Source: a virus. From it: DNA of 64,000 bases. How positions within the stretch are numbered: position 1 is the first letter of the stretch; the number at the start of each line of letters is the position of its first letter. The notes beneath the pieces were generated by a model. That model was not told the DNA's origin. It made no database searches and worked only from the letters and a program-made list of their open reading frames with translations. The position numbers and the translations under genes are program-made. The DNA is taken from positions 35,041 to 99,040 of the IMG/VR virus record IMGVR_UViG_3300013132_000033. The stretch is one strand, 5' to 3'. Shown one piece after another: positions 1 through 64,000 of the stretch.

Positions 1-1
1 T

Positions 2-3000
2 GGTACATTAGTACATAGTATTCAAGAAAAAATAACGTCTGTTATTTACAATGATATTAAAGATATGTCATTAGACGCTGCATTAAATTATTTAGCAAAT
101 GTTGAATATATAACTTATGAAAATACTGTAAAAAATCAAATTAAAACTATCAAAGCTAGTAATCCAGATTTAGCTGAAGTTACTATTATAGCTAATCAAT
201 TAGAAAATTTATTTGCAGGAGGTCGTGATATTTTATTACAAATATATAATCAACAAAAAGCTATTACTAAGCTTACAGGTATTGAAGGTACACCTCAGTT
301 ATTTTTTGAACAAATTATTATTGATCCTAAAAATGATATAGGTGGTACTGCAGATTTAATTGCTATTTATAGTGATAATACTGCTGCAGTATATGATTAT
401 AAAACTAAAATACCATATAAAAAATATGTTGATAATGATGGTAATCTTATTAGTTATGATTACATATCTTATAACGATAAAGAAAAATATAAAAAACAAT
501 TAGGTACTATTGCCAGAATACTTGAACGTAATTATGGTATATCTAAAGTAATTAAAAGTCGTATTGTACCAATTCAAATTACAGCAGCATTTGATCCTGA
601 TACTAGTCTTATTAGTAGTCATATATCACAAATTAAAATTGGTGTTAAACAAAGTGAATTTTTAAATCAATACGCACCTATTCCTGAATTAACCGGGTTT
701 AAAGGATTGGATGAGTTTTTAAAAGCTATTGATAAAAATATTAAAAACTTGGAAAATAAACTAAGATCTGATCCAACAAATAGAACATCTTTAAAAGAAC
801 AATTAATAACTTTAGAGCATGCTCGTCAAGCAGTATTAACTAAACATAGTTTTAATGAATTAATGGATTATGCTCAAACATTATTTAATAAAGCGTCTTC
901 AGATAATCTTAGTAAAATGACTATTGAAGAATTGAGGTTTTTAAAAGAACAACTTCATACTTTAATGTTGTTATCAAGATCTACTTATGAATATCGTAAT
1001 GCATTAGATCCTGTAGTGCATGCTGATATTATTAAACAACTTGAAGATACTATTAAAGAAATGACAGCTATTGTAAATGATAAATATCAAGATGTAGAAA
1101 ATGAATTATATTTTAATCGTGTAGCTAAATTAGTACAAGATCTTACAGGATATAGTATTGTAGATCAATCAGGACGATTGATACCATTTAACGAAGAAGG
1201 TTTTGCAGGTAAGAATTTTTATCAACTTAGTAACTTTGAAAATCCAATTTTTAAAACATATCGTAAACTTTTAGATGATGCTCAATATGAAACTAAACGT
1301 AATACATTAGATAGTATTGAAGAAATTACTAAAATAGATAATGATCTTAGAAATTGGATGAAAGCTAATGGTAAAGATGAAGCTTGGTTTGTAGCTACTT
1401 TCATTGATACTAATAAAGATTCTAGTAATGTAGATAATCTTCATAATAAATTATCTAAAGAGTTTAGAACTAAACTAAAAGAATTAAAATCATCTAAAAA
1501 TATTAATGAAATTATTAAAATGTACGAACCTGTTAGTGGTTATCAAAAATATTATGATAATGCTTTTCAAAATGAAAAAAATCGTCTTGAAGTAATTTAT
1601 AAAGGTGATCAAAACAAAATAAATAACTTTTTAAATAAATGGGTATCTGAGCATAGTCTTGAATTAAAAAATGGTACACCAGTATATCCTGACGCTTGGA
1701 TAAATTCATTTTTAAAAGATAAACTCAAACTTAAAGACAATGTAAAATCAGATAATTATTCTAAAGAATATCAATATATTTTAAGCATACCTCAAGCAAA
1801 AGCTTATTATGATATGTTTGAAAGATATAATGATAAATTTAGAGATATTCTTGGAGTAGAGTATTTTAAATTACCTAATAACTTTTTACCTAATGTTCGT
1901 AAAAGTAATATTGATAGACTAATGGATAATGGTATGATTGAAGGTACTAAAGATGTATTAAACAATTTCTTGGAAGAACTTAATGTTAGAGAAGATGATA
2001 TGATGTATGGGGAATTAGATGAGAACCTAGAAGGTCTAAAAAAAACCATCCCGCGTTTTTATTTGAATCCTTTCAAAGACGCTGATGGTAATGTTATAGT
2101 AGGTGAGAAAAGTTATGACTTAACTAAGTCATTAATTTTGTTTAGTAAAATGGCTTACAATTACGAACAAATGAATCGTATTGAAGGTGCTGTATTAGCT
2201 ATGCGAGATTTTATGTCTGATAAAGCAGAACAGTTTATTAAACGTGGTGGTAATGTACTTAGAGATGATTTAGTAGGTACAGAATTAGCAGCTAAAGTTA
2301 AAGGTAAAAGTATTGAAAAAATATTTGATACTTTTATTGATATGTATTTATATGGTGTAAGTATTCAACCTATCAGCGAAGATTCATCTGGTCAGTTGGA
2401 AAAGTTAATAATGGAAGCTAAGCAATATTATACTTTAAAAGCTTTAGGTTTAGGATTTATTCCTGCTGCTGGTTCGTTTATATCTGCTAAAATACAATCT
2501 GCTATTGAAGGATTTAAAGGTCAAATATATACTAAAGATCAGTATAAAAAAGCTATGACATATTCATATAAAGAACGTGAAAAGTTTTTAGCTTTAACTG
2601 CTTTCTTTGATCCAATGGATGTTAAATATGAATTTTTTAGTATTGGAGATAAACCTAAATTTGGTCTTGGTGATTCTAGAGAACGTAATCCTATTAAACG
2701 TTATGTAAGTAGTAGAATGTTAATGCGTGTATTTAGTGCTGGTGATGAATTTATTGATGAAGTAATTCTTGCATCTATGGCTCAGAATTATTATATTGAT
2801 AATGACGGTGCTGTACGACGTATGCGAAGTGAAGAAGATAGAGTTAAATATGCTGAAAGATCTGTATGGAATTTATTTAATTACAAAGATGGTGAAGCTA
2901 AATTAAACATTCCTGATGAACAAGTTAAAGAAGTTGTTAAAACCATTCGTAATGCAGCTCAAGCAGCTCAAAGTAAAATTAAAGGTGTAATTCCTGAAAC

Positions 3001-3796
3001 TGATAAAGCTTATTGGCAATCTCAAATTGTAGGTCAAGTAGTAATGCATTTTAAATCATGGATGCCTGGATTATTACGTGAGCGATTTGGTAAAGAAAAG
3101 TATAACGATGCTTTACAAATAATGGAAATGGGTAGGTTTATAGCTCTTAAACGTGAAATGTATACTGACGATAAACTTGGAGCAATGGAGTTTATGAAAA
3201 GTATTGCTATACCTAAACTATTAGATTTATCTAAACAGTTAGTTTGGTTTAGTGGTACTAAAGGTAATCCTCGAGTAAGACTTGCTTATGAAAATTGGCT
3301 AATGAATAATCCTCAATATAAAGATAAAGTAAGTTTTGAAGAATATCAAGAATCACAACAAGCTCAAATGAAAGCTTTAATTATAGAGCTTAGAATTATT
3401 CTTACATTTGCTCTTATGATAGCATTACTTGGATCTGATTTTGATGATGATGGTAAAAAAATGTATCAAGAAATGTGGGCAACTAGAAAACTTGCTGCAG
3501 TTATTGTTAAAGTAAATCAAGAATTAAGTTTTAGTTATAATCCTAAAGAGTTTGCTAAAATGATTGCTAACCCCATTCCTACTGCAAGTTTATTAGTTGA
3601 TGCAACTAAAGCTATTGGTAATACATATGATACTGCTATTGATATTACACTTGGTCAAAAGTTTCCATTACCATTTCATAAACCTGAAAAAAATGATAAA
3701 ACTCCATTTATGTATTATAGTTCAAGATTTATTCCTGGAGGTTATCATTTAACTAAATTGTTTGAAATATTTGATCAACCCGATCCATTAAAATAA
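2..3796 (+). CDS. C-terminal part of a giant crAss-like virion/cargo-type protein with a PD-(D/E)XK nuclease-like domain (5'-truncated by the window edge)
   Basis: The frame is open upstream of the ATG at 65 (GTLVHSIQEK... from nt 2). GTxxH...E...GTADLI...YDYKT fits PD-(D/E)XK motifs, followed by a long helical region. The virion role is inferred from size and position. Confidence 0.55.
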   Translation, partial: GTLVHSIQEKITSVIYNDIKDMSLDAALNYLANVEYITYENTVKNQIKTIKASNPDLAEVTIIANQLENLFAGGRDILLQIYNQQKAITKLTGIEGTPQLFFEQIIIDPKNDIGGTADLIAIYSDNTAAVYDYKTKIPYKKYVDNDGNLISYDYISYNDKEKYKKQLGTIARILERNYGISKVIKSRIVPIQITAAFDPDTSLISSHISQIKIGVKQSEFLNQYAPIPELTGFKGLDEFLKAIDKNIKNLENKLRSDPTNRTSLKEQLITLEHARQAVLTKHSFNELMDYAQTLFNKASSDNLSKMTIEELRFLKEQLHTLMLLSRSTYEYRNALDPVVHADIIKQLEDTIKEMTAIVNDKYQDVENELYFNRVAKLVQDLTGYSIVDQSGRLIPFNEEGFAGKNFYQLSNFENPIFKTYRKLLDDAQYETKRNTLDSIEEITKIDNDLRNWMKANGKDEAWFVATFIDTNKDSSNVDNLHNKLSKEFRTKLKELKSSKNINEIIKMYEPVSGYQKYYDNAFQNEKNRLEVIYKGDQNKINNFLNKWVSEHSLELKNGTPVYPDAWINSFLKDKLKLKDNVKSDNYSKEYQYILSIPQAKAYYDMFERYNDKFRDILGVEYFKLPNNFLPNVRKSNIDRLMDNGMIEGTKDVLNNFLEELNVREDDMMYGELDENLEGLKKTIPRFYLNPFKDADGNVIVGEKSYDLTKSLILFSKMAYNYEQMNRIEGAVLAMRDFMSDKAEQFIKRGGNVLRDDLVGTELAAKVKGKSIEKIFDTFIDMYLYGVSIQPISEDSSGQLEKLIMEAKQYYTLKALGLGFIPAAGSFISAKIQSAIEGFKGQIYTKDQYKKAMTYSYKEREKFLALTAFFDPMDVKYEFFSIGDKPKFGLGDSRERNPIKRYVSSRMLMRVFSAGDEFIDEVILASMAQNYYIDNDGAVRRMRSEEDRVKYAERSVWNLFNYKDGEAKLNIPDEQVKEVVKTIRNAAQAAQSKIKGVIPETDKAYWQSQIVGQVVMHFKSWMPGLLRERFGKEKYNDALQIMEMGRFIALKREMYTDDKLGAMEFMKSIAIPKLLDLSKQLVWFSGTKGNPRVRLAYENWLMNNPQYKDKVSFEEYQESQQAQMKALIIELRIILTFALMIALLGSDFDDDGKKMYQEMWATRKLAAVIVKVNQELSFSYNPKEFAKMIANPIPTASLLVDATKAIGNTYDTAIDITLGQKFPLPFHKPEKNDKTPFMYYSSRFIPGGYHLTKLFEIFDQPDPLK

Positions 3797-3811
3797 TACA
3801 AAAGGTAAAAT

Positions 3812-3848
3812 AAAAAGCCCGGCCACTATTACAGTGACTGGGCTTTTT
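3812..3848. terminator. Bidirectional intrinsic terminator between convergent modules
   Basis: AAAAAGCCCGGCCACT-ATTAC-AGTGACTGGGCTTTTT hairpin with A and T tails on both sides, at the +/- convergence point. Confidence 0.8.
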
Positions 3849-4026
3849 GTGTTTATAACCAAATTATAATAATAAGACCTCCTATTATTATTACAGCGAA
3901 CATTAGTTCAGCTAAAAAACTTTTATTTTTATACTCCATAATTAACAGTTTATGTAAATCATAGCTACAGCTAAAAATATTAGTATGATACCTGTACCAA
4001 TATCGTATTTATCAATATCTGAATAA

Positions 4027-4422
4027 TTATTTTCCATATTTTTTAATTTGATATGTGATCATCATTGCGTTTAAGGCAATTGAATATAAATGCCCTAGTT
4101 CTTCATCACCATCTTTGTAATTTCCTTTTAATACTTCCATTGTATGCCTTATCAATGATTGCTTTAAACGATCTACACCATCTGACATTGGTTTTTGCCA
4201 ATTCCATTTAGGGTAAATAGTTTTATTATTAGACATTGTTTTAGCCATACCTTCAACAAATTCCCAATCTACTTCATAATACAATTTAGCTTTATCATCT
4301 TTAACACCTTCGACAGTTTGAACAGTTTCATTTAGGGATTTCCCCGCCATCGGGCCTATCGGTTGGTTTGTAATCTGCAACGGTACCGGGGTGTTTGTTG
4401 TCATTACGTTTCCAGTTGTCAT
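4027..4422 (-). CDS. DUF5664-like (dATP/dGTP diphosphohydrolase-related) protein
   Basis: GVKDDKAK...YPKWNWQK...SLIRH...DEELGHL...NAMM matches the G.K.D..K...NW...RH...D.E..HL pattern. Confidence 0.6.
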   Translation of the reverse strand: MTTGNVMTTNTPVPLQITNQPIGPMAGKSLNETVQTVEGVKDDKAKLYYEVDWEFVEGMAKTMSNNKTIYPKWNWQKPMSDGVDRLKQSLIRHTMEVLKGNYKDGDEELGHLYSIALNAMMITYQIKKYGK

Positions 4423-4505
4423 TAAATTGTTTATTTAATTGAGTAATGGTTGCTCTAACATCTTCTTCTTTAAGATCTTCTAAATCGCGAATGTCTTTAT
4501 AGTCT

Positions 4506-5045
4506 TTACTCATAACGATTGTTTGCAAGATAATCAGTGTATTGATCAGGATAACGACCAGCAAGTTTTTCGATGTTTAGTCGCATAACGTTTTCAATTT
4601 TAAAAGGTTTAGCGGCAATCCAGTTAATAATTGTATATACTGCTTTTTGAATATGATCTAAAGGTACATAACCTTTATGATTTACAGTTTCTAAATCTCG
4701 ATTGTAAACCCAATGAGCTTTAAATTCTGATGTTAGTGTTTCAATTGCTTTTTCAATATTAGCATTACCGGGATCGTTATCAGATTCAAATCGCAAATTA
4801 GCAAAATGACAAAGTCCTGCAAGATACCATAAAATATCTCCAAGCTCTTTCTCAAATTCTGCAACTAAAGCAATTGATTCATCAATACTTACTGTAGATG
4901 CGTTTTTAAAAGATCGCAAATCTGCTTCTTTAGCTTCAAAATATTCTGAGACAATTCCCAGAAGCATGTGATTAACATTATCCATTAATGTTGGCATTTG
5001 TTTGCATGTCCGCAAAGCTGCCGACTGATAAAGTTGGAAATCCAT
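4506..5045 (-). CDS. MazG-like nucleotide pyrophosphohydrolase
   Basis: Start moved to MDFQLYQSAALRT (ATG at 5045). Motifs LGIVSEYFE, KELGDILWYLA and NIEKLAGRYP. Confidence 0.75.
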   Translation of the reverse strand: MDFQLYQSAALRTCKQMPTLMDNVNHMLLGIVSEYFEAKEADLRSFKNASTVSIDESIALVAEFEKELGDILWYLAGLCHFANLRFESDNDPGNANIEKAIETLTSEFKAHWVYNRDLETVNHKGYVPLDHIQKAVYTIINWIAAKPFKIENVMRLNIEKLAGRYPDQYTDYLANNRYE

Positions 5046-5766
5046 ATCGTAAGATTTCTTGATTGAGTGATGGTTTAAAATCGTATTCCATAGCAGTAAC
5101 ATCTGCATTTGTTAAAGTAGTATTAAATTCATCTTTGACTTGATCTATAAAAGTACTTATGTAAGATGGATCTTTAGTTAAAACTGACCATTGAACAGTT
5201 AATTTTTTACTTGTTTTAATAGATTCTCCATCTACAACTTTTACTTGTATTTCTTTTATAAACCAATCTTCAAGTTGTTTTTTAGTGTACATTTGAGAAT
5301 ATGTACCTTTAAGAAATAAATCTATTTTTTCAGGAAATGGTAATTTTAATACAACTACATGATAATGACCTGTACGATTACTATCATAACAATAATCTGT
5401 AACATAAGCAGAATGTGATTGAAAGTACATTAAAGATTGACTAAACACAATTCTGCTTGATGCTACATCTGTATAATTACCTGCTTTACGTCTACCATTT
5501 GTATCGAATAACATGTATACATTTGACTCTAGCTTTCTAGAATCTTCTGTAACATTAAATCCGAAATCTTGTAAAGCAAATGCTATAATAGAATTTTTCG
5601 ATAAGTGACTTATAAAATCTTCACCGTAATGTTGTAGTTGTTGAACAAGGTATAATCTACATTTATTCATTACAACTCCATTATCAGGATCAATTTGTTT
5701 ATTTGTATAATACATTAGGATTATATGATTAAGCAGTTTGATTTGCAGAATCTCAAAGAATGTCAA
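4978..5766 (-). CDS. Hypothetical protein
   Basis: Long ORF within a coupled operon; no motif recognised; true start probably downstream (MYY...). Confidence 0.6.
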   Translation of the reverse strand: MTFFEILQIKLLNHIILMYYTNKQIDPDNGVVMNKCRLYLVQQLQHYGEDFISHLSKNSIIAFALQDFGFNVTEDSRKLESNVYMLFDTNGRRKAGNYTDVASSRIVFSQSLMYFQSHSAYVTDYCYDSNRTGHYHVVVLKLPFPEKIDLFLKGTYSQMYTKKQLEDWFIKEIQVKVVDGESIKTSKKLTVQWSVLTKDPSYISTFIDQVKDEFNTTLTNADVTAMEYDFKPSLNQEILRYGFPTLSVGSFADMQTNANING

Positions 5767-6151
5767 GAATATCTTGCTGTTGATGTAACATTAATTTAAT
5801 AAAATCATCTAGCGTCATTGTTATTTGAGTATGTTGTGGACCTCTTTTATGTCCAGCACCTACGTTTAATTCATACGCTAAAACTACAGGGTAAGATTGA
5901 ATTATATGATCTTTTTTAAAGTTTTTTAATAAGTTATCTTTAATATATTCATACTCTTCTTCAAATCTAGGTCTACGAGTAGCATAACCTGATTTACATT
6001 GCCACAATACATTAGTACCAATCAAATCAATACCACAAGCGTCTAACATTCTGCTAGAAGATCTTGTAGTTCTACACTTCTCGTGACCTAGACTTTCTCG
6101 AACTATTTTAGCAATTTTTCTTTCAAAGTTATGACCTTTTTTTCGGCTCAT
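5753..6151 (-). CDS. Holliday junction resolvase-like PD-(D/E)XK nuclease
   Basis: SRKKGHNFERKIA...R...GIDL...WQCK is an Hjc-type pattern. Confidence 0.65.
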   Translation of the reverse strand: MSRKKGHNFERKIAKIVRESLGHEKCRTTRSSSRMLDACGIDLIGTNVLWQCKSGYATRRPRFEEEYEYIKDNLLKNFKKDHIIQSYPVVLAYELNVGAGHKRGPQHTQITMTLDDFIKLMLHQQQDILDIL

Positions 6152-7682
6152 TTAAAATTGCGTTAGGGATCGCAAAATTATTATCTGAGCGGAATTCATT
6201 GCCATAAACATTACCATCATGACGAATTACTTTTTGAACATTGTCATTTATACGTAATTGAATATAAGTTTTCAGAAAATCGTAAATTATTTTACCATCG
6301 TTATCATTAGCTGGATCATATACTACATTAAAGATTTCATCAAGATCGATTTTGTCTTTAGTGTATAAAATTCTATCTGCATGTAATTCTACAAATTTAG
6401 TAATAGCTGAAGTTATAAAAATCCAGGCTAATGCTTTATGTTTATTTACAGTGCCAGAATGTACACGATATTCTATGCGAGAAAACGATAGATTACCAAA
6501 ATACAAAGGTATCAAGTTAAGAGCGTAATAGCGACTATGCCATTCCCACTTAGGATGATTATGTTTTTGATGTCGACGAGTTTCTATGTTATAAGTATTA
6601 TTGTAAACACCTTCGTTTAACCATGTAAATATAAGTTTATCAGATTCATTAATATCTGAAGTATTGTCAAGATTATAACGTTTAACAATACCCAAACTTT
6701 CTAAAGGTTTACAATGATCTTTTGCACCACCAGTTTTAGACAAGAAGTAACTTAAATCACGTTTGTACAACGGTATAAATTGATTAATTTCTTGTTGTAA
6801 ACGATAGTACAATACATATAATGCAACTCTAAATTTAGGCGTATTTTCAAATCCACTCATATTTACATGAAGTGAATTATTCTGTTGAGCCATAGTATAG
6901 GTTGAAAGATCATTAAACAATTGTCGAATATAATCTACAGATAATTTTGATGGTAACGTAGTAATTTCTGTACCAAGTATAGAACCATCTTTTAATGGTA
7001 ATGCGCCATACTTATAATACAGTTTTTCTGGAAACCATCCGCCATCAGTTTCTATTTCTAATCCGAATGTATAATCAAATAAAAACTTATCAAAATTACT
7101 TTTAGCATATTTAACACTTTCAGATTGAGTTTTAATATTTCCAACAATTTCTGAAGGATATTCAGCCATACCATATATATTATTAGGTAATGTCCGATAT
7201 GTAGGTTTTTGTCTAAGTACTATTGGAGCATTAAATACAGGATTGAAACTATAAGCACCTCTTGAAAAATCATACTTCATATTAAGATATGATGCAGTTT
7301 CTTCATTCATAATAAGTTCATCATCTGCAGAAATAATACAATCATCTGTTTTTGTAAAATAACCTTTATTGTTGGATCTATCTGGTACTAAACCTTGTAC
7401 CATATTATCAATAAAATTATATTGCTTTAGGTTATAATCCCAAGCAATTTTTTTACTTACCAATCTGTAATATGTATCATTTATTTGATAACAATCCCCA
7501 GAGTCTTTTTGATTAATATTACCAATCTTGTAATATTTACCATTAATTAAACGGCATTCATTACGAGGATAAGTTTTACCATTATATGTAATAACTGTAT
7601 TTACAGTTGGTTCTACTTCTTTTGTTGCTTGTTGGATAATAGGTTCTTCAATAACTATTGGCTTTTTTCTTGATTTACTCAT
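6129..7682 (-). CDS. Putative amidoligase (COOH-NH2 ligase, Amidoligase_2-like)
   Basis: TFGLEIET, DGSI..EITT, SLHVN, RYYALN and IEYRVHSGT motifs. Confidence 0.75.
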   Translation of the reverse strand: MSKSRKKPIVIEEPIIQQATKEVEPTVNTVITYNGKTYPRNECRLINGKYYKIGNINQKDSGDCYQINDTYYRLVSKKIAWDYNLKQYNFIDNMVQGLVPDRSNNKGYFTKTDDCIISADDELIMNEETASYLNMKYDFSRGAYSFNPVFNAPIVLRQKPTYRTLPNNIYGMAEYPSEIVGNIKTQSESVKYAKSNFDKFLFDYTFGLEIETDGGWFPEKLYYKYGALPLKDGSILGTEITTLPSKLSVDYIRQLFNDLSTYTMAQQNNSLHVNMSGFENTPKFRVALYVLYYRLQQEINQFIPLYKRDLSYFLSKTGGAKDHCKPLESLGIVKRYNLDNTSDINESDKLIFTWLNEGVYNNTYNIETRRHQKHNHPKWEWHSRYYALNLIPLYFGNLSFSRIEYRVHSGTVNKHKALAWIFITSAITKFVELHADRILYTKDKIDLDEIFNVVYDPANDNDGKIIYDFLKTYIQLRINDNVQKVIRHDGNVYGNEFRSDNNFAIPNAILNEPKKRS

Positions 7683-9084
7683 TTGCTGGTTGTGTTTGGT
7701 AACTTAATGTTTTAGATACATATACAATACCATTTTTGCAATAATAATAAACATCGCAAAACATTGGTTTTATATAATAATTGTCATCTACGACTCCGCT
7801 ATGTTTTGTAATAACAGTTGACATTGATCCATACCAAGGAGAACCTACTATAATTGTAGATCTATGAATATACTGTTGTTTAGATTGTATACTCCAACTA
7901 TGAAAATTAACAGCAGCTTCTAGTTTTAAATAATGTTCTTTATCTTTAATCATATAACCCTCTTTAAAGAAATAAACATTATTAAAATCAAAATTAGTAG
8001 CATCCCAATCTTGACGAAATAATTGTGTAACTTTAGATAGTTCGTGACTATGCCGCCAAACACCATTAACAATATGACCATTGTGATAATATCTACCTTT
8101 CCAAAAGTAAATACCATTAGCTTGTTGTTGGGGCGAAAGTTGTTTAGTATATTCTAAATTTACATTTAGATCGTTTTTTGTCTTTTTTTCGCTTTCGACC
8201 CCATTTGACTTTTTTTCATCATCAACAGTAGGATCATATTTTGCAGAAGGGATAGTATGTTTTGGATTGTTAGTATTTTTATACAAAGGATACCCCCAGT
8301 CATCTCCCCAAGCACCACTTCCAAAGATACTTTTTGGCTTTGGTTTATATTCAATAGCACTTCTATCATAGAATGTTTTTGAAACTATTTTACCTTCTTT
8401 AATTTTATAAAGATAATTAGGTTCAAATTCTTGAATATCTTCAACAGGTACATTTAAAGCAGTAGCCAATGTCATAGCTTCTGATGAATAATATAATTGT
8501 GTTTTGGTTTTGTTTTGCCAAAATGACAATGGTCTTTCAACAGTTGGTGTAACAGAATCACATTGTGATAAGCCCTTCCATATATAAAGAGCATCTTCTT
8601 CGTAATCTAAATACGAGAATGCTGCATAACCAACATATTCTTTTAATACATCAAAACCATGTTCATATATAATATTACCCAATATTTTACTATCTACTTC
8701 TCCAGTATAAGTTTTAATATTGTATATTTTAGCAAGATCTTCAATATTCTGTATTGTGCCATTATGCGCAAAAAATACTGTATTACCCTTGCTATTATAT
8801 TCAAATGGATGTGTATTATTTATATTTACATTACCTACACTTCTAGCACGATTATGTGCTATAATTGTATGACGATATTTAGTAGTATTAAATAGTTTAC
8901 CATATACTACATTTTCTGAATTAGAATTGTCAGTACCTTTTTCGTAACCGCAATATTTAAACGCTTGTTTACCAATAACTACTCCAAAACCATCTTTACC
9001 TCGGCGATTACCATAAATAAATAATAGTTTCATTTTATCAACGTTAACAGGAGTTTTTCCTGAGTAACCAGTAAGATTGCACAT
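7675..9084 (-). CDS. Class II (Ntn) glutamine amidotransferase
   Basis: Start at M-C (ATG 9084) leaves the N-terminal catalytic Cys. Motifs RGKDGFG, AHNRARS, NTHPF, HNGTI, VDS. Confidence 0.8.
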   Translation of the reverse strand: MCNLTGYSGKTPVNVDKMKLLFIYGNRRGKDGFGVVIGKQAFKYCGYEKGTDNSNSENVVYGKLFNTTKYRHTIIAHNRARSVGNVNINNTHPFEYNSKGNTVFFAHNGTIQNIEDLAKIYNIKTYTGEVDSKILGNIIYEHGFDVLKEYVGYAAFSYLDYEEDALYIWKGLSQCDSVTPTVERPLSFWQNKTKTQLYYSSEAMTLATALNVPVEDIQEFEPNYLYKIKEGKIVSKTFYDRSAIEYKPKPKSIFGSGAWGDDWGYPLYKNTNNPKHTIPSAKYDPTVDDEKKSNGVESEKKTKNDLNVNLEYTKQLSPQQQANGIYFWKGRYYHNGHIVNGVWRHSHELSKVTQLFRQDWDATNFDFNNVYFFKEGYMIKDKEHYLKLEAAVNFHSWSIQSKQQYIHRSTIIVGSPWYGSMSTVITKHSGVVDDNYYIKPMFCDVYYYCKNGIVYVSKTLSYQTQPANE

Positions 9085-9085
9085 A

Positions 9086-10645
9086 TTAATCAAGTTGTTG
9101 AATTAAACGATTTAACTCTGCTTCATAACGCTGAGCAGTAATTTCACCAAAAGATGGTGCTGAATTAATTTCACAAATAATAAAATCATTTGTACTGCTA
9201 GCAACTCGTACATCACACGCGCCAATATCCAATCCTACAGCTTTTAATGCTTTTACACATTCTTCTACAATAACATCCCAGTTTGTAGGTTTGTTAAATT
9301 TAGGATTTGTTTCAAGAATCCATGTGCAATTATTGTCATTTCTATACCAACGTTCTTGAGCATCTTCACGAAGCATTTTACGATTAGTATAAAAACAACC
9401 ATTTTTACTTATATGAAGTCTATACTCTCGATTGTAATTATAATATTTTTCAATAATATGATTGCCATATCCATGAGATCTAAACCATTCAAGTGCTTCA
9501 GTTCCATTCTGAACAAGATATAAACCACGACCACGAGAACCAGTAAGAGATTTAATAATAAGTTTTTTATCTCCAAAATTATTATTTGAAATCCATTCTG
9601 TTAATTGAGCTTCATTAGTAGCAAATATATATTTTGCAGTACGTACATTATGTTCAGTAAATTTAGCTTTCATTAAACCTTTATTAGCTGAATTTCGTAC
9701 TGCTTCTGGAGTATTAATTTCATGTGTAGCACCTTCAACAATAGATGTTGAACCTAAGCGAAGAACTATTCTTTTATCGCCAGTTCTAATTTTGCGACGT
9801 AAAACAGCATGAGATGGGTGGCGACTTCTAATTTTAAGTAGCATACCAGTTGTTATTTTAGTGAAAGGATTATTTTTAATGTATTTTAATAATGGTTTAG
9901 CAAATTCAGCAATGCCGTAAGTATGGCTATTTGTTGCATAAAGATTTTGAGATAGTTCTGATATATGTTTTAAATCAAACGTTTCAACATCAATTTCATT
10001 ATCTCTATCTATAGCAGCTACATCTTCAACATTATATAATGTCAAATGCGGTACATTGGGGATTTGTAATTTAGATAATTCATAAAGTTGCGGTATGTGT
10101 TTAAAACCATCACCTTCAAAATTTTGTCTAGTTATAGTACCGCAATAACCAGCCCTATACAAATGTAACAAAGCTTGAAGTTTCCATTTAGTATAAAACC
10201 ACTTAGTAGTTTTACCTGTAAATATAAATGTACTATCAACATGAAACATCTCTTCAATTTCAAAATCCCAATTACAAGCAGCTTCAATTAACATGTCAAC
10301 AGCTTTTTGATGATAAGCTATTGCAATTGATATATTGTAAGGAGTATTGAAACTATTATCTGTTACATCTAAACCGTTAATACCTGCATTAGGATAATAC
10401 GCTGTATTAAATTTTAACATTGAGGCTATATCTAATGGATAACCCATACAACTCAAATACCCTGAATATAATCTTAAATTATCACCATAAGATAGAGTTT
10501 TAGATGGAATTTCTGTAAAAATACCATATACAATAGTTATATTTTGAGTATTAGGTGCGTAAGTAAAATAACTAGAGTTTACTAATTTATTAAATTTACG
10601 AAGCCAGTGTTGTTCCGGTATACTGGTGGCTATTGGCATATTCAT
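9086..10645 (-). CDS. ATP-grasp (RimK-like) ligase domain protein
   Basis: C-terminal half has IIKSLTGSRGRGLYL, IEKY, EYRLH, GACDV and EINSAPS. Confidence 0.8.
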   Translation of the reverse strand: MNMPIATSIPEQHWLRKFNKLVNSSYFTYAPNTQNITIVYGIFTEIPSKTLSYGDNLRLYSGYLSCMGYPLDIASMLKFNTAYYPNAGINGLDVTDNSFNTPYNISIAIAYHQKAVDMLIEAACNWDFEIEEMFHVDSTFIFTGKTTKWFYTKWKLQALLHLYRAGYCGTITRQNFEGDGFKHIPQLYELSKLQIPNVPHLTLYNVEDVAAIDRDNEIDVETFDLKHISELSQNLYATNSHTYGIAEFAKPLLKYIKNNPFTKITTGMLLKIRSRHPSHAVLRRKIRTGDKRIVLRLGSTSIVEGATHEINTPEAVRNSANKGLMKAKFTEHNVRTAKYIFATNEAQLTEWISNNNFGDKKLIIKSLTGSRGRGLYLVQNGTEALEWFRSHGYGNHIIEKYYNYNREYRLHISKNGCFYTNRKMLREDAQERWYRNDNNCTWILETNPKFNKPTNWDVIVEECVKALKAVGLDIGACDVRVASSTNDFIICEINSAPSFGEITAQRYEAELNRLIQQLD

Positions 10646-11459
10646 AAGGATTATTGATATTATATTTATTCATGATAGAAGCTGCAACTTCTACATTATT
10701 GTTACGAATAGCTTCAGCAGCTATTAACGTATCATTTTCAAGTTGACTACTCCAATTATTAGCTAATTCTACAGCTTGCATAACACCGTCATATACCCAA
10801 CCAGTAATTATTTCATTCCTACTCATTGCACCACCAAGCGTTCTGTATTCAACAATATTAATATTTTCAATTTGTCGAAAACGAAAATCACCTGGATTAC
10901 CATAGATTTGCCTACGATCAGTATCAGTATCAAGAAATAAACTACCAAGACCTACTGTTAAGTCCATAGCTTTAATAATATTAATAGCCGCATCACGAGC
11001 ATCACTACCTTCACATTCATAACCAATATGAATATGAAAACCAAAAGACCTTAAATTACCAACTTGTTCAGGAGTTGGACGAGGACTAATATCTAGTGTA
11101 TAAGCATCATAAGAAGGTTCACAACCAAACAATTGAGCTATTTGTGAATTAAGTTCTTTATTACTATATCTTGCAGAAGATACACATCGCAACTGCCATA
11201 ATGGTTGTTGTTCTTGAAGCTTTTCTTGCGTAAGCTTTTTAATAATTTCTATATTATTAACAAATTGTTCTTTAGTATATGCTGGTGGAATACAACCTTC
11301 TACACCAACATTATCAATTTGAATACTAAACTCACCATCATCTGTAAGAGGATACGGTTGACGTTTAGTTCCAGGAATGAAACCTACAGCTGACTTAGGA
11401 GTTTCGTTTTCAAAGGCAGCAAATTCAGGATCGCTACCAACAGTGATATTTTTAATCAT
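10596..11459 (-). CDS. phiEco32-like COOH-NH2 ligase type 2
   Basis: VGSDPEF, GTK, DNV..E, FGCEP, RSFGFHIHIG, RRQIYG.PGDFR and VEYRTL motifs. Confidence 0.8.
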   Translation of the reverse strand: MIKNITVGSDPEFAAFENETPKSAVGFIPGTKRQPYPLTDDGEFSIQIDNVGVEGCIPPAYTKEQFVNNIEIIKKLTQEKLQEQQPLWQLRCVSSARYSNKELNSQIAQLFGCEPSYDAYTLDISPRPTPEQVGNLRSFGFHIHIGYECEGSDARDAAINIIKAMDLTVGLGSLFLDTDTDRRQIYGNPGDFRFRQIENINIVEYRTLGGAMSRNEIITGWVYDGVMQAVELANNWSSQLENDTLIAAEAIRNNNVEVAASIMNKYNINNPYEYANSHQYTGTTLAS

Positions 11460-11463
11460 TGTA

Positions 11464-11883
11464 TTAATCGAAATTAAAATAATACAAACTAATTGTATTA
11501 CCTGTTTTAAAATTGGTGAATGTACTCATAACTTGAAAACCATACTTTTTTAAAAGATGGTCCATTTCAGGACTATAACCATTTGTAGTAGCTTGCAATT
11601 GAGAACAATAATGAATTTTAAGTACTAACTGCAATAATAAATTACCGTAACCTTGATTACGCATTTCTTCTATAACTACTACAGAATTTAAAACTTCAAT
11701 ACCACAACAACCGGGATAAGCATTAATGTTAAACATACCAATTTCTTGATATTTTTTACCATAAATCAACCTTCGTTTCCAATTATTTTTAATATAAACT
11801 GTATAACGAGATTGATCAAATCCACGATTATAGTAAAGAGTTTTACCATTTATCATGTATTTAGTTAAATCTTTTTCTTCCAT
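11464..11883 (-). CDS. GNAT-fold acetyltransferase-like protein
   Basis: RNQGYGNLLL is acetyl-CoA-binding motif A; LLKKYGF near the C-terminus. Confidence 0.6.
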   Translation of the reverse strand: MEEKDLTKYMINGKTLYYNRGFDQSRYTVYIKNNWKRRLIYGKKYQEIGMFNINAYPGCCGIEVLNSVVVIEEMRNQGYGNLLLQLVLKIHYCSQLQATTNGYSPEMDHLLKKYGFQVMSTFTNFKTGNTISLYYFNFD

Positions 11884-12553
11884 AAAGCATGCTGTTTATT
11901 ATATTAATACTAAACTCATCATAGATTTCTTCTGGATGCCATTGTACTGCTACAATTGGTTTGTCTTTAACCCAAAATGCTTCTACATTATTAAATACTG
12001 AATTTGTATAAATAATTTTAATATTTTCACCTAAACGATCTTTATTAGTAATACCTTGATGATGTAATGAATTAACTTTTAGTTTAAAAAGTTTAACTTC
12101 ATTGTCAGTAAAATACTTAAAAGCATTTGTAAAATTATCAGCAGATCCAACTAAAGTATCAACAAGTTTATCACGAGGATCTGAATACTCTTGAGCAATA
12201 TGTTGACTTAAAGTACCACCAAAATGAACATTAAGTGTTTGAAAACCACGGCAAATACCAAACATAGGAATACCTGCAGCGATATATTGTGGTAACATAT
12301 ATTTATCCCAATCTTCTAATTGAATATTAGGATTACCTGATTGAAATACTGGTCTTTCACCATAACGAGAAGGATCGACATCCGCTCCGCCTGGAATAAT
12401 CAACAAATCAATATCTGTATGTACTTTATTATCGTATGCAAAAATTGGTATTGGAATACCAAAATGTGCTGCAAATGTACTATACGTTGCGGGCAGATTC
12501 ATCTGACCAGACTCTACTTTCGTTAATAATACTCCTATTCGCTGTTGTTTCAT
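11861..12553 (-). CDS. Class I glutamine amidotransferase / peptidase C26 (PuuD-like)
   Basis: GGADVDP, GICRGFQ, VNSLHHQ and AVQWHPE (Cys-His-Glu triad). Confidence 0.85.
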   Translation of the reverse strand: MKQQRIGVLLTKVESGQMNLPATYSTFAAHFGIPIPIFAYDNKVHTDIDLLIIPGGADVDPSRYGERPVFQSGNPNIQLEDWDKYMLPQYIAAGIPMFGICRGFQTLNVHFGGTLSQHIAQEYSDPRDKLVDTLVGSADNFTNAFKYFTDNEVKLFKLKVNSLHHQGITNKDRLGENIKIIYTNSVFNNVEAFWVKDKPIVAVQWHPEEIYDEFSINIINSMLYGRKRFN

Positions 12554-13394
12554 GCGTTGTAATTAATTTTGTAGTTGGTAATTCTAATGGTAAAGTTGGT
12601 TGAGGTGTGGGAGTAGTAATAATTGTTGGTATAGCCCTAACTTTATTAAGTGTTTCTTTTAAATAAGGATATACATCAGCAAAATTACTAAATCTTTTAT
12701 CAATAAGGACATTGTGCGGATTTACACTATCTTTATGTTTATCAAACAATATTTTAAGATATTTATTAATAAACTCTAATGTTTTACTTGGCATTCTCAG
12801 TTCTGGGTGTCCTTGAATACCAAAACCTTTAATCAAACCTAAATAAAAGATTTCAGGTTCACGGTAAGTTATACTGTTTAACGGTACAGTTTCATAATTA
12901 GCATTTGGAACTAATGTTTCATTATCAGTACCGTTAATATAACAATTACTAATAGAATCAGCCCATGCAAGTAATATATTTTTATGTTCTACTGATGATG
13001 CCAAAGAATACCAATTAACCATTTGATGGTGAATTGAATTAGTAGTTAACAAATCTTTTTTACCTATAATATTAATATTATGATCACCTCTCATGTGATT
13101 ACTTACATGTTGAATAAGAACACCGCCATTAGCAATACCTAATAATTGCGCACCCCTGCATATACCAATTAAAAATTTATTTTGATAATAAGCTTCAATC
13201 AAACATTTTAATTGATGTTTATCTACGTCTTCATAAAAATATGTTTGATGAGAAGTTTTTTCTCCATATAATGCTGGATACCAATCTGAACCTCCCGGAA
13301 ATATTACTGCATCTGCATCTTCAATACTGTTAACTATTTCAACATTATCTATCCACGCCGCATCGCGATTTGAACCTACACAAAATACCTTCAT
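12480..13394 (-). CDS. Second class I glutamine amidotransferase / peptidase C26
   Basis: GGSD, GICRGAQ, NSIHHQ and QGHPE. Confidence 0.8.
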   Translation of the reverse strand: MKVFCVGSNRDAAWIDNVEIVNSIEDADAVIFPGGSDWYPALYGEKTSHQTYFYEDVDKHQLKCLIEAYYQNKFLIGICRGAQLLGIANGGVLIQHVSNHMRGDHNINIIGKKDLLTTNSIHHQMVNWYSLASSVEHKNILLAWADSISNCYINGTDNETLVPNANYETVPLNSITYREPEIFYLGLIKGFGIQGHPELRMPSKTLEFINKYLKILFDKHKDSVNPHNVLIDKRFSNFADVYPYLKETLNKVRAIPTIITTPTPQPTLPLELPTTKLITTHETTANRSIINESRVWSDESARNV

Positions 13395-13396
13395 AC

Positions 13397-14278
13397 TTAT
13401 TCTTTGTTATATTGTTTTTTAATTATTTCATCTATAGACCTTTCAGCTTCTTCTATAAATTTTTTGTCGTAAGCACCTCTTTTACTTTCCGATATAGCAT
13501 TACGAAATCCTATATTAGTATTTGCAGAATACGTAGTGGAATTACCTATTGTAATATGTTCAGGATTGAATTCTGAATTAACTTTTGGATTAGCTTCTTC
13601 TATATTATCAACTATTTGCAACTCTTCTTTATCTTTGCGACGGTTTGGTCTTTTAGCAGGAGCTTTTTCAATTACTATATTAATAATATCAGTAATAACT
13701 TTGTATTTAACAGGATCTGATTCAATTACCCTAAGCGCTTCAAGATAGTCTTGAAAGTTTGAGAATGAACTTTCATGTGACCATTTTAATTTTAATTTTT
13801 CATATTCTGCTTGAATATCAATTTCAGATGTTTTATCTTCTTCATTTAATTGAAGTTCTGTAATAATCTGATTGTAATATTCATTTTGTAAACAAAGTTT
13901 TACAATAACTTGTGCCAAGTCACTAAGTTTATACTTAGAAGCAAGTTCGTCTTCTGTTAAACCATTGACATTTTCTGCAGTAATTTCTTGATTGTATAAA
14001 GAACTAATTTCTTCAAAAGATGGTAATTCCAGCTTATTAATAATACTTTCAATTTTATGATTTGTATTAGCATACCCTTTAAAAATACCACCTTTTTGAA
14101 GAGGATTTGTAAGAGCTATAATACCATCATATTGATAATCTGGAATCCATGCGTACAGTTGTGTAGTATTACCTTTAATATTTTTAAAAGCATATGCACG
14201 ATAGTATTGATTACCACCAGATATTGAAAAAGCTTTTTTAGGTAAATCCCAAATTTCTATTGTTCTAAGATCTGACAT
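13397..14278 (-). CDS. Hypothetical protein
   Basis: 293-aa ORF overlapping the primase stop; no recognised motif. Confidence 0.6.
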   Translation of the reverse strand: MSDLRTIEIWDLPKKAFSISGGNQYYRAYAFKNIKGNTTQLYAWIPDYQYDGIIALTNPLQKGGIFKGYANTNHKIESIINKLELPSFEEISSLYNQEITAENVNGLTEDELASKYKLSDLAQVIVKLCLQNEYYNQIITELQLNEEDKTSEIDIQAEYEKLKLKWSHESSFSNFQDYLEALRVIESDPVKYKVITDIINIVIEKAPAKRPNRRKDKEELQIVDNIEEANPKVNSEFNPEHITIGNSTTYSANTNIGFRNAISESKRGAYDKKFIEEAERSIDEIIKKQYNKE

Positions 14279-15216
14279 AATTCGTCATTTAAATTATGAT
14301 TATTAGACGCATCATATACGTCTTTTGCTAAAGTTAAAAATCTTATTTGACTATTAGGTAGTTTATCACTTAATAGTTTACTATATTTGATGCCAGTATC
14401 ATCATTGTCAAATAATATAATTACTTTACGAAACTGATTAATAACATCCATGTATTTATATGGAAAATTAATACTAGTTTCTGATTGCGGTGCTATACTA
14501 TTATAACCATATTTATGAGTTAATAATAATCTGTCTTTTTGAGATTTAGTTATTACTAATAATTCTGGATTGCATTCGTAATAATTTTCTAGTTCATTTC
14601 CACCATATACATCGTTTTCATTACAATTAGTAAAAAATTTAAATTGAGTATTAGGAAAATAAAGTTTTACATTATTTGTATCTGGAAAGTAATAAGCGTA
14701 CGTATCAACTTTAGTAGGGTTATAAATATTATTCATATCCCAACTACCATTGTTATATATCCAATATTTAGATACTTTATATACATGTTCTGCTTGTAAT
14801 ATATTAGGTGCAATCTTAAAGTAATTATCGTTATCAAACGGTATGTGTTCAAATCTAATTTGAACTTTAGGTTTGTTAGATTCTACACGTTTAAGATTAT
14901 AATTTAATTTTACATTACTTTCTTTAATAATTAAATGCAAAGCTTCTAGAAAACTACAACCTTTTAATATAGCTAATGTATCAATTACTGTAAAATACAA
15001 TTTATTATTGTAAGTAGCATTATCTTTAAAATAAAGAATACCGGAATGCCAGATAAACCGACATCCCGGATTCTTATCGTTTCTAAATATTGAATGATAC
15101 ATCTTGTTTAAATCAACAGTCAATCCAGTATATTTAAAAAATAAATCTTCTTGATTTAATTGTATTAATGCTGTATGAGCATCAATATATTCGTAAGATT
15201 GACTTGATTTGAACAT
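14257..15216 (-). CDS. DNA primase (Toprim)
   Basis: SIFRNDKNPGCRF N-terminal motif; LVITKSQKD, ILFDNDDTG and KDVYD Toprim motifs. Confidence 0.75.
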   Translation of the reverse strand: MFKSSQSYEYIDAHTALIQLNQEDLFFKYTGLTVDLNKMYHSIFRNDKNPGCRFIWHSGILYFKDNATYNNKLYFTVIDTLAILKGCSFLEALHLIIKESNVKLNYNLKRVESNKPKVQIRFEHIPFDNDNYFKIAPNILQAEHVYKVSKYWIYNNGSWDMNNIYNPTKVDTYAYYFPDTNNVKLYFPNTQFKFFTNCNENDVYGGNELENYYECNPELLVITKSQKDRLLLTHKYGYNSIAPQSETSINFPYKYMDVINQFRKVIILFDNDDTGIKYSKLLSDKLPNSQIRFLTLAKDVYDASNNHNLNDELCQILEQ

Positions 15217-16076
15217 TAAATCAAACTAGAGTAGTTAAATGAAGATGAAGAATTATTTACTATTTCTGCTGGTACAGCATTTAGACATTCTTCTTTGACA
15301 AATGGTTGAAACTCTGCAGTAAACAAGTATTTAGTAATACGCTCACCTTTACTATAAGCATTTTTAACTGCTTCAATAGCTTTTTGAGATACATCACCAT
15401 TAGACCTGAAGAAGAAATCAGGATTTGTACAAATGTTTTGATTATAATAGATTTTTTCTTCATCATTAACAATTTTACTTGTACTACGTACACAAGTTAA
15501 CAACGTAATGCTATTACTATTTGTATTACACCAATCAAAAAACTTTGTTAAACCATTTAGATTGTTGTTATATAAATTAGAAATAGTAATTCCATTGCTT
15601 TCTGCATCTGCAATAAACGAAGCATTTTCTCCATTAGAAGAATACCTCATTAACTGTTGCATAAATGTATACAATTCATATTCACCAATTAACGCTGGAC
15701 GATACTTATGTTTTGTAAACCAAGTCATTTTTGGATTACTATCCAAAGTACTAAGATCTTTCACATAAGTAAATGTACCCACACTATTTACCATTCGAGC
15801 TGTACCTGATTGAGTAACTTCTGGCTCATTTGCCACAAGAAACCTCAAAGATAAAGCTTCAATGTTATTATTTACTTCTTGAACCCAAATTTCAATAGGT
15901 CGGTAAGACTTACCGTTTAGTTCAACAATATCATAATTAACATTAAGTTTGTATTCTCGATTGATAAATTTTTCAATTTGATCTTTAGTTGGATTAACAG
16001 TCAATACTTTAAATGATGCTAAACCAGTAAAGAATTTAGGTGTTGCGGAAGAGGTAGAATTGGATGAATTAAACAT
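15216..16076 (-). CDS. Conserved replication-module protein (possible ssDNA-binding protein)
   Basis: FTGLASFKVLTVNPT start; lies between the AAA ATPase and primase. Function is inferred from context only. Confidence 0.4.
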   Translation of the reverse strand: MFNSSNSTSSATPKFFTGLASFKVLTVNPTKDQIEKFINREYKLNVNYDIVELNGKSYRPIEIWVQEVNNNIEALSLRFLVANEPEVTQSGTARMVNSVGTFTYVKDLSTLDSNPKMTWFTKHKYRPALIGEYELYTFMQQLMRYSSNGENASFIADAESNGITISNLYNNNLNGLTKFFDWCNTNSNSITLLTCVRSTSKIVNDEEKIYYNQNICTNPDFFFRSNGDVSQKAIEAVKNAYSKGERITKYLFTAEFQPFVKEECLNAVPAEIVNNSSSSFNYSSLI

Positions 16077-16126
16077 GATAAGATAAGTTAAGATTAAATT
16101 AAAGATTATATTGTATAAGTTGATCT

Positions 16127-16927
16127 TTATTCTTTTATAAAGATTTCATTCCAGCCGTATTCAAATTGACGGCTGCCTGGTTCTTTTTCAGAAATAATAA
16201 CAAATTCTTTTTGTGCTAAATGTGGCGGCCTTGCACCTGTTACTTGGTCACGCTCATCAGTTTTAAATGATAACATTGTTTTGTTACCATCTTTCCGATA
16301 CATATAACCAATAGCATCTGCATTAGCGCAAAGAATAAGTTTTAATTTACCGGGTAAATTTAAATCACGAGCTGAAATATCAGCACCATTTTTTTGAATA
16401 CTAGAGTCTTTAACATGACCTATTTCTATAGAGCATATTTTTGCTGGTGCTTCCATAATTGATAACAGTTTTTCGTATGCTTGGCGAAGATAATCATAAC
16501 CACCACCATTAGGTAAATCTGCAACTACATCTCTACCGGTGTAGTTTTTACCCATAGGTTTAGATTTATAAATTTCACCTGCAAGAAATGTTGCAATTTT
16601 CAATAAAGCTGTAACAGAATCGATAACTACAAAATCGTAATTATGTTTTTGTAATTCTGCAGCAAGCTCTTTAATTATTTCAATACATGTTGCAGGACCA
16701 TCGGGATGATTTAATACTTCTTTAGGATTAACATTTAGTTTAATACTTGCAATTTTAAGCACATTAACAATATCTCCTGTAACAAAATTAGTACCATCTT
16801 CAAAATCAATGATGATTGATTTAGGAAGTCCTGCTACAGCAGTAGTCTTCCCCACTTTAGGAGAAGCAAATAAAAGTAAACGACGTGGATTTACTGATAC
16901 AGTCGTTTTAGTTTGAATTAAACTCAT
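16127..16927 (-). CDS. AAA_24/Sak4-like ATPase
   Basis: Walker A ASPKVGKTT, IIDFEDG, Walker B VVIDSVT, and ADAIGY. Confidence 0.75.
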   Translation of the reverse strand: MSLIQTKTTVSVNPRRLLLFASPKVGKTTAVAGLPKSIIIDFEDGTNFVTGDIVNVLKIASIKLNVNPKEVLNHPDGPATCIEIIKELAAELQKHNYDFVVIDSVTALLKIATFLAGEIYKSKPMGKNYTGRDVVADLPNGGGYDYLRQAYEKLLSIMEAPAKICSIEIGHVKDSSIQKNGADISARDLNLPGKLKLILCANADAIGYMYRKDGNKTMLSFKTDERDQVTGARPPHLAQKEFVIISEKEPGSRQFEYGWNEIFIKE

Positions 16928-16942
16928 ATTTAAATGTATAGA

Positions 16943-17662
16943 TTAAGATATAAAAATGGTAAAGTAAGTTTTTGCCAAGTCTGTAAAATATTCTGTTAAT
17001 GTTTGATTAACAGCTATTTTAGTGTCATATGGCGCACCTTGGCTTTTGTAAAAATCCCAATTAGAAATAGTAAAAGAACCACCAATACTGTTTTTTTGTT
17101 CATCATGAATAGCATCAAATTGCTTTATTACTTCTGGCTTAAATATTTGAATAGTATTTGGAGGTGTTAATATCATTGGTCTAATTGGTACCATATACGT
17201 ATAAATAATATTACCTGAATTAGGATTGTATGCTGCAATTGGTTTAATAGGATTAACAAATAATTTTTCATTTAAATAATCTATAGTTCTTATTAGTTTA
17301 ACAGGATATGCATTATGCGCAAATGTTGCTATAGCAGCTCTGTATTGTCTTAATATTAAAAATGTTGTAATAATAGGTAAAAATTTTACATAAGTATTTT
17401 TTTTGTGTGGTGCAACTAAACTTAAATCAGATACTACTTTAATACCGCAACAATCTTGATATTTAGAAATAGACCATTGATATCTGCTTTCACCCCCTGA
17501 TGCATTACAAATTATTAATTTAAATACAACTCTATCATTTTCATTTGTAAATTTTAAATATACTTCATTTATAATTTTATTTAATTCAGGAGTATCTTTA
17601 ATAAATTCATTTAATGAAAGTTGAATAGCATCATATTGTTCTTGAAATTCGTATTTTTTCAT
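16943..17662 (-). CDS. Hypothetical protein with CCG motif (distant paralogue of 11464..11883)
   Basis: DCCGIKVV and NPNSGNII resemble GCCGIEVL and NFKTGNTI. Confidence 0.5.
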   Translation of the reverse strand: MKKYEFQEQYDAIQLSLNEFIKDTPELNKIINEVYLKFTNENDRVVFKLIICNASGGESRYQWSISKYQDCCGIKVVSDLSLVAPHKKNTYVKFLPIITTFLILRQYRAAIATFAHNAYPVKLIRTIDYLNEKLFVNPIKPIAAYNPNSGNIIYTYMVPIRPMILTPPNTIQIFKPEVIKQFDAIHDEQKNSIGGSFTISNWDFYKSQGAPYDTKIAVNQTLTEYFTDLAKTYFTIFIS

Positions 17663-18615
17663 AATTCTCTAAAATGTGAAACTGCACCGTCAAAATAAAG
17701 AGCAGTTTCTTTATTACCATTACTTTCTCGACCTCCTATAATATTGAGGATTCTAAGATTATCTTCATATTTTGATACATTAATACCTCCATACATTGTC
17801 ATTTTTGCATTGTGCGGAGAAAATATACCAAACGCTATATCAATATCTCTAGCTGTATCTTTGCTATCTGATAAACCGCCAAATGATGGTAGTAAATCAC
17901 CAAGCTTTTTAGCATCTAACGATTCTTTATCATTAGATTGCTGTTGAATAACTACAGGATTTAACCTAAAGTTATTACGAGCTTTAACAAAATGGGTAGC
18001 CGATAATTCATCAATAGCATTTTTTAAAGATTGCCCTTGACGAGGTGTTACTAAAGAAATATGATCTATAATTAATTCGTGTATTTGTTCTGATTTTGAA
18101 TCAAACTTACTACATATATTAGCAGTATAATTTGCAATTTCAGTAACAGTACGGATATTATCAACGTACTGGACTTTGTCCAAATACTTAATAAAAAATG
18201 GTTCATATTTTCTAATAGCTTCTAAAGTTTCGTTATCAAGAGCTTTGTTTTTTGATCGTAATATTGAAGGTGAAATTTTTATAGTACCTTTAGAATCATG
18301 ATGCAAAAAATAACACATAGCTTGCATCATTTTCTGTTCAGCAGTCATTTCTAAACAAAGATAATCTATTTTAACATCTAGATCTGATTCAGTACTTATA
18401 CTAAACATTACAGGATGATACACATACATGTAATCTGCAAATTGTGTTTTACCTGCTTTTTTATTAGCTGTTACTAATTCATATTTACCTTTTTCAATAC
18501 CTGAATAATATTCAGATAGTTTAGGAAACGGACATGGTATAGAATTATATTTACCTTGTTCTACACGTCGTTTTCTATTTTCAATATTAGTTAATACTGA
18601 ATTAAATAAACTCAT
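17659..18615 (-). CDS. DnaB-like replicative helicase
   Basis: ANKKAGKT Walker A, LEM, IIDHISL Walker B, VIQQQS and SDSK...D. Confidence 0.75.
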   Translation of the reverse strand: MSLFNSVLTNIENRKRRVEQGKYNSIPCPFPKLSEYYSGIEKGKYELVTANKKAGKTQFADYMYVYHPVMFSISTESDLDVKIDYLCLEMTAEQKMMQAMCYFLHHDSKGTIKISPSILRSKNKALDNETLEAIRKYEPFFIKYLDKVQYVDNIRTVTEIANYTANICSKFDSKSEQIHELIIDHISLVTPRQGQSLKNAIDELSATHFVKARNNFRLNPVVIQQQSNDKESLDAKKLGDLLPSFGGLSDSKDTARDIDIAFGIFSPHNAKMTMYGGINVSKYEDNLRILNIIGGRESNGNKETALYFDGAVSHFREL

Positions 18616-19175
18616 AGTAAATTAGATTTGTGTAAAGAATATTCTTCCAATACTGTTTCTAATTTAGAAACTGTAGATCCATTTACAATTTTGTAAATAA
18701 AATTTTCTGCATTCATAACATAAGTACTTTCTGTATTTTGTATATAATATGCTGTAGCAGCTAAAATTTCATCAAAAGTTACATCTTTATGAGAATGTAA
18801 AAATTGTTTTAATAAACTTACTACAGTTGCTTTAACACCCATGTTACCAACACGAGCATCTTTAAAAAGATGTCTATATTCATTAACACGATTTTCAATA
18901 TTATTACTTGTATCCAAGATAATATCTGTAAGAATATCGTTTTCATAAAATGGTACATTAAGTATAAATGAAGATTTTATATAATCTCTTGTAATAACTC
19001 TGTCTTTTAATAATTTATTTAAATCTTCATCATCAATTGGAATATCCCAATTAAGTTCATGTTTTATACTAAATAAATAACTAGCTACTAGATACGGTAT
19101 TTTGAACTGGTTGAGGTATTGTAACATCATTGTGCTCATAATAGTATTTTTTATTATTGTAATCAATCGCAACAA
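18612..19175 (-). CDS. Hypothetical protein
   Basis: Coupled ORF upstream of the helicase. Confidence 0.55.
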   Translation of the reverse strand: MLRLITIIKNTIMSTMMLQYLNQFKIPYLVASYLFSIKHELNWDIPIDDEDLNKLLKDRVITRDYIKSSFILNVPFYENDILTDIILDTSNNIENRVNEYRHLFKDARVGNMGVKATVVSLLKQFLHSHKDVTFDEILAATAYYIQNTESTYVMNAENFIYKIVNGSTVSKLETVLEEYSLHKSNLL

Positions 19176-19680
19176 TTACTCCAAGTTCGTCTTTACTCAA
19201 TTTTTGAATACCTTGTAAATTACTAAATATTTTAAGTTGTGGATTATTATTTGCCATAAAAGAATTATACAAATATACTCTTTTATGAATAGTACTACAT
19301 ATACTAGTAGATAAATAGTTATAACGTTGTAATTCAGCTAATGCTATATACACATCTTGTAGTTTAATTTCTGGTCTATAGTGTATAGCAATCATAAATA
19401 AATCTACAACACTTCTAGAAGTATTATATTTTTTATCACTACCTCCGTGATTTACAGTTCGTTTAAATCTATGACTATATCTTTTTGTAAGATAACAAAA
19501 ATTTAATTCTAAAATATATTTAATAAAATCAACAGTATTTTCAATTTCTAACAAATATTTTAAACGATCTTCAGGTAGATTTACAAAATAAATGGACGAC
19601 AAATTTCGCAATTTATCGTCCATTTCATCAAATGAGTTAAATGTATATTTATTACAATTAACTCGTAGTTGTTGGTACAT
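19081..19680 (-). CDS. Hypothetical protein
   Basis: Coupled ORF; no recognised motif. Confidence 0.55.
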   Translation of the reverse strand: MYQQLRVNCNKYTFNSFDEMDDKLRNLSSIYFVNLPEDRLKYLLEIENTVDFIKYILELNFCYLTKRYSHRFKRTVNHGGSDKKYNTSRSVVDLFMIAIHYRPEIKLQDVYIALAELQRYNYLSTSICSTIHKRVYLYNSFMANNNPQLKIFSNLQGIQKLSKDELGVIVAIDYNNKKYYYEHNDVTIPQPVQNTVSSS

Positions 19681-20854
19681 ATTGGCTTATATTATTTATT
19701 CTTATATACTCAAGATCTAAAGACTCTAGCATTTTATTAAGCCATGTTTCTTCTTGCGTATTTTTAGTTACAAATAGAAATACAACACCTGTTTGATTAC
19801 TTTGACGCAATCTACCTACTCTTTGAATAAAATCTTTTTCTTTACTGTAATATGAATGAAATATTACATAATTAAGATCTTTTAAATTAACGCCTTGTTT
19901 TAGCATTTTAAAAGAACCTATTGTGTTAATATTACCTTTATTAAATTCATCAATAAGGTGTTTATTTACAGATAGTGTATTTTTAGAAGAAACTGTTGGA
20001 CATATTTTAATTAATTCATCTATACTATTACCAAATACTATAGTCCTGTCAAAATTATACATAGATAAAAGTTTGATTACTTGTCGAGTTTTAGACTTTA
20101 ATCCATACAACAGATTATTACGTCTATTTCCCCAGTATCTAATTGTAAACTGATTTCCTGAAAATAAAGATTGTTTGTATCGCATATTAGCATACGTATA
20201 TGCTTCATATTCTGTTTGATAAAATGTTTGCTCTTTACCATTTTTATCTTTATACGATACAGCAATGTCTTTAGTTTTATTATCTAATTCGTGATCTACA
20301 ATTATAATTTTTAATTTACGAGCTGTTTTATCTAATTGACCATCTTTAATTGAATATGTAGCACATATCGGTGCTATTGTATTTAACATGTCAAGTTTTG
20401 TATACTCGTTCCCTACTTCATCAGTATATGAAGTTTTTTTATCAATAGTTGCACTTAAACCAAGTAAATGAGTATATCTATTATTAGTATAATACTTAAA
20501 ATACTCAGGTGTAAGAGAGTCATGAATTTCATCCGCTACTACCATATCGTGATACAATCCTGCTTTTTTATAAGCAGATTGATAACATAGAAAACTAACT
20601 TTATGATGTGATCTAATATTATAACCAAACATCTCACGATATTTAGCCATATCTTCTTCTATATTTTGTTCACGCATAGTTGTTTCTGCCAAAAACAATA
20701 CAGACTTGGGTTTTAACAATTTTATCAAATGAAATGATATAAATGTTTTACCCAAGCCTGTTATTGCTTCAATTGTTACACGAAGACGTCCATGCTCGTC
20801 TAAAGAATTTATTGCTCTGTCTACGAGCATTTGTTGAACTTCGCTTTGATTCAT
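19658..20854 (-). CDS. Superfamily 2 (DExH) helicase
   Basis: TGLGKT, DEIH, LSAT and QRVGR. Start moved to MNQSE (ATG 20854), just after the NrdJ stop. Confidence 0.85.
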   Translation of the reverse strand: MNQSEVQQMLVDRAINSLDEHGRLRVTIEAITGLGKTFISFHLIKLLKPKSVLFLAETTMREQNIEEDMAKYREMFGYNIRSHHKVSFLCYQSAYKKAGLYHDMVVADEIHDSLTPEYFKYYTNNRYTHLLGLSATIDKKTSYTDEVGNEYTKLDMLNTIAPICATYSIKDGQLDKTARKLKIIIVDHELDNKTKDIAVSYKDKNGKEQTFYQTEYEAYTYANMRYKQSLFSGNQFTIRYWGNRRNNLLYGLKSKTRQVIKLLSMYNFDRTIVFGNSIDELIKICPTVSSKNTLSVNKHLIDEFNKGNINTIGSFKMLKQGVNLKDLNYVIFHSYYSKEKDFIQRVGRLRQSNQTGVVFLFVTKNTQEETWLNKMLESLDLEYIRINNISQYVPTTTS

Positions 20855-20855
20855 T

Positions 20856-23384
20856 TTAACCGCATTTAGAACTACCGCATTCTTTACACTTTTGACAACC
20901 TTCTTCATAAACGATAGCTTTACTACCACAATCTAAACATGTAGCTGTAGAAGTAGTACCATCTGGAATATATTGTTTAAGTGTTCTTGCAATAGCTTTT
21001 GTAAAACTATTTAATTCGCCATCTGTTTTTAATAGTTGCTCTACAATAAATTTAATATCTGCACCATGTCGTAATGATGTAGAAATAAGTCTTGTAATAG
21101 CTTGTTGTTCATCCGACATTGATTTAGTAATATCATTAACAATACTAAATTCATTATCAAGTGTACAAGTTAAATTGTAAACTCCACGACTTTTCTTTTT
21201 TAAAAATCCTGTTTTATATCCTGAACATAAAATATTAGGAATACAGAATACTTCGTATGGTTTACGATCTAATAAACCTACTAAAATAGTGTAAGGTTCA
21301 GCTTTTGCTTTAATATGATAAATATCTACATGCAATTCTTCAGGACGTTTAGGAGCGTCTCGATATTCAAATACATCTGCTTTTTTAGCATCTATTTGAA
21401 CTAGTACTCCTGTACGACATCCATCTCTATAAATAGTTGTACCTTTTAAACCTTTTTTCCACGATTCAGTATAAATAGTTGCAACTTCATCTACTGTAAC
21501 TTCGTTAGGTAAATTAATTGTACTACTTATACTATGTGTAGTATATTTTTGAATTATACCTTGAATTTCAACACGTTTAGTCCAATCTATATCATTAGCA
21601 GTTGATTCGTACCAAGGTGATAGTGCAAATAAACTTTGTATTTCATCATTAGACATTGCTTGAATTATTTCACAAGCAGTATCATAAGGAGTACTTGTAA
21701 ATACACTATACCAATTAATAAATTTAGGATGCACTACAGGATATTCCATCCAAGTATCACCATTTTGATCTGTAAAATCAACACGTACTCCAGAATCTCC
21801 TGGATTTACTTTTTTTCTCCTCATATAACCCCAATTAAACAATGGTTCTAATCCGCTAGTTGTTTGTGTGAGGATACTTACGGAACCTGTTGGGGCAACT
21901 GTTGAAAATGATACATTACGCCTGCCTTGTTCAATCATTCGTAATACTTCAGGATAAAAGTTATCAACTAACATTTGGTAAAATTGATTTTTACCTTTAA
22001 TTGATGTTATTTTATCTTTGTTATCACGTACAATATCAAATTCAGCATTAGCATCAAATCCTATAAACGCACCATATTGCTCTGCCATATTAATAGAAGC
22101 ATTTAACTCAGCTTTAAACTTAGTTTTCATTACTTCTTCAATAATTGATAGTGCTTCATTAGAATCGTATTTAATTCTTAAAGCGGCAAGCATATCACCT
22201 AAACCAGTAAATCCGCAACCTGTACGTCTACCAGATTTTGTAATGTACCTGATATTTTCCCATAGACTATATTCAGTATTATAGATAGACGGATCATCGC
22301 AATTAACACGATCATTATCAATTTTATCTAAAATTCTGTTTATATGTTCTACTTCAAGATCAATTACACCATCAGCTAATACTTGTTGATTATACGACAT
22401 TTCATATAATTTCTGATAGTCAATACGAGCATCTTTAGTAAAAGGATTATTTACAAATGAATATAAATTTAACGCTATTAAACGACAAGCATCATATTTA
22501 CCCATAAAGATTTCTCCGCATGGATTTGTAGTGATTCCTTTATATTCAGGATATACAGTATCGGGAGAATAATCCCAATGCTTATCAATAAATATAATTC
22601 CTGGTTCGGCAGACGCCCAAGCTGCTTGAATAATTTGATCATAAATAGCTTTAGCGTTTACTTTTTTTGTATAAACAGTTATGTTGTCTACATTAAATTG
22701 TTCATAATTGTCAGAAGCATTTTTTAATACTTCATCATTATCATAATCACACGGCCATCGAAGTACATAATCTTCATTATTAGTAACTGCTTTCATAAAA
22801 TCATCGCGAAGCATTACACTAATATTAGCACCAGTTACTTTAGTAAGATCTTTTTTAATGTTTATAAAATGTTCAACATCAGGATGTCGTACATCTATTG
22901 AAATCATTAAAGCACCCCTACGTCCATTTTGAGCAACTTCTCTAGTACTATTAGAGTACCTATCCATAAAAGATACAGCTCCTGTCGATGATCCTGCAGC
23001 ATTTGTAACTGGAGAATTAGCCGGCCTAAGTGTAGAAATATCAATACCTACACCACCACGTCGTTTCATTAACTGAACTAATTCTTCATCTTTACGCATA
23101 ATACCTGAATAAGAATCATGAGGCTGACCAACTACAAAACAATTAGATAAACTAGCTATTTTGTAATTTTTACCTAATGTAGCCATTATACTACCTTGAG
23201 GAATAATGTATTTAAAATGATCAAACATAACCATTATTTCATCATATGAAAGTTTAGTAACACGAGCAAATTCTCGTGCCATTCTTTCATGCATATCTTT
23301 AGGCGTAACATCCGCCTTATCAGAATATTTACCTTGCCATACTGACATGGCAAGTTCATCATTATTAAAATATGCTTTTAACAT
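20856..23384 (-). CDS. nrdJ: Class II (adenosylcobalamin-dependent) ribonucleotide reductase
   Basis: SNCFV, RRGA, TNPCGE, APTGS and C-terminal CxxC...EGCxxCxxCGxSKC; no beta subunit gene nearby. Confidence 0.9.
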   Translation of the reverse strand: MLKAYFNNDELAMSVWQGKYSDKADVTPKDMHERMAREFARVTKLSYDEIMVMFDHFKYIIPQGSIMATLGKNYKIASLSNCFVVGQPHDSYSGIMRKDEELVQLMKRRGGVGIDISTLRPANSPVTNAAGSSTGAVSFMDRYSNSTREVAQNGRRGALMISIDVRHPDVEHFINIKKDLTKVTGANISVMLRDDFMKAVTNNEDYVLRWPCDYDNDEVLKNASDNYEQFNVDNITVYTKKVNAKAIYDQIIQAAWASAEPGIIFIDKHWDYSPDTVYPEYKGITTNPCGEIFMGKYDACRLIALNLYSFVNNPFTKDARIDYQKLYEMSYNQQVLADGVIDLEVEHINRILDKIDNDRVNCDDPSIYNTEYSLWENIRYITKSGRRTGCGFTGLGDMLAALRIKYDSNEALSIIEEVMKTKFKAELNASINMAEQYGAFIGFDANAEFDIVRDNKDKITSIKGKNQFYQMLVDNFYPEVLRMIEQGRRNVSFSTVAPTGSVSILTQTTSGLEPLFNWGYMRRKKVNPGDSGVRVDFTDQNGDTWMEYPVVHPKFINWYSVFTSTPYDTACEIIQAMSNDEIQSLFALSPWYESTANDIDWTKRVEIQGIIQKYTTHSISSTINLPNEVTVDEVATIYTESWKKGLKGTTIYRDGCRTGVLVQIDAKKADVFEYRDAPKRPEELHVDIYHIKAKAEPYTILVGLLDRKPYEVFCIPNILCSGYKTGFLKKKSRGVYNLTCTLDNEFSIVNDITKSMSDEQQAITRLISTSLRHGADIKFIVEQLLKTDGELNSFTKAIARTLKQYIPDGTTSTATCLDCGSKAIVYEEGCQKCKECGSSKCG

Positions 23385-23412
23385 ATTGAAAGGATTAAAT
23401 GTGAATTTAAAT

Positions 23413-23550
23413 TTATTTTTTAAGTTTTTTAACTAAACGAAAGCCAAGAAAAGTAAAACGATGATTTTTCTCATAGTAAACACGTACATTTATTTTACAA
23501 ACTTCAATAACAGTACCATAAGAACCACCATAAATAAAAATATTATCCAT
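23413..23550 (-). CDS. Cassette 12: MDNIFIYGGSYGTVIEVCKINVRVYYEKNHRFTFLGFRLVKKLKK
   Basis: Manual translation, 45 aa; 8-nt overlap with cassette 11; AT-rich core. Confidence 0.85.
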   Translation of the reverse strand: MDNIFIYGGSYGTVIEVCKINVRVYYEKNHRFTFLGFRLVKKLKK

Positions 23551-23683
23551 GTTTTAATGTTTTAATTAAACGGAACCCCAAGCCGCCGTAGCGGTAGTCG
23601 GGCGTGTCGCCGCTGCGATCCGCCACCCGGCAGTACTGCGGGTAGCCGTACCACGACCCGCCGCGAATATACTTATAATTCAT
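23543..23683 (-). CDS. Cassette 11: MNYKYIRGGSWYGYPQYCRVADRSGDTPDYRYGGLGFRLIKTLKHG
   Basis: Manual translation, 46 aa; TAATG overlap; core about 74% GC (70 of 95 nt by hand count). Confidence 0.88.
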   Translation of the reverse strand: MNYKYIRGGSWYGYPQYCRVADRSGDTPDYRYGGLGFRLIKTLKHG

Positions 23684-23817
23684 TATTTCAGTTTTTTAAT
23701 TAAACGAAATCCTAAGACTTTGTAGCGGTGATCCAGCTCGTCTAAGTACTGAAAATCGGGCAAGCAACCGATTGCTAGGCTACCATAGCTACCACCACGA
23801 ATATACTTATAATTCAT
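23683..23817 (-). CDS. Cassette 10: MNYKYIRGGSYGSLAIGCLPDFQYLDELDHRYKVLGFRLIKKLK
   Basis: Manual translation, 44 aa; ATGA overlap. Confidence 0.85.
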   Translation of the reverse strand: MNYKYIRGGSYGSLAIGCLPDFQYLDELDHRYKVLGFRLIKKLK

Positions 23818-23954
23818 GTTTTAACTGTTTTAATAAGTCTAAACCCAACATAATTACAACAATATTGTTGATGACTCCACAATCGATCTGATGATTTACA
23901 CGCTAGATTATTACTAATCCACGATCCACCATAATTAATAAGATAATTTTTCAT
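23814..23954 (-). CDS. Cassette 9: MKNYLINYGGSWISNNLACKSSDRLWSHQQYCCNYVGFRLIKTVKT
   Basis: Manual translation, 46 aa; ATGA overlap. Confidence 0.85.
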   Translation of the reverse strand: MKNYLINYGGSWISNNLACKSSDRLWSHQQYCCNYVGFRLIKTVKT

Positions 23955-24091
23955 GATTTTAATGATTTAGTTAAACGAAAGCCAATGTATTGTGTCCTGA
24001 ATGACGGTCGATAAGTTGTGCGAAAATCAGTACGGCAAAATTTTAGATTAAAATTATCCCAACAACCTCCAAAAATAATAAATGTATTCAT
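23951..24091 (-). CDS. Cassette 8: MNTFIIFGGCWDNFNLKFCRTDFRTTYRPSFRTQYIGFRLTKSLKS
   Basis: Manual translation, 46 aa; ATGA overlap. Confidence 0.85.
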   Translation of the reverse strand: MNTFIIFGGCWDNFNLKFCRTDFRTTYRPSFRTQYIGFRLTKSLKS

Positions 24092-24231
24092 GATTTTAAT
24101 ATTTTAATTAATCGAAATCCAACATACAAATATTTGTAAATTGCTTTATTTCTAACATGTTCTGATGAACGATCAACTATTAAACAATTTTGATGATAAA
24201 CACCTGTTCCTTTTATAGTTATTTGGTTCAT
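24088..24231 (-). CDS. Cassette 7: MNQITIKGTGVYHQNCLIVDRSSEHVRNKAIYKYLYVGFRLIKILKS
   Basis: Manual translation, 47 aa; ATGA overlap; most divergent unit. Confidence 0.8.
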   Translation of the reverse strand: MNQITIKGTGVYHQNCLIVDRSSEHVRNKAIYKYLYVGFRLIKILKS

Positions 24232-24365
24232 AATTTTAATGATTTAGTTAAACGAAATCCTAAAGCGTTAGCATGATAATCCAATATACTAAGATTGCGA
24301 TAAACTGTAAGACAACCGTAGTTAAAACTGCTACATCCACCGCCGCGAATGTTAAAATATTTTTA
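24228..24365 (-). pseudogene. Cassette 6 lacking its start codon: (*)KYFNIRGGGCSSFNYGCLTVYRNLSILDYHANALGFRLTKSLKL
   Basis: The junction reads TGTAA where other units have TAATG, so TAA sits where ATG should be; the rest of the frame is intact. Confidence 0.7.
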
Positions 24366-24499
24366 CATTTTAATGTTTTAATTAGACGAAAACCAACTAT
24401 GTTGCTACGACACTCATGTACACCGATGTCACGATATAATACTCGACAACGCTCGGGAACGTTAATCCAGCTACCGCTACAAAGAATAAAGGTATTCAT
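24260..24499 (-). CDS. Cassette 5: MNTFILCSGSWINVPERCRVLYRDIGVHECRSNIVGFRLIKTLK plus a 35-aa read-through tail
   Basis: The expected stop at 24365-24367 is TGT, so the ORF runs out of frame through cassette 6 (79 aa in the ORF track). Confidence 0.75.
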   Translation of the reverse strand: MNTFILCSGSWINVPERCRVLYRDIGVHECRSNIVGFRLIKTLKCKNILTFAAVDVAVLTTVVLQFIAILVYWIIMLTL

Positions 24500-24633
24500 T
24501 ATTTCAGTTTTTTAATTAAACGGAAGCCAATGCTGAAGTTGCGGAAGTCCGAATCGTCCCAGCCCCGAAACGCTACCCGGCAGTACTCCGGGGAGCGGTT
24601 CCAACTACCTCCAACAATATTAAAGTATTTCAT
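24499..24633 (-). CDS. Cassette 4: MKYFNIVGGSWNRSPEYCRVAFRGWDDSDFRNFSIGFRLIKKLK
   Basis: Manual translation, 44 aa; TAATG overlap; GC-rich core. Confidence 0.88.
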   Translation of the reverse strand: MKYFNIVGGSWNRSPEYCRVAFRGWDDSDFRNFSIGFRLIKKLK

Positions 24634-24767
24634 TATTTTAATGTTTTAATTAAGCGAAAGCCCAAAAAGTTGAAGCGGCGGTCCGGCCCGCTGATGAAGC
24701 GATCCGATGCGCGGCAGAACCTGGCAGTGTTGAGCCAGCCGCCGCTAAAAACTACAAATGTATTCAT
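24633..24767 (-). CDS. Cassette 3: MNTFVVFSGGWLNTARFCRASDRFISGPDRRFNFLGFRLIKTLK
   Basis: Manual translation, 44 aa; TAATG overlap; GC-rich core. Confidence 0.88.
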   Translation of the reverse strand: MNTFVVFSGGWLNTARFCRASDRFISGPDRRFNFLGFRLIKTLK

Positions 24768-24901
24768 TATTTTAATGTTTTAATTAAGCGAAAGCCGAGA
24801 TGGCTGAAGCGGTAGTCCGGCCCGTAGAAGTTGCGATACGAAGCGCAGCAGTACACGGCATTGATGACCCAGCTGCCGCCTTTTATAATAAAGTATTTCA
24901 T
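24767..24901 (-). CDS. Cassette 2: MKYFIIKGGSWVINAVYCCASYRNFYGPDYRFSHLGFRLIKTLK
   Basis: Manual translation, 44 aa; TAATG overlap; GC-rich core with NNC codons. Confidence 0.88.
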   Translation of the reverse strand: MKYFIIKGGSWVINAVYCCASYRNFYGPDYRFSHLGFRLIKTLK

Positions 24902-25032
24902 TATTTAAGTTTTTTGATTAATCGAAAACCAAGATATTTTTCGCAATATCTTAATTTATCATAACTAGATATTGTTATACGGCAGTTTGTAATACTATTA
25001 TAACTACCGCCTTTAATTATAATTTGTTTCAT
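24901..25032 (-). CDS. Cassette 1: MKQIIIKGGSYNSITNCRITISSYDKLRYCEKYLGFRLIKKLK
   Basis: Manual translation, 43 aa; AT-rich core. Confidence 0.85.
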   Translation of the reverse strand: MKQIIIKGGSYNSITNCRITISSYDKLRYCEKYLGFRLIKKLK

Positions 25033-25053
25033 TGTCAAGTAGTGTTAAAATTT

Positions 25054-25083
25054 AAAAAGGGGGCTGCTGTTAACAACCCCCTT
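25054..25083 (-). terminator. Intrinsic terminator-like hairpin between the scaffold gene and the cassette array
   Basis: Minus strand GGGGGTTGTT-AAC-AGCAGCCCCC followed by TTTTT. Confidence 0.65.
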
Positions 25084-25089
25084 AAAAAA

Positions 25090-25698
25090 TTATTTAGGTA
25101 GTGGCATGTTTTGATCTACGGACTGAGGAATTCGTTTGTTACGATAAAAATCAATAAAGTTTTGATTTGTAACGTTTGGAACAATAGGTCCATAGACACT
25201 ATTAGTCCATTCCCACACGTTGCCGCTCATATCATACAGACCAATTGAATTTGGTTTTTTCAAACCAACAGGATGTGTTTCTCCGCCGGAATTTCCATAA
25301 TACCATGCAACTTCGTCAATATTATCAGAACCTGCGTATTTATGTGAAGTCATTTCATGACCTCCCCTTGCAGCATATTCCCACTGTTCTTCTGTTGGTA
25401 ATTCATATTTATACTTAGGATCTAACTCATTAAGTTTTGCAATAAATTTTTTGATATCGTTGTAAGATATATTTTCAACAGGTCGATTTTCCCAATCAGG
25501 ACGATTTTTAAAATACGATGGATTTTCACCCATCACATCTACCCATTGTTTTTGGGTAACAAGAAATGTTGTCATTTCAAAATTTTCAGCAATCTCAACC
25601 ATTTTGTTACGATTGGGACCGAAAAGAAATTTACCAGCAAGTACTTTTATAGTGCTGAAATTTGGGAGTGTTGGTTTAAAACCTTTTGGTTTAGCCAT
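25090..25698 (-). CDS. FGE-sulfatase (C-type-lectin-fold) domain protein lacking the C-terminal RGGSW...GFR segment
   Basis: Has VTQKQW..VMGENPS.F, PVENIS, LPTEEQWEYAARGG, VAWY..NS..THPVG.K.PN..GLYDMSGNVWEW; an unrelated tail follows, with no GGSW or GFR. Confidence 0.9.
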   Translation of the reverse strand: MAKPKGFKPTLPNFSTIKVLAGKFLFGPNRNKMVEIAENFEMTTFLVTQKQWVDVMGENPSYFKNRPDWENRPVENISYNDIKKFIAKLNELDPKYKYELPTEEQWEYAARGGHEMTSHKYAGSDNIDEVAWYYGNSGGETHPVGLKKPNSIGLYDMSGNVWEWTNSVYGPIVPNVTNQNFIDFYRNKRIPQSVDQNMPLPK

Positions 25699-25710
25699 TT
25701 TGAAATTTTT

Positions 25711-26648
25711 TTAAAATAGTGAATGTTTTGGTTTAAATTTAACTACTTCGTTATTTGCTTGAACGATGTAGTATTGATAATTAATATTATAATCTTTTGG
25801 ATTAGTACTTTGAACTTGATTTAATAATTGACTATAATATGATTTTCCTTTTTGAGGATGCGCATTGAGATATTCATACGATCCTTTTGAATATACTTTT
25901 TTAAATATCATACCTGTTTTAGATATGATATATCTTATTGTCTTTGGTAATTTAGTTACAGTATTATTATTTGTGATACCTATAAAAGAACTATCTTGTT
26001 TAGCCCTAACGCCTATACAATAATCAAAAATATTATCACCATTAATAATTGTATCTTCTACAGGTGTGTTATACAAAAAATAATTATAAATAGCTTTTCT
26101 AACTATTAATTCAGATTTATTTTTATGTAACGGTAAATTTTCAAACTCAAAACTACCTTTACATTTTGCTTTACCATTAGTATAAATTGCAATATAATTG
26201 TTGACATCTCGAATAATCATTTTACTATAATAAGCGTATTCTAATTGAAGTCTAGTTATAGACTCCCATTGTTTACAAATATTATAATATTCTGATTCAT
26301 GTTGTTTTCTAAGTTTACAAGTTAAACCGTCTGTATTTATTTGAATAAGTGTCAAATCAGGTATTTCCATTAATTGTTCAGCTAACATTGTTAACATTAA
26401 CTGACCATTAATAGTTGTAGATAATGTATATTTAAAATCACGTAACCAAGAAGTTTCTTCATTACTTTTACCGTAGACACTATTAGCAGCTTCTTTATAA
26501 CCGGCAACAATAACAAAATCTCCATTTTTACCTTTTGCTTTTTCACGTAATCTTACATCTACAATATCTTCTTTGTAAACTCTACTAAATTCTTCTCCTA
26601 AATGTTCAGGATATAAATTATTTACTGTAGCTATACTTGGGTATAGTG
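25711..26648 (-). CDS. polB: Family B DNA polymerase, exon 2
   Basis: Frame open from 26648: (S)LYPSI completes motif A; KEAANSVYGK is motif B and QINTDGL is motif C. Confidence 0.88.
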
Positions 26649-26666
26649 CATACCCTCTGAATATTT

Positions 26667-27461
26667 CTATTCAGTTTGGACTTTATCATCAATTAAAACC
26701 TTATTCCACCAATATCCATACATACTTGGTTTTTCACCACTACATACTGCATAAATATTGTGTCGTTTGTAATCAGGGTTTTGCTCTAACAATTCATAAA
26801 CGGTATTCCATCTTTTTATTAAAGTTTGTTTATCTTTAGTATATTGATCTATATAATATTTAGTTATTTTTTGAGATTGCTTTAATATATCCTGTTTTTT
26901 AATTTCAGGATTATTTTCATATTTTTGTTTTCTAGTATATACACCTTTTACTTGAATTTCATATGGAACTTTTTTTCTATTACCTTCTTTAAAAGTTTTT
27001 AATATCTTTTCTGACATTATTTTCTTTTGTTCTTCTGTCCATTTATTATTAAAATTTGGATTGAGTTCTCCTTTCATTCTTTTTTTTAATAATTCTCTTG
27101 TTTTTTCATGAACAAAAGATTGGGAAGAAGAATCTTGTCTAAGATTATATCCATAATTTAAATCAGTAGTATTGTAATACTTCATCCAATATAATTCTCT
27201 GTCTTTAATATTATTTTGAAAATTTTCTGAATGAATATCTATTTCTTCTAAAATTTCATATATAAAATTATTTTTTCCATATTTATGCCAAGAATTAATT
27301 AAATATCTATTACAATCTTTAGATTTACTAGTTAACCCGCAAATATGATTTGCAATTCTATTATTAATATTAATTGATTTTCCAATATACCTTTTTCCGT
27401 TTATTATATTGATAATGCAATAAATTCCCGATTTGTTTTTAAGTTGTTTGTTTATCTTCAT
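26667..27461 (-). CDS. Intron-encoded GIY-YIG homing endonuclease
   Basis: SGIYCI.N..NGKRYIGKS..I..R...H, RELYW and GYN, with a NUMOD-like C-terminal region. Confidence 0.9.
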   Translation of the reverse strand: MKINKQLKNKSGIYCIINIINGKRYIGKSININNRIANHICGLTSKSKDCNRYLINSWHKYGKNNFIYEILEEIDIHSENFQNNIKDRELYWMKYYNTTDLNYGYNLRQDSSSQSFVHEKTRELLKKRMKGELNPNFNNKWTEEQKKIMSEKILKTFKEGNRKKVPYEIQVKGVYTRKQKYENNPEIKKQDILKQSQKITKYYIDQYTKDKQTLIKRWNTVYELLEQNPDYKRHNIYAVCSGEKPSMYGYWWNKVLIDDKVQTE

Positions 27462-27480
27462 ATCTTTTTTAAATTTATTA

Positions 27481-27512
27481 CAAAGATACGACGTTTCTTC
27501 TCTATATCCAAA
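27481..27512 (-). promoter_or_regulatory. Bacteroidota sigma-70-type promoter for the intron endonuclease
   Basis: TTTG-N20-TATCTTTG fits the -33/-7 consensus TTTG...TAnnTTTG, about 20 nt upstream of the ATG at 27461. Confidence 0.7.
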
Positions 27513-27740
27513 TATTTTAACAACTTTAACAAAACTTTAACGTTTTAATGCTTCCTGTTAAGTCTCTGAACCTTATTCTCATATTTTTGTGAGAATCTTG
27601 GCTGCGGATTGACCAATACTTTCTCTTTTTACTATACTCAATTGATTAGATTGACCACTATATACATCACTGTCATAGTTTAGTAAGAAAGTCTCTAAGG
27701 TTATTCCCGCAATTTAAGAAGTTTTAGTTGCGCCACTTTA

Positions 27741-28635
27741 ACGCAACATCGGCATCAAGAATTATCCAATCATTGTCAGCATTTACAATTTCAGTATTTA
27801 CACTACCATGTATACCGCCTTTACCATAATCAAATTGAAATCCTTTATAAATAAAAGATTTATTAAATTTTTCTGTTGGTTCAATATTTTTATCTTTAAA
27901 CCAATTTAATAAACCTTGTAATTCTATATTTTTAAATTGTATATACGGAAAAAGTATATCTTTTACATATACATTTGTACGTATAGTTTGTTTTTTACTA
28001 ATTTCTTTTTTATTAGCTTTAACTGCTTTACAGTATAAATCTAACATTAATTCTGATCCTATTTTACTATTACTAGCATTTATAAAATTTATACCATATT
28101 TGCTAGTTAAACTTATTCTTAACTGTAATTCTTTTTCATACAGTTTAAATAATTGATCTGTAGCATTTACATCATTAATACAATATTTTATAGTAGCATC
28201 AGCTTCTTCTCTTGAATTAACATGACCATGATAAGGCATATCTTCAAGATTTGGCCAATCAACCATAAATTCACACCATTTTAAACTTACCATTCTGTTT
28301 TTATTATCAAGATGTAATATCTTGTAAATATCAACATTAAATATAGTTCGTTTGTATATAGGAACAATTATTTCTTCTTGTTCAATTATTCTTACTGTAT
28401 ATTCATGAATTTGTTTAGCAGTTAACTTTCTTAATTTTAACAGTTCGATAATTTGACCATCAAAATTTAAATTGTTATATCCGCGTAAAGAATTAACAGT
28501 TTTTAAAAAAGCTACTAATTCATTATACTCATTTTTCCAATCACTTATTTCAAAGATTTTATAATTATCTTCATTTTTAAATACAGCACAAAAGAAATTA
28601 GGTAGAGTTTCTACATCATAAGTCCAATTTGCCAT
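27741..28635 (-). CDS. polB: Family B DNA polymerase, exon 1 (3'-5' exonuclease and start of motif A)
   Basis: YDVET, GYNNLNFD and YCINDV exonuclease motifs; GGIHG...ILDADVA. The spliced product is 610 aa. Confidence 0.88.
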
Positions 28636-29176
28636 AAGAAATATTGACTATCTTTAATTGCATTGCAAAATTATTTTTACAATATTGTTTCCAATATTTT
28701 GATGTATAATGATCTGGAGTTTCCAATCGTCTAAGAAATATTTGAATTCCTAACTTTAACTTTTTGTCTTCAGTATTTTTAAATACTTCTTTTAGATTAG
28801 CAATTCTTAACCTTAATTTATTAGTTTCTAGATTTAATTGACGTTTATCAATTAAACCTGGAATACCAGTAGTATATGCTAATATACCATCAGTATGATA
28901 ATTTGGAGGATCTTTGGGTTCATTTACTGATTGCTGATAAGGTTTATTACTAGCTTCCTCTGCGGGAATGCGAAATACATAGTGTTTTCTAACACCACTT
29001 TTAGTTTCACATTCCCAAACTTCTCCAGCGTATTTAACTCCATCATGCATTTTATACATAATGTAGTTATTATAACCTCTAAGACCTAAAAATTTAATTT
29101 TTTTAACTAATTCACCAGCATTATCTCTATGAGATGACCAATATGTATATGCCCATTCCCATTGTATTTTACTCAT
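28616..29176 (-). CDS. Hypothetical protein
   Basis: Coupled ORF. Confidence 0.55.
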   Translation of the reverse strand: MSKIQWEWAYTYWSSHRDNAGELVKKIKFLGLRGYNNYIMYKMHDGVKYAGEVWECETKSGVRKHYVFRIPAEEASNKPYQQSVNEPKDPPNYHTDGILAYTTGIPGLIDKRQLNLETNKLRLRIANLKEVFKNTEDKKLKLGIQIFLRRLETPDHYTSKYWKQYCKNNFAMQLKIVNISYGKLDL

Positions 29177-29805
29177 ATTATTATTGAGTAGTATAGATCG
29201 CGAATAAACTTGTTTTTACTATGATTTATTCTAGCATCTTGAAATAATACAAAATCAATAGCAGTAATTAATTTGTCATGATTTTTGTCTAATGCTTTTA
29301 AATATTTATTACTTGTAGAAGAAAGAATATCTTTACCATAATTACTAGGTGAAAAATTAATAATATGAAAGTCAATAGGTGTTTTCATAGATTTTAAAAA
29401 TCTACGATTTACACTTCTTAAAAACTTTTCATGAATTTTTATTTGTTCACTTACATTCATATTAGTATATTCTTCAGGATTTGTTTTTAAGTTTAATAAA
29501 TTTGTTACAGTTATCTGATGAATACCAACACTATTATCTCCTGACTTAACATTAGTTTTTAAACCAGATTCACAATAAGCTACAATAGTAGCTGCTCTTG
29601 CAAATTCAGTTGGTGAAATACTAATTAGACTATCTTTTAATAATCTTTCCCCACATTTTGTGTATTCAAAAAATACACGTTCTTCAAAACTTATAGGTTG
29701 AATTGAGTCTGTTTTTATTGTTCTGGCGGGGATCTCATAATGATAATTTTTTACAACAGTACAGTTTGTAAGCACTATTGTAATAAGTAAAATTAAATGT
29801 TTCAT
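29173..29805 (-). CDS. Lytic transglycosylase-like exported protein or lipoprotein
   Basis: Hydrophobic N-terminus ending LTNC; CESGL...VGIHQI lysozyme-like motif; LDKNHDKLIT EF-hand-like motif. Confidence 0.55.
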   Translation of the reverse strand: MKHLILLITIVLTNCTVVKNYHYEIPARTIKTDSIQPISFEERVFFEYTKCGERLLKDSLISISPTEFARAATIVAYCESGLKTNVKSGDNSVGIHQITVTNLLNLKTNPEEYTNMNVSEQIKIHEKFLRSVNRRFLKSMKTPIDFHIINFSPSNYGKDILSSTSNKYLKALDKNHDKLITAIDFVLFQDARINHSKNKFIRDLYYSIII

Positions 29806-29867
29806 AAAAGGTAAAATTAAAAGACTGGAGATTTAAATAAAAAACCTCCAGTCTAATAAATGAATAA

Positions 29868-30314
29868 TTATTCAACGTTTTCGTTCAGCCAATTTTTCAA
29901 GGCAACTGCACGTTCATACATGTCAGTTTTACCTCCCGGGGTAATTTTGTTTTTGATCATTTCACGAAGAGCGTCACCTGCTGTAAAGAGCATTGCAAAA
30001 GCAGCATTTACATTATTTGATGCAATTCGTCTGTAATCGGGACTGTTTTGAATGGCTTGAAGTGCTACTTTTTCTCCAAACGGAGTAAGTTTACCTTCAG
30101 GTGTTACATACCCTTGTTGTGTCAGTTCTTCTAAACCTTTTGTAAAGATTTCGGAACCTGTCCAATTAGGGTCAAACAGCGTATCCATAAATGGAGATGC
30201 TGCTTTTTCTTCGTCACGACGTGGAGAAGTGCGAATCATTGTGGCGATTAACACCATTGTAGAGATCAATGATCTCTTAGTACTTACTGGAACTTGATTG
30301 TCTGTTGTTGACAT
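29868..30314 (-). CDS. Hypothetical protein
   Basis: 148-aa ORF followed by a hairpin at about 29822-29854. Confidence 0.55.
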   Translation of the reverse strand: MSTTDNQVPVSTKRSLISTMVLIATMIRTSPRRDEEKAASPFMDTLFDPNWTGSEIFTKGLEELTQQGYVTPEGKLTPFGEKVALQAIQNSPDYRRIASNNVNAAFAMLFTAGDALREMIKNKITPGGKTDMYERAVALKNWLNENVE

Positions 30315-30543
30315 ATAAAAAAAGTTTTAAAATTACAAAATTAAAAAAATACTGCTAGAAACCCACCTTCTAGATCAATTCTATTTGCAAACCACCCTTC
30401 ACAATGATAAGATATAATAGAATTGGTTTTTCTTAAACTACAGTATTTAGCTATACAGGTCATCTTCTTGACTAATAGGCCAGCATAATGTTTACATCAT
30501 GTTCGCCCGGAATCGCACCGTATTTAAATCAATGCTGTATAGT

Positions 30544-30602
30544 TGGTAGGGAGGGAAGGACTCGAACCTTCAATTAAGAGCTCTACCTTTGAGCTACCTC
30601 CC
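30544..30602 (-). ncRNA. tRNA-like RNA lacking the anticodon arm
   Basis: GGGAGG-TAGCTCAAAGGTAGAGC-(8 nt)-GAAGGTTCGAGTCCTTC-CCTCCC-T-ACCA. Confidence 0.65.
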
Positions 30603-30609
30603 AATAAAA

Positions 30610-30876
30610 TTAGCAATCTCCGTTACACGGATATTCACAAGTACCAAAATAACTACATTTTTGAGTGTAACCAGTTGGTGAACTTGAATCTTCCCATGCA
30701 CCTGAAATAATAAGCCATGAATTACCATATTTTTTTGCTGATGATAATGGTAATAAATTACACCAATTATCTTCTTGTCGAACTAGATTAACTCGATCAC
30801 GATAAGATTTATTACGAGCTTCTTTACGTTTATTAGCTCGTTCTTTACGCTTTTGAATCTTTTCGCTACGTTTCAT
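30610..30876 (-). CDS. Small basic, Cys-rich hypothetical protein
   Basis: K/R-rich N-terminus; C-terminal C..C.YPCNGDC. Confidence 0.55.
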   Translation of the reverse strand: MKRSEKIQKRKERANKRKEARNKSYRDRVNLVRQEDNWCNLLPLSSAKKYGNSWLIISGAWEDSSSPTGYTQKCSYFGTCEYPCNGDC

Positions 30877-30878
30877 AA

Positions 30879-31571
30879 CTAATTAATGATTTTATAAACT
30901 AAACCCACATTAATAGCAAAGTTTGTCATTCTTGCTGGTTTTGTTTTATAAGCACTAACATCAATTTCCCAAATTCCTTCTAATTGTACAGCACAATTTC
31001 GAATAAAAGTATAATTAATACCACTATTTACTCTTAAAATATGCCCGTAATTGATACCTAAATCATTTGCAACAAACCATTCTCTAAGAAGATTTTTAGC
31101 TTTTCGATTGTGCATACTGTTAATTAGAGTTTGTGTTCCCCAACCCCAGTCTTTTACAAACTTGTATCCGCAAAAGAAATTTATAAACAAATCATCTTCA
31201 ATATAAAATTTATCAAACAATCCTAATTCAACTCCAACACGTGGTGCAGTAATAGTAGATGGCGATGTTGCTATTTCTACGTTTACAGAAAATGGTAAAT
31301 TTTCAGGTTTGACAAATATTTTAGCTCCTGCACGAGGTTGATATACATTAGTATTAATACGATATACTTCTTTAAATTTTTCAAATGTATATTCTTCAGT
31401 ATCTGGTACAAAAATTGAAATAGATTTGTACAACGGATAATAATTAGTTGTTTCTAAATTTGCTTTATGTGTTAATACACCTACACCTCCAAATACACTA
31501 ACATAACTTTTAATTTGAGCATTAACTATAGTAGATAAAAAAAGTAAAAATAAAAAAAGAATTTTTTTCAT
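30879..31571 (-). CDS. Putative outer-membrane beta-barrel protein
   Basis: Signal peptide ending VNA|Q; alternating beta-strand patterns; C-terminal FAINVGLVYK. Confidence 0.55.
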   Translation of the reverse strand: MKKILFLFLLFLSTIVNAQIKSYVSVFGGVGVLTHKANLETTNYYPLYKSISIFVPDTEEYTFEKFKEVYRINTNVYQPRAGAKIFVKPENLPFSVNVEIATSPSTITAPRVGVELGLFDKFYIEDDLFINFFCGYKFVKDWGWGTQTLINSMHNRKAKNLLREWFVANDLGINYGHILRVNSGINYTFIRNCAVQLEGIWEIDVSAYKTKPARMTNFAINVGLVYKIIN

Positions 31572-31602
31572 TAATTTAATTTTTGTAAATTGAATTTATT
31601 AG

Positions 31603-31707
31603 TGACCAAGACAGGATTCGAACCTGTACGGGATTCTGAGTCATTACTTCCTCTCGATGTTCCTCCCAGTATATTTCAACTTACGTCTACCATTTCGCCA
31701 CTTGGTC
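31603..31707 (-). ncRNA. tRNA-Leu-like shell with replaced anticodon/variable region
   Basis: GACCAAG/CTTGGTC-A acceptor, TGGCGAAATGGTAGACG D-arm and ACAGGTTCGAATCCTGT T-arm; no canonical anticodon arm. Confidence 0.65.
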
Positions 31708-31920
31708 AAATTAAAAAATAAAATAAAAACCTTTCCGGTGGGTCACAACTCCCACGTCTCTTCACGTTGTTTGAAGTATTCTGTGTGTACCATACTTGAA
31801 CTACGGAAAGATTTGAGGATGAGAAGTCCTCTGTGTTGTAGTGAGTCTTTTACGTAGAGCTACTACTTCATAAACTTACACTCTGAATAACCATTCCTTT
31901 CTCAAGGGAACAACACTTTG

Positions 31921-32069
31921 TGGTCAGGGAGGGATTTGAACCCTCAAGCACTTTTCTGTGTTCTCTTTACCCAAGCTGGCCTGCTTTGGAGATACTTACT
32001 GTGGCATGAGCAGATTAAATCTGTCGATAGGGTGCTTACACCAGTGCGTCTATATTCCGCCACCTGACC
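31921..32069 (-). ncRNA. tRNA-Leu-like shell with an insert of about 100 nt
   Basis: GGTCAGG/CCTGACC-A acceptor, TGGCGGAATATAGACGC D-arm and GAGGGTTCAAATCCCTC T-arm. Confidence 0.65.
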
Positions 32070-32074
32070 ATATA

Positions 32075-32311
32075 TTATCTTGTTTCTACTTTTATGTGAA
32101 ATAATTTATCAGATAAATTTTTTTCATCAATAATATCACGAATTTGTTCTGCAACTTTTTTATGGTTATAACCAAATACTTCAATACAATACTTTGCTTT
32201 ACCATAATTTTTACTTTTCCAAGTAGGGTTAAAATATGATAATAAATTATCATTTACATGTTTAACTTCATTAGTTTCAGTTGATACATAAAATGTTTCT
32301 GAATGTGGCAT
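32075..32311 (-). CDS. Hypothetical protein
   Basis: 78-aa ORF among the tRNA-like elements. Confidence 0.5.
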   Translation of the reverse strand: MPHSETFYVSTETNEVKHVNDNLLSYFNPTWKSKNYGKAKYCIEVFGYNHKKVAEQIRDIIDEKNLSDKLFHIKVETR

Positions 32312-32603
32312 ATTATTTTATTTTTTTATTTTATAAACAGTTTATAAAGTAAAAATCCAACAGTAGTTAACCAAGCTGAAAGTATCATGCACAAGGCTAT
32401 AATTGCTATTATTTTTATATATATTGCAGCAAATATAAATATAGTTAAAACTATAAAAATAATAATTAATGTTAAGATATTTTTTTTCATATTGATAATG
32501 TTAATTAAGGCTGTTTTCCAACGATCACATTTAACATTACTTACACACCTCCTAGTGGAGATGCGGGATTCGAACCCTATTGTAATGCACCTTGATATTA
32601 TTA

Positions 32604-32758
32604 TAGTCAAAACAGGATTCGATACCTGTACGATGCTCACCCAATCCCAAGCCATCCAGCTACGTTGCTCTTTTTACGGAAAGTTTTATTCGGATGATTA
32701 CAATTAGTATCTCATCTAATTACATCTTTGCTTAGCGTCTATCTTCCGCCACTTGACT
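32604..32758 (-). ncRNA. tRNA-Leu-like shell with an insert of about 105 nt
   Basis: AGTCAAG/TTTGACT-A acceptor, TGGCGGAAGATAGACGC D-arm and ACAGGTATCGAATCCTGT T-arm. Confidence 0.6.
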
Positions 32759-32766
32759 ATGTTTTG

Positions 32767-32899
32767 TACCCGGAACAGGACTCGAACCTACATTGTTGTA
32801 CACCATCCGTAAATAGGTTTTATCTTTAATGTGGGCTTTCTCTTCCCAGAGTGCTTCTCCACAACTTTACGAGCGTCTAACCAATTCCGCCACCTGACC
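32767..32899 (-). ncRNA. Chimeric tRNA-Leu-like shell with insert
   Basis: The 5' end GGTCAGGTGGCGGAATTGGTTAGACGC resembles the element at 32069; the 3' end AGGTTCGAGTCCTGTTCCGGGTA resembles tRNA-Leu at 33044; the acceptor stem is mismatched. Confidence 0.5.
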
Positions 32900-33043
32900 T
32901 TAAAATCTAATTCTATGCTGCCATCAAAGGCTCTATGAATTAGTAACAGTCTAATACCACACCAAACCCTTTCACGGGTACGGGGTCTTGGTTATACCGC
33001 GTTCTCCGGCATGCTCGGAGCGATTATATGGTGTGGATATTCG

Positions 33044-33127
33044 TACCCGGAACAGGACTTGAACCTGTACAACCTTTTGGGTCAAGGGATTTTAAGTCCC
33101 TCGTGTCTACCATTTCACCACCCGGGC
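33044..33127 (-). tRNA. tRNA-Leu(TAA)
   Basis: Full cloverleaf; anticodon arm AGGGA-CTTAAAA-TCCCT; long variable arm. Confidence 0.92.
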
Positions 33128-33134
33128 ATTAATG

Positions 33135-33217
33135 TGGGTAAGAAGGGATTCGAACCCTCAATCCATAATGGCAACAGATTTTAAGTCTGTCGTGTATACC
33201 AGTTCCACCACTTACCC
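33135..33217 (-). tRNA. tRNA-Leu(TAA), second distinct copy
   Basis: Full cloverleaf; anticodon arm ACAGA-CTTAAAA-TCTGT. Confidence 0.92.
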
Positions 33218-33250
33218 ATTGCTAGAGTATTGCTACTCTAGCTTGTGCAT

Positions 33251-33793
33251 TTAAACTACTTCAAATGCGTCTGCAGTTGCTTTTACCAGATTTATAACTT
33301 CTGGTTTAGCATTGGCAGCTTTGCGCTGATCAGTTTCTGTAATTACAGAAACAGTTGCACGACCGGCAACAAGTTGAGTGTGACGATAGATGGGTTTACT
33401 ACCAAACGTTTGTACTTCACCTGTTGCAGGATTGATTTTTGGTTGCTGATTAGGAGCCGCCGGGTTTTGTGTAGTGTTCTCGATAACTTCGATGTTTACT
33501 TCTTGACCCAGTTCAGCAACCAGTTTGTCCGGCGTAGGCCATTGATCAAAAGGAAGTTGAGAATAATCCGCATTGATTGTACCAAAAAGTGTTTGTGCTA
33601 TATCCGCATTGAAGGATAAGAGCGCCATAACGATGCCAGAACCACCAGGATTACCCTGAGCGATTGCCACAAGACGATTTCCGCCTCCAGCGTTAGCATC
33701 AATCACGTCTTTCTGTGCAAATTGTACAGTGACTTGATTTTTTTTGGAATTTGAATTTTGTTTGATTGAACGGATTCTTACTTGACTAGCCAT
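33251..33793 (-). CDS. Hypothetical protein with GC-richer codon usage
   Basis: 180-aa ORF with an AT-rich leader and a downstream hairpin GCTAGAGTA/TACTCTAGC at 33221-33242. Confidence 0.65.
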   Translation of the reverse strand: MASQVRIRSIKQNSNSKKNQVTVQFAQKDVIDANAGGGNRLVAIAQGNPGGSGIVMALLSFNADIAQTLFGTINADYSQLPFDQWPTPDKLVAELGQEVNIEVIENTTQNPAAPNQQPKINPATGEVQTFGSKPIYRHTQLVAGRATVSVITETDQRKAANAKPEVINLVKATADAFEVV

Positions 33794-33834
33794 AAAATTG
33801 AAATTGAAAAATGAAATGAAAAAATGAAAAGAAA

Positions 33835-34230
33835 TTAACGCAAGTTTAATTTTACAATTAAATTTGCGTATTTTTTATAAGCAGGCTCTAAAACTTCTTT
33901 ATTACCGTCAAATGCAATTACTCGCATTTTAACAGGATAATGTTTAGTTTTAGAAAACTTTTTATTTAATAAGTTACTATATTGACTAATAATATTAGTC
34001 ATTTCTTGTTCGTATTGTTTACGAACATCTTCTACAAGAGAGTCATTGTTGAGATTCTCTCTTACAACTTTGTTTTTAGCTTCTAGCGCTTCAAATTCAA
34101 TTTTACGTTCATTAAATTCTTGATAAAACACTGCTTCACAAAGTTTACCGGATACGATTTTACCTATCATAGTATTTTTACTTCTAGGTAAATAAAATTT
34201 ATCTTGAGATTTGTCGTAATATATAATCAT
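33835..34230 (-). CDS. Hypothetical protein
   Basis: ORF track, co-oriented with neighbours. Confidence 0.55.
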   Translation of the reverse strand: MIIYYDKSQDKFYLPRSKNTMIGKIVSGKLCEAVFYQEFNERKIEFEALEAKNKVVRENLNNDSLVEDVRKQYEQEMTNIISQYSNLLNKKFSKTKHYPVKMRVIAFDGNKEVLEPAYKKYANLIVKLNLR

Positions 34231-34245
34231 AATGTTGAGTTTTAG

Positions 34246-34313
34246 TAGGACGTTCAGGACTCGAACCTGAATAAGACCTTTTTCGGTTATGTTACCAATT
34301 ACATCAACGTCCT
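34246..34313 (-). ncRNA. tRNA-like RNA with a shortened anticodon arm
   Basis: AGGACGT/ACGTCCT-A acceptor, ATGT-AATTGGTA-ACAT D-arm, ACC-GAAAAA-GGT mini-arm and TCAGGTTCGAGTCCTGA T-arm. Confidence 0.6.
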
Positions 34314-34633
34314 GTAAGAGGCTTCAGGAATTTAACCTGATAATTAAGTACCCATGACACCTCTGTTTAATGCTCGGATATAGCCTAGAATTCACCGAGT
34401 CATTGTATTTTAATTGTGCAGTATTCTATATACTGCACTAGCATATTCTTTAATATTTTCGTCAGCCGTACCATCATCAATTTTAGAAATTATTTCATGA
34501 TTAATAAGCCTTCTAGAAGGATCTCTATCATTACTATTTTCGTAATTATTTACCAATTCTTTGTTAGAAATTGGTGGAATATTAATTGATTCTGGTACTC
34601 CTTTTGCCCTAAGAGCATTGTGATATTTTGCCA

Positions 34634-35068
34634 TTACTGTTTCAATTTAAAGTAAACGCGTTTGTTTACTTCCCCTACGTAAGGGTGTTCTACTACTACG
34701 TATACTTCTGAAGGTGCTCCGGTGCTAGCGTAGAGCTGCCAATACGCTCCTTGAGTGTATACTTCATGGATCGCATTAGCTAGTTCAAAGCTGTAATCTT
34801 TCCCGTCTAACATCACTGGCGTAATTAGTATGCCAGTATTGTAGTTAAGGATTTGTTCTTCAAAATTTCCGTAACTATCAGAATGATATTTGAGAACTCT
34901 TTTGTTTAAGTCAAACTGAAAAATTACGTTGTCGTAATTTGCAGTCAAAACTTGAAGTCGGTTATCAACACTGTTGACAACATCTGTCTGGATATTAAAT
35001 CCAGATTGAGCGTTTACAGTTATTACTGCAAACATTAAAATACAAAATGCTGCTATGATTTTACGCAT
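34634..35068 (-). CDS. Secreted hypothetical protein
   Basis: Signal peptide ending VNA|Q. Confidence 0.6.
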   Translation of the reverse strand: MRKIIAAFCILMFAVITVNAQSGFNIQTDVVNSVDNRLQVLTANYDNVIFQFDLNKRVLKYHSDSYGNFEEQILNYNTGILITPVMLDGKDYSFELANAIHEVYTQGAYWQLYASTGAPSEVYVVVEHPYVGEVNKRVYFKLKQ

Positions 35069-35406
35069 GTATTTACTGGTTTTGTATCCTCTTCGAGGAT
35101 GGTTAAAATTAACAAATCAGTTTTCTTTGGCTTTTCTGGTGGTGGTGGGTATAAATTACAAATACACAATTTATATCCACATTTTCTACATACTTCTGGA
35201 TTGAAGTGAGTATAAACAAGATTTGTTGTTAATGCTTTGTTCATACCTTTCAATGCTATAGCAATCGTTCCTAAGTATATGATAAGCGAAAATGTTTTAA
35301 AAACATTAACGTATACATCAGGTATACCAAGTATACTAGGTTTAAATATTATCAACATTAATGTAATAATATTTAAAAGTACATTTACTATAAGTAATTT
35401 TTTCAT
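35053..35406 (-). CDS. Membrane protein with two TM segments and a Cys cluster
   Basis: Two hydrophobic stretches; CRKCGYKLCIC. Confidence 0.55.
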   Translation of the reverse strand: MKKLLIVNVLLNIITLMLIIFKPSILGIPDVYVNVFKTFSLIIYLGTIAIALKGMNKALTTNLVYTHFNPEVCRKCGYKLCICNLYPPPPEKPKKTDLLILTILEEDTKPVNTCVKS

Positions 35407-35422
35407 GAGTTGATTAATTTAG

Positions 35423-35507
35423 AGGGCCCTGGGAGATTCGAACTCCCATTTCTCAAATAAGTTTGAGGTTCTACCTTGTCTTCATTGAGACTTTAAACTA
35501 AGGGCCC
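35423..35507 (-). ncRNA. tRNA-like RNA with expanded D-loop and truncated anticodon loop
   Basis: GGGCCCT/AGGGCCC acceptor, GGGAGTTCGAATCTCCC T-arm and CTCAAA-CTTA-TTTGAG arm. Confidence 0.55.
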
Positions 35508-36009
35508 TTTCTTTTTATATTGGTAATTTACCAACATATCTACTTTGAACTTTCAATACCTTTTTTGCTAATTCTAGCGTTGGTATTGGTCCAATATACT
35601 TGTAAAACTTATTCGGTTTTGCAATGATTTTTAAATTAACTAAAATCATTGCGGCTGTAGTTGACACTTGATACGTGTTTTTAAAATGATTCATACTGGA
35701 TACATTTAAATTATCCAGATTAATGTATAAATCATTTAACATGTTCAAGTATTTTTTTACGGTATGATCATGATTTTTTTTCACAAATGAATTTTCTTTC
35801 TATGAAATTAAAATCAAGCCATAGTGTCCATCTTCCGTCATCATTTGTCAGCTTTATAGCTAAATCATGATGATTAGGAAACTTTTTTCGAAGCATACGC
35901 CTTGTTTTGACGTATGCTTCTTCTTTCGTTTTGTAATCCACTGTGTTTGATAACACAGGATCGGGATCAATAATCCATTTCTGGAATTCTTTTACCTGGA
36001 CCATATTCT

Positions 36010-36405
36010 TTATTTTTCAATAAAAGAATAGGTACAGTCTGATGGCCGGCTGCCTATACCCTCGATCAGAGCATACGCATGCTCTTTTTGCCAATATTCA
36101 AATCTCTTTTGGAGATTGAATTTTGGCGGCATTGGAACGGGCTTTTCTTCCAATATTGCTTTTGCTTTGGCTGCCGTGTATTCTGACATCAATCTTTTGT
36201 CAGCAGGCGTAGGCGTAAGCAACCAATCTCTTTGAAGATCGACACTTACTTTTGCCAAATAATGAGCAGTATTGGGAACACGAACTTTGACAACAATATC
36301 ATTGTTATCTTCATCCTTTTGGATAGCCTCGACTATCCTCACGCCTCTTCCCGGCATCTCAATTTTGAGAATCCGTTCGGTCAGCGAATTGAAATTGATT
36401 TTCAT
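36010..36405 (-). CDS. Hypothetical protein
   Basis: Coupled to the thyX stop codon. Confidence 0.55.
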   Translation of the reverse strand: MKINFNSLTERILKIEMPGRGVRIVEAIQKDEDNNDIVVKVRVPNTAHYLAKVSVDLQRDWLLTPTPADKRLMSEYTAAKAKAILEEKPVPMPPKFNLQKRFEYWQKEHAYALIEGIGSRPSDCTYSFIEK

Positions 36406-37061
36406 ATCTTTAATAGATGTGAACTATGATATTCAGCATCCCATTTGTTTCTTTCTTCTATAGCCGCAATAGCAGCACTTATTGAAGTATCTTTACTAAC
36501 TAAATCCCACATTTTTTGTGCAATTGTTTGAATTTCTAATTGCGCATGTGGACTATTTCGTAAAAACATAAAATGAGCTAAACTACGCAAATTAAATGTA
36601 ACATCAGATTGTATTTCTGAATTGTATAATTTAAAATATCTAGCAGATTCTTTAGCTCTTTGTCTACCATAAATTGGCTCTAATACTTTAATAGCATAAT
36701 GATATAAATCGTTCATATATGCAGTAGCACTTTCAAGTTGTTGTTGCAACTCTTCAGGCCAATCATTAGGTATATAATATTTATCTTCTTTCAGCTCTTT
36801 ATACCTTGCTGATTCAGTGTTAATAGATACTGCAATTCTATGTTTTAAGAATTGAATATGACTGGCAATATCCATATTAATAATAAAATCAATTGTAACT
36901 TTTTCGAAAGGTGTTTCATGTCTTTCAAGCCACAATCTTCTTACAAAAGCGGGTATACGCTCTTGTTTTTGCGGTGTAATTTGAGAATTTGTACTAGCCC
37001 AAGCAGCTTGTGCAATTCTTCTATCATTACCGCTTACTCCTAAGAGTTCAACTGTAATCAT
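36402..37061 (-). CDS. thyX: Flavin-dependent thymidylate synthase
   Basis: HETPFE, QFLKHR, NTESARY, NLRSL..F..LR and HAQLEI. Confidence 0.9.
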   Translation of the reverse strand: MITVELLGVSGNDRRIAQAAWASTNSQITPQKQERIPAFVRRLWLERHETPFEKVTIDFIINMDIASHIQFLKHRIAVSINTESARYKELKEDKYYIPNDWPEELQQQLESATAYMNDLYHYAIKVLEPIYGRQRAKESARYFKLYNSEIQSDVTFNLRSLAHFMFLRNSPHAQLEIQTIAQKMWDLVSKDTSISAAIAAIEERNKWDAEYHSSHLLKI

Positions 37062-38083
37062 AATTAAGGATTAAACCGAAAATACAAGCCCGATATAATA
37101 TCGAGCTTGTAAATGAAATCGGTTGTGAAAAGATATAGCACCCTAACATTTTATTAGGGTCTAGCTGAGAACTTCCTACAGTTTACTAGCAACATATCTC
37201 ATACATTTGCATCTGTATCTTATATTACTATAAGATTTCAATCAGGATTTAGTTTGTTTTCATTAGCATTGCTATATATAATATAAATACAGCAAGTGCT
37301 AATGATATGGTTTTCAATAATGACCATACGAAATGAGGTTCGTATACGTCATTTTTAAAAGGGTTTTGCAACCATTTATCTTTGTGTTTATCTGTTTGAT
37401 TAGCAGAAAGCACAAAGATAAGAAATAAAACTAAACTAAGTATTATCATTATTATTTTTATTTAAATTTATTACTCTTTTAATAAGAGCTTTATGTTTAA
37501 ACTCATATTGTTTATCGGTAGGTTTTAATTTTTTCATACCTTTATAATAATGATATACTTGTTTTAATGTAATAAATACTCCTTCAGGAAGAATATTTTT
37601 ACAAGTATCATCCAATATTATATATGTATTGTATTCAGGATACATTGATACTAATCTTGGCGTAAAACTTAGGTTACCATCATGTTTTTGAATAAGCTTT
37701 AAACACCAATCGGCAAAATCTTGTACATCTTGATGAGTCATAATTCTTTTTCTTTTTCCATGGTTTAATTTATTTATAGCAATTCATTATCATACTAACA
37801 ATTAATAAAATAAAACCTGCAAGCATTTGAAAAAATAAATACACCGTAAAAACAAATACGCTAAATTTTGTAATAAACCACATGTTATGAGGTCTATCAA
37901 ATAATGCAATATAATTAATAACATTATTATTTACATCACGACCAGATTTTAATGTTAATTTTGATTCTTTACGATACCAAAACCAATTTAGAAAAATGAT
38001 TAAATATGTAAATGCAACAGTTCTACAATAAATAATTTCTGCTATTAAAGCATATTTACAAATAATTTCTAAATGTTCCATAA

Positions 38084-38938
38084 TTAAAAAATATATCTTA
38101 CATAATTCCAAGGAATAATATCCTTATGAATTTGTAAGAATTGGTGAATGTAATTTGTTTTTAAAATATGATGATATCTTAAATTAATACCACCATATTG
38201 AGATTGTTTAGTTTCCTGAATATCAGGATTCCATATCAAGTTTTCACCTGATAAATTATTATTTATGTTATAAAGATGTTTATCAGCATTATGAGTTAAA
38301 AATATAACTTCAGCTTTTACTATATCTTTATGTTTAACATTTTCATCAACAAGTTGGAATAATTGCTCATAATATTTTAGCCAATTATCTGTTACAATAA
38401 CAGGACTAAAATTAATATGCACATCATATCCTGCATCTATAAATTTATCAATAGCTTTTATTCTATCAATAATTTTAGATGTGTTAGGTTCTAATTCATC
38501 TGCAAATATTTGAGGCATTAAACTAAATCTTACTCTAATTTTTTGTTTAGAGTTATAATTTAAGAATGCTTCATTTACATATTTAGTAGCAAAAGAACCA
38601 AATGCTACAGGATGATCTACAAAGAATTCAAATATTCTTTGCCAATCATGATACTTTGCATGTAACGCAAAGTCTTCATTACAAGATATATCATATGTGA
38701 TATACTTGTCATGAGTTTGATTTGGTTTATCAACATGAGTAAAATACGCATGTTGATTAATAGCTGTTAATATATCACCTATATTAGTAGCTATTGTTAA
38801 TCCTTCTGGTAGATGACGTTTCATATAACAGTATGTACAGTTATATAAACAACCATATCCAAAAGATGGACTTATAAAATCAGTGCTTCTACCGCTTTCA
38901 CGTATTAGCATTGATTTTCTTTTTATGTGTTCTATCAT
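38084..38938 (-). CDS. Spore-photoproduct-lyase-like radical SAM protein
   Basis: GCLYNCTYCY (CxxxCxxC), ATK, RFSLMPQ, EPNTS...RI.A and NFSPVI; start moved to ATG 38938. Confidence 0.75.
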   Translation of the reverse strand: MIEHIKRKSMLIRESGRSTDFISPSFGYGCLYNCTYCYMKRHLPEGLTIATNIGDILTAINQHAYFTHVDKPNQTHDKYITYDISCNEDFALHAKYHDWQRIFEFFVDHPVAFGSFATKYVNEAFLNYNSKQKIRVRFSLMPQIFADELEPNTSKIIDRIKAIDKFIDAGYDVHINFSPVIVTDNWLKYYEQLFQLVDENVKHKDIVKAEVIFLTHNADKHLYNINNNLSGENLIWNPDIQETKQSQYGGINLRYHHILKTNYIHQFLQIHKDIIPWNYVRYIF

Positions 38939-39007
38939 GATTAAAATGAAAAAAGCTTGCAAGATTACCAAAGTAAGAGCTTGCAAGCCAGCCGGGATGT
39001 TATTGTT

Positions 39008-39157
39008 TTAAAAACGACCTCTACATTTTGAAACATTTACAGGTTTCGGTTTGTTGTCGTTTTGACCTGGACATCCTTGTTTAGAAGATGAACAGGAGCT
39101 CATAGCAATTGTAATTGCTACAAGCATTGTGATGAAAAAATAAAATGCTTTTTTCAT
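39008..39157 (-). CDS. Small lipoprotein (49 aa, not in the ORF track)
   Basis: MKKAFYFFITMLVAITIAMSS-C lipobox followed by SSSKQGCPGQ... Confidence 0.6.
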   Translation of the reverse strand: MKKAFYFFITMLVAITIAMSSCSSSKQGCPGQNDNKPKPVNVSKCRGRF

Positions 39158-39595
39158 TTTGAATTGTTTTATTTATTTATGGAACAACGTTTACCCATAA
39201 GGCAAACTTTTCAATTGAATCAAAGTTTTGTGGAATAATTTATTTATCTTCTGATACAAAACTGTTTTTTCTGAAATCTTCTCCACTTAGTTTTGGAACA
39301 TGTAAATAATTACATTGCGCTACTATTGGATAAGAGTTCAGGTAAAATGTTACTTGAAGACATAACCATGGGTCATCAGTATTTTTTAAATTCTTTACTG
39401 ATAACTACACCATATGTATATTTTCTTTAATCCAAAACCTAATACGATTTGGATTTTTATTGTCAAGTGAATGCATGGTTAAATATTTTTTTTGTTTAAA
39501 AATAAGACGTTTACCCGCGACGTCTCAGGACAATCTTACCCATTCTTATAGAATGTCATGTCGGCTACAGTTACAAGATTAGCCCTATTATTTAA

Positions 39596-39877
39596 CTAAA
39601 TCATTTCATCATCGAAACGATCATCATCTTCATCAGAATGATGACTTTCATGAAATTCATTAGCCATGTCACCATAAAGTTTTATTTCAACTTTATGTTT
39701 TTTTTGTGCAACTCTTTGATTATTATTTCTAATAATCATTTTAAGAGTATTTCTAAGGTGGTTAATATCCATATCATCTACAGATATTAACTCACCGTTT
39801 CGCATTTTCCAAAATACTTGATCAGACATATTTCTTTTAAAAAAATCTTTCAGCTTTTTTTTAACAATTTTTTCCAT
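39596..39877 (-). CDS. Hypothetical protein
   Basis: W..RNG..I.VDDMD..HL.N.LKM is a common small phage protein pattern. Confidence 0.55.
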   Translation of the reverse strand: MEKIVKKKLKDFFKRNMSDQVFWKMRNGELISVDDMDINHLRNTLKMIIRNNNQRVAQKKHKVEIKLYGDMANEFHESHHSDEDDDRFDDEMI

Positions 39878-40414
39878 GGTTTAGAAATTTATTTGATTAA
39901 CAATTATGACTACTATTTTACGCATAGTTGCGACAAGATATTGGTTATTTTCTTGTGAATCTTAAACTTACGAGTAAAGTTTCATTTTATAAACCATACC
40001 AAGATTAAAATAGGATGTCTATTTTATCTAGGTTATCAACTTGTGATATAAAGGTTGCATTCTCGTTTTAAAAAGATTTATTTAAATCTTATGTGATGGA
40101 ATCGTGTCCCCATCTACTCAGTATTTTATGACTTACCATAAGATTTATACAGATTACGGCTGTATCACGGCATGATTTTTAAGTCCGCACTATAGTCTTT
40201 ACCTTCATTCTTGGTCAAAATAGACCGTAAATTACCAGTTAAGATTAGCCCCACATGCTTGTAGGAATTGCTATTGATGAATGTTTTTACTCCTCCCCAG
40301 TTCCAACGCGTTTGGTGTTCCTTACTGGATGACTCTGCAGTTTGTCTGAGGAGGAGCTTTCTTTTCGATTTCTTTATATCCTAACCCGAACATTAAATAT
40401 GCTCGGGTATCACA

Positions 40415-40711
40415 TTACTTCATACCATCATCGATCACTTTTGTTATCACCCAACGGCAATTTGCATTGCCGTTTACCATGTTATTCCCATCCCATTTGT
40501 TTATAACAAAGGTTGAGAATACTGTGTCACCAACTTCGTGACCATCGAGGCCACTGTATTTTATTTTGGTGATTCCCTTATTAAGAGAATCAACTCCTAC
40601 CATTTTATAGGTAGAGTTGTGTGCTGACATTCCCTCTTCGCAAGAAGTAGATACCATTGTCAGCATTACAAGCAGAATGGCAACAATGAGTTGCCCGTAC
40701 GTTTTTTTCAT
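40415..40711 (-). CDS. Putative lipoprotein
   Basis: MKK, a hydrophobic stretch, then STS-C lipobox. Confidence 0.6.
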   Translation of the reverse strand: MKKTYGQLIVAILLVMLTMVSTSCEEGMSAHNSTYKMVGVDSLNKGITKIKYSGLDGHEVGDTVFSTFVINKWDGNNMVNGNANCRWVITKVIDDGMK

Positions 40712-40967
40712 GTTGTTGTGAGTTTAGAGATGAATAATTTTTTGCCTTAACATTATATAATGTCAAGGCTTTTATTATTACGTAAAAAATAGATTGGGTA
40801 GATACGTTTAAGTATGTTTACCCAATCTACTTTATAATCCTGTATCCCAGCTAAATACCATTGCCAGGAGTGACAACAAAAGCAACAGACTAAGAGCCAT
40901 TTTGGCTAACATCTGTAAAAATTTATTTTCTTTCATGATTTTGTTTTTAAAGAATGTACATTATTCA

Positions 40968-41282
40968 CTACAACGCCACATAGCCCCTGTTAAGGAGCGT
41001 TTGCTTGGCGTCATCGCCAGAGTCCGTCAACTTCAACCGGGTTTCCCCGCCTGCATTTACCGTTTCAACAACCGACCAGTTACGGTCGATGTTCTTGCCA
41101 ATCTCGGCGCGCTCAGACGCCTTGATTGACAAATACACGTTCTCCGCCTCTTCCGGGTTGGAAGAGTTAAGAAACGTGCAGAAGAGATAGCCCGCCGCAT
41201 TTTTGCGGATTGGGCTCACGAGGTCGTAACCCTTCGTGGACATGTAGTCCTTGATGGGTGTCTTAACAAAACTATTTTCCAT
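40968..41282 (-). CDS. Hypothetical protein, GC-rich
   Basis: 104-aa ORF visibly richer in GC than its flanks. Confidence 0.6.
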   Translation of the reverse strand: MENSFVKTPIKDYMSTKGYDLVSPIRKNAAGYLFCTFLNSSNPEEAENVYLSIKASERAEIGKNIDRNWSVVETVNAGGETRLKLTDSGDDAKQTLLNRGYVAL

Positions 41283-41975
41283 TGAACAAAAGTTTATTGT
41301 TTTTTGAATGAAAAAATCCTGTTATTATTACAACAACAGGGGGAAAACAAAAGTATCAAATAAAATTTCAACATGAGTTTTTTGAGTTTAAAAACTCCCC
41401 CCAGTATCTATATACTAGAGGGAGACTCTCATTCTAAACTCTTCTGCTATAATACTTGGAGTCGAACCAAGACTTTTAAAATCAGTATAAAACTAATTTT
41501 AACGTGCATCCAAAAGCTAGCGAGCGTAGATTACACCATATTATGTACCACCTCCATCTAGTGAAGACTGGAAAACCGTTTCCCTCGGAGGAGGCGAATG
41601 GGGAATTGAGTACTACCTGGCCGGCTGCTTTATAGCCGAATGGGTAGGCAAAAAAGAAAACATGAGTGAATTTTTATTGACTACTCTCGCCCTGCCAGCA
41701 TAACTGGTTTTACTGCAGGTTGAATTTCGACCCTATTGAGTAGTCATATTCATAAATGTCCTATTTCTATGTACTGCTACATAGTTTACACTTATATTAC
41801 ATAAACTCTGTTGTTATGTAATACTCTTCAATAGGCTGAAGCTAGTGTAGTTGTAATTACAACTAATGGAATTAAAGTTAATTGTAATAGCTGTATTTCT
41901 GGAACAGCATATTTACACAGTTATATTACAATTAATAACACTTTTTGATAAACCAGAAGTGTAACTGGTATTCCT

Positions 41976-42569
41976 TCAATCTATGATAACAATCTGTAGC
42001 TTTTTAGCTACAAATGTATTAGCAGCTTCATTAGTCCAGCAATCGGGCCAATGACCCGCAACTTCCGCAACAGACGGAAGGAAAAAAGCTTTCAGATACG
42101 GATTCCAATGCCGTTTCGCTTGCTGAGAAGCTAAAACGGATAAGGCAATAGACAATTGACCCTCCCAAACCCTTCGGGAAGAACTGTCAAGGCCCAGCAA
42201 CATACCCACATGTTCGTGAGTAAGTGGCGCAGTGATCCTGTACTGGTACTTTTCCCCATTGGGGTATGTACCAATTGAAACAGGCCCAAAAGGCATACTC
42301 TCAAACATAAAAGATTGAGACGTCTCGAGGGTTTGGCCCCAAGATGTTGTCTCAATCTCTGCTTGAGACAGCCACCCCCGACCAGCATCGACCATAGGAT
42401 AACCCATGTCGACAACTGAGAAAAGGGATGGACAAACCAATCCCAGAGTACACACTTCAGTGTACATGCCAAACTTAGAATGGATGACAGACTGAGGCGT
42501 TACGAGCATATGCTCACCACTCAGAGCAACAACAACAAAATGGTTTTCCATGAACCAATAGTCTTTCAT
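41976..42569 (-). CDS. Hypothetical protein (first gene of the leftward arm)
   Basis: 197-aa ORF with atypical, GC-richer composition. Confidence 0.5.
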   Translation of the reverse strand: MKDYWFMENHFVVVALSGEHMLVTPQSVIHSKFGMYTEVCTLGLVCPSLFSVVDMGYPMVDAGRGWLSQAEIETTSWGQTLETSQSFMFESMPFGPVSIGTYPNGEKYQYRITAPLTHEHVGMLLGLDSSSRRVWEGQLSIALSVLASQQAKRHWNPYLKAFFLPSVAEVAGHWPDCWTNEAANTFVAKKLQIVIID

Positions 42570-42884
42570 TTATATACCGCTAATGGACAAGAGCGGTGGG
42601 TTGAAGAAAGTTAGAAGAGAATGAAAAATAACGCCAGGGGACCTTCCCCAGCTATAATTTAGTGGGGGGTGGGGTCTGGGATACCCAAACACCTATAATC
42701 CTCACAAAAAATAGGGGGGGGGAGTCAACTTAAAAAAAAGACTCCGGGGGGCATCTTTTTATATAAAATACAAAAACTAAATTTATAAAAAAATATTTAA
42801 ATTTTCTTTTTGCGTTATCCGTTATAAAATAAGGTTTTTTTTCAAAACCACTATTATCGGTTCTTCAAGTTATTTTTTTTTACT

Positions 42885-42892
42885 TATCTTTG
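42885..42892 (+). promoter_or_regulatory. Bacteroidota -7 promoter element TATCTTTG at the start of the rightward arm
   Basis: TAnnTTTG match in the AT-rich divergent intergenic region; no clear -33 TTTG. Confidence 0.5.
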
Positions 42893-42896
42893 TACC

Positions 42897-43260
42897 GCAA
42901 TTTGATCTCATAAATCAAATCATCCGGTTGCAACTCATAACCATGAGAGAACAGGGCCTGGATCAGACGGTGGGTAGTAGGGATAGACTTGAAATAATAG
43001 TCAACATAATTCCGAGGTGTCCCCGCCAATTGCAAAAATGCTTAAAGTATATAAGCTTGTAGTTGAGATGAATTAGAGGGTGAGCCGAAGTTAGTAGGCT
43101 TGGTTCCAGAATCACCAATAACCGAAAAGGTATAAAGACTGGTAATTCATCGAGGTTTGTAAATGCACTGGCTACAAGGAAAACTTTAAGTAAGATGTCA
43201 GTTACGTGAAGAACGTATATTGATTCTCCGGTTAAGACAATTAACGGGCATAGGGAGAGG
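42897..43260 (+). ncRNA. Candidate structured non-coding RNA
   Basis: ORF-free, GC-richer block with nested helices (see findings). Confidence 0.5.
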
Positions 43261-43287
43261 TATATCTAAAATACAATATAGTTTAAT

Positions 43288-43716
43288 ATGAATGAAATTT
43301 TACATCGAATAAGTTTAATTCGTAACAGTCATCCAGCAATGGTAGATATATTTACTAAAGGTAGTTGTTATAATATGTTTACTATATTGCATTCATTATA
43401 TCCAAATGCTATAGCTTATTATGATGGTGATCATGTAGTTACTAAAATAGGTAATAGATTATATGATATAAATGGAATAGTTCGAAATAAAAATAATTAC
43501 ATACCTTTGCGTGACAAATCATCAATCTCTAAATTACAACGTAGCATGAAATTAAAATTTACAGGTTTAGGAGAAAATCCTATAATAGTAGAGTGGGAAA
43601 AAGGAAAAGGTTTTTCTTTATATGATCCTCATAAAAAAGAAGAACCTGAAAAAGAAGATTTAAATAAAAATAAAGACAATGGAACTGAACCTACTGAACA
43701 AGAAACTAAACGTTGA
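43288..43716 (+). CDS. Hypothetical phage protein
   Basis: IFTKGSCY...DHVVTKIG...YDING. Confidence 0.6.
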   Translation: MNEILHRISLIRNSHPAMVDIFTKGSCYNMFTILHSLYPNAIAYYDGDHVVTKIGNRLYDINGIVRNKNNYIPLRDKSSISKLQRSMKLKFTGLGENPIIVEWEKGKGFSLYDPHKKEEPEKEDLNKNKDNGTEPTEQETKR

Positions 43717-44089
43717 TGTTGATACATATCATGAACGTACAGAAAAAGACTTTTGGAAGTTATACTGTTATTTATTAAATGTAAGAAATCCAATATTATC
43801 GGATAAAGATTGTGACATATTAAGTGTTATTTTAAGTATGGAAGATAATGAGTTATCTATACTTGAAAAAGAAAATGGTAAATTATTAGAGCAATCTACA
43901 AATACACCGTTATCTAATTTATATTCTAAATGTAAGCAGTTAAGTGAAAAAGGTTTCTTAGTAAAAGAAGATAAAGGTTATTATTTGAATCCTGCTTTTA
44001 AATCATTTCAAAAGTATGTAAGATCAGGAAAAAAAGTTAAATTTGTAATACCAATAAAAATTATAGAAAATGGGATTATCAATTCTTGA
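43679..44089 (+). CDS. Putative winged-helix DNA-binding protein
   Basis: LSDKDCDIL...NLYSKCKQLSEKGFL...YYLNP pattern. Confidence 0.45.
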   Translation: MELNLLNKKLNVDVDTYHERTEKDFWKLYCYLLNVRNPILSDKDCDILSVILSMEDNELSILEKENGKLLEQSTNTPLSNLYSKCKQLSEKGFLVKEDKGYYLNPAFKSFQKYVRSGKKVKFVIPIKIIENGIINS

Positions 44090-44263
44090 TGTTATACTTG
44101 ATATGCAATTAAAGTTTTATGAAAAGTATAATACAGCTGTTAGTTTATTATTTATAAATTTGGAACATTATAGATTTTTAACCAGAGAATTAGAAACTCC
44201 AGATTTAGATAATTTGCATGGTATGAAAATCATCATTACTAAAAAAACTAAAATAGAAATGTT

Positions 44264-44599
44264 ATGAATCCTGATATTATACAAAAACTTGCCAAAAAAC
44301 ATGATTTACCTGAAGAACAAATTAAGATTATAATTCAATCATTTTATGACGGGTTAAGATATTATTTATCAAATCCTCTAGAAGCTAAAGGAGGAGTTAT
44401 TATTCACAACTTTATTACGTTTTACATTAATTTTAAAAGATTGTTGGGAAGTATTCATAATACTACGTATGAATCAAAATATGTTGGAACAGAAAAAAAT
44501 ATTGAATATCTTAAATTTTTAAATCAATTAAAAACTAACACCTACAAATATGCAAGACAAACCAAAGGCAAAAACAAGTATGAAAGATTTGTTAAATGA
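44264..44599 (+). CDS. HU/IHF-like DNA-binding protein
   Basis: IIQKLAKKHDLP...IKIIIQSFYDGL...VIIHNFITF matches the HU N-terminal pattern. Confidence 0.55.
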   Translation: MNPDIIQKLAKKHDLPEEQIKIIIQSFYDGLRYYLSNPLEAKGGVIIHNFITFYINFKRLLGSIHNTTYESKYVGTEKNIEYLKFLNQLKTNTYKYARQTKGKNKYERFVK

Positions 44600-45143
44600 A
44601 CATCGCGCTCAAGACGGTAATATTAAAAGTCAACAAATCGATATGAGTAATAACTCAATTAAAGATGAGATTATGACTCAAGAACAGTTAGAATCTGTTT
44701 TTAAATATAATGAAAATGTTACTAAATTAGATGAGTTGTATACATCTGTACGACCTTTAAATAAAGTATTAGTACGAGTATTTTTACTTGAACCATCAAA
44801 GACTGATAATGGATTGTTAATTCCTCATAAACAAGTATTACCAGTACCTACTAATAGTGGTGTAGGATCATTAATGGAAATGGAATCTCCATATCCTTAT
44901 TCTAATAAAGCAGTTGTAGTATCTACACCTCAGATGGTTAGTGTAAAACCAGGTAATATTGTACAACTTGAATCTGCTCCTGTACGAGTAGCTGGAGCTG
45001 GACATAATGCTTCAATTGTTGTACCTTATGGTTACATGCATCCTGATGCTAATTCGGTAATTATATCTACCGATCCTTCTAACAGGCATTATGGATATCT
45101 TCTCGTTCCCAGTCATGAAATAATGGTTGTACTCAATGCTTAA
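44550..45143 (+). CDS. GroES/Cpn10-like co-chaperonin with N-terminal extension
   Basis: VRPLNKVLVR...KTDNGLLIP...AVVVS...VKPGNIV resembles the Cpn10 pattern PL.DRVLV...KT.GG.I.P...V.VGD.V. Confidence 0.6.
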   Translation: MQDKPKAKTSMKDLLNEHRAQDGNIKSQQIDMSNNSIKDEIMTQEQLESVFKYNENVTKLDELYTSVRPLNKVLVRVFLLEPSKTDNGLLIPHKQVLPVPTNSGVGSLMEMESPYPYSNKAVVVSTPQMVSVKPGNIVQLESAPVRVAGAGHNASIVVPYGYMHPDANSVIISTDPSNRHYGYLLVPSHEIMVVLNA

Positions 45144-45753
45144 TCATTACATACCAACAGTAGACGAATTACATGTAGGATTTGAGTGTAAAATTAAAGA
45201 AGGTGATAACTATGTTCCATATGTAATTACACCACATACTAATTTAAACGTACCCATGTCTGATTTTAAAGTAAAATGGTTAGATAAACAAGATATTATA
45301 GATTTAGGGTTTACTTTAAAAAAAGATTTTGATGAGTTTTGTAAGTTTTACATTAATGTTCCTCATTCAGAACCTTTGTATTATACACTTGAATTTGAAC
45401 ATGTTGGCCCAAATGTATATATTACATTGTATGATAATTTTAATAAAACATTGATTGAAAAGTTATGGATTCGTAACAAAAATGAAATTAAATGGATTTT
45501 AAATCGTTATGGGATTCTTACAAAAAACAGTACAACAGACAATTAGTAAAGGTTCTACGTTTAGACATACTTTTACGCATGATAATGATAAAAAGATTAT
45601 TCGTATAAACCCACTGTGTAGTTGTGTTAAATATACAGTAAATATGCCAAATATTACATTTTGGTATAAAGCAAATAAAACAACAACCAAAATTGTAGTA
45701 ATAACTTACGATGATGAATCGAGTGATTTTTTACAATTACAAACAATTATAAA

Positions 45754-46185
45754 ATGAAATTAAATAAATACTTTGAAATTGAAGAATTTGTACCTCCTCA
45801 AATATTTAAACAATATGGTCAAAAATCTTTGTGGTTTATCGATCCTAAAATTATTGATATTGCTACTGCTTATCGTGAATTTTTTGAAGTACCTGTAAAG
45901 ATTAATAATTGGCATAATGGAGGACCCTATTCTTATCGTGGTTACAGACCTCCTCGTGTTAATATTGGAAGTGAATATTCACAACATAAATTTGGTCGAG
46001 CATTTGACTGTAATATTGGTACAATGAATGCTAAACAAATGTTTGATGAAGTTATTAAAAATCAAGAACATTTTAAAAAATTTGGTTTAACAACTTTAGA
46101 AAATTACAAATTTACTGATGGATGGTTGCATTCAGATTGTCGTGTTACAAATATAGATAAACTTTTAATTGTAGATCCTCTATAA
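45754..46185 (+). CDS. Peptidase M15-family endolysin-like protein
   Basis: RGYR, SQHKFGRAFD and WLHSD zinc-peptidase motifs. Confidence 0.75.
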   Translation: MKLNKYFEIEEFVPPQIFKQYGQKSLWFIDPKIIDIATAYREFFEVPVKINNWHNGGPYSYRGYRPPRVNIGSEYSQHKFGRAFDCNIGTMNAKQMFDEVIKNQEHFKKFGLTTLENYKFTDGWLHSDCRVTNIDKLLIVDPL

Positions 46186-46793
46186 TGAATACATTTATCA
46201 ATATAAAAAAAGATTTAAAACCTGATGTTAATTTTTGGGAATTAAATCCTCATTTGCGATTTGTCAGTCCTTTTGCAAGTTTATATGATAAAGATACTAC
46301 AAAAAATAAAGATCAATCTTCTAAAGATATGTGGTGTATATTCTTTTTATCAGAACCAGATGAAGATATAAACTTGTATTATAGGTTAACTTACAGTGAA
46401 ATTTTAAATGTTTGTAAGAACTTTAATTCTGATTTTAATATTGAAGATGAACTTATTTTACAATGCTTGCAAGAATATCCTGAAACGTGTTTAACTGTTA
46501 TACAAAGATTATTAAAAACTACAAAAGATTTATTTAAAAAACGTAATCAATTTTTAAAAGAAGCTGATTACAATTTTGAAACAATGACTGCTATTGATAA
46601 TGCTATTGCTAAAACACCTAAAATGGAAGAAGACTTTGATAAAATAGTACAAAAATATGCTGAAGAAAAGAATAAAGAAATTCAATTATATGGTGGTAGA
46701 AAGTTAACTGCACGAGAAAAGAAAACAATTAAAGCTGATATATCTGATGATACAGAACTTAGATCTATTGAAAAAGGATTTGATCAAAATTGA
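46185..46793 (+). CDS. Hypothetical protein upstream of TerL (possible small terminase)
   Basis: Position and overlap with TerL only. Confidence 0.4.
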   Translation: MNTFINIKKDLKPDVNFWELNPHLRFVSPFASLYDKDTTKNKDQSSKDMWCIFFLSEPDEDINLYYRLTYSEILNVCKNFNSDFNIEDELILQCLQEYPETCLTVIQRLLKTTKDLFKKRNQFLKEADYNFETMTAIDNAIAKTPKMEEDFDKIVQKYAEEKNKEIQLYGGRKLTAREKKTIKADISDDTELRSIEKGFDQN

Positions 46794-49119
46794 AAATATA
46801 GATACATGGAAAGTAAAAATTCCTAAACTTCATCCTGATAATGAAAAATTTAGTAAAATATGGTCATTATATACAAAACATTGTATAGAAGGATTATGGG
46901 GATTTGATTCAGGAGGTTGGCGTTTTATGCCAGGAACTTTATTTTTTTATGGTAATTTCTTTTCAATTCTTGACATAGATAAAAAACAAAAAGTTCGCCG
47001 ATACGTAAGACCTGACATTCGAGATATAGATTGGATGTTACATTATGCTTATCTTGAATGTCAAGGTTTTTCGGGTTGGAGAGATGATGATGAATATACA
47101 TCTAATTATGATGTATTAAAATGTCAAAGTATAGCAGATACAAATAATCCAAATTTAGTAAGTTCTAAAGGTAAACTTAAAACTTTTATAGCACCTAGAG
47201 AAAATATTAAAAAGTTACATGATAAAGTTAAAGGTCCTCCTTTATATGAAAATCCAGCTAAAAATCTTTTAGTATTTGGATCACGTGGCGGAGGTAAATC
47301 ATTTACTTTTTCTGGTATATCTGGACACCATGTAACATTTGATGGATTAAAGTATTTTACACAAGAAGATTTTGATAATCCTCCTACTATTGAAGTATGT
47401 GTAGGTTCCGGTAATACTGATAAATCATCTGAATTTTGTACTAAAATTGAAGAAGGTTTAAAAGCATTTGGAACAGATAATGATTTAGGGGTATGGGGTA
47501 AAGCTGATAGAGGTGATGATGATTATACTCCCAACCCTTTTTATCGAGATTGGGAAGGTTCTATTGGAGTAGGCAATAAAAAGAATCCGTTTAGATATGA
47601 ATATTCAGCTAAAATAAATAATCGATGGATTCATGGTTTAGGTACTAAAACTAAACTTATACATGTAAACTATTCTGATAAAAAACAAGGTGGTGAAGCA
47701 GCTGCAGCAGGTGGACGTTATGTTTTAATATTATATGAAGAAATTGGTTTAATGTCTAATATTGTTGATGCTTGGTTTTCTAATGTGGGTACTGTAACAG
47801 ATCCTAATGGTAATCAATTTGGAGTACAAGTTGGTATTGGTACATCAGGTAATATTGAATTAGTACAGCAATCAAAAAAGATTTTTAATAATCCTAGAGA
47901 TTATAATTGTTTAGCTTATAATGATATTTGGGAAAATAATGGTGAAATAGGTTTTTTCTTATCTGCTTATTTAACTAACTCTCAATTTAAAGATAAAAAT
48001 GGAAATACTGATGTAGAAAAAGCTTTACAATTTTATATGGACAGGCGTATTGAAGCTGGTAAATCAACTGATCCTGAAGCATTACGTAATGAAAAAATGA
48101 ATTATCCGTTGATACCATCTGATATGTGGCATTCATCTAAAGGACATCACTTTCCAGTAATGGAATTAATGGATAGAGAAAAAGAACTTGTAAAATTTGG
48201 TAAATATAGAACTATTGGTCAACCTGTAAATTTACTTTGGGATTCTACTAGACAATATGGTGTAAAATCAGAACCTGATTTAAATGCTGAACCTTTTTAT
48301 GAGTTTCCTTATAATCACACAAATACTAAATTAGATGGTTCTATTTTAATATATCAAGAACCTGAATTAGTAAATGGCGAAATACCTCCAGATATGTATT
48401 TCTTTGTATTAGATCCTTATGTTGCAGATGATGTTGATGAAGGCGGATCGTTAGGTGCTTTTTATGGTTTTATTAACCCTAAATATGGAGCGCCTTATAA
48501 TGGAGGAAGTATGGTATGTTCTTACGTTGGTAAACACCCTAAAGGACGTGATGGTTATTATGAAAATATTGAAAAGATTATTGCATATTATGGTAATAAT
48601 AATAGAAGTTTATGGTATGAAGCAAACCGAGGTGATTCTGTAAGAGGTTATTTTTTAAGACGTAACAAGTTAAATTTATTAGCGTTAAGTCCTACTAGAG
48701 AAAAAGGTAGTTCGGCCTACGAAAAGAAAGTATTAAGTTATGGTATTATGCTAAACGGTATAGAACAAAAACTTGAAATGATTGGTGATGCTTCAGATTA
48801 TTTAATGCAACAAGTGATTTATAATAATAAAGAAATACGATTTGTTGAAACATTACCTGATATATTTTTAATACGTCAAATGTTAGCATTTGAGTTAAAA
48901 AAACATAAAAACTTTGATGCTGTTTCTGCTTTTATTATGGCACCTTTTGTAATGAAAGAATTAAGACACTTACAAATCAGAGAAGAAGAAAAGAAACATA
49001 GACATAATCCTCTAGCGGCATTATCTATGAATCCTAATATCTTTAGACCTGATGATATACAACAAAAAATAAAACGTTTTCATGAACAATATACAACCTA
49101 CAACGAAAATAATCAATGA
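46747..49119 (+). CDS. terL: Terminase large subunit
   Basis: GSRGGGKS Walker A, LYEEIG Walker B, GTSG, and nuclease motifs LDPY...EANRG...NFDAVSA. Confidence 0.88.
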   Translation: MIQNLDLLKKDLIKIENIDTWKVKIPKLHPDNEKFSKIWSLYTKHCIEGLWGFDSGGWRFMPGTLFFYGNFFSILDIDKKQKVRRYVRPDIRDIDWMLHYAYLECQGFSGWRDDDEYTSNYDVLKCQSIADTNNPNLVSSKGKLKTFIAPRENIKKLHDKVKGPPLYENPAKNLLVFGSRGGGKSFTFSGISGHHVTFDGLKYFTQEDFDNPPTIEVCVGSGNTDKSSEFCTKIEEGLKAFGTDNDLGVWGKADRGDDDYTPNPFYRDWEGSIGVGNKKNPFRYEYSAKINNRWIHGLGTKTKLIHVNYSDKKQGGEAAAAGGRYVLILYEEIGLMSNIVDAWFSNVGTVTDPNGNQFGVQVGIGTSGNIELVQQSKKIFNNPRDYNCLAYNDIWENNGEIGFFLSAYLTNSQFKDKNGNTDVEKALQFYMDRRIEAGKSTDPEALRNEKMNYPLIPSDMWHSSKGHHFPVMELMDREKELVKFGKYRTIGQPVNLLWDSTRQYGVKSEPDLNAEPFYEFPYNHTNTKLDGSILIYQEPELVNGEIPPDMYFFVLDPYVADDVDEGGSLGAFYGFINPKYGAPYNGGSMVCSYVGKHPKGRDGYYENIEKIIAYYGNNNRSLWYEANRGDSVRGYFLRRNKLNLLALSPTREKGSSAYEKKVLSYGIMLNGIEQKLEMIGDASDYLMQQVIYNNKEIRFVETLPDIFLIRQMLAFELKKHKNFDAVSAFIMAPFVMKELRHLQIREEEKKHRHNPLAALSMNPNIFRPDDIQQKIKRFHEQYTTYNENNQ

Positions 49120-50533
49120 TGACTTACAATTTATCATTGATGGTATAAAACTAGCTTCTGATGTAGTTATATCTACAATGGGAGGTTCAGGTAAAAATAT
49201 TATTCTTAGTAATAATAAAGATTTAAACTTTACTAAAGATGGTGTATCAGTAGCTAAAGCTATTTCGCTACCCGATCCTCAAAACAATATTGGAGCTAAA
49301 TTACTTATTAACGCAGCTAATAAAACTGTAGAACAATGTGGTGATGGTACTACATCTACTATTTTATTCGTACGTTCTTTAATTGATTCTATTTATATTC
49401 AAGATATTACAGATGTTAATAAATTTATTGAAGATCTTGATGATTTTGTAGAAAAATTTAAAACTATTATTACACAACAATCTAAACCTGTAGATAATAT
49501 TGATGATATTTACAAGATTGCACTTACATCTAGTAAATCACCAAAGATTGCAGCTTTAATTAAAGATATTTATTCTAAAACTGGTTTTAAAGCAAATATT
49601 TCATTAGAAGAATCTAAAGTATCTGATAAAACGTATTATGATTTAATTGAAGGTTTAAATTTTGAATCTGGTATGGTTAATACACGATTTGCAAATCAAG
49701 AAAATGGTAATTGTACTCTTGAAAGTGCTACGTTAATTCTTGAAGAAGAACTTGTATCATCACCTCAATCTTATGAAAAGATTTTAGGATACTGTTTAGA
49801 AAATGATAATGCTATTGTAATTATGGCGCCTATGTTTTCAGATGCATTTGTTCGATTTGCACTAACTAATAAAATGCAAAATGGGTTAAAAATATGTTTA
49901 GTTAAAACTCCTGGGTATGGTAATTACAGTAAAGAAAATTATAAAGATATAATGTCATTTGCTAATGATGATGGTACAGTAAATAAAATTGTAATTTCTC
50001 AACATGATTTTACAATTTATAATAAACCTGAACTTACTAAACTTAATCGTCGTTTAAATCAATTACAAAAACTTGCTGATAATAGTACTGAAATTTATGA
50101 TATTGAAGATTATACAAATCGAATTCATAGGTTAAATCAAACTGGTGCTATTATTTATGTTGGCGGAGTTACTGAAAAAAATCTAAAAGAAGAATATGAT
50201 CGAATTGAAGATGCTATTGGTGCAGTGTCAGTAGCTATTAAGAATGGTTATGTTCGAGGAGCTGGTGTTGAACTAGTGCAAATTATACCTTTGTTTAAAG
50301 ATAGTCCTATTTTTAAATTAATTAAAGACGTCCTGTATAAACCCTACAGTCAGATTTTAAAAAATGCTAATATTACAAGAACTTTAAAGACAGATATTCC
50401 GTACAATGTACGATCTAAATCCTACGATGAAAACATTATTGATCCGTCAAGTGTAGTTATTAGTTCCTTGACAAATGCAGTATCATTATTTAAACTTTTG
50501 ATTAACACTTCGTATGTTGTACATAACGAGTAA
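49082..50533 (+). CDS. groEL: GroEL/Cpn60-like chaperonin
   Basis: TMGGSGKN, TKDGVSVAK, GDGTTS, KTPGYG, VGGVTE, RIEDA, GAGVEL and IIDP. Confidence 0.88.
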   Translation: MNNIQPTTKIINDDLQFIIDGIKLASDVVISTMGGSGKNIILSNNKDLNFTKDGVSVAKAISLPDPQNNIGAKLLINAANKTVEQCGDGTTSTILFVRSLIDSIYIQDITDVNKFIEDLDDFVEKFKTIITQQSKPVDNIDDIYKIALTSSKSPKIAALIKDIYSKTGFKANISLEESKVSDKTYYDLIEGLNFESGMVNTRFANQENGNCTLESATLILEEELVSSPQSYEKILGYCLENDNAIVIMAPMFSDAFVRFALTNKMQNGLKICLVKTPGYGNYSKENYKDIMSFANDDGTVNKIVISQHDFTIYNKPELTKLNRRLNQLQKLADNSTEIYDIEDYTNRIHRLNQTGAIIYVGGVTEKNLKEEYDRIEDAIGAVSVAIKNGYVRGAGVELVQIIPLFKDSPIFKLIKDVLYKPYSQILKNANITRTLKTDIPYNVRSKSYDENIIDPSSVVISSLTNAVSLFKLLINTSYVVHNE

Positions 50534-50544
50534 TAAATTTTAAA

Positions 50545-53139
50545 ATGGCTAAACTACAAAAAAAGAATCCAGTTTTTACTTTAAAAGTTTCTGAAAAAGA
50601 AAAATATTCTGATGATTGTGATTGGTTTAAACGTTACATGAATTATGTAATACCATTGCAAACAGCAGTTGTTGAAGATTATGATATGATGAAAATGTCA
50701 TATGAAGTTGCAAATAATAATTTAAGTGGTTTTAAAGATAAAGTAAAAGCTTTTTGTAATCCACTTGGAGAAGATATAGGACAAATTGAAGAAGAGCTTG
50801 TACCTTATCCTGAATTACATAATAAAGTAAATGCTCTTAAAGGTGAAATGCTAAAGCGTAGCGATGATTTTAAAATCGTGTTATTAACAGCTAAAGCAAT
50901 TCAAGATAAAAATGAAGCATTGTTTAATGCTATTAAAGCATCTGTAGATGAGAAATTGGGTATTCAAATGGAATCTCAAAAAGCTCAAATGCAAGGTATG
51001 TCTAAAGAACAAGTTGATGAATATGTTAAATCATTACGTACACAATTAGAACCAGCAGATTTAGCTGTAAAAACATGGCAATCTGAAATTGAAATATTTT
51101 ATTCTAAGGCATTAAATTATTTAATGTACGATCAAGATATTAAAGCTAAAAAACTTGAAACAATTGAAGACGTTATTAAAGTAGACAGATGTTTTATTTA
51201 TTCAGGTTGGAAACATGGAAAACCTGTTTTAGAGTTACGTAACCCATTATTTTCAATTTATCATAAATCTCCAAATGAAAGGTTTATTCATAAGGGTGAT
51301 TATTTTTGTTATAGACAAGCTATCACTCCTGCTGAAATTTTTAATAATTATGATCTAACTGATGAAGAACTTCAAAAGTTAGGTATTAATAATTATACAA
51401 CTGCTGTTGCAGATAAACGTCATGCTGTAGGTAGTAAAACTGCTACATACGCATATGATAAGACTAATCAAGAATTATTAATGGCTGCAGATAAACAATT
51501 AGTACATGATAAAACTATTGGTATGCACCAGTCAAGAGCTCAATCATTAGCTCGTCAATCAGACTTAATTTGGGAAACTCATTTTGAGTTTAAAGCATTT
51601 AAAGAAGTAATATTTTTATCGTACATAGATGATTATAATAAAGAAGTTGTAACTGTATTACCATCATCATTTTCAGACAATATTCCTGATAGTGCTTATA
51701 GCGAAAAGTTTACTAATAGATATGGTGTACAAACTACACGTTTAGTATGGTTTGATACTGTAACTGGCACTGAATATAAAGCTGAAAAAATATGGATTCC
51801 TCGTAAATATGAAATTGTAAGGTTAGGTAATCTTGTATATCCTATTTGTAGAGAAGTTCCTAATCAACATACTAATATAGATGATCCATTTGGAACATTT
51901 GAGTTATCTACTAAAGGTGCTGTATTTAGTGCTCGTAATGCTAAATCAGTATCATTATTACAACGTGCTTTACCTTCTTATTTTCAATTGTTATATATCA
52001 AGCATATTGAAAATAGAGAATTATCTAGGTATTTAGGTTCTAATTTAGATATTGATGTAGATCAAATACCTGATGATTTAGGTAAAGATTTTATGGGTAA
52101 TGATATTCGTGACAAGTTTTTAACATGGTATACATTCCTTAAAAAGACAGGTATTAACTTTTACTCAGGTTCTCAAACAAGTCTTGGAGGATTACCTCCA
52201 GCCACTCGTTCTCCTGGATCTAAAGGTAATTCATTTGATAATGCTATGAATATATTCAATCTTCAAAATCTTGCTGAAATATTAAAAAAAGAAATTGGTA
52301 TGGCTATGGGAGTATCTCCTCAACGAGAAGCTTTATTTGATAGTAGATCAAATGTAGCAGATAATCAACAAGCTATTGCTCAATCATATAATATTACAGA
52401 ACCTTATTTTTACATGCATAATGAAGTTTGGAAATATGCTATCAATGATTGGTTAATTAACTTTACAACTTATTGTAAAAATATATTTACCCAAAATCCT
52501 CAATTAAAAGAACATACTTTACATTATATTATGCCTAACGGTATGGAAGAACTTCTTAGAGTAACTCCTGATATGTTAGATCATAATAGTGTAGGATTAT
52601 ATCTTGGAGATTCTGGTAGAAGTCAGCGATATATCGATACTATGTTTAATTACGGTATGTCATTTGCTCAGAATGGTGGTCAAGGTATGACCGCTATCTC
52701 ACAATTAATTATGGCGTTAACTAGTGGTGCGCCACCTGCAGAAATCCATAAATTAATAAGTATGGAAGAAGCTAAGCAACAACAACGTCAACAAGAAATG
52801 CAACAAAAACAACTTGAATCTCAAGAACGTCAAGTTAAAATGCAAGTTGAAGCTCGAGAAGATATCCAAGCTCATGAAATTGAAAAGATTCGAGTTAAAG
52901 CTGAAGAAGATCGTACTACAGATGTTATGACAGCATCTATTGGGGCAATGGCTTGGAATGAAGATAAAGATGTTGACAAGAATGGATTACCTGATGTATT
53001 AGATGTAGCAAATCATTATTTAGATCAATCTAAGTTCCAATTGGAACAGGCTAAATTTGAACATCAAAAAGAAGTTGATAAAGAAAAACTGACCATTGAT
53101 AAAAAGAAGGCGTCGCAATCAAAAACAACTAAAAAATAA
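50545..53139 (+). CDS. Portal protein
   Basis: 864 aa; GVSPQRE motif and C-terminal Q-rich coiled coil; TerL-portal-scaffold-MCP order typical of crAss-like phages. Confidence 0.75.
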   Translation: MAKLQKKNPVFTLKVSEKEKYSDDCDWFKRYMNYVIPLQTAVVEDYDMMKMSYEVANNNLSGFKDKVKAFCNPLGEDIGQIEEELVPYPELHNKVNALKGEMLKRSDDFKIVLLTAKAIQDKNEALFNAIKASVDEKLGIQMESQKAQMQGMSKEQVDEYVKSLRTQLEPADLAVKTWQSEIEIFYSKALNYLMYDQDIKAKKLETIEDVIKVDRCFIYSGWKHGKPVLELRNPLFSIYHKSPNERFIHKGDYFCYRQAITPAEIFNNYDLTDEELQKLGINNYTTAVADKRHAVGSKTATYAYDKTNQELLMAADKQLVHDKTIGMHQSRAQSLARQSDLIWETHFEFKAFKEVIFLSYIDDYNKEVVTVLPSSFSDNIPDSAYSEKFTNRYGVQTTRLVWFDTVTGTEYKAEKIWIPRKYEIVRLGNLVYPICREVPNQHTNIDDPFGTFELSTKGAVFSARNAKSVSLLQRALPSYFQLLYIKHIENRELSRYLGSNLDIDVDQIPDDLGKDFMGNDIRDKFLTWYTFLKKTGINFYSGSQTSLGGLPPATRSPGSKGNSFDNAMNIFNLQNLAEILKKEIGMAMGVSPQREALFDSRSNVADNQQAIAQSYNITEPYFYMHNEVWKYAINDWLINFTTYCKNIFTQNPQLKEHTLHYIMPNGMEELLRVTPDMLDHNSVGLYLGDSGRSQRYIDTMFNYGMSFAQNGGQGMTAISQLIMALTSGAPPAEIHKLISMEEAKQQQRQQEMQQKQLESQERQVKMQVEAREDIQAHEIEKIRVKAEEDRTTDVMTASIGAMAWNEDKDVDKNGLPDVLDVANHYLDQSKFQLEQAKFEHQKEVDKEKLTIDKKKASQSKTTKK

Positions 53140-53225
53140 TTTTGCAGTATTGATTATAAAATCATAAAAAATGTTATTATTACTATAATGGAAAAAACTA
53201 AACTTAAAATTAATCCTACATTTGC

Positions 53226-54239
53226 ATGGAAAATTTAACAATCCCTGAATTTGAAGATATCGTAATTGAAGATATTTCTCAAGAAGATAAAAATAATACT
53301 ACTAAAAAAGAACCTGAACAAGAGAAAGATCCTGATATAGCAGAAGATGTTATTATGTCAGATGATAAACAAGAAGATAATAAACAAGAATATGGTGAAA
53401 ATGCAGATGCTGCAGCAGTAGCTATTTTTGAAGAACTTATTAATAAAGGTATTCTTGATGAATCTGATCGTGAATCTTTTGATGGTTCCTGGGAAAAGAT
53501 TGAAGAGTCTTTGGATACATTACCACAACGAGTATTAAATGGTATTATTCAACAAGCTCCAGATCTCACTAAAAATGTTATTAGATTTGCGTTCGCTTCA
53601 GATAATATTACTAGAGATGATCTTGTTAATTTTTTAAATACTTATCTTGATGAAACTAAACCTGAAAATGTAGATATTTCTACAATGGATGATGCTCGAG
53701 ATTATTTATATAAAGTATACGAAGAACGTGGTTTAAAACCAAAAGCAATTAATGCAGCACTTGACTCATTAGAAGATGAAGGTGATTTACTTGATGAAGC
53801 TAAGAAAGAACATGAAAAGTTTCAACAAGAAAAACAAAAAACACCTAAATCAGAAAAACTTATTAGTGATAAAGAAAATGAAAAGCTTCAACAAACTCAA
53901 CAGCGCAATCAATTTATTGCATCAGTAAATGATGAACTTGAAGCTACTGGTTGGAAACCAACAAAAATTAATCAAATTCGACAAAACTTTACTAATATAA
54001 ATCAAATATTACAAGATGTTTATAAAAATCCAAAATCTTTAGTTAAACTCGTAGATTTTCTTACTTATTATAATAATGGTGATATTGACTATAGTAAATT
54101 TATTAATTCAATTGAAACACCAAAAGCTAAAGAGTTTAAATCAAGATTTCAAGACATTGTAAATTCACCAACATTATCAACTAAATCTAATTTTAAAAAC
54201 CCAAATTCAAAATCAGATGACGAAATTCCGATTATCTGA
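53226..54239 (+). CDS. Acidic scaffolding-like protein
   Basis: D/E-rich and helical; lies between portal and MCP. Confidence 0.5.
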   Translation: MENLTIPEFEDIVIEDISQEDKNNTTKKEPEQEKDPDIAEDVIMSDDKQEDNKQEYGENADAAAVAIFEELINKGILDESDRESFDGSWEKIEESLDTLPQRVLNGIIQQAPDLTKNVIRFAFASDNITRDDLVNFLNTYLDETKPENVDISTMDDARDYLYKVYEERGLKPKAINAALDSLEDEGDLLDEAKKEHEKFQQEKQKTPKSEKLISDKENEKLQQTQQRNQFIASVNDELEATGWKPTKINQIRQNFTNINQILQDVYKNPKSLVKLVDFLTYYNNGDIDYSKFINSIETPKAKEFKSRFQDIVNSPTLSTKSNFKNPNSKSDDEIPII

Positions 54240-54255
54240 TTAAACAAAATTTATC

Positions 54256-55857
54256 ATGGAAAGAAAAACAGCATTACAAACTGTAGAACGTCACGCGTGG
54301 GGTGGTAGTTTCTTTGACTCCCTTACTCATGCCGCTATGTTTCGGCGTTATCAACCATTTAACTTTGGTGTACGTACTTCACAATTATTTTCTTCTAAAC
54401 TTGGTAGCCATCTGATTAATAAGAAGTTTACGTACATGACTATTGCCAAGAAAAATGTTTATGTGCTTCCTGGAGGCACTGATGATTATCAATGGTATCT
54501 TATGGGAGATGCTGATGTAAACTTCCGTTTTACTGAAGTAATTACATCAAGCACTACTCCTGGTAAAGGAGGTCTTCCGTTTAAGATTGCTCTTGATCGT
54601 GATTGGCTGCATGAGCCGTCTATTATCAAACTGGAAGGTTCTGATCTTCCGTTGCTCCGTATTCTCGGACATCCTGTTCAACGTAGCACTAACTCTTGGG
54701 AGTATGAAGTTGAACTTCAAACTGGTGATCTGAATGCTTGGATTCCTTTGGAATACCTGCAACCAGGTCGTAGGGCTATGCGTGTATCCAGTCTTGTATC
54801 TGACGAACTGAATACTAAATATGCTCCAGATCAGTATGGTGAAATGTTCAAGCTTCAGTCTTGGGTATCTAACTATGCTAATAAAGCTGAATTTACTGAC
54901 AAATTTATTCGTACTGAAATTGCTTGTAAATCTGAAGGTCGCCCAATGCCTGCTAGCATGGGTTACAGTGTAGGTGGTTCTAACTATAATGAAAGTGCAG
55001 TTAGTTCTGGTTATGTTTATCAACAGCAGTTCCAGTCTAATGACAAAACTGTTTATGAAAAAGGTGTATTCATTTCTAAAATTGAAGCTCGTCTTCTTGA
55101 GCGTACAGAAATGGATCGCGAAATGGCTATGGAATGGGGTCAACTGCAAAAAACAGTAGATCGTGATTCTGGTCGTACTATTAAAGCTGCTCCAGGTTGG
55201 AGGCAAATTGTAAAAGATGGTCACTATAAAGAGCATAATGGTACACTTACACTAAGTGAAATTTATGAATATCTTTCTCAGATTTTCATCACTCGTAAGT
55301 CATTTGCTGATCGTCATATTGTAATTGCTTCTGGTGAAGCTGGTATTGAATTTCTTAGCCGACTGATTGCTCAAGAGGCTTCTCAATTCCAATACATTGA
55401 TACACTGTTTGCTTCTAAGCGTTCCGATCCTAAAGGATACCATGAAAACGAACTTGAGTTTGGTGCTCAGTTTACCAAAATCAAAATGATGAATGGTGTA
55501 ATTGTTGAGATTGTACATGATCCTATCAAAGATGATCGTAAACTGTTCCCTGAACTGGCTCCAGGTACTAATCGTACTATTGAGTCTTATGCTATGGACA
55601 TTTTTGACTTTGGTACATCTGAGCAAAAAGCTAATGATGCTGCCCGTGATGAAAATATCACTATGGTAATGCAAGATGGTGTTGAATCTTATTACAGCGT
55701 TTCTAACGTTTATAACTTTGAAACAGGTGCTGTTAAAGATGGTTCTAATGCTTACTCTAACAATAAAGAACTTGGTATTTACCGCGAAATGAGCGGAAGT
55801 CTGTGCGTATGGGATGTCACCCGTGTTGGTCGCATCGCTTTTGTCCCGACTGTTTAA
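54256..55857 (+). CDS. Major capsid protein
   Basis: 533 aa; high-expression codon bias; terminator immediately downstream; canonical position. Confidence 0.75.
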   Translation: MERKTALQTVERHAWGGSFFDSLTHAAMFRRYQPFNFGVRTSQLFSSKLGSHLINKKFTYMTIAKKNVYVLPGGTDDYQWYLMGDADVNFRFTEVITSSTTPGKGGLPFKIALDRDWLHEPSIIKLEGSDLPLLRILGHPVQRSTNSWEYEVELQTGDLNAWIPLEYLQPGRRAMRVSSLVSDELNTKYAPDQYGEMFKLQSWVSNYANKAEFTDKFIRTEIACKSEGRPMPASMGYSVGGSNYNESAVSSGYVYQQQFQSNDKTVYEKGVFISKIEARLLERTEMDREMAMEWGQLQKTVDRDSGRTIKAAPGWRQIVKDGHYKEHNGTLTLSEIYEYLSQIFITRKSFADRHIVIASGEAGIEFLSRLIAQEASQFQYIDTLFASKRSDPKGYHENELEFGAQFTKIKMMNGVIVEIVHDPIKDDRKLFPELAPGTNRTIESYAMDIFDFGTSEQKANDAARDENITMVMQDGVESYYSVSNVYNFETGAVKDGSNAYSNNKELGIYREMSGSLCVWDVTRVGRIAFVPTV

Positions 55858-55868
55858 TTTGATGGCTT

Positions 55869-55904
55869 TGACCGTTGAGCCGACAATCAACGGTCACTTT
55901 TTTT
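55869..55904 (+). terminator. Intrinsic terminator after MCP
   Basis: TGACCGTTGA-GCCGACAA-TCAACGGTCA followed by C and T7. Confidence 0.85.
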
Positions 55905-55937
55905 AAACCTACATAAATAGCAAGAAAAGCTAAAGAC

Positions 55938-57071
55938 ATGAAAAGTCAAGAAATAACTACAATTTTTGTTAATCCAGTACCTCGTATTTCAGCTCAAGGT
56001 CGCCATAAACAAGTGTACACTGTACAAGCTAAAACTGGAGAATTTGTTCCTACTACAGGAATGAATAAAAATAAAGAATTTGGTGTGCCATCTGAATATT
56101 CTTTCAGGTTAAATCTTACTACTAATAAACTTATTACTGGTTTAGATCGTATGATTGAAAATCCTTTTAAAGATTCTAAACCTGAAGATATTATTGAAAC
56201 ATATGGTTTATCACAAGATTGGTTAAAACATTTAGAATCTATTGTAAAACAAAGTCAAATTAAGTTGCAGACTAAGTATGAAATTATGGATAATGTTGGT
56301 TATAATTTCTATACTGATGAAGTAACTGGTACAATGTTTAGTTCTAATTGGAAACAAAGTCTTAATAAAGAACGTAACTTTTTAGAAACATTTAAAATTG
56401 TATTGTACGATAGTCCTAATAGATTTACCGATGAAACACCTCGTGGAAGAATTGCTATTCAACTTATTAAAATGCATCATAAAATTGCTAAAGTTAAAAA
56501 CGAAGTAAACGCTTCTGTGCATGACTGGTATATTTCTGAAGAGAATGAGGCTCAAATGGAAAAACAAAAACGTAGAGATATTATTGAAGATGCCATTGGT
56601 AAGTGGTATACTATGAAAACTAACAGTACACCATATAATATATATATGTTAGGTACACTGTTAACAAATCATGATGGTACACCAATTGTTAAAGGTAAAC
56701 TTCGAGATAGTACAGTAAAAGAAAATATATCTGACTATCTGCATGAACAATCTACATATCAGTTAGAAAATATTGAGAAGTTTTCAAAACTGTATGATAT
56801 GATGACATCTAAAGAAAATCGTGAACGTGTAAAGATTATGTATCTTGTAGGTCAAGCGATTAATACAGATGTTATCACTGTAAGAGATGGTTTCTATATC
56901 TGGCATTCTAAAATTAGTCAACCTAATATGTATAAACATACTACTTATGATGCTTTGGTAAGTAACCTTCAACGTGAATATAATATATTCAATTCTAAAG
57001 ATAAAGAAGTTACCAATTGGTATAAAGATCTTTATGAAGAATTGAGTACTAAAAATGTTTGGTTAGAATAA
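55938..57071 (+). CDS. Conserved structural-module protein
   Basis: Position after MCP. Confidence 0.5.
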   Translation: MKSQEITTIFVNPVPRISAQGRHKQVYTVQAKTGEFVPTTGMNKNKEFGVPSEYSFRLNLTTNKLITGLDRMIENPFKDSKPEDIIETYGLSQDWLKHLESIVKQSQIKLQTKYEIMDNVGYNFYTDEVTGTMFSSNWKQSLNKERNFLETFKIVLYDSPNRFTDETPRGRIAIQLIKMHHKIAKVKNEVNASVHDWYISEENEAQMEKQKRRDIIEDAIGKWYTMKTNSTPYNIYMLGTLLTNHDGTPIVKGKLRDSTVKENISDYLHEQSTYQLENIEKFSKLYDMMTSKENRERVKIMYLVGQAINTDVITVRDGFYIWHSKISQPNMYKHTTYDALVSNLQREYNIFNSKDKEVTNWYKDLYEELSTKNVWLE

Positions 57072-57072
57072 C

Positions 57073-57825
57073 ATGGATATTAAACGAATGCATTCCGAGG
57101 TCAAACTTCGGTTTAACAAATTAAATTCAAATCATAAAACAGATTTGCCTACAGCATTTATTGACGATTTTTTAAACGATGCTCAGAATGAATTCGTTGA
57201 AATATGTTATTCTGCAAATGCTGCCAAACGTTTTAAACTTGGATTTGAATTTACTCAACAACGTATGGATATGTTATCTTCTTTAGTTATTCCTGAAGAA
57301 GATGCGTCATTAACTTTAATTAAACCTAATATTTATAGGATAAATCTTGACAACTTAGTTCATAAATATCGAAACTTTGTATCAGGTTATATTAATTCTA
57401 ATTGTGGTAAAATTGATTTAAACATTATTAGACATAATGATTTAGAAGGTATGTTATTAAATGAAAATACTAAACCTTCTAAAGTATGGAAACGATGTTT
57501 AGCTACTATGACAGGTAATACTTCTGTAGCTGGAAATCAATCAATACTTGTATATACAGGTGGTCAATTTACACCAACTAATGCTACACTTACTTATTTA
57601 AAAGAACCTCGAAAAATGTTTTATAGTGGGTATAATAGTTTAGAATATATTAATGGTGATTTAACTGCGCCATCTGCAACAACACCATCTATTAATTGTG
57701 AATTACCTGATACTGGAAGTGCTCACACTATTATTGTAGATATTGCTGTACAACTTATAGCAAGATCTATAGAAGATTTATCTAAAATTCAAATTGCTGA
57801 AGATAAAATTACAAGAACAATTTAA
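57073..57825 (+). CDS. Head-tail ring/adaptor-like protein
   Basis: IDDFLNDAQ...GFE..Q.R.D.L...YLKEP...CELP...H..IVD.AV pattern recalls crAss-like ring proteins. Confidence 0.55.
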   Translation: MDIKRMHSEVKLRFNKLNSNHKTDLPTAFIDDFLNDAQNEFVEICYSANAAKRFKLGFEFTQQRMDMLSSLVIPEEDASLTLIKPNIYRINLDNLVHKYRNFVSGYINSNCGKIDLNIIRHNDLEGMLLNENTKPSKVWKRCLATMTGNTSVAGNQSILVYTGGQFTPTNATLTYLKEPRKMFYSGYNSLEYINGDLTAPSATTPSINCELPDTGSAHTIIVDIAVQLIARSIEDLSKIQIAEDKITRTI

Positions 57826-57827
57826 TT

Positions 57828-59249
57828 ATGTCAAAAAGAACTAACAAACTTTCTATCCCTGTTATCATGAATGTAACAGGTGATCAAACGCTTGCAACTG
57901 GTACTCTTACCACTGCTACAAGCGCTCTTAATGTAGCCAATGGTCAACTTGGAGTCCTGTCTTGGGATTATAGCGGCACAAAACCACTTGGTACATTTAT
58001 TGCTTCTACTGATGATGCTACTGAAGTACGAGCAATTAAACTTATTACAGGTACACCTGCTTCAGCTAATACTCAGCTTGCTGATGTATGGGAAGTTGGT
58101 GATAAAGGTTATCTTGAGTCTGGCGTTATTCGTGCCGACAAAATTCGCAGTGTAGCTATTCGTAAAGCTCGTTATGGTCGTTACGGTGGTTTTGTTGCCA
58201 CTGGTTTTGATGTACCATCTGATGATGTAGAATACAAAGCATATATTCGTTTGCTGTCTGTACGTAATGATCGTACTTTTGGAGCAAACGATGATGTATT
58301 GTCTGTTGTAGTTCCTGCTCAAGATTTTACTACACTTGGTACAGTTGCACCCAAAGATTATGTATTAAAAAATGTAGTAACTGAAATTAACAGTTACAGC
58401 AAACTGATTCGTGGAAGTCGTGAAGTAGTTGCGTTTGGTGTTAAAATTGCTGGCGGTACTGGTACTACAATTGGTACTATTGCTCCAGGAACTTCTGTAC
58501 CATTTCAAACTATTAACGGTACTACTTATTCTATTACTGCTGATGAAGCATTTGTAACTGCTCTTGCTAAACTGAATGCTGATAGTGCTACACTTACAGG
58601 AACATCTTCTATTGTTAACGTTAATTCTGCTACTGCTGGTACAGTTGCCGATGTAGACGCTATCATTGTACTTGGTCTTCCAGCTAAGCGTGCAGCTTAT
58701 TATGACAATATTGAACAAACTCAAACTAGTGCTGAAGTTAGTTTTGGAGGTGGATTTGCTGATGTAGATTCTCCTAAACCTACAGTAACTAAAATGTGGG
58801 CTGAAGAATCAATTAATACTGGTGTTAAACTGCGTATTCAGTCTCGTGATCGTTATTTGCTGACAGTACATACCAAACAAAATCATCCGCATGGTGAATG
58901 GTTTGCAGAAGGTAAAGATTATATCAATGAGTCTAAACTGTACACTACATTAAGCATTGATTACTACGATACTGAAAATCCGTTAACTACAGAAGTAACA
59001 TCTCCTAAAAATGTTACACTGTTGTTTCCATGTGAAAAACTGTCAACATTTACACCTACTGTAAATAACGTTACTACTGAAATTGCTGCTGGTAACGCAC
59101 CTATTACAATGACTACAAGTAATGATGCCGGTACCGGTACAGCATCTGCTAATACAGTTACAGATGCTACTAACATTCTTGTTGCTTGGTTAAACTCTGC
59201 CAAAACTAATTATGGCGGTGTAGATTATATTGCCGATACTTCTTTGTAG
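57828..59249 (+). CDS. Abundant virion structural protein (auxiliary capsid-type)
   Basis: T/A/G-rich; MCP-like codon bias; has its own terminator. Confidence 0.5.
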   Translation: MSKRTNKLSIPVIMNVTGDQTLATGTLTTATSALNVANGQLGVLSWDYSGTKPLGTFIASTDDATEVRAIKLITGTPASANTQLADVWEVGDKGYLESGVIRADKIRSVAIRKARYGRYGGFVATGFDVPSDDVEYKAYIRLLSVRNDRTFGANDDVLSVVVPAQDFTTLGTVAPKDYVLKNVVTEINSYSKLIRGSREVVAFGVKIAGGTGTTIGTIAPGTSVPFQTINGTTYSITADEAFVTALAKLNADSATLTGTSSIVNVNSATAGTVADVDAIIVLGLPAKRAAYYDNIEQTQTSAEVSFGGGFADVDSPKPTVTKMWAEESINTGVKLRIQSRDRYLLTVHTKQNHPHGEWFAEGKDYINESKLYTTLSIDYYDTENPLTTEVTSPKNVTLLFPCEKLSTFTPTVNNVTTEIAAGNAPITMTTSNDAGTGTASANTVTDATNILVAWLNSAKTNYGGVDYIADTSL

Positions 59250-59281
59250 GTGGAAGTTTCGTCTGTCTTAATTTTATTAAC

Positions 59282-59319
59282 AAGGGTCTTGTTGGCTTGT
59301 GTCAGCAAGGCCCTTTTTT
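59282..59319 (+). terminator. Intrinsic terminator
   Basis: AAGGGTCTTGTTGGC-TTGT-GTCAGCAAGGCCCTT followed by a T-run. Confidence 0.85.
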
Positions 59320-59331
59320 ATTAGTTAACTT

Positions 59332-62300
59332 ATGGGAATTTACGATAAATATAAAAAACTAATATTACCATTAACTACAGTTAAAACTCAAGTTACAACT
59401 GCTTTACCTGGTGTAATAGGTAAAACAGTTACAACTGGGTTAGGTAATGAAGGTATTGATTTGGCTATATGGATAAATGAAAAATTACAAGATGATACTA
59501 TTACAATTCCAGGGTTAGCTGAATTAATACAATTGACAGGAATGCCAGAAGGATCTTCAACGTTAGGTTCTTTTAATGGTAATATTATTCCTGATAACTC
59601 AACTATTAAACAAGCATTGCAGATATTAGAAACTGCAGTAATGGGAGCTGGAGGAGGTTCTGGTTTAAATGGTATATACACTGGTAGCGGAGATATTGCT
59701 GCAAATGTAATAGCTAATGTTAATAGTTCATTTAGTATTAATACAGGTAATGATGAAACTGTAAAAATTGGCGATATTAATGGTGTAGTATCAAATGATT
59801 TTAATAGTATTAATGGTATAGGTTTAGAAATTAATACACAAGGTTATGTAAAATTAGGTAAAGTATTTAGTCAAACTGGATATGCTCCTAGTGTATCTAT
59901 ATCAAAAGATGAATTAGCTTTAACTCACGATTATAATAATTATATATTATATACTAGTACAGAATTTCCAGTACTAAAAACAGATAAAACTCAATTTACT
60001 ATTTGGGGAGCTTATCCTAATTTTAAAGGTCTTGTATATAAAAATGATTACTCAAATAATTATGTTGACAGATCTCTTGTAGATAAAGCTTATGTAGATT
60101 TAAAAGCTCAAATAGTAGCCGATGGGGATAAAGGTGATATTACATTAAGTAATAACGGTAGTGTATGGATATTAAATAATAATTCAGTAACTTATAGTAA
60201 ATTACAAAATGTAACATCATCTAAACTTTTAGGTAGATATGATGCTACAACAGGTACTGTTCAAGAAATATCTCTTGGCGCTGGATTAGCATTTGTAAAT
60301 AATACTTTAATATCTACTGGAGGTAGTGGTGGTATATTACTTACTACAAACAACTCATCTGGCCCGGCTACTTTAAATAGTGGTACATTAAATATTCCTA
60401 ATTATTCTTTAACAGGTTTGGGTGGTGTACCAACAACAAGAACTATTACAATTAATGGAGAATCTTATGATCTATCTCAAAATAGATCTTGGACCATTAA
60501 CTCAATGATTTATCCTTCAGCAGGTATTCCAATATCTACTGGTACTGCTTGGGGAAGTTCAATTGTAAATAATTCTACCAATTGGAATACAGCATACTCT
60601 TGGGGTAATCATGCTACACAAGGCTACCTTACGAGCTTGAATTTAAATGGATTAACAGATGTTACAATAGGTACATTAAACAATGGTCAAATACTTCAAT
60701 ATAATTCTACTACATCTCAGTGGGAAAACGTAAGTATAACTATTGGATCAGGAGATATGCAGAAATCTGTATATGATACTGATAATGATGGTGTAGTAGA
60801 TTATGCTGAAAGTATTCCCGTAGTAGTAAGAAACAACTCAAGTACTAATACATTATATAGAGGAACTATTGTATATTTAAGTGGTTCTACTGGTAATCGT
60901 CCTAATGCTTTTAAAGCACAAGCTAACTCAGAAGCAACTTCTTCTAAAACATTTGGTGTTGTTATAAATGATATAAATCCTAATAATGATGGTTTAGTTG
61001 CTGCTATGGGTAGCTTACATAATTTGGATACTAGAACAACTGCTACAAATCCATTTACTTCAGTTACTTTAGCAGATGGTGATAACCTTTGGTTAGATCC
61101 TAACACTGCTGGATATGTAACTAATGTAAAACCATCTGCACCTAATCACGTCGTATTTATAGGTGTAGTAGCAAGAACATCTCCTACTAATGGAAGTATT
61201 GTATATAAGATACAAAATGGTTATGAAATAGAAGAATTACATAATGTTAATATTATAGATCCTCTTACTAATAACCAAGTGTTAAGGTATAATTCTAGTA
61301 ATAGTCTTTGGGAAAATAAAACTCTTAATTTCCAAGTACCACTTACACTTACTACTACTGGTACAAGTGGAGCAGCTACATTAGCTGGAGATGGTGTTTT
61401 AAATATACCTAATTACTCTACTGCACCTGGAGGTAATAATACTGAAGTTCAATTTAATAATAGTGGGGCGTTTGGAGGATCTTCTAAACTTACTTGGGAT
61501 GGTACTAATTTAAAGTTATCAGATGTAATTCAATCAAGTCCTTCTATATCATTTAATTCTATAGAAGGAACTAATACAATTAATCAAACTACTGTTAAAA
61601 TAAATAATATTACTTTCAATGATTCACCTAGTCAGTATCGATCATCATTAATATTTAATAGTTATAATAATGTTAATGGTTATGGCTCTACACCTTTAGC
61701 TATTAATACTGTTTATAACACTGGTTCAAATACTTTTGTAAGAAATGAAATTCTTTTAGACGGAACGGTTAGTATTACTAATATTCCTACATCAGTTTCT
61801 ACAGCATCTGGATTAATAGGTATAACTACTGGTGACGGATTATTTAAAACTTCATTAGATGCATCTACATTATCTCTAAGTAACGCTGGTGTGTTATCTG
61901 GAGTTATAAAAACTTTAAATGATCTTACTGATGTAGTCGCACCTTCACCAACTACAAACCAATTTCTTAGGTATAATGGGACTAACTGGGTTAATCAAAC
62001 ATTAACTGATATTCAAATAAATACATCAAGTTTATTTAATATACGTCATCAAAATGCTAACCCAGCATTTGCTGTTAGTGATATTACTCAAGATGTATTT
62101 ATAGGAAGTCCTTCAGGAGCTAATTATATTTACTTAAATAATTCTCAAAGTTTAACTGTTGCTCCTAATACTTATATTGGAGATTCTGCAACTCCTTCTG
62201 TAGATTCTAATGCTATTCTTACATTAGACAGTAACTCTAAAGGATTGCTATTACCTCGACTTACTACTACTCAAATTAATTCTAGTTTAGGATCTGCTAC

Positions 62301-64000
62301 TGACGGTATGATGGTATATGATAGTACTACTATGTCATTTAAAGGTAGAGCTAATGGTGTATGGGGAGCGTTAGGTAGTGGAGGTGGTACTCCTGGTGGT
62401 TCTACTACGCAAATACAGTTTAATGATGACGGTTCGTTTGCAGGTAGTAATGGATTCACATACGACAAAACAGCGCTTACAAATACAGGTCAAGTTAACA
62501 TCGGCGATCCGAGTTCGCCAACGGGCCGCTTTAACGTGAAGGGGGGCGGTACGCTAACGACTGTTAATACAAGGCTTACTAATTCGTCTAACGTAGAACT
62601 GTTTTCCGTATTGGATAACGGGACCACTTCAATCGGAAACCCTGCCGTTACCGCTAAATTAAACATTAAAGGCGACGGAGCGACATCGTCAACTACATCT
62701 CTATCAATCAAGGATTCAGGCAATAGTCAGTATCTATCGGCTGCCGATAATGGTACTATTGCACTGGGCAAATCCTTCACTATTTCATCTCCCACCACAT
62801 ATCGTGTATTTTCGGGAGGCCCTACAATTACAAACACTGTTTCTGGAGGCCTCTCTCAGGATGTTGGTTTTTTTGTCGGGGGTATGACTTACGCAGGTAG
62901 TGAGCCATTTTTTGGCGCTAGAGCTATGGCGTTTAATGCGAATAACAGGAATACATCAACAAGTAATCAAGTTTGGGGTGCATACTTTGTGGCTCAAAAT
63001 GAAACAACTACTTCCCGCGCTTCTTCTTTGCGTGGCGTTGAGATATTAATGCTTAACAATTCAACCGGAGGAACGATTACAGATGCGCAAGGGTTGACGA
63101 TTAAGCTTCCTACACACGCGGTCGGCTCTACCATCACGAACACGGTAGGATTATTAATTGATGATTTAACCCCAACCACCGCAGGCACACAAACGAATGT
63201 CTATTCTATTCAATCAACAGATGCACTTGCGAGAATGACGCACGCCGGAAACGCGTCATTTGGGACGTATACATCCTCCGCTCGCCTTCACGTTCAAGGC
63301 GAAAACAATTTATCTACATCAAGTGCATTATTAGTACAAAATAATGATACTATTCCAGCTAACTTGTTAGACGTTAGAAACGACGGGATGGTAAGTTCAA
63401 CAGGCCACTTAAAGGTTTCAGGTACATCAGGGAGTTGGGTAATACAAGCTGAAGGTACAAGTAATTCAGGTGGCTTTAGAAGGATTGGTAATAATATTGA
63501 GGTGACGTCACTTAATACAATAACTAGCTTTGTTGGGCGTTATGGTTCATTAGATTTGCAAGGTTTTGCTGGTGGCAGCACTGGAAACGCAGCAGGGAGT
63601 TCGGTAACAATATCAAATACTTTTAATTTTAATGCTGATTCTGCAAATACAAAAGCATTAAGCATAACACCAACAATTAACCAAATAAGTACAGGTTCAT
63701 TTACATTATTGCATTTAAATCCGACAATTAATACAACAGGCAGTAGTTTAAATTATTTATTATGGTCTCCTAATATTAAATTATTATATAATGGGGATGT
63801 TCTTATTGGAGCGACTACTTCCTCTGCCCGTCTTCACGTTCGAGGCGAAAACACCACCGCAGGCGTGGGCGCATTTTTGGTTCAAAATAGTACACCGGAC
63901 GATATTTACAAAATCGAGAACAACGGCAAAATTACCTACTGGGCCACCAACACCGCCGCCGGTACGACTGCCCCACAGACCATAGACAAGCCGAGTGGTA
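59332..64000 (+). CDS. Long tail fibre protein (over 1550 aa, runs off the window; absent from the ORF track)
   Basis: ATG at 59332 (MGIYDKYKKL...); frame open wherever checked to the window end. Fibre motifs DGDKGDITLS, GDMQKSVYDTDNDGVVD, QNGYEIEELHNV, PGG..T.(V/I)QFN and repeated L..LTDV...Q.L.YN...W.N. Confidence 0.8.
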   Translation, partial: MGIYDKYKKLILPLTTVKTQVTTALPGVIGKTVTTGLGNEGIDLAIWINEKLQDDTITIPGLAELIQLTGMPEGSSTLGSFNGNIIPDNSTIKQALQILETAVMGAGGGSGLNGIYTGSGDIAANVIANVNSSFSINTGNDETVKIGDINGVVSNDFNSINGIGLEINTQGYVKLGKVFSQTGYAPSVSISKDELALTHDYNNYILYTSTEFPVLKTDKTQFTIWGAYPNFKGLVYKNDYSNNYVDRSLVDKAYVDLKAQIVADGDKGDITLSNNGSVWILNNNSVTYSKLQNVTSSKLLGRYDATTGTVQEISLGAGLAFVNNTLISTGGSGGILLTTNNSSGPATLNSGTLNIPNYSLTGLGGVPTTRTITINGESYDLSQNRSWTINSMIYPSAGIPISTGTAWGSSIVNNSTNWNTAYSWGNHATQGYLTSLNLNGLTDVTIGTLNNGQILQYNSTTSQWENVSITIGSGDMQKSVYDTDNDGVVDYAESIPVVVRNNSSTNTLYRGTIVYLSGSTGNRPNAFKAQANSEATSSKTFGVVINDINPNNDGLVAAMGSLHNLDTRTTATNPFTSVTLADGDNLWLDPNTAGYVTNVKPSAPNHVVFIGVVARTSPTNGSIVYKIQNGYEIEELHNVNIIDPLTNNQVLRYNSSNSLWENKTLNFQVPLTLTTTGTSGAATLAGDGVLNIPNYSTAPGGNNTEVQFNNSGAFGGSSKLTWDGTNLKLSDVIQSSPSISFNSIEGTNTINQTTVKINNITFNDSPSQYRSSLIFNSYNNVNGYGSTPLAINTVYNTGSNTFVRNEILLDGTVSITNIPTSVSTASGLIGITTGDGLFKTSLDASTLSLSNAGVLSGVIKTLNDLTDVVAPSPTTNQFLRYNGTNWVNQTLTDIQINTSSLFNIRHQNANPAFAVSDITQDVFIGSPSGANYIYLNNSQSLTVAPNTYIGDSATPSVDSNAILTLDSNSKGLLLPRLTTTQINSSLGSATDGMMVYDSTTMSFKGRANGVWGALGSGGGTPGGSTTQIQFNDDGSFAGSNGFTYDKTALTNTGQVNIGDPSSPTGRFNVKGGGTLTTVNTRLTNSSNVELFSVLDNGTTSIGNPAVTAKLNIKGDGATSSTTSLSIKDSGNSQYLSAADNGTIALGKSFTISSPTTYRVFSGGPTITNTVSGGLSQDVGFFVGGMTYAGSEPFFGARAMAFNANNRNTSTSNQVWGAYFVAQNETTTSRASSLRGVEILMLNNSTGGTITDAQGLTIKLPTHAVGSTITNTVGLLIDDLTPTTAGTQTNVYSIQSTDALARMTHAGNASFGTYTSSARLHVQGENNLSTSSALLVQNNDTIPANLLDVRNDGMVSSTGHLKVSGTSGSWVIQAEGTSNSGGFRRIGNNIEVTSLNTITSFVGRYGSLDLQGFAGGSTGNAAGSSVTISNTFNFNADSANTKALSITPTINQISTGSFTLLHLNPTINTTGSSLNYLLWSPNIKLLYNGDVLIGATTSSARLHVRGENTTAGVGAFLVQNSTPDDIYKIENNGKITYWATNTAAGTTAPQTIDKPSG

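Follow-up and report, generated by a model that had tools for sequence, protein, structure and literature searches.

The routes by which phages and bacteria are known to diversify binding proteins, namely DGR hypermutation, invertible segments and cassette conversion, act on DNA. In shufflons and invertible tail-fibre segments (Rci/pilV of R64; the G segment of phage Mu, with Gin), a constant N-terminal part lies alongside alternative C-terminal parts of different specificities, and the parts are joined in DNA by site-specific inversion, giving one fused protein at a time. In silent-cassette conversion (pilE/pilS of Neisseria; vlsE/vls of Borrelia), tandem partial variable copies, which lack start codons and have conserved flanks that aid recombination, feed an expression site holding a full copy. 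In DGRs, a reverse transcriptase makes diversity from a template repeat, and the variable region ends the target protein. In TvpA of Treponema denticola, a DGR variable protein, the variable region is the C-terminal part of an FGE-type C-type-lectin (CLec) fold (PMC5758913), and DGR targets with several variable regions carry tandem, complete CLec/FGE domains in one polypeptide, diversified by the DGR (PMC10907252; PMC5758913).

The locus described here, at 23413-25698 of the window (that is, the whole stretch of 64,000 nt that was analysed), is carried by a freshwater crAss-like phage whose record measures 99,040 bp and is estimated to be 90% complete. It comprises a truncated FGE/C-type-lectin gene, hereafter the scaffold, and twelve tandem units (c1 to c12). 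As in shufflons, a constant part lies adjacent to alternative C-terminal parts; however, each unit is a direct repeat and has a start of its own, no recombinase was found, the constant gene has its own stop and terminator, and segments in both orientations between inverted recombination sites were not seen among the 12 units. Like silent cassettes, the units are tandem partial variable copies with conserved flanks, but the genome lacks a copy at an expression site, and starts (ATG in 11 of 12 units) and overlaps have been retained. The scaffold belongs to the same fold family as the DGR variable proteins (TvpA, PDB 2Y3C; Mtd of Bordetella phage BPP-1, the prototype), in which the same C-terminal segment is diversified, and one pair of units, c2/c3, shares a DGR-like substitution pattern; here, though, about a dozen pieces are stored and separately encoded, as ORFs outside the scaffold polypeptide. 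As in the DGR targets with multiple variable regions, one locus holds a row of variable regions of one type, whereas only the last ~45 residues are repeated here, as separate ORFs. A full-text literature search returned no description of an architecture made up of a split scaffold and tip mini-genes, in agreement with the first-pass annotation of this DNA, which knew of no described system of the kind.

Truncated scaffold and unit array

The scaffold gene (25090..25698, minus strand; 202 aa) matches the Pfam FGE-sulfatase family PF03781 over positions 5-194 of 255 (E = 3e-29; 102.8 bits, with a cut-off of 23.3), and neither the scaffold nor any unit alone spans the whole domain. On a profile built from full-length homologues only, the scaffold covers positions 60-193 of 250 and all 12 units cover about 207-247 (216-245 for c7, the most diverged), with no overlap between them. 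The linker between the two ranges is occupied by the C-terminus of the scaffold, a clade-specific tail of ~30 aa that comes directly before the position of the RGGSW...GFR unit. That is, as judged by the profile, the scaffold and one unit amount to one FGE/CLec domain with no gap and no duplication. The split is clean, and the earlier description of a scaffold without the final RGGSW...GFR segment, which the units supply, was accurate.

In an AF2 model of the scaffold alone, residues 1-160 are confident and the last 42 (161-202) have a pLDDT below 50. The best PDB match to the scaffold, both by sequence (E = 5.6e-19) and by structure, is TvpA, which bears out the earlier identification of the missing segment with the variable region of DGR target proteins. 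TvpA, the closest structure, is non-enzymatic. In formylglycine-generating enzymes proper, the domain is complete and paired catalytic cysteines sit in the C-terminal segment; the scaffold lacks this segment, and a single conserved cysteine is kept in most units. No second FGE gene was found in the genome, and its sole FGE scaffold carries no unit.

Between the scaffold stop and c1 lies an intrinsic terminator, made up of a hairpin and a U-run (25057..25083, minus strand), which was absent from the first-pass annotation. The terminator scan gave a 12-pair stem, and the RNA fold has a free energy of -20.2 kcal/mol (z = -4.1), a stability equalled by 0 of 200 shuffles. Because of this strong terminator between them, scaffold and array need not be expressed together. 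An Rfam search at the locus detected no intron, ribozyme or other RNA family; a suppressor tRNA was not found, and the standard code fits.

The array (23413-25038, minus strand) consists of 12 tandem units of ~134 nt, each encoding the segment that is missing from the scaffold. All 12 are direct repeats with a spacing of 133-140 nt, and the inverted repeats detected are short and AT-rich. Its coordinates and content were as first annotated, except that the start of c1 has been refined: the ORF listing takes a TTG (45 aa), and the form beginning with ATG spans 24901..25032 and encodes 43 aa, with an AT-rich core and a GC3 of 0.12. Then follow, all on the minus strand, c2 (24767..24901; 44 aa; GC3 0.84), which has a TAATG overlap at both ends, c3 (24633..24767; 44 aa; GC3 0.84) and c4 (24499..24633; 44 aa; GC3 0.74). 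The ORF of c5 (24260..24499, the unit proper being 24365-24499) lacks the usual stop and runs through c6 in another frame, reaching 79 aa; c6 itself (24231..24365) is an open frame that has lost its start, with ATG-TAA at the junction. c7 (24088..24231; 47 aa) is without the GGSW motif and matches the full-length profile with an E-value of 0.012, and c8 (23951..24091) and c9 (23814..23954), of 46 aa each, have ATGA overlaps. After c10 (23683..23817; 44 aa; GC3 0.48) comes c11 (23543..23683; 46 aa; GC3 0.94; core GC 0.72), the unit closest to the end of full-length FGE proteins, which matches positions 214-255 of PF03781 with 24.4 bits (cut-off 23.3); c2 matches the same positions with 19.2 bits, under the cut-off. 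The last unit, c12 (23413..23550; 45 aa), has retained the basic tail although no ORF follows it in the array. The start of nrdJ lies 29 nt downstream of c12, with no terminator in between.

Coding capacity, relatives and strain variation

Eleven of the 12 units begin with ATG, and 10 of the 11 junctions between them are stop/start overlaps (five TAATG, four ATGA and one of 8 nt, at c11/c12), the eleventh being the degenerate c5/c6 junction; the earlier counts of 12 mini-ORFs, one of them without a start, and of mostly TAATG or ATGA junctions are thereby reproduced. Over the array, the unit frame contains one internal stop, whereas the two remaining sense frames contain 48 and 56. At the composition of the array, a single 44-codon frame would stay open with a probability of 0.038, and 11 of the 12 frames are open. 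Furthermore, in related peptides with one extra residue, that final residue can be encoded by NNA, as an ATGA overlap requires, in 28 of 28 cases (background fraction 0.65; P about 6e-6). Start codons, length, frame, the GFRLIK tail and the stop/start overlaps are kept across dozens of diverged relatives. These observations demonstrate coding constraint on the units and support the view, already put forward in the first-pass annotation, that they would be separately translated genes rather than silent copies; we infer from them that the units are translated.

In two further lake samples, X2 and X3, contigs run from the scaffold through c1 into c2 with zero mismatches. The locus is neither an artefact nor a one-off, and the assembly error that had initially been allowed for finds no support in these contigs. 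The initial suggestion to look in related phages for truncated FGE genes accompanied by GFRL mini-ORFs proved productive: the truncated scaffold with its conserved tail was found again in P0002-P0009, at 54-70% identity, and more than 40 distinct mini-ORFs of 43-49 aa, in the same frame and with the same tail, occur in other metagenome contigs. At the protein level, as judged from protein records whose contigs are of equal length, scaffold and mini-ORFs are apparently co-located on six contigs (57168, 105730, 5388, 6672, 6469 and 3538 bp; the first four hold P0244, P0253, P0254 and P0246, respectively). In a second lineage, likewise at the protein level, P0104, a truncated scaffold, is accompanied by P0259, a protein of six units, on a contig of 99,895 bp. 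If the split family is defined by a truncated scaffold and several 43-49-aa ORFs ending in GFRLIKxxK on one contig, the window belongs to it, and so do other contigs at the protein level. Both parts are conserved in relatives, and no closer form in which scaffold and unit are fused was found among longer proteins. P0268 is a protein in which a scaffold and units are joined in cis.

Scans of metagenome and genome contigs detected only ordinary full-length FGE homologues, at no more than 53% identity, and no short-unit array; at a few loci in these scans there was one isolated short ORF with a match to the unit. Scans of viral contigs revealed no related array, the sole pattern match (L162) being rejected as a chance match, and among GenBank phages only distant full-length homologues were found. 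The unit profile matches 13,143 proteins, many of them partial-domain repeats.

The array turns over between strains. Orthologues of c1, P0127 and P0129, share about 86% identity with it, next to a scaffold (P0001) that is 99% identical. In P0126, a c12-like core occupies the c5 position and is followed by the read-through tail of c5, and in P0128 a core identical to that of c7 has a different 3′ flank; the arrays of the strains in samples X4 and X5 are rearranged. For the strain differences listed, which are the best supported ones, the nonsynonymous and synonymous counts are 15 and 5 in the units, versus 2 and 16 in nrdJ (P = 9e-5, or P = 0.006 when the c4 cluster is left out).

Origin of the units and alternative readings

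The differences between c2 and c3 are distributed 12/9/2 by codon position, and 5 of the 61 invariant bases are A, a pattern that resembles two variable regions derived from one template. A DGR-like bias of this kind is seen in this pair alone among 21 unit pairs, the other 20 being without it. No template repeat was found, nor was the c2/c3 template pattern found in 406 Bacteroidota genomes, and there is no copy of a unit outside the array in the genome. A reverse transcriptase (PF00078) gave no match in the 99,040-bp record, whereas control genomes did give matches, and no tyrosine or serine recombinase (PF00589, PF00239) was detected in the genome. DGR and shufflon mechanisms are therefore not supported; the shufflon-type joining of cassettes to the scaffold that was initially offered as an alternative is also at odds with the direct orientation of all units. 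Capture of units from a host DGR was considered and found no support, with no near-identical donor DNA among 240 loci and no template in the 406 Bacteroidota genomes. In a control set of 119 full-length FGE genes, the last unit has a higher GC3 than the remainder of the gene (median difference 0.31), and at AT-rich FGE control loci its GC3 is mostly 0.6-0.8, with no adenine-biased repeat nearby. As a GC-rich last unit is thus typical of phage FGE genes, high GC alone is not evidence of host capture.

The c2/c3 substitution pattern, the exchange of cores between flanks in P0126 and P0128, and the rearranged X4 and X5 arrays would be consistent with a DNA reservoir, that is, with silent donor cassettes, or DGR retrohoming targets or leftovers, that renew some variable region. 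We consider this improbable: the genome is without an expression site holding a resident unit, the scaffold having its own conserved tail, stop and terminator; the record, at an estimated 90% completeness, yielded neither a reverse transcriptase nor a tyrosine or serine recombinase; every unit is in direct orientation; the DGR-like bias is confined to one of 21 unit pairs; and the family-wide starts and stop/start overlaps would be needless in silent cassettes. Less probable still is a functionless array, left over from duplicated variable regions and now in decay, as might be suggested by the lost c6 start and c5 stop, by the drift of several cores toward the AT-rich composition of the phage, and by the mostly nonsynonymous changes among the strain differences listed. 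Against this stand the 11 open frames, when the chance is 0.038 per unit, and the starts, length, frame, GFRLIK tail and overlaps conserved in dozens of diverged relatives. Ribosomal recoding could join the pieces, either through a -1 slip at A-AAA-TAA or ATGA junctions, producing multi-unit chains, or through bypass of the 63 nt that separate c1 from the scaffold stop. The next ORF is in the -1 frame at 9 of the 11 junctions, and relatives have in-frame multi-unit proteins, which indicates that chained units are tolerated. There is also an AAA codon before the scaffold stop and another after the c1 ATG, but AAA codons are common at 30% GC, so that this pair means little; with no canonical slippery heptamer at the junctions and a textbook terminator with U-run as the hairpin behind the scaffold stop, recoding is highly improbable. 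RiPP-like precursors, which have conserved ends, a variable core and an enzyme-like neighbour, were set aside, since what the units encode is plainly the part of the fold that the scaffold lacks.

A reading to be taken more seriously, if still rather unlikely, is that the mini-ORF peptides act alone or with each other, perhaps as small modules for binding or inhibition, with host sensors of the FGE/CLec type as possible targets, and that the scaffold has a separate role. Units occur without a scaffold as in-frame repeats of 2 to 6 copies (P0277, P0313, the ~145-aa three-unit family A6, P0261, P0262 and P0259), extra unit copies flank a complete FGE domain on both sides in P0257, two-unit in-frame fusions with a GFRLIKK-type tail are present in the same clade, and the terminator breaks the coupling between scaffold and array. 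The in-frame repeats, some of them scaffold-free, weaken the case for a unit that exists only to fill the scaffold, and to that extent the first-pass interpretation has lost ground, whereas the clean split, the appearance of separate genes and the kinship with TvpA have stood. With or without a scaffold, such repeats mean that the unit may have an autonomous role. On the other side, the units are exactly what the scaffold lacks, scaffold and units apparently occur together on at least six contigs as well as in the P0104/P0259 lineage, and no confident fold emerged when a three-unit protein was modelled by itself with AF2 (pLDDT 37, from a shallow alignment), a result of little weight either way.

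Proposed completion of the fold in trans

The best reading, which we hold tentatively, is that the scaffold would be completed in trans by the unit peptides. One gene would supply the constant body of the FGE-type C-type-lectin fold, short of the ~45 C-terminal residues that carry, in full-length relatives, the variable surface facing the ligand and the GFR strand that closes the fold. Translationally coupled mini-genes would supply eleven versions of this missing piece, the twelfth being without a start codon. Each peptide would dock non-covalently into the open body, thereby closing the fold, and the infected cell would contain mixed binders with a shared body and differing tips. The units would derive from DGR-type variable regions, and the array would be remodelled between strains via recombination at the conserved AT-rich flanks. 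The docking, the different specificities and the existence of a target are what we infer from the arrangement of the genes. Somewhat more doubtful is the wider proposal of a hard-wired, germline-style binder repertoire, in which a constant body would be completed after translation by any of about a dozen tips, themselves made by a DGR and reshuffled through their flanks. An intracellular, decoy or dominant-negative role, as raised in the first-pass annotation, is guesswork.

If completion in trans is correct, binding proteins would be diversified without reverse transcriptase, recombinase or gene conversion, and diversity would arise in the proteins themselves, through the pairing of a single body with many small tips, whereas the known routes act on DNA. 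Engineered binders could then borrow the arrangement as a compact format of scaffold plus peptide. For the phages themselves, it would represent natural fragment complementation serving a repertoire, in a family that is not rare.

Organization and coding signal of the locus

The locus lies on the minus strand, in a 99,040-bp IMG/VR virus (30% GC, estimated to be ~90% complete) whose terminase is nearest to those of Cellulophaga phage phi14:2 and gut crAss-like phages, and which is contained in runs from lake, freshwater and wastewater samples. A polB C-terminal fragment ending at 25711 directly precedes the 202-aa scaffold ORF (25090-25698), which matches the Pfam FGE-sulfatase profile at positions 5-194 of 255 (E 3e-29). 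The scaffold stop is followed by a terminator, that is, a 12-pair hairpin with a U-run at 25057-25083 (fold -20.2 kcal/mol, z -4.1), and then, from 25038 to 23413, by an array of twelve head-to-tail units of 133-140 nt each (c1 to c12, c1 being nearest to the scaffold). The nrdJ gene, also on the minus strand, starts 29 nt past the last unit, with no terminator in between; the placement of the locus between polB and nrdJ in the first-pass annotation holds. The DNA polymerase is split over two minus-strand ORFs in the region 25711-28635, in which Rfam detects no intron: 27724-28635 corresponds to positions 54-357 of PHROG 1252 and 25711-26397 to positions 437-654, and a GIY-YIG homing-endonuclease ORF (26667-27461) sits between the two. 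Rfam also gives minus-strand tRNA matches at 30547-30603 (44.4 bits) and 31603-31707 (37.8 bits), neither of which is called by ARAGORN, whose only calls are two tRNA-Leu(TAA) genes at 33043-33217.

The unit frame of the array contains a single internal stop (TAA, where the start of c6 was lost), versus 48 and 56 in the other two sense frames, and the chance of an open 44-codon frame at the array's base composition is 0.038. Stop/start overlaps are present at 10 of the 11 junctions (five TAATG, four ATGA and one of 8 nt). The remaining junction, c5/c6, is degenerate, with c6 lacking an ATG and c5 extended by read-through to 79 aa. Nine of the eleven junctions are thus of the TAATG or ATGA type described at first sight, together with one startless unit. 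An assembly artefact had also been envisaged. In X2 and X3, two further lake-water samples, Logan contigs argue against it: the scaffold, the terminator, c1 and the beginning of c2 lie in a single piece with zero mismatches, the remainder of the array being broken only at repeats.

Scaffold and units as parts of one domain

The 43-47 residues encoded by each unit open with M and a short hydrophobic strand, continue with GGSW and then Cys, each followed by its own variable stretch, and close with GFRL and a basic tail. On a comparison profile of 250 positions made from 91 full-length homologues only, the scaffold covers positions 60-193 and the twelve units about 207-247 (216-245 for c7, the most diverged). 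Alignment with full-length relatives places the scaffold end at the point where these go on into the strand before RGGSW, while the scaffold's own 30-residue tail overlies a variable linker. From the profile positions and this alignment it follows that scaffold and unit are complementary parts of a single domain, with no gap and no duplication, which upholds the earlier description of a scaffold lacking its final segment and followed by twelve units supplying it. The AF2 model of the scaffold alone is confident for residues 1-160 and not for the last 42, and the best match by both sequence and structure is TvpA (PDB 2Y3C), the variable protein of a Treponema denticola diversity-generating retroelement (DGR).

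The nearest scaffold relatives (P0002-P0008; 67-70% identity, 203-206 aa, with a conserved tail) all share the same truncation, and the P0009 cluster has a truncated scaffold at 54% identity. Full-length homologues appear only at lower identity and with partial coverage, no closer form with scaffold and unit fused was found among longer proteins, and neither a second FGE gene nor a unit outside the array was found in the 99,040-bp record. A unit profile search returned more than 40 distinct 43-49-aa proteins on other contigs that keep the start, the frame and the GFRLIKxxK tail and differ in their cores, i.e. the variable middle of the unit. In 28 mini-ORF proteins a single residue lies beyond the tail, and an NNA codon is possible for all 28 (P about 6e-6, given an NNA-codable background fraction of 0.65). 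Since an ATGA overlap demands NNA, the stop/start overlaps are therefore conserved in relatives known as protein only. Scaffold and mini-ORF proteins are recorded on contigs of equal size (57168, 105730, 5388, 6672, 6469 and 3538 bp), and this equality of size, rather than any reading of the DNA, points to their lying on the same contigs. The search for related arrays thus succeeded at the protein level, the linkage following from contig sizes. By the same reasoning, a second lineage appears to pair a truncated scaffold (P0104; 177 aa, ending six residues past the WEW motif) with P0259, a 259-aa protein in which six units with GFRLIE tails follow one another in frame, on a 99,895-bp contig.

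Composition and variation of the units

The GC3 of the cores ranges from 0.06 to 0.94 within the array; that of neighbouring genes is 0.12-0.23. High GC3 as proof that the units were captured from a host DGR was ruled out by a control of 119 full-length FGE genes (loci L003-L161, on other phage and metagenome contigs), in which the GC3 of the last unit (~40 codons) exceeds that of the gene remainder by a median of 0.31; in AT-rich loci it is mostly 0.6-0.8, versus about 0.3 for the remainder. High GC3 thus characterises the unit in phage genes and is no proof of import. No adenine-biased repeat was found within 6-8 kb of the control genes, and no near-identical donor DNA for the units among the FGE loci retrieved. 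The c2/c3 pair does look DGR-made from its substitutions (12, 9 and 2 differing sites by codon position; A at 5 of the 61 invariant bases). No DGR-like bias was seen in the other 20 unit pairs, and no template for c2/c3 was found in 406 Bacteroidota genomes. DGR variable proteins have the same fold and the same diversified segment as here, but of the reverse transcriptase and template that define a DGR neither was found in this virus (for the former, in the ~90% complete 99,040-bp record). Our reading is that the units probably descend from DGR-type variable regions, the AT-rich ones being older; a DGR acting on the array at present is not supported.

Unit cores are variable at the same positions as in the full-length family, but more strongly. 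In the nearest strain, identity is 99% for the scaffold and about 86% for the c1 orthologue. Of the strain differences listed as best supported, 15 nonsynonymous and 5 synonymous ones fall in the units, versus 2 and 16 in the adjoining nrdJ (Fisher's exact P = 9e-5, or 0.006 when a suspicious cluster in c4 is left out). Arrays are rearranged in strains about 5% diverged (X4 and X5), X5 having the order c9-c7, c10, about 400 nt of new sequence and c6, and X4 a joint deleting c3 and c2, these individual joints to be taken with caution as they come from metagenome contigs across repeats. In relatives, too, cores turn up on different flanks: at the c5 position P0126 carries a core resembling that of c12, and in P0128 the c7 core is joined to a different tail. 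Elsewhere, two adjacent full-length FGE paralogues share a 100% identical 138-nt C-terminal unit (L028:6552-6690 and L028:7472-7609), which suggests recent gene conversion limited to that unit.

Possible working of the locus and its wider family

Because of the complementarity of scaffold and unit and their co-conservation, we propose, tentatively and at somewhat less than an even chance, that the scaffold may be completed in trans by separately encoded peptides, giving holo-proteins with different surfaces. The array would probably be transcribed from downstream of the terminator along with nrdJ, or via read-through; translation of c1 would begin at that unit's own ATG, and that of the remaining units by termination-reinitiation at the overlaps. 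Each peptide would bring two framework strands (pre-GGSW and GFRL) with variable loops between them, the strands inserting into the open scaffold body and the clade-specific tail holding the peptide, so that up to eleven holo-proteins with differing surfaces could result. The position among replication genes, with no virion context, is a hint of a putative intracellular target.

An autonomous role of the peptides is unlikely in our estimation, though it carries real weight, in-frame unit repeats being found elsewhere, some without any scaffold. That the units form a DNA reservoir is improbable. Silent-cassette systems require an expression site, and their cassettes lack starts. Shufflons and the Mu G segment resemble the locus in having a constant part with alternative ends, but work by recombinase, inversion and fusion, none of which is seen here; no tyrosine or serine recombinase was found in the 99,040-bp record, and the shufflon-type joining considered at the outset is not supported. 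Decay of the array, with its single stop in the unit frame, we hold to be less probable again, and ribosomal recoding joining the pieces least probable of all. A search of the locus with Rfam gave neither intron nor ribozyme, and the genome has no suppressor tRNA. Full-text searching of the literature found no description of a scaffold with a mini-ORF array, in line with the initial claim of novelty.

At E <= 0.001 the unit profile matches 13,143 proteins, among them many full-length FGE proteins of the ordinary kind and many others that repeat just the last FGE unit in frame, in 2 to 11 copies (P0265 being one of these). There are two units in P0277 and P0313, of the same clade as the window's units, three in a diverse family (alignment A6) whose members are about 145 aa long, four to six in P0261, P0262, P0269 and P0259, and eleven in P0258; P0268 has a scaffold then five or six units in cis, and in P0257 units flank a complete FGE domain on both sides. 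AF2 gives a three-unit protein a pLDDT of 37. The DGR literature (PMC10907252, PMC5758913) describes complete CLec domains in tandem as well as multi-VR targets, and no description of partial-domain repeats of the last FGE unit was found in the literature searched. The wider family can be read in two ways: judged from these proteins, a single body with a choice of ends recurs as a design, yet the unit may also function independently.

Follow-up and report, generated by a model that had tools for sequence, protein, structure and literature searches.

Tandem mini-genes for variable C-type-lectin tips on a phage, four with cores resembling adenine-mutagenised copies of Saprospiraceae templates

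The scaffold gene and the cassette array

The phage record IMGVR_UViG_3300013132_000033 is 99,040 bp long and linear, has a CheckV completeness of about 90% and terminates within an open frame of 1557 aa. The window, i.e., the whole stretch of 64,000 nucleotides that was analysed, comprises positions 35,041–99,040 of this record, and the coordinates of the locus given here are window positions. The locus belongs to the replication module and lies between the genes for DNA polymerase and ribonucleotide reductase, not next to tail genes. It includes a gene on the minus strand (25090..25698) encoding a 202 aa protein of the FGE/C-type-lectin type, which matches the Pfam FGE-sulfatase model (PF03781) with 102.8 bits (cut-off 23.3) at model positions 5–194 of 255. 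The protein is truncated, lacking the C-terminal GGxW...GFR segment, and consists of the FGE domain alone, with neither an effector or adaptor domain nor a STAND NTPase at its N terminus. Among solved structures, TvpA (PDB 2Y3C), a DGR variable protein of Treponema, is nearest to this scaffold by sequence (E = 5.6e-19). The exact scaffold protein is recorded on four contigs from two sources, and two variants that are 90% or more identical to it occur on ENA contigs (3.5 and 2.4 kb long).

Downstream of the scaffold gene 12 tandem units follow on the same strand, from cassette 1 (c1, 25038–24901) to cassette 12 (c12, 23550–23413). A terminator-like hairpin is located at the scaffold/array junction (25057..25083, minus strand); it consists of a 12-pair stem with a T run behind it and is the sole such site in 23300–25800. 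The Bacteroidota promoter motif TAnnTTTG occurs at chance level and was uninformative. Each mini-gene codes solely for the C-terminal, ligand-facing segment that is absent from the scaffold. Ten of the 12 units are free-standing ORFs of 44–47 aa with their own start and stop, and the start and stop codons of neighbouring units often overlap (TAATG or ATGA). The FGE domain is divided: the scaffold ends before model position 195, and 12 separate ORFs each code for positions 212–255. The c11 protein scored 24.4 bits at PF03781 positions 214–255, which is above the gathering cut-off of 23.3, while c2, c3, c4 and c9 scored 13–21 bits on the same model positions, under the cut-off.

The units, all on the minus strand, differ strongly in composition. 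Cassettes 2, 3 and 4 (24767..24901, 24633..24767 and 24499..24633) encode 44 aa each and contain GC-rich, host-like cores at 24788–24880 (GC 61%, GC3 0.84), 24654–24746 (GC 65%, GC3 0.84) and 24520–24612 (GC 61%, GC3 0.74), respectively. The fourth such core, at 23570–23665, is found in cassette 11 (23543..23683, 46 aa) and has a GC content of 72% (73% over 96 nt) and a GC3 of 0.94. Five units are AT-rich mini-genes: c1 (24901..25038; core GC 29%, GC3 0.13), which retains the GGSY...LGFR motif, c7 (24088..24231; 28%, 0.06), c8 (23951..24091; 39%, 0.25), c9 (23814..23954; 35%, 0.19) and c12 (23413..23550; 31%, 0.10), the last unit of the array. Cassette 10 (23683..23817) is of intermediate GC (core GC 48%, GC3 0.48) and has the N-terminal flank MNYKYIRGG in common with c11. 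Cassette 5 (24365..24499) is likewise intermediate (core GC 46%, GC3 0.35); its stop codon is lost (TGT) and the frame continues to 24260, giving an ORF of 79 aa (24260–24499). In our reading, its PE.CRV residues resemble those of the c4 template family. Cassette 6 (24232..24365) is degenerate and without a start codon: its GGG...LGFR frame has no ATG and is out of frame with cassette 5.

No such array of mini-ORFs was found among 79 IMG/VR loci with homologues, where each detected C-terminal motif was part of an ORF of at least 140 aa. The flank pattern had no match in IMG/VR or JGI metagenome contigs, nor had the c11 pattern in IMG/VR or the c2/c3 invariant pattern in the JGI contigs, in scans that possibly left out records close to this phage's genome. 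Three IMG/VR matches to the short c2/c3 pattern (L082–L084) were discarded as chance hits, being DNA of 67% GC with no FGE frame. A search with the c11 protein among proteins of 25–81 aa found one 64 aa ENA protein with 60% identity.

A full-length gene that could serve as an expression site for the cassettes was not found. In pilS/pilE of Neisseria and vls of Borrelia, silent cassettes are copied into one expression site by gene conversion. The phage array is functionally similar in that alternative variable segments, flanked by conserved sequence, are stored in tandem; it differs from these systems in having no full-length expression site and in the free-standing ORFs that make up 10 of its 12 units. 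The split design, in which a single scaffold goes with many tips from genes of their own, is an unreported way of building a binder library; a full-text literature search found no paper describing this arrangement.

Relatives of the cores in one Saprospiraceae genus

The first-pass annotation had described the cores of c2, c3, c4 and c11 as GC-rich inside AT-rich flanks, and this was reproduced, with 72–73% instead of about 74% for c11. The four cores (93–96 nt) have a GC content of 61–72% and a GC3 of 0.74–0.94, their flanks 7–19% GC, and 93-nt windows over the 99-kb genome have a mean GC of 30.1% (sd 6.6%). Altogether, eight patches of at least 55% GC exist in the genome and four of them are these cores. 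The host-like sequence ends precisely at the (R)GG and GFR codons, resulting in eight composition switches that are all in frame and at one pair of motifs. Another GC-rich patch (40962–41236), considered as a second host-derived piece, was rejected since it has no DNA match in Saprospiraceae; it was used as a specificity control.

DGR retrohoming is established to turn template adenines random, so that AAY codons become NNY. The differences between c2 and c3 fit this pattern and agree with the counts of the first-pass annotation: 23 bases differ, 12, 9 and 2 at codon positions 1, 2 and 3 (binomial P 0.007 against a 2:1 expectation), 17 codons differ, 15 of them non-synonymously, and the variable codons are mostly NNC/NNT.

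An unbiased scan for the c2/c3 invariant pattern, in which 185,579 species were each represented by one genome, returned a sole match. This match, in the Saprospiraceae MAG G001, is the 3′ variable repeat of a gene for a caspase-FGE protein. Cassette 2 is equal to this repeat at 73 of 93 bases, and 65 of the 93 positions are invariant among c2, c3 and the repeat, just four of these being A. Cassette 3 has 82% identity to G001:C205:10939-11030. G001 contains two DGRs, and the template repeat of the second (G001:C173:59494-59585) fits c4: the two differ at 18 of 31 A sites and at five of 62 other sites (p = 3.8e-7), with three of the five non-A mismatches in boundary codons. The further template that had been implied by c4 belongs to a separate template lineage. 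For c11 the corresponding template repeat was found directly 3′ of an RT gene in G891, a genome of the same genus as G001 (G891:C476:493-585; differences at 18 of 28 A sites and three of 65 other sites, p = 1.6e-9). Compared with their nearest host templates, c2 differs at 14 of 26 A sites and nine of 67 other sites, and c3 at 18 of 26 and 13 of 67. The third position of the AAY codons is retained in 12 of 13 cases in c4 and in 10 of 11 in c11, and the non-A sites of these two cores are 92–95% identical to the host templates, including synonymous third positions and invariant codons. At least three template lineages are behind the cores (c2/c3, c4 and c11).

The nearest DNA relatives of the cores are Saprospiraceae (Bacteroidota) DGR variable and template repeats, several of which adjoin an RT gene, and the templates that had been reconstructed by restoring variable codons to AAY are similar to real template repeats of this family. 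As predicted, mismatches are strongly concentrated at template adenines; they are not confined to these sites, and 3 (c11), 5 (c4) and 9–13 (c2, c3) non-adenine mismatches to the closest sampled templates were counted, the exact templates not being found among the sampled genomes. Cognate variable and template repeats in the hosts, taken as control, show 11–19 changes at A sites and 0–1 others. Templates from different species differ mutually at just 8–37 of 93 positions, so that part of the homology of the cores may stem from conservation within a template family.

Core matches at E ≤ 1e-6 were present in 44 of 114 genomes (39%) of one Saprospiraceae genus, in 14 of 401 (3.5%) of the family and in two of 401 (stated as 0.25%) of the phylum (genus versus family, p = 8e-21). 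The GC-richer Bacteroidota donor suggested earlier would belong to a single genus. The tRNA-Leu(UAA) of the phage has 93% identity to its counterpart in G001, and the match in G891, at a contig end, reaches 95% over 76 nt; besides G001, only one of 400 genomes in the phylum sample had a match at E ≤ 1e-18, with 84% identity. Judged by these sequences, the genus of G001 is the likely host of the phage.

The host genes with matching repeats encode TIR-FGE, caspase-FGE, nSTAND1-FGE and EAD11-FGE proteins and have a 3′-terminal variable repeat, and RT, a template repeat and an HRDC-type accessory gene (a 146-aa protein encoded upstream of RT) are located nearby. These genes are putative DGR-diversified immune or antigen sensors, and the phage scaffold has 50% identity over 133 aa to their FGE domains. 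Cellular DGRs of multicellular and filamentous bacteria diversify FGE-type C-type-lectin sensors of conflict systems, and for these elements trans action on remote targets has been described (Dore et al., 2024; PMC10907252). The host genes and elements found here agree with that description, whereas the phage copies are without effector or NTPase domain, consist of the variable segment alone and are located on a virus replicon without RT or template.

DGR machinery and flanking sequences

DGRs are understood as self-contained, with RT, template and targets on one replicon. The first-pass annotation had noted that neither RT nor template is present in the window, and this now extends to the whole 99,040-bp record. 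No RT was found there with Pfam RVT_1, for which control genomes were positive, or at E ≤ 10 with the host DGR RT as protein query. A blastn-short comparison of the 12 cassettes with the whole record found no template repeat and no second copy of a core beyond the array, where merely the AT-rich flanks gave chance matches of 10–20 nt. The run of AAY codons typical of template repeats, which amounts to 10–13 in the hosts, was by eye seen in no cassette. The RT and the template repeat of a complete DGR are both missing from the phage replicon as recorded; these negatives cover a record that is about 90% complete, and a phage DGR in the remaining 10% or so is thus conceivable. In two complete phages with related PolB (92.6 and 95.1 kb), RT and FGE genes are both missing; these phages were dropped as a source of homologous arrays, as they contain none. 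One of five phage records with a homologous FGE gene does have an RT.

Host pairs of variable and template repeats share 21–24 nt at the 5′ side and 7–20 nt at the 3′ side beyond the core. The phage cassettes show no template homology at the 5′ or at the 3′ (IMH) side, where the sequence changes abruptly to unrelated AT-rich DNA; the end of the core falls within the first bases of the region that is the IMH in the host. Sequences beside the cores fold no better than shuffled ones (z −0.3 to +0.5), so that no BPP-1-like hairpin or cruciform was detected.

In the DGR of Bordetella phage BPP-1 (mtd, avd, TR, brt), the phage itself supplies RT, Avd and TR, which lie next to the one target, a tail-fibre gene with IMH and hairpin (PMC5758913). 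Like BPP-1, the phage described here carries a CLec-fold binder with NNY tip codons, which here too would derive from AAY by adenine mutagenesis; in contrast to BPP-1 it has no RT, TR or hairpin, and the locus lies between replication genes. The TvpA DGR of Treponema denticola includes an HRDC accessory gene and has seven non-adjacent targets (PMC5758913). TvpA is of the same FGE-type CLec fold with variable residues in a C-terminal segment, but it is a single polypeptide, and its targets share IMH template-flanking homology and a genome with the RT, whereas the phage fold is split and lacks IMH-side homology.

Origin and possible function of the cassettes

Taken together, we consider it probable that the cores of c2, c3, c4 and c11 are adenine-mutagenised copies of at least three Saprospiraceae-type templates, set in phage-native AT-rich frames on a phage without its own DGR. 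The first-pass annotation had proposed that the phage captures DGR-diversified variable regions or mutagenised cDNAs, or that host DGRs act in trans; the results support this proposal and fit either route. Transfer would have run from host to phage, because the composition and the templates exist on the host side only. Host variable-repeat DNA or DGR cDNA may have entered by recombining at the codons of the conserved motifs, where only 9–15 nt of homology would be available; alternatively, the flanks of the 12 units might have been homogenised later. Canonical IMH-directed retrohoming is a less likely way of entry, since the missing 5′ and 3′ IMH-side homology speaks against it. The AT-rich cassettes would be older or native versions.

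The cassettes might instead be live remote targets, with host DGR RTs and template RNAs rewriting the phage cores in trans during infection and so re-diversifying them continually at the host's expense, which we regard as unlikely. Cassettes 2 and 3 resemble two independent adenine-mutagenised copies of one template with a common 3′ flank including a TTT codon, AAY third positions are retained in all four cores, the host-like sequence stops within the first bases of the host's IMH region, and trans action on remote targets of the same genome is known for cellular DGRs of this type (PMC10907252; PMC5758913). Ongoing rewriting is, on the other hand, difficult to reconcile with cassettes that lack the template homology flanking host targets and any hairpin beyond shuffled controls, with three to 13 non-adenine mismatches compared with 0–1 in active host pairs, and with eight of 12 cassettes that are AT-rich and without sign of rewriting.

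A conventional phage DGR, with the cassettes as its multiple targets and RT and templates either in the missing 10% of the genome or very recently lost, seems highly improbable. The linear, incomplete record ending in an open frame leaves room for it, as does the RT in one of the five records with a homologous FGE gene, and multi-target DGRs are known in phages, including crAss-like phages (PMC7290462; PMC10743442). Such a DGR would, however, have escaped two types of RT query over 99 kb, would need three distinct template lineages and would have to account for a GC3 foreign to a phage of 30% GC; moreover, the complete PolB relatives, smaller than the record itself, have neither RT nor FGE gene, and the locus is in the replication module and not by tail genes. 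More improbable still is an origin without any DGR, by duplication, diversifying selection on surface residues and chance or selected GC enrichment, or as assembly chimeras. Template adenines correspond to ligand-facing positions, and selection alone would thus also concentrate changes there; a repetitive array, in turn, invites misassembly. Against such an origin stand the identity to host templates at synonymous third positions, invariant codons and other non-A sites of c4 and c11, the retention of the template's third base in variable codons, matches that are specific to a genus and missing from the other GC-rich phage patch, the switches in frame at one pair of motifs, and the recovery of the exact scaffold protein on four contigs from two sources.

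Going by the Pfam coordinates alone (scaffold 5–194, cassettes 212–255), the mini-proteins may make good what the truncated FGE scaffold lacks, each supplying a different tip for ligand binding. The predicted product would act within the infected cell, because the locus is part of the replication module. More speculatively, and with considerable doubt, the array might be a counter-defence device: antigen-binding tips of the sensors would have been copied onto an effector-less scaffold that would be expressed from the replication module, and the predicted soluble decoys would bind the phage-derived ligand and leave the host sensors untriggered.

The arrangement is reversed compared to the usual DGR, as the phage carries the targets, or their products, and the host genus the templates. 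If the cores were captured, hypervariable binding sites would pass from cellular sensors to viruses by a new host-to-virus transfer route, and the cores would be a natural record of past sensor variants; if they are rewritten in trans, a host mutator would be exploited by a virus. Through the link to TIR, caspase and STAND sensors, the immune role that has been proposed for those DGR targets can be put to the test with a phage as their natural partner. Should the counter-defence function be true, a virus would steal and store a library of variable regions from a prokaryotic adaptive-like immune receptor.

Organization of the cassette array

The phage record is 99,040 bp long with a GC content of 30%, is rated as approximately 90% complete and contains the window as its final 64 kb. 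The scaffold gene (202 aa, 25698-25090, minus strand) is a truncated FGE gene that covers only positions 5-194 of the 255 positions of the Pfam model FGE-sulfatase. Among solved structures, its nearest relative is TvpA, a DGR variable protein (PDB 2Y3C), and it shares 50% identity over 133 aa with the FGE domains of two putative host sensor genes. The gene is followed by a terminator-like hairpin (25083-25057, minus strand) and then by a tandem array of 12 cassettes of 134-144 nt (25038 to 23413, minus strand). Every cassette encodes hxhxGGxW...C.R...R...LGFRLIK, corresponding to positions 212-255 of FGE-sulfatase. Ten of the 12 units form independent ORFs of 44-47 aa, and the stop codon of one unit and the start codon of the following frequently overlap (TAATG, ATGA). 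Since the chance of an open 44-codon frame in DNA of such composition is approximately 0.03, these ORFs appear to be under maintenance. Two units are decaying: cassette 5 (24365-24499, minus strand) carries TGT in place of the stop codon of neighbouring units, the ATG of cassette 6 (24232-24365, minus strand) has been lost, and a single 79-aa ORF therefore crosses cassette 6 out of frame.

The locus is situated between a DNA polymerase B gene, whose C-terminal exon is at 25711-26397, and a ribonucleotide reductase gene (20856-23384), which places it in the replication module; terminase, portal and capsid genes are found far away at 46-56 kb. ORFs 25711-26397 and 27724-28635 correspond to two segments of a single PHROG DNA polymerase family, C-terminal (437-654) and N-terminal (54-357), respectively, and the ORF between them (26667-27461) is consistent with the intron-split PolB of the first-pass annotation. 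A GroEL-like chaperonin gene (49082-50533, PHROG 5725, E = 5e-78) is located between the terminase large subunit and portal genes.

The cores of cassettes 2, 3, 4 and 11, measured from the GG to the GFR codons, have GC contents of 61%, 65%, 61% and 72% with a third-position GC of 0.74-0.94, while their flanks have 7-19% GC, which agrees with the GC-rich cores in AT-rich flanks described initially. The remaining cassettes contain 28%-48% GC. Windows of 93 nt have a mean GC of 30.1% genome-wide (sd 6.6%), and only eight patches in the genome reach 55%, four of which are these cores. The reported 23 differences between cassettes 2 and 3, mainly at the first two codon positions, were also found (12/9/2 by codon position) and are non-synonymous in 15 of the 17 changed codons. 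An RT was not detected in the whole record with either Pfam RVT_1 or a host DGR RT as query, nor were copies of the cores outside the array, which extends the same observation made earlier for the window.

Related repeats in Saprospiraceae DGRs

The first-pass annotation took the cores for DGR-mutagenised copies of host templates. The bases shared by cassettes 2 and 3, with N at variable positions, were used to scan 185,579 prokaryote species, each represented by one genome. The single match was the 3′ end of a gene for a 933-aa caspase-FGE protein in the Saprospiraceae MAG G001. This repeat agrees with both cassettes at 65 of 93 positions, only four of which are A, and 25 of the 28 variable positions are codon positions 1-2. 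G001 carries two DGRs, one consisting of target, HRDC-type accessory gene, RT and template repeat, the second of an RT and a template repeat adjoining an nSTAND1-FGE target. Compared with the template of the second DGR, cassette 4 differs at 18 of 31 adenines and at 5 of the 62 remaining bases (p = 3.8e-7), and the final codon and first two codons of the core account for three of these five. A search of 114 genomes of the genus of G001 gave better partners for cassette 11. In genome G891, a template repeat is located immediately 3′ of an RT gene, and cassette 11 departs from it at 18 of 28 adenines and at 3 of the 65 remaining bases (p = 1.6e-9). Cassettes 4 and 11 retain the third base of AAY template codons in 12 of 13 and 10 of 11 cases, respectively, as predicted for adenine-specific mutagenesis and not for drift in an AT-rich phage. 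Cognate host variable and template repeats, used as positive control, showed 11-19 adenine changes and 0-1 others. Thus, the host search led to Saprospiraceae DGR repeats, and the expected bias of mismatches to template adenines holds for cassettes 4 and 11. For cassettes 2 and 3 the nearest template found still has 9-13 non-adenine differences, their own template being outside the genomes sampled.

In two host DGRs (G001:C173, L090, and G268:C56, L106/L133) the RT-template unit is bracketed by an inverted repeat: the 18 nt that immediately follow the variable repeat (ccggctttacttatgagc) recur as their reverse complement immediately after the template repeat.

Likely host and entry of the cores

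Core matches (E ≤ 1e-6) were present in 44 of 114 genomes of the genus of G001 (39%), 14 of 401 of the family (3.5%) and 2 of 401 of the phylum, one being G001 itself (0.25% of the others); genus and family differ with p = 8e-21. Another GC-rich patch (40962-41236, 51-60% GC, within a minus-strand ORF of the 30% GC phage) yielded no DNA match among 400 Saprospiraceae genomes, and the core signal is thus not simply a consequence of high GC content. Two tRNA-Leu(UAA) genes of the phage lie on the minus strand at 33043-33127 and 33134-33217. The first of them shares 93% identity with tRNA-Leu of G001 and, over 76 nt, 95% with that of G891, and values for other genus members are similar; among the 400 other genomes in the phylum sample, only a single one matched it at E ≤ 1e-18 (84% identity). 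Together with the core matches, this independent likeness suggests that the host is likely a member of this genus. In several host genomes of the genus the two halves of the tRNA-Leu match are separated by 300-700 nt, suggesting that the host gene contains an intron; this may bear on the tRNA-Leu-like shells of the phage at 31603-32899.

Mutagenic homing is limited 3′ by the IMH element and 5′ by homology (PMC5758913). Homology between host targets and their templates continues beyond the core for 21-24 nt on the 5′ side and for 7-20 nt on the 3′ (IMH) side. Within the phage cassettes, host-like sequence starts at the (R)GG codons and stops at the GFR codon, with unrelated AT-rich sequence on both sides and no hairpin in the cassette flanks. 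Since the homing limits are absent around the cores, canonical retrohoming into the cassettes looks unlikely. We favour capture, in which recombination at conserved codons of the motifs would have introduced host variable DNA or DGR cDNA; the repeated flanks might have been homogenised afterwards. That host DGRs are still rewriting the phage cores is best supported by cassettes 2 and 3, which are adjacent and represent two differing adenine-mutagenised versions of one template, and we regard it as rather improbable. Much less probable still is a phage-borne DGR hidden in the tenth of the genome that the record lacks, because it would need three template lineages, the record with its 99 kb is already longer than two PolB relatives with complete genomes (92.6 and 95.1 kb), and both relatives lack RT and FGE genes.

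FGE genes in hosts and phages

Host genes with matching repeats encode TIR-FGE (genome G203), EAD11-FGE (G278), caspase-FGE (G219 and G001) and nSTAND1-FGE proteins (G001). They have the architecture of the effector-FGE targets reported for cellular DGRs of multicellular bacteria (Dore et al., 2024; PMC10907252). Such DGR-diversified FGE proteins, some of them served in trans, have been proposed to be hypermutated antigen sensors in anti-phage conflict systems (PMC10907252).

Scaffold homologues in 79 IMG/VR loci (L003-L081) are ordinary full-length FGE genes, and the split into scaffold and mini-gene array was present only in this phage among the loci retrieved. The C-terminal variable segments of the phage FGE genes contain NNY-type codons and exceed the GC content of their loci by 0.19 on average. 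No RT was found within 6 kb in the 79 loci, or in four of five whole records checked, one of these four being rated 100% complete (88 kb). RT-less, DGR-marked FGE genes thus seem to be common in phages.
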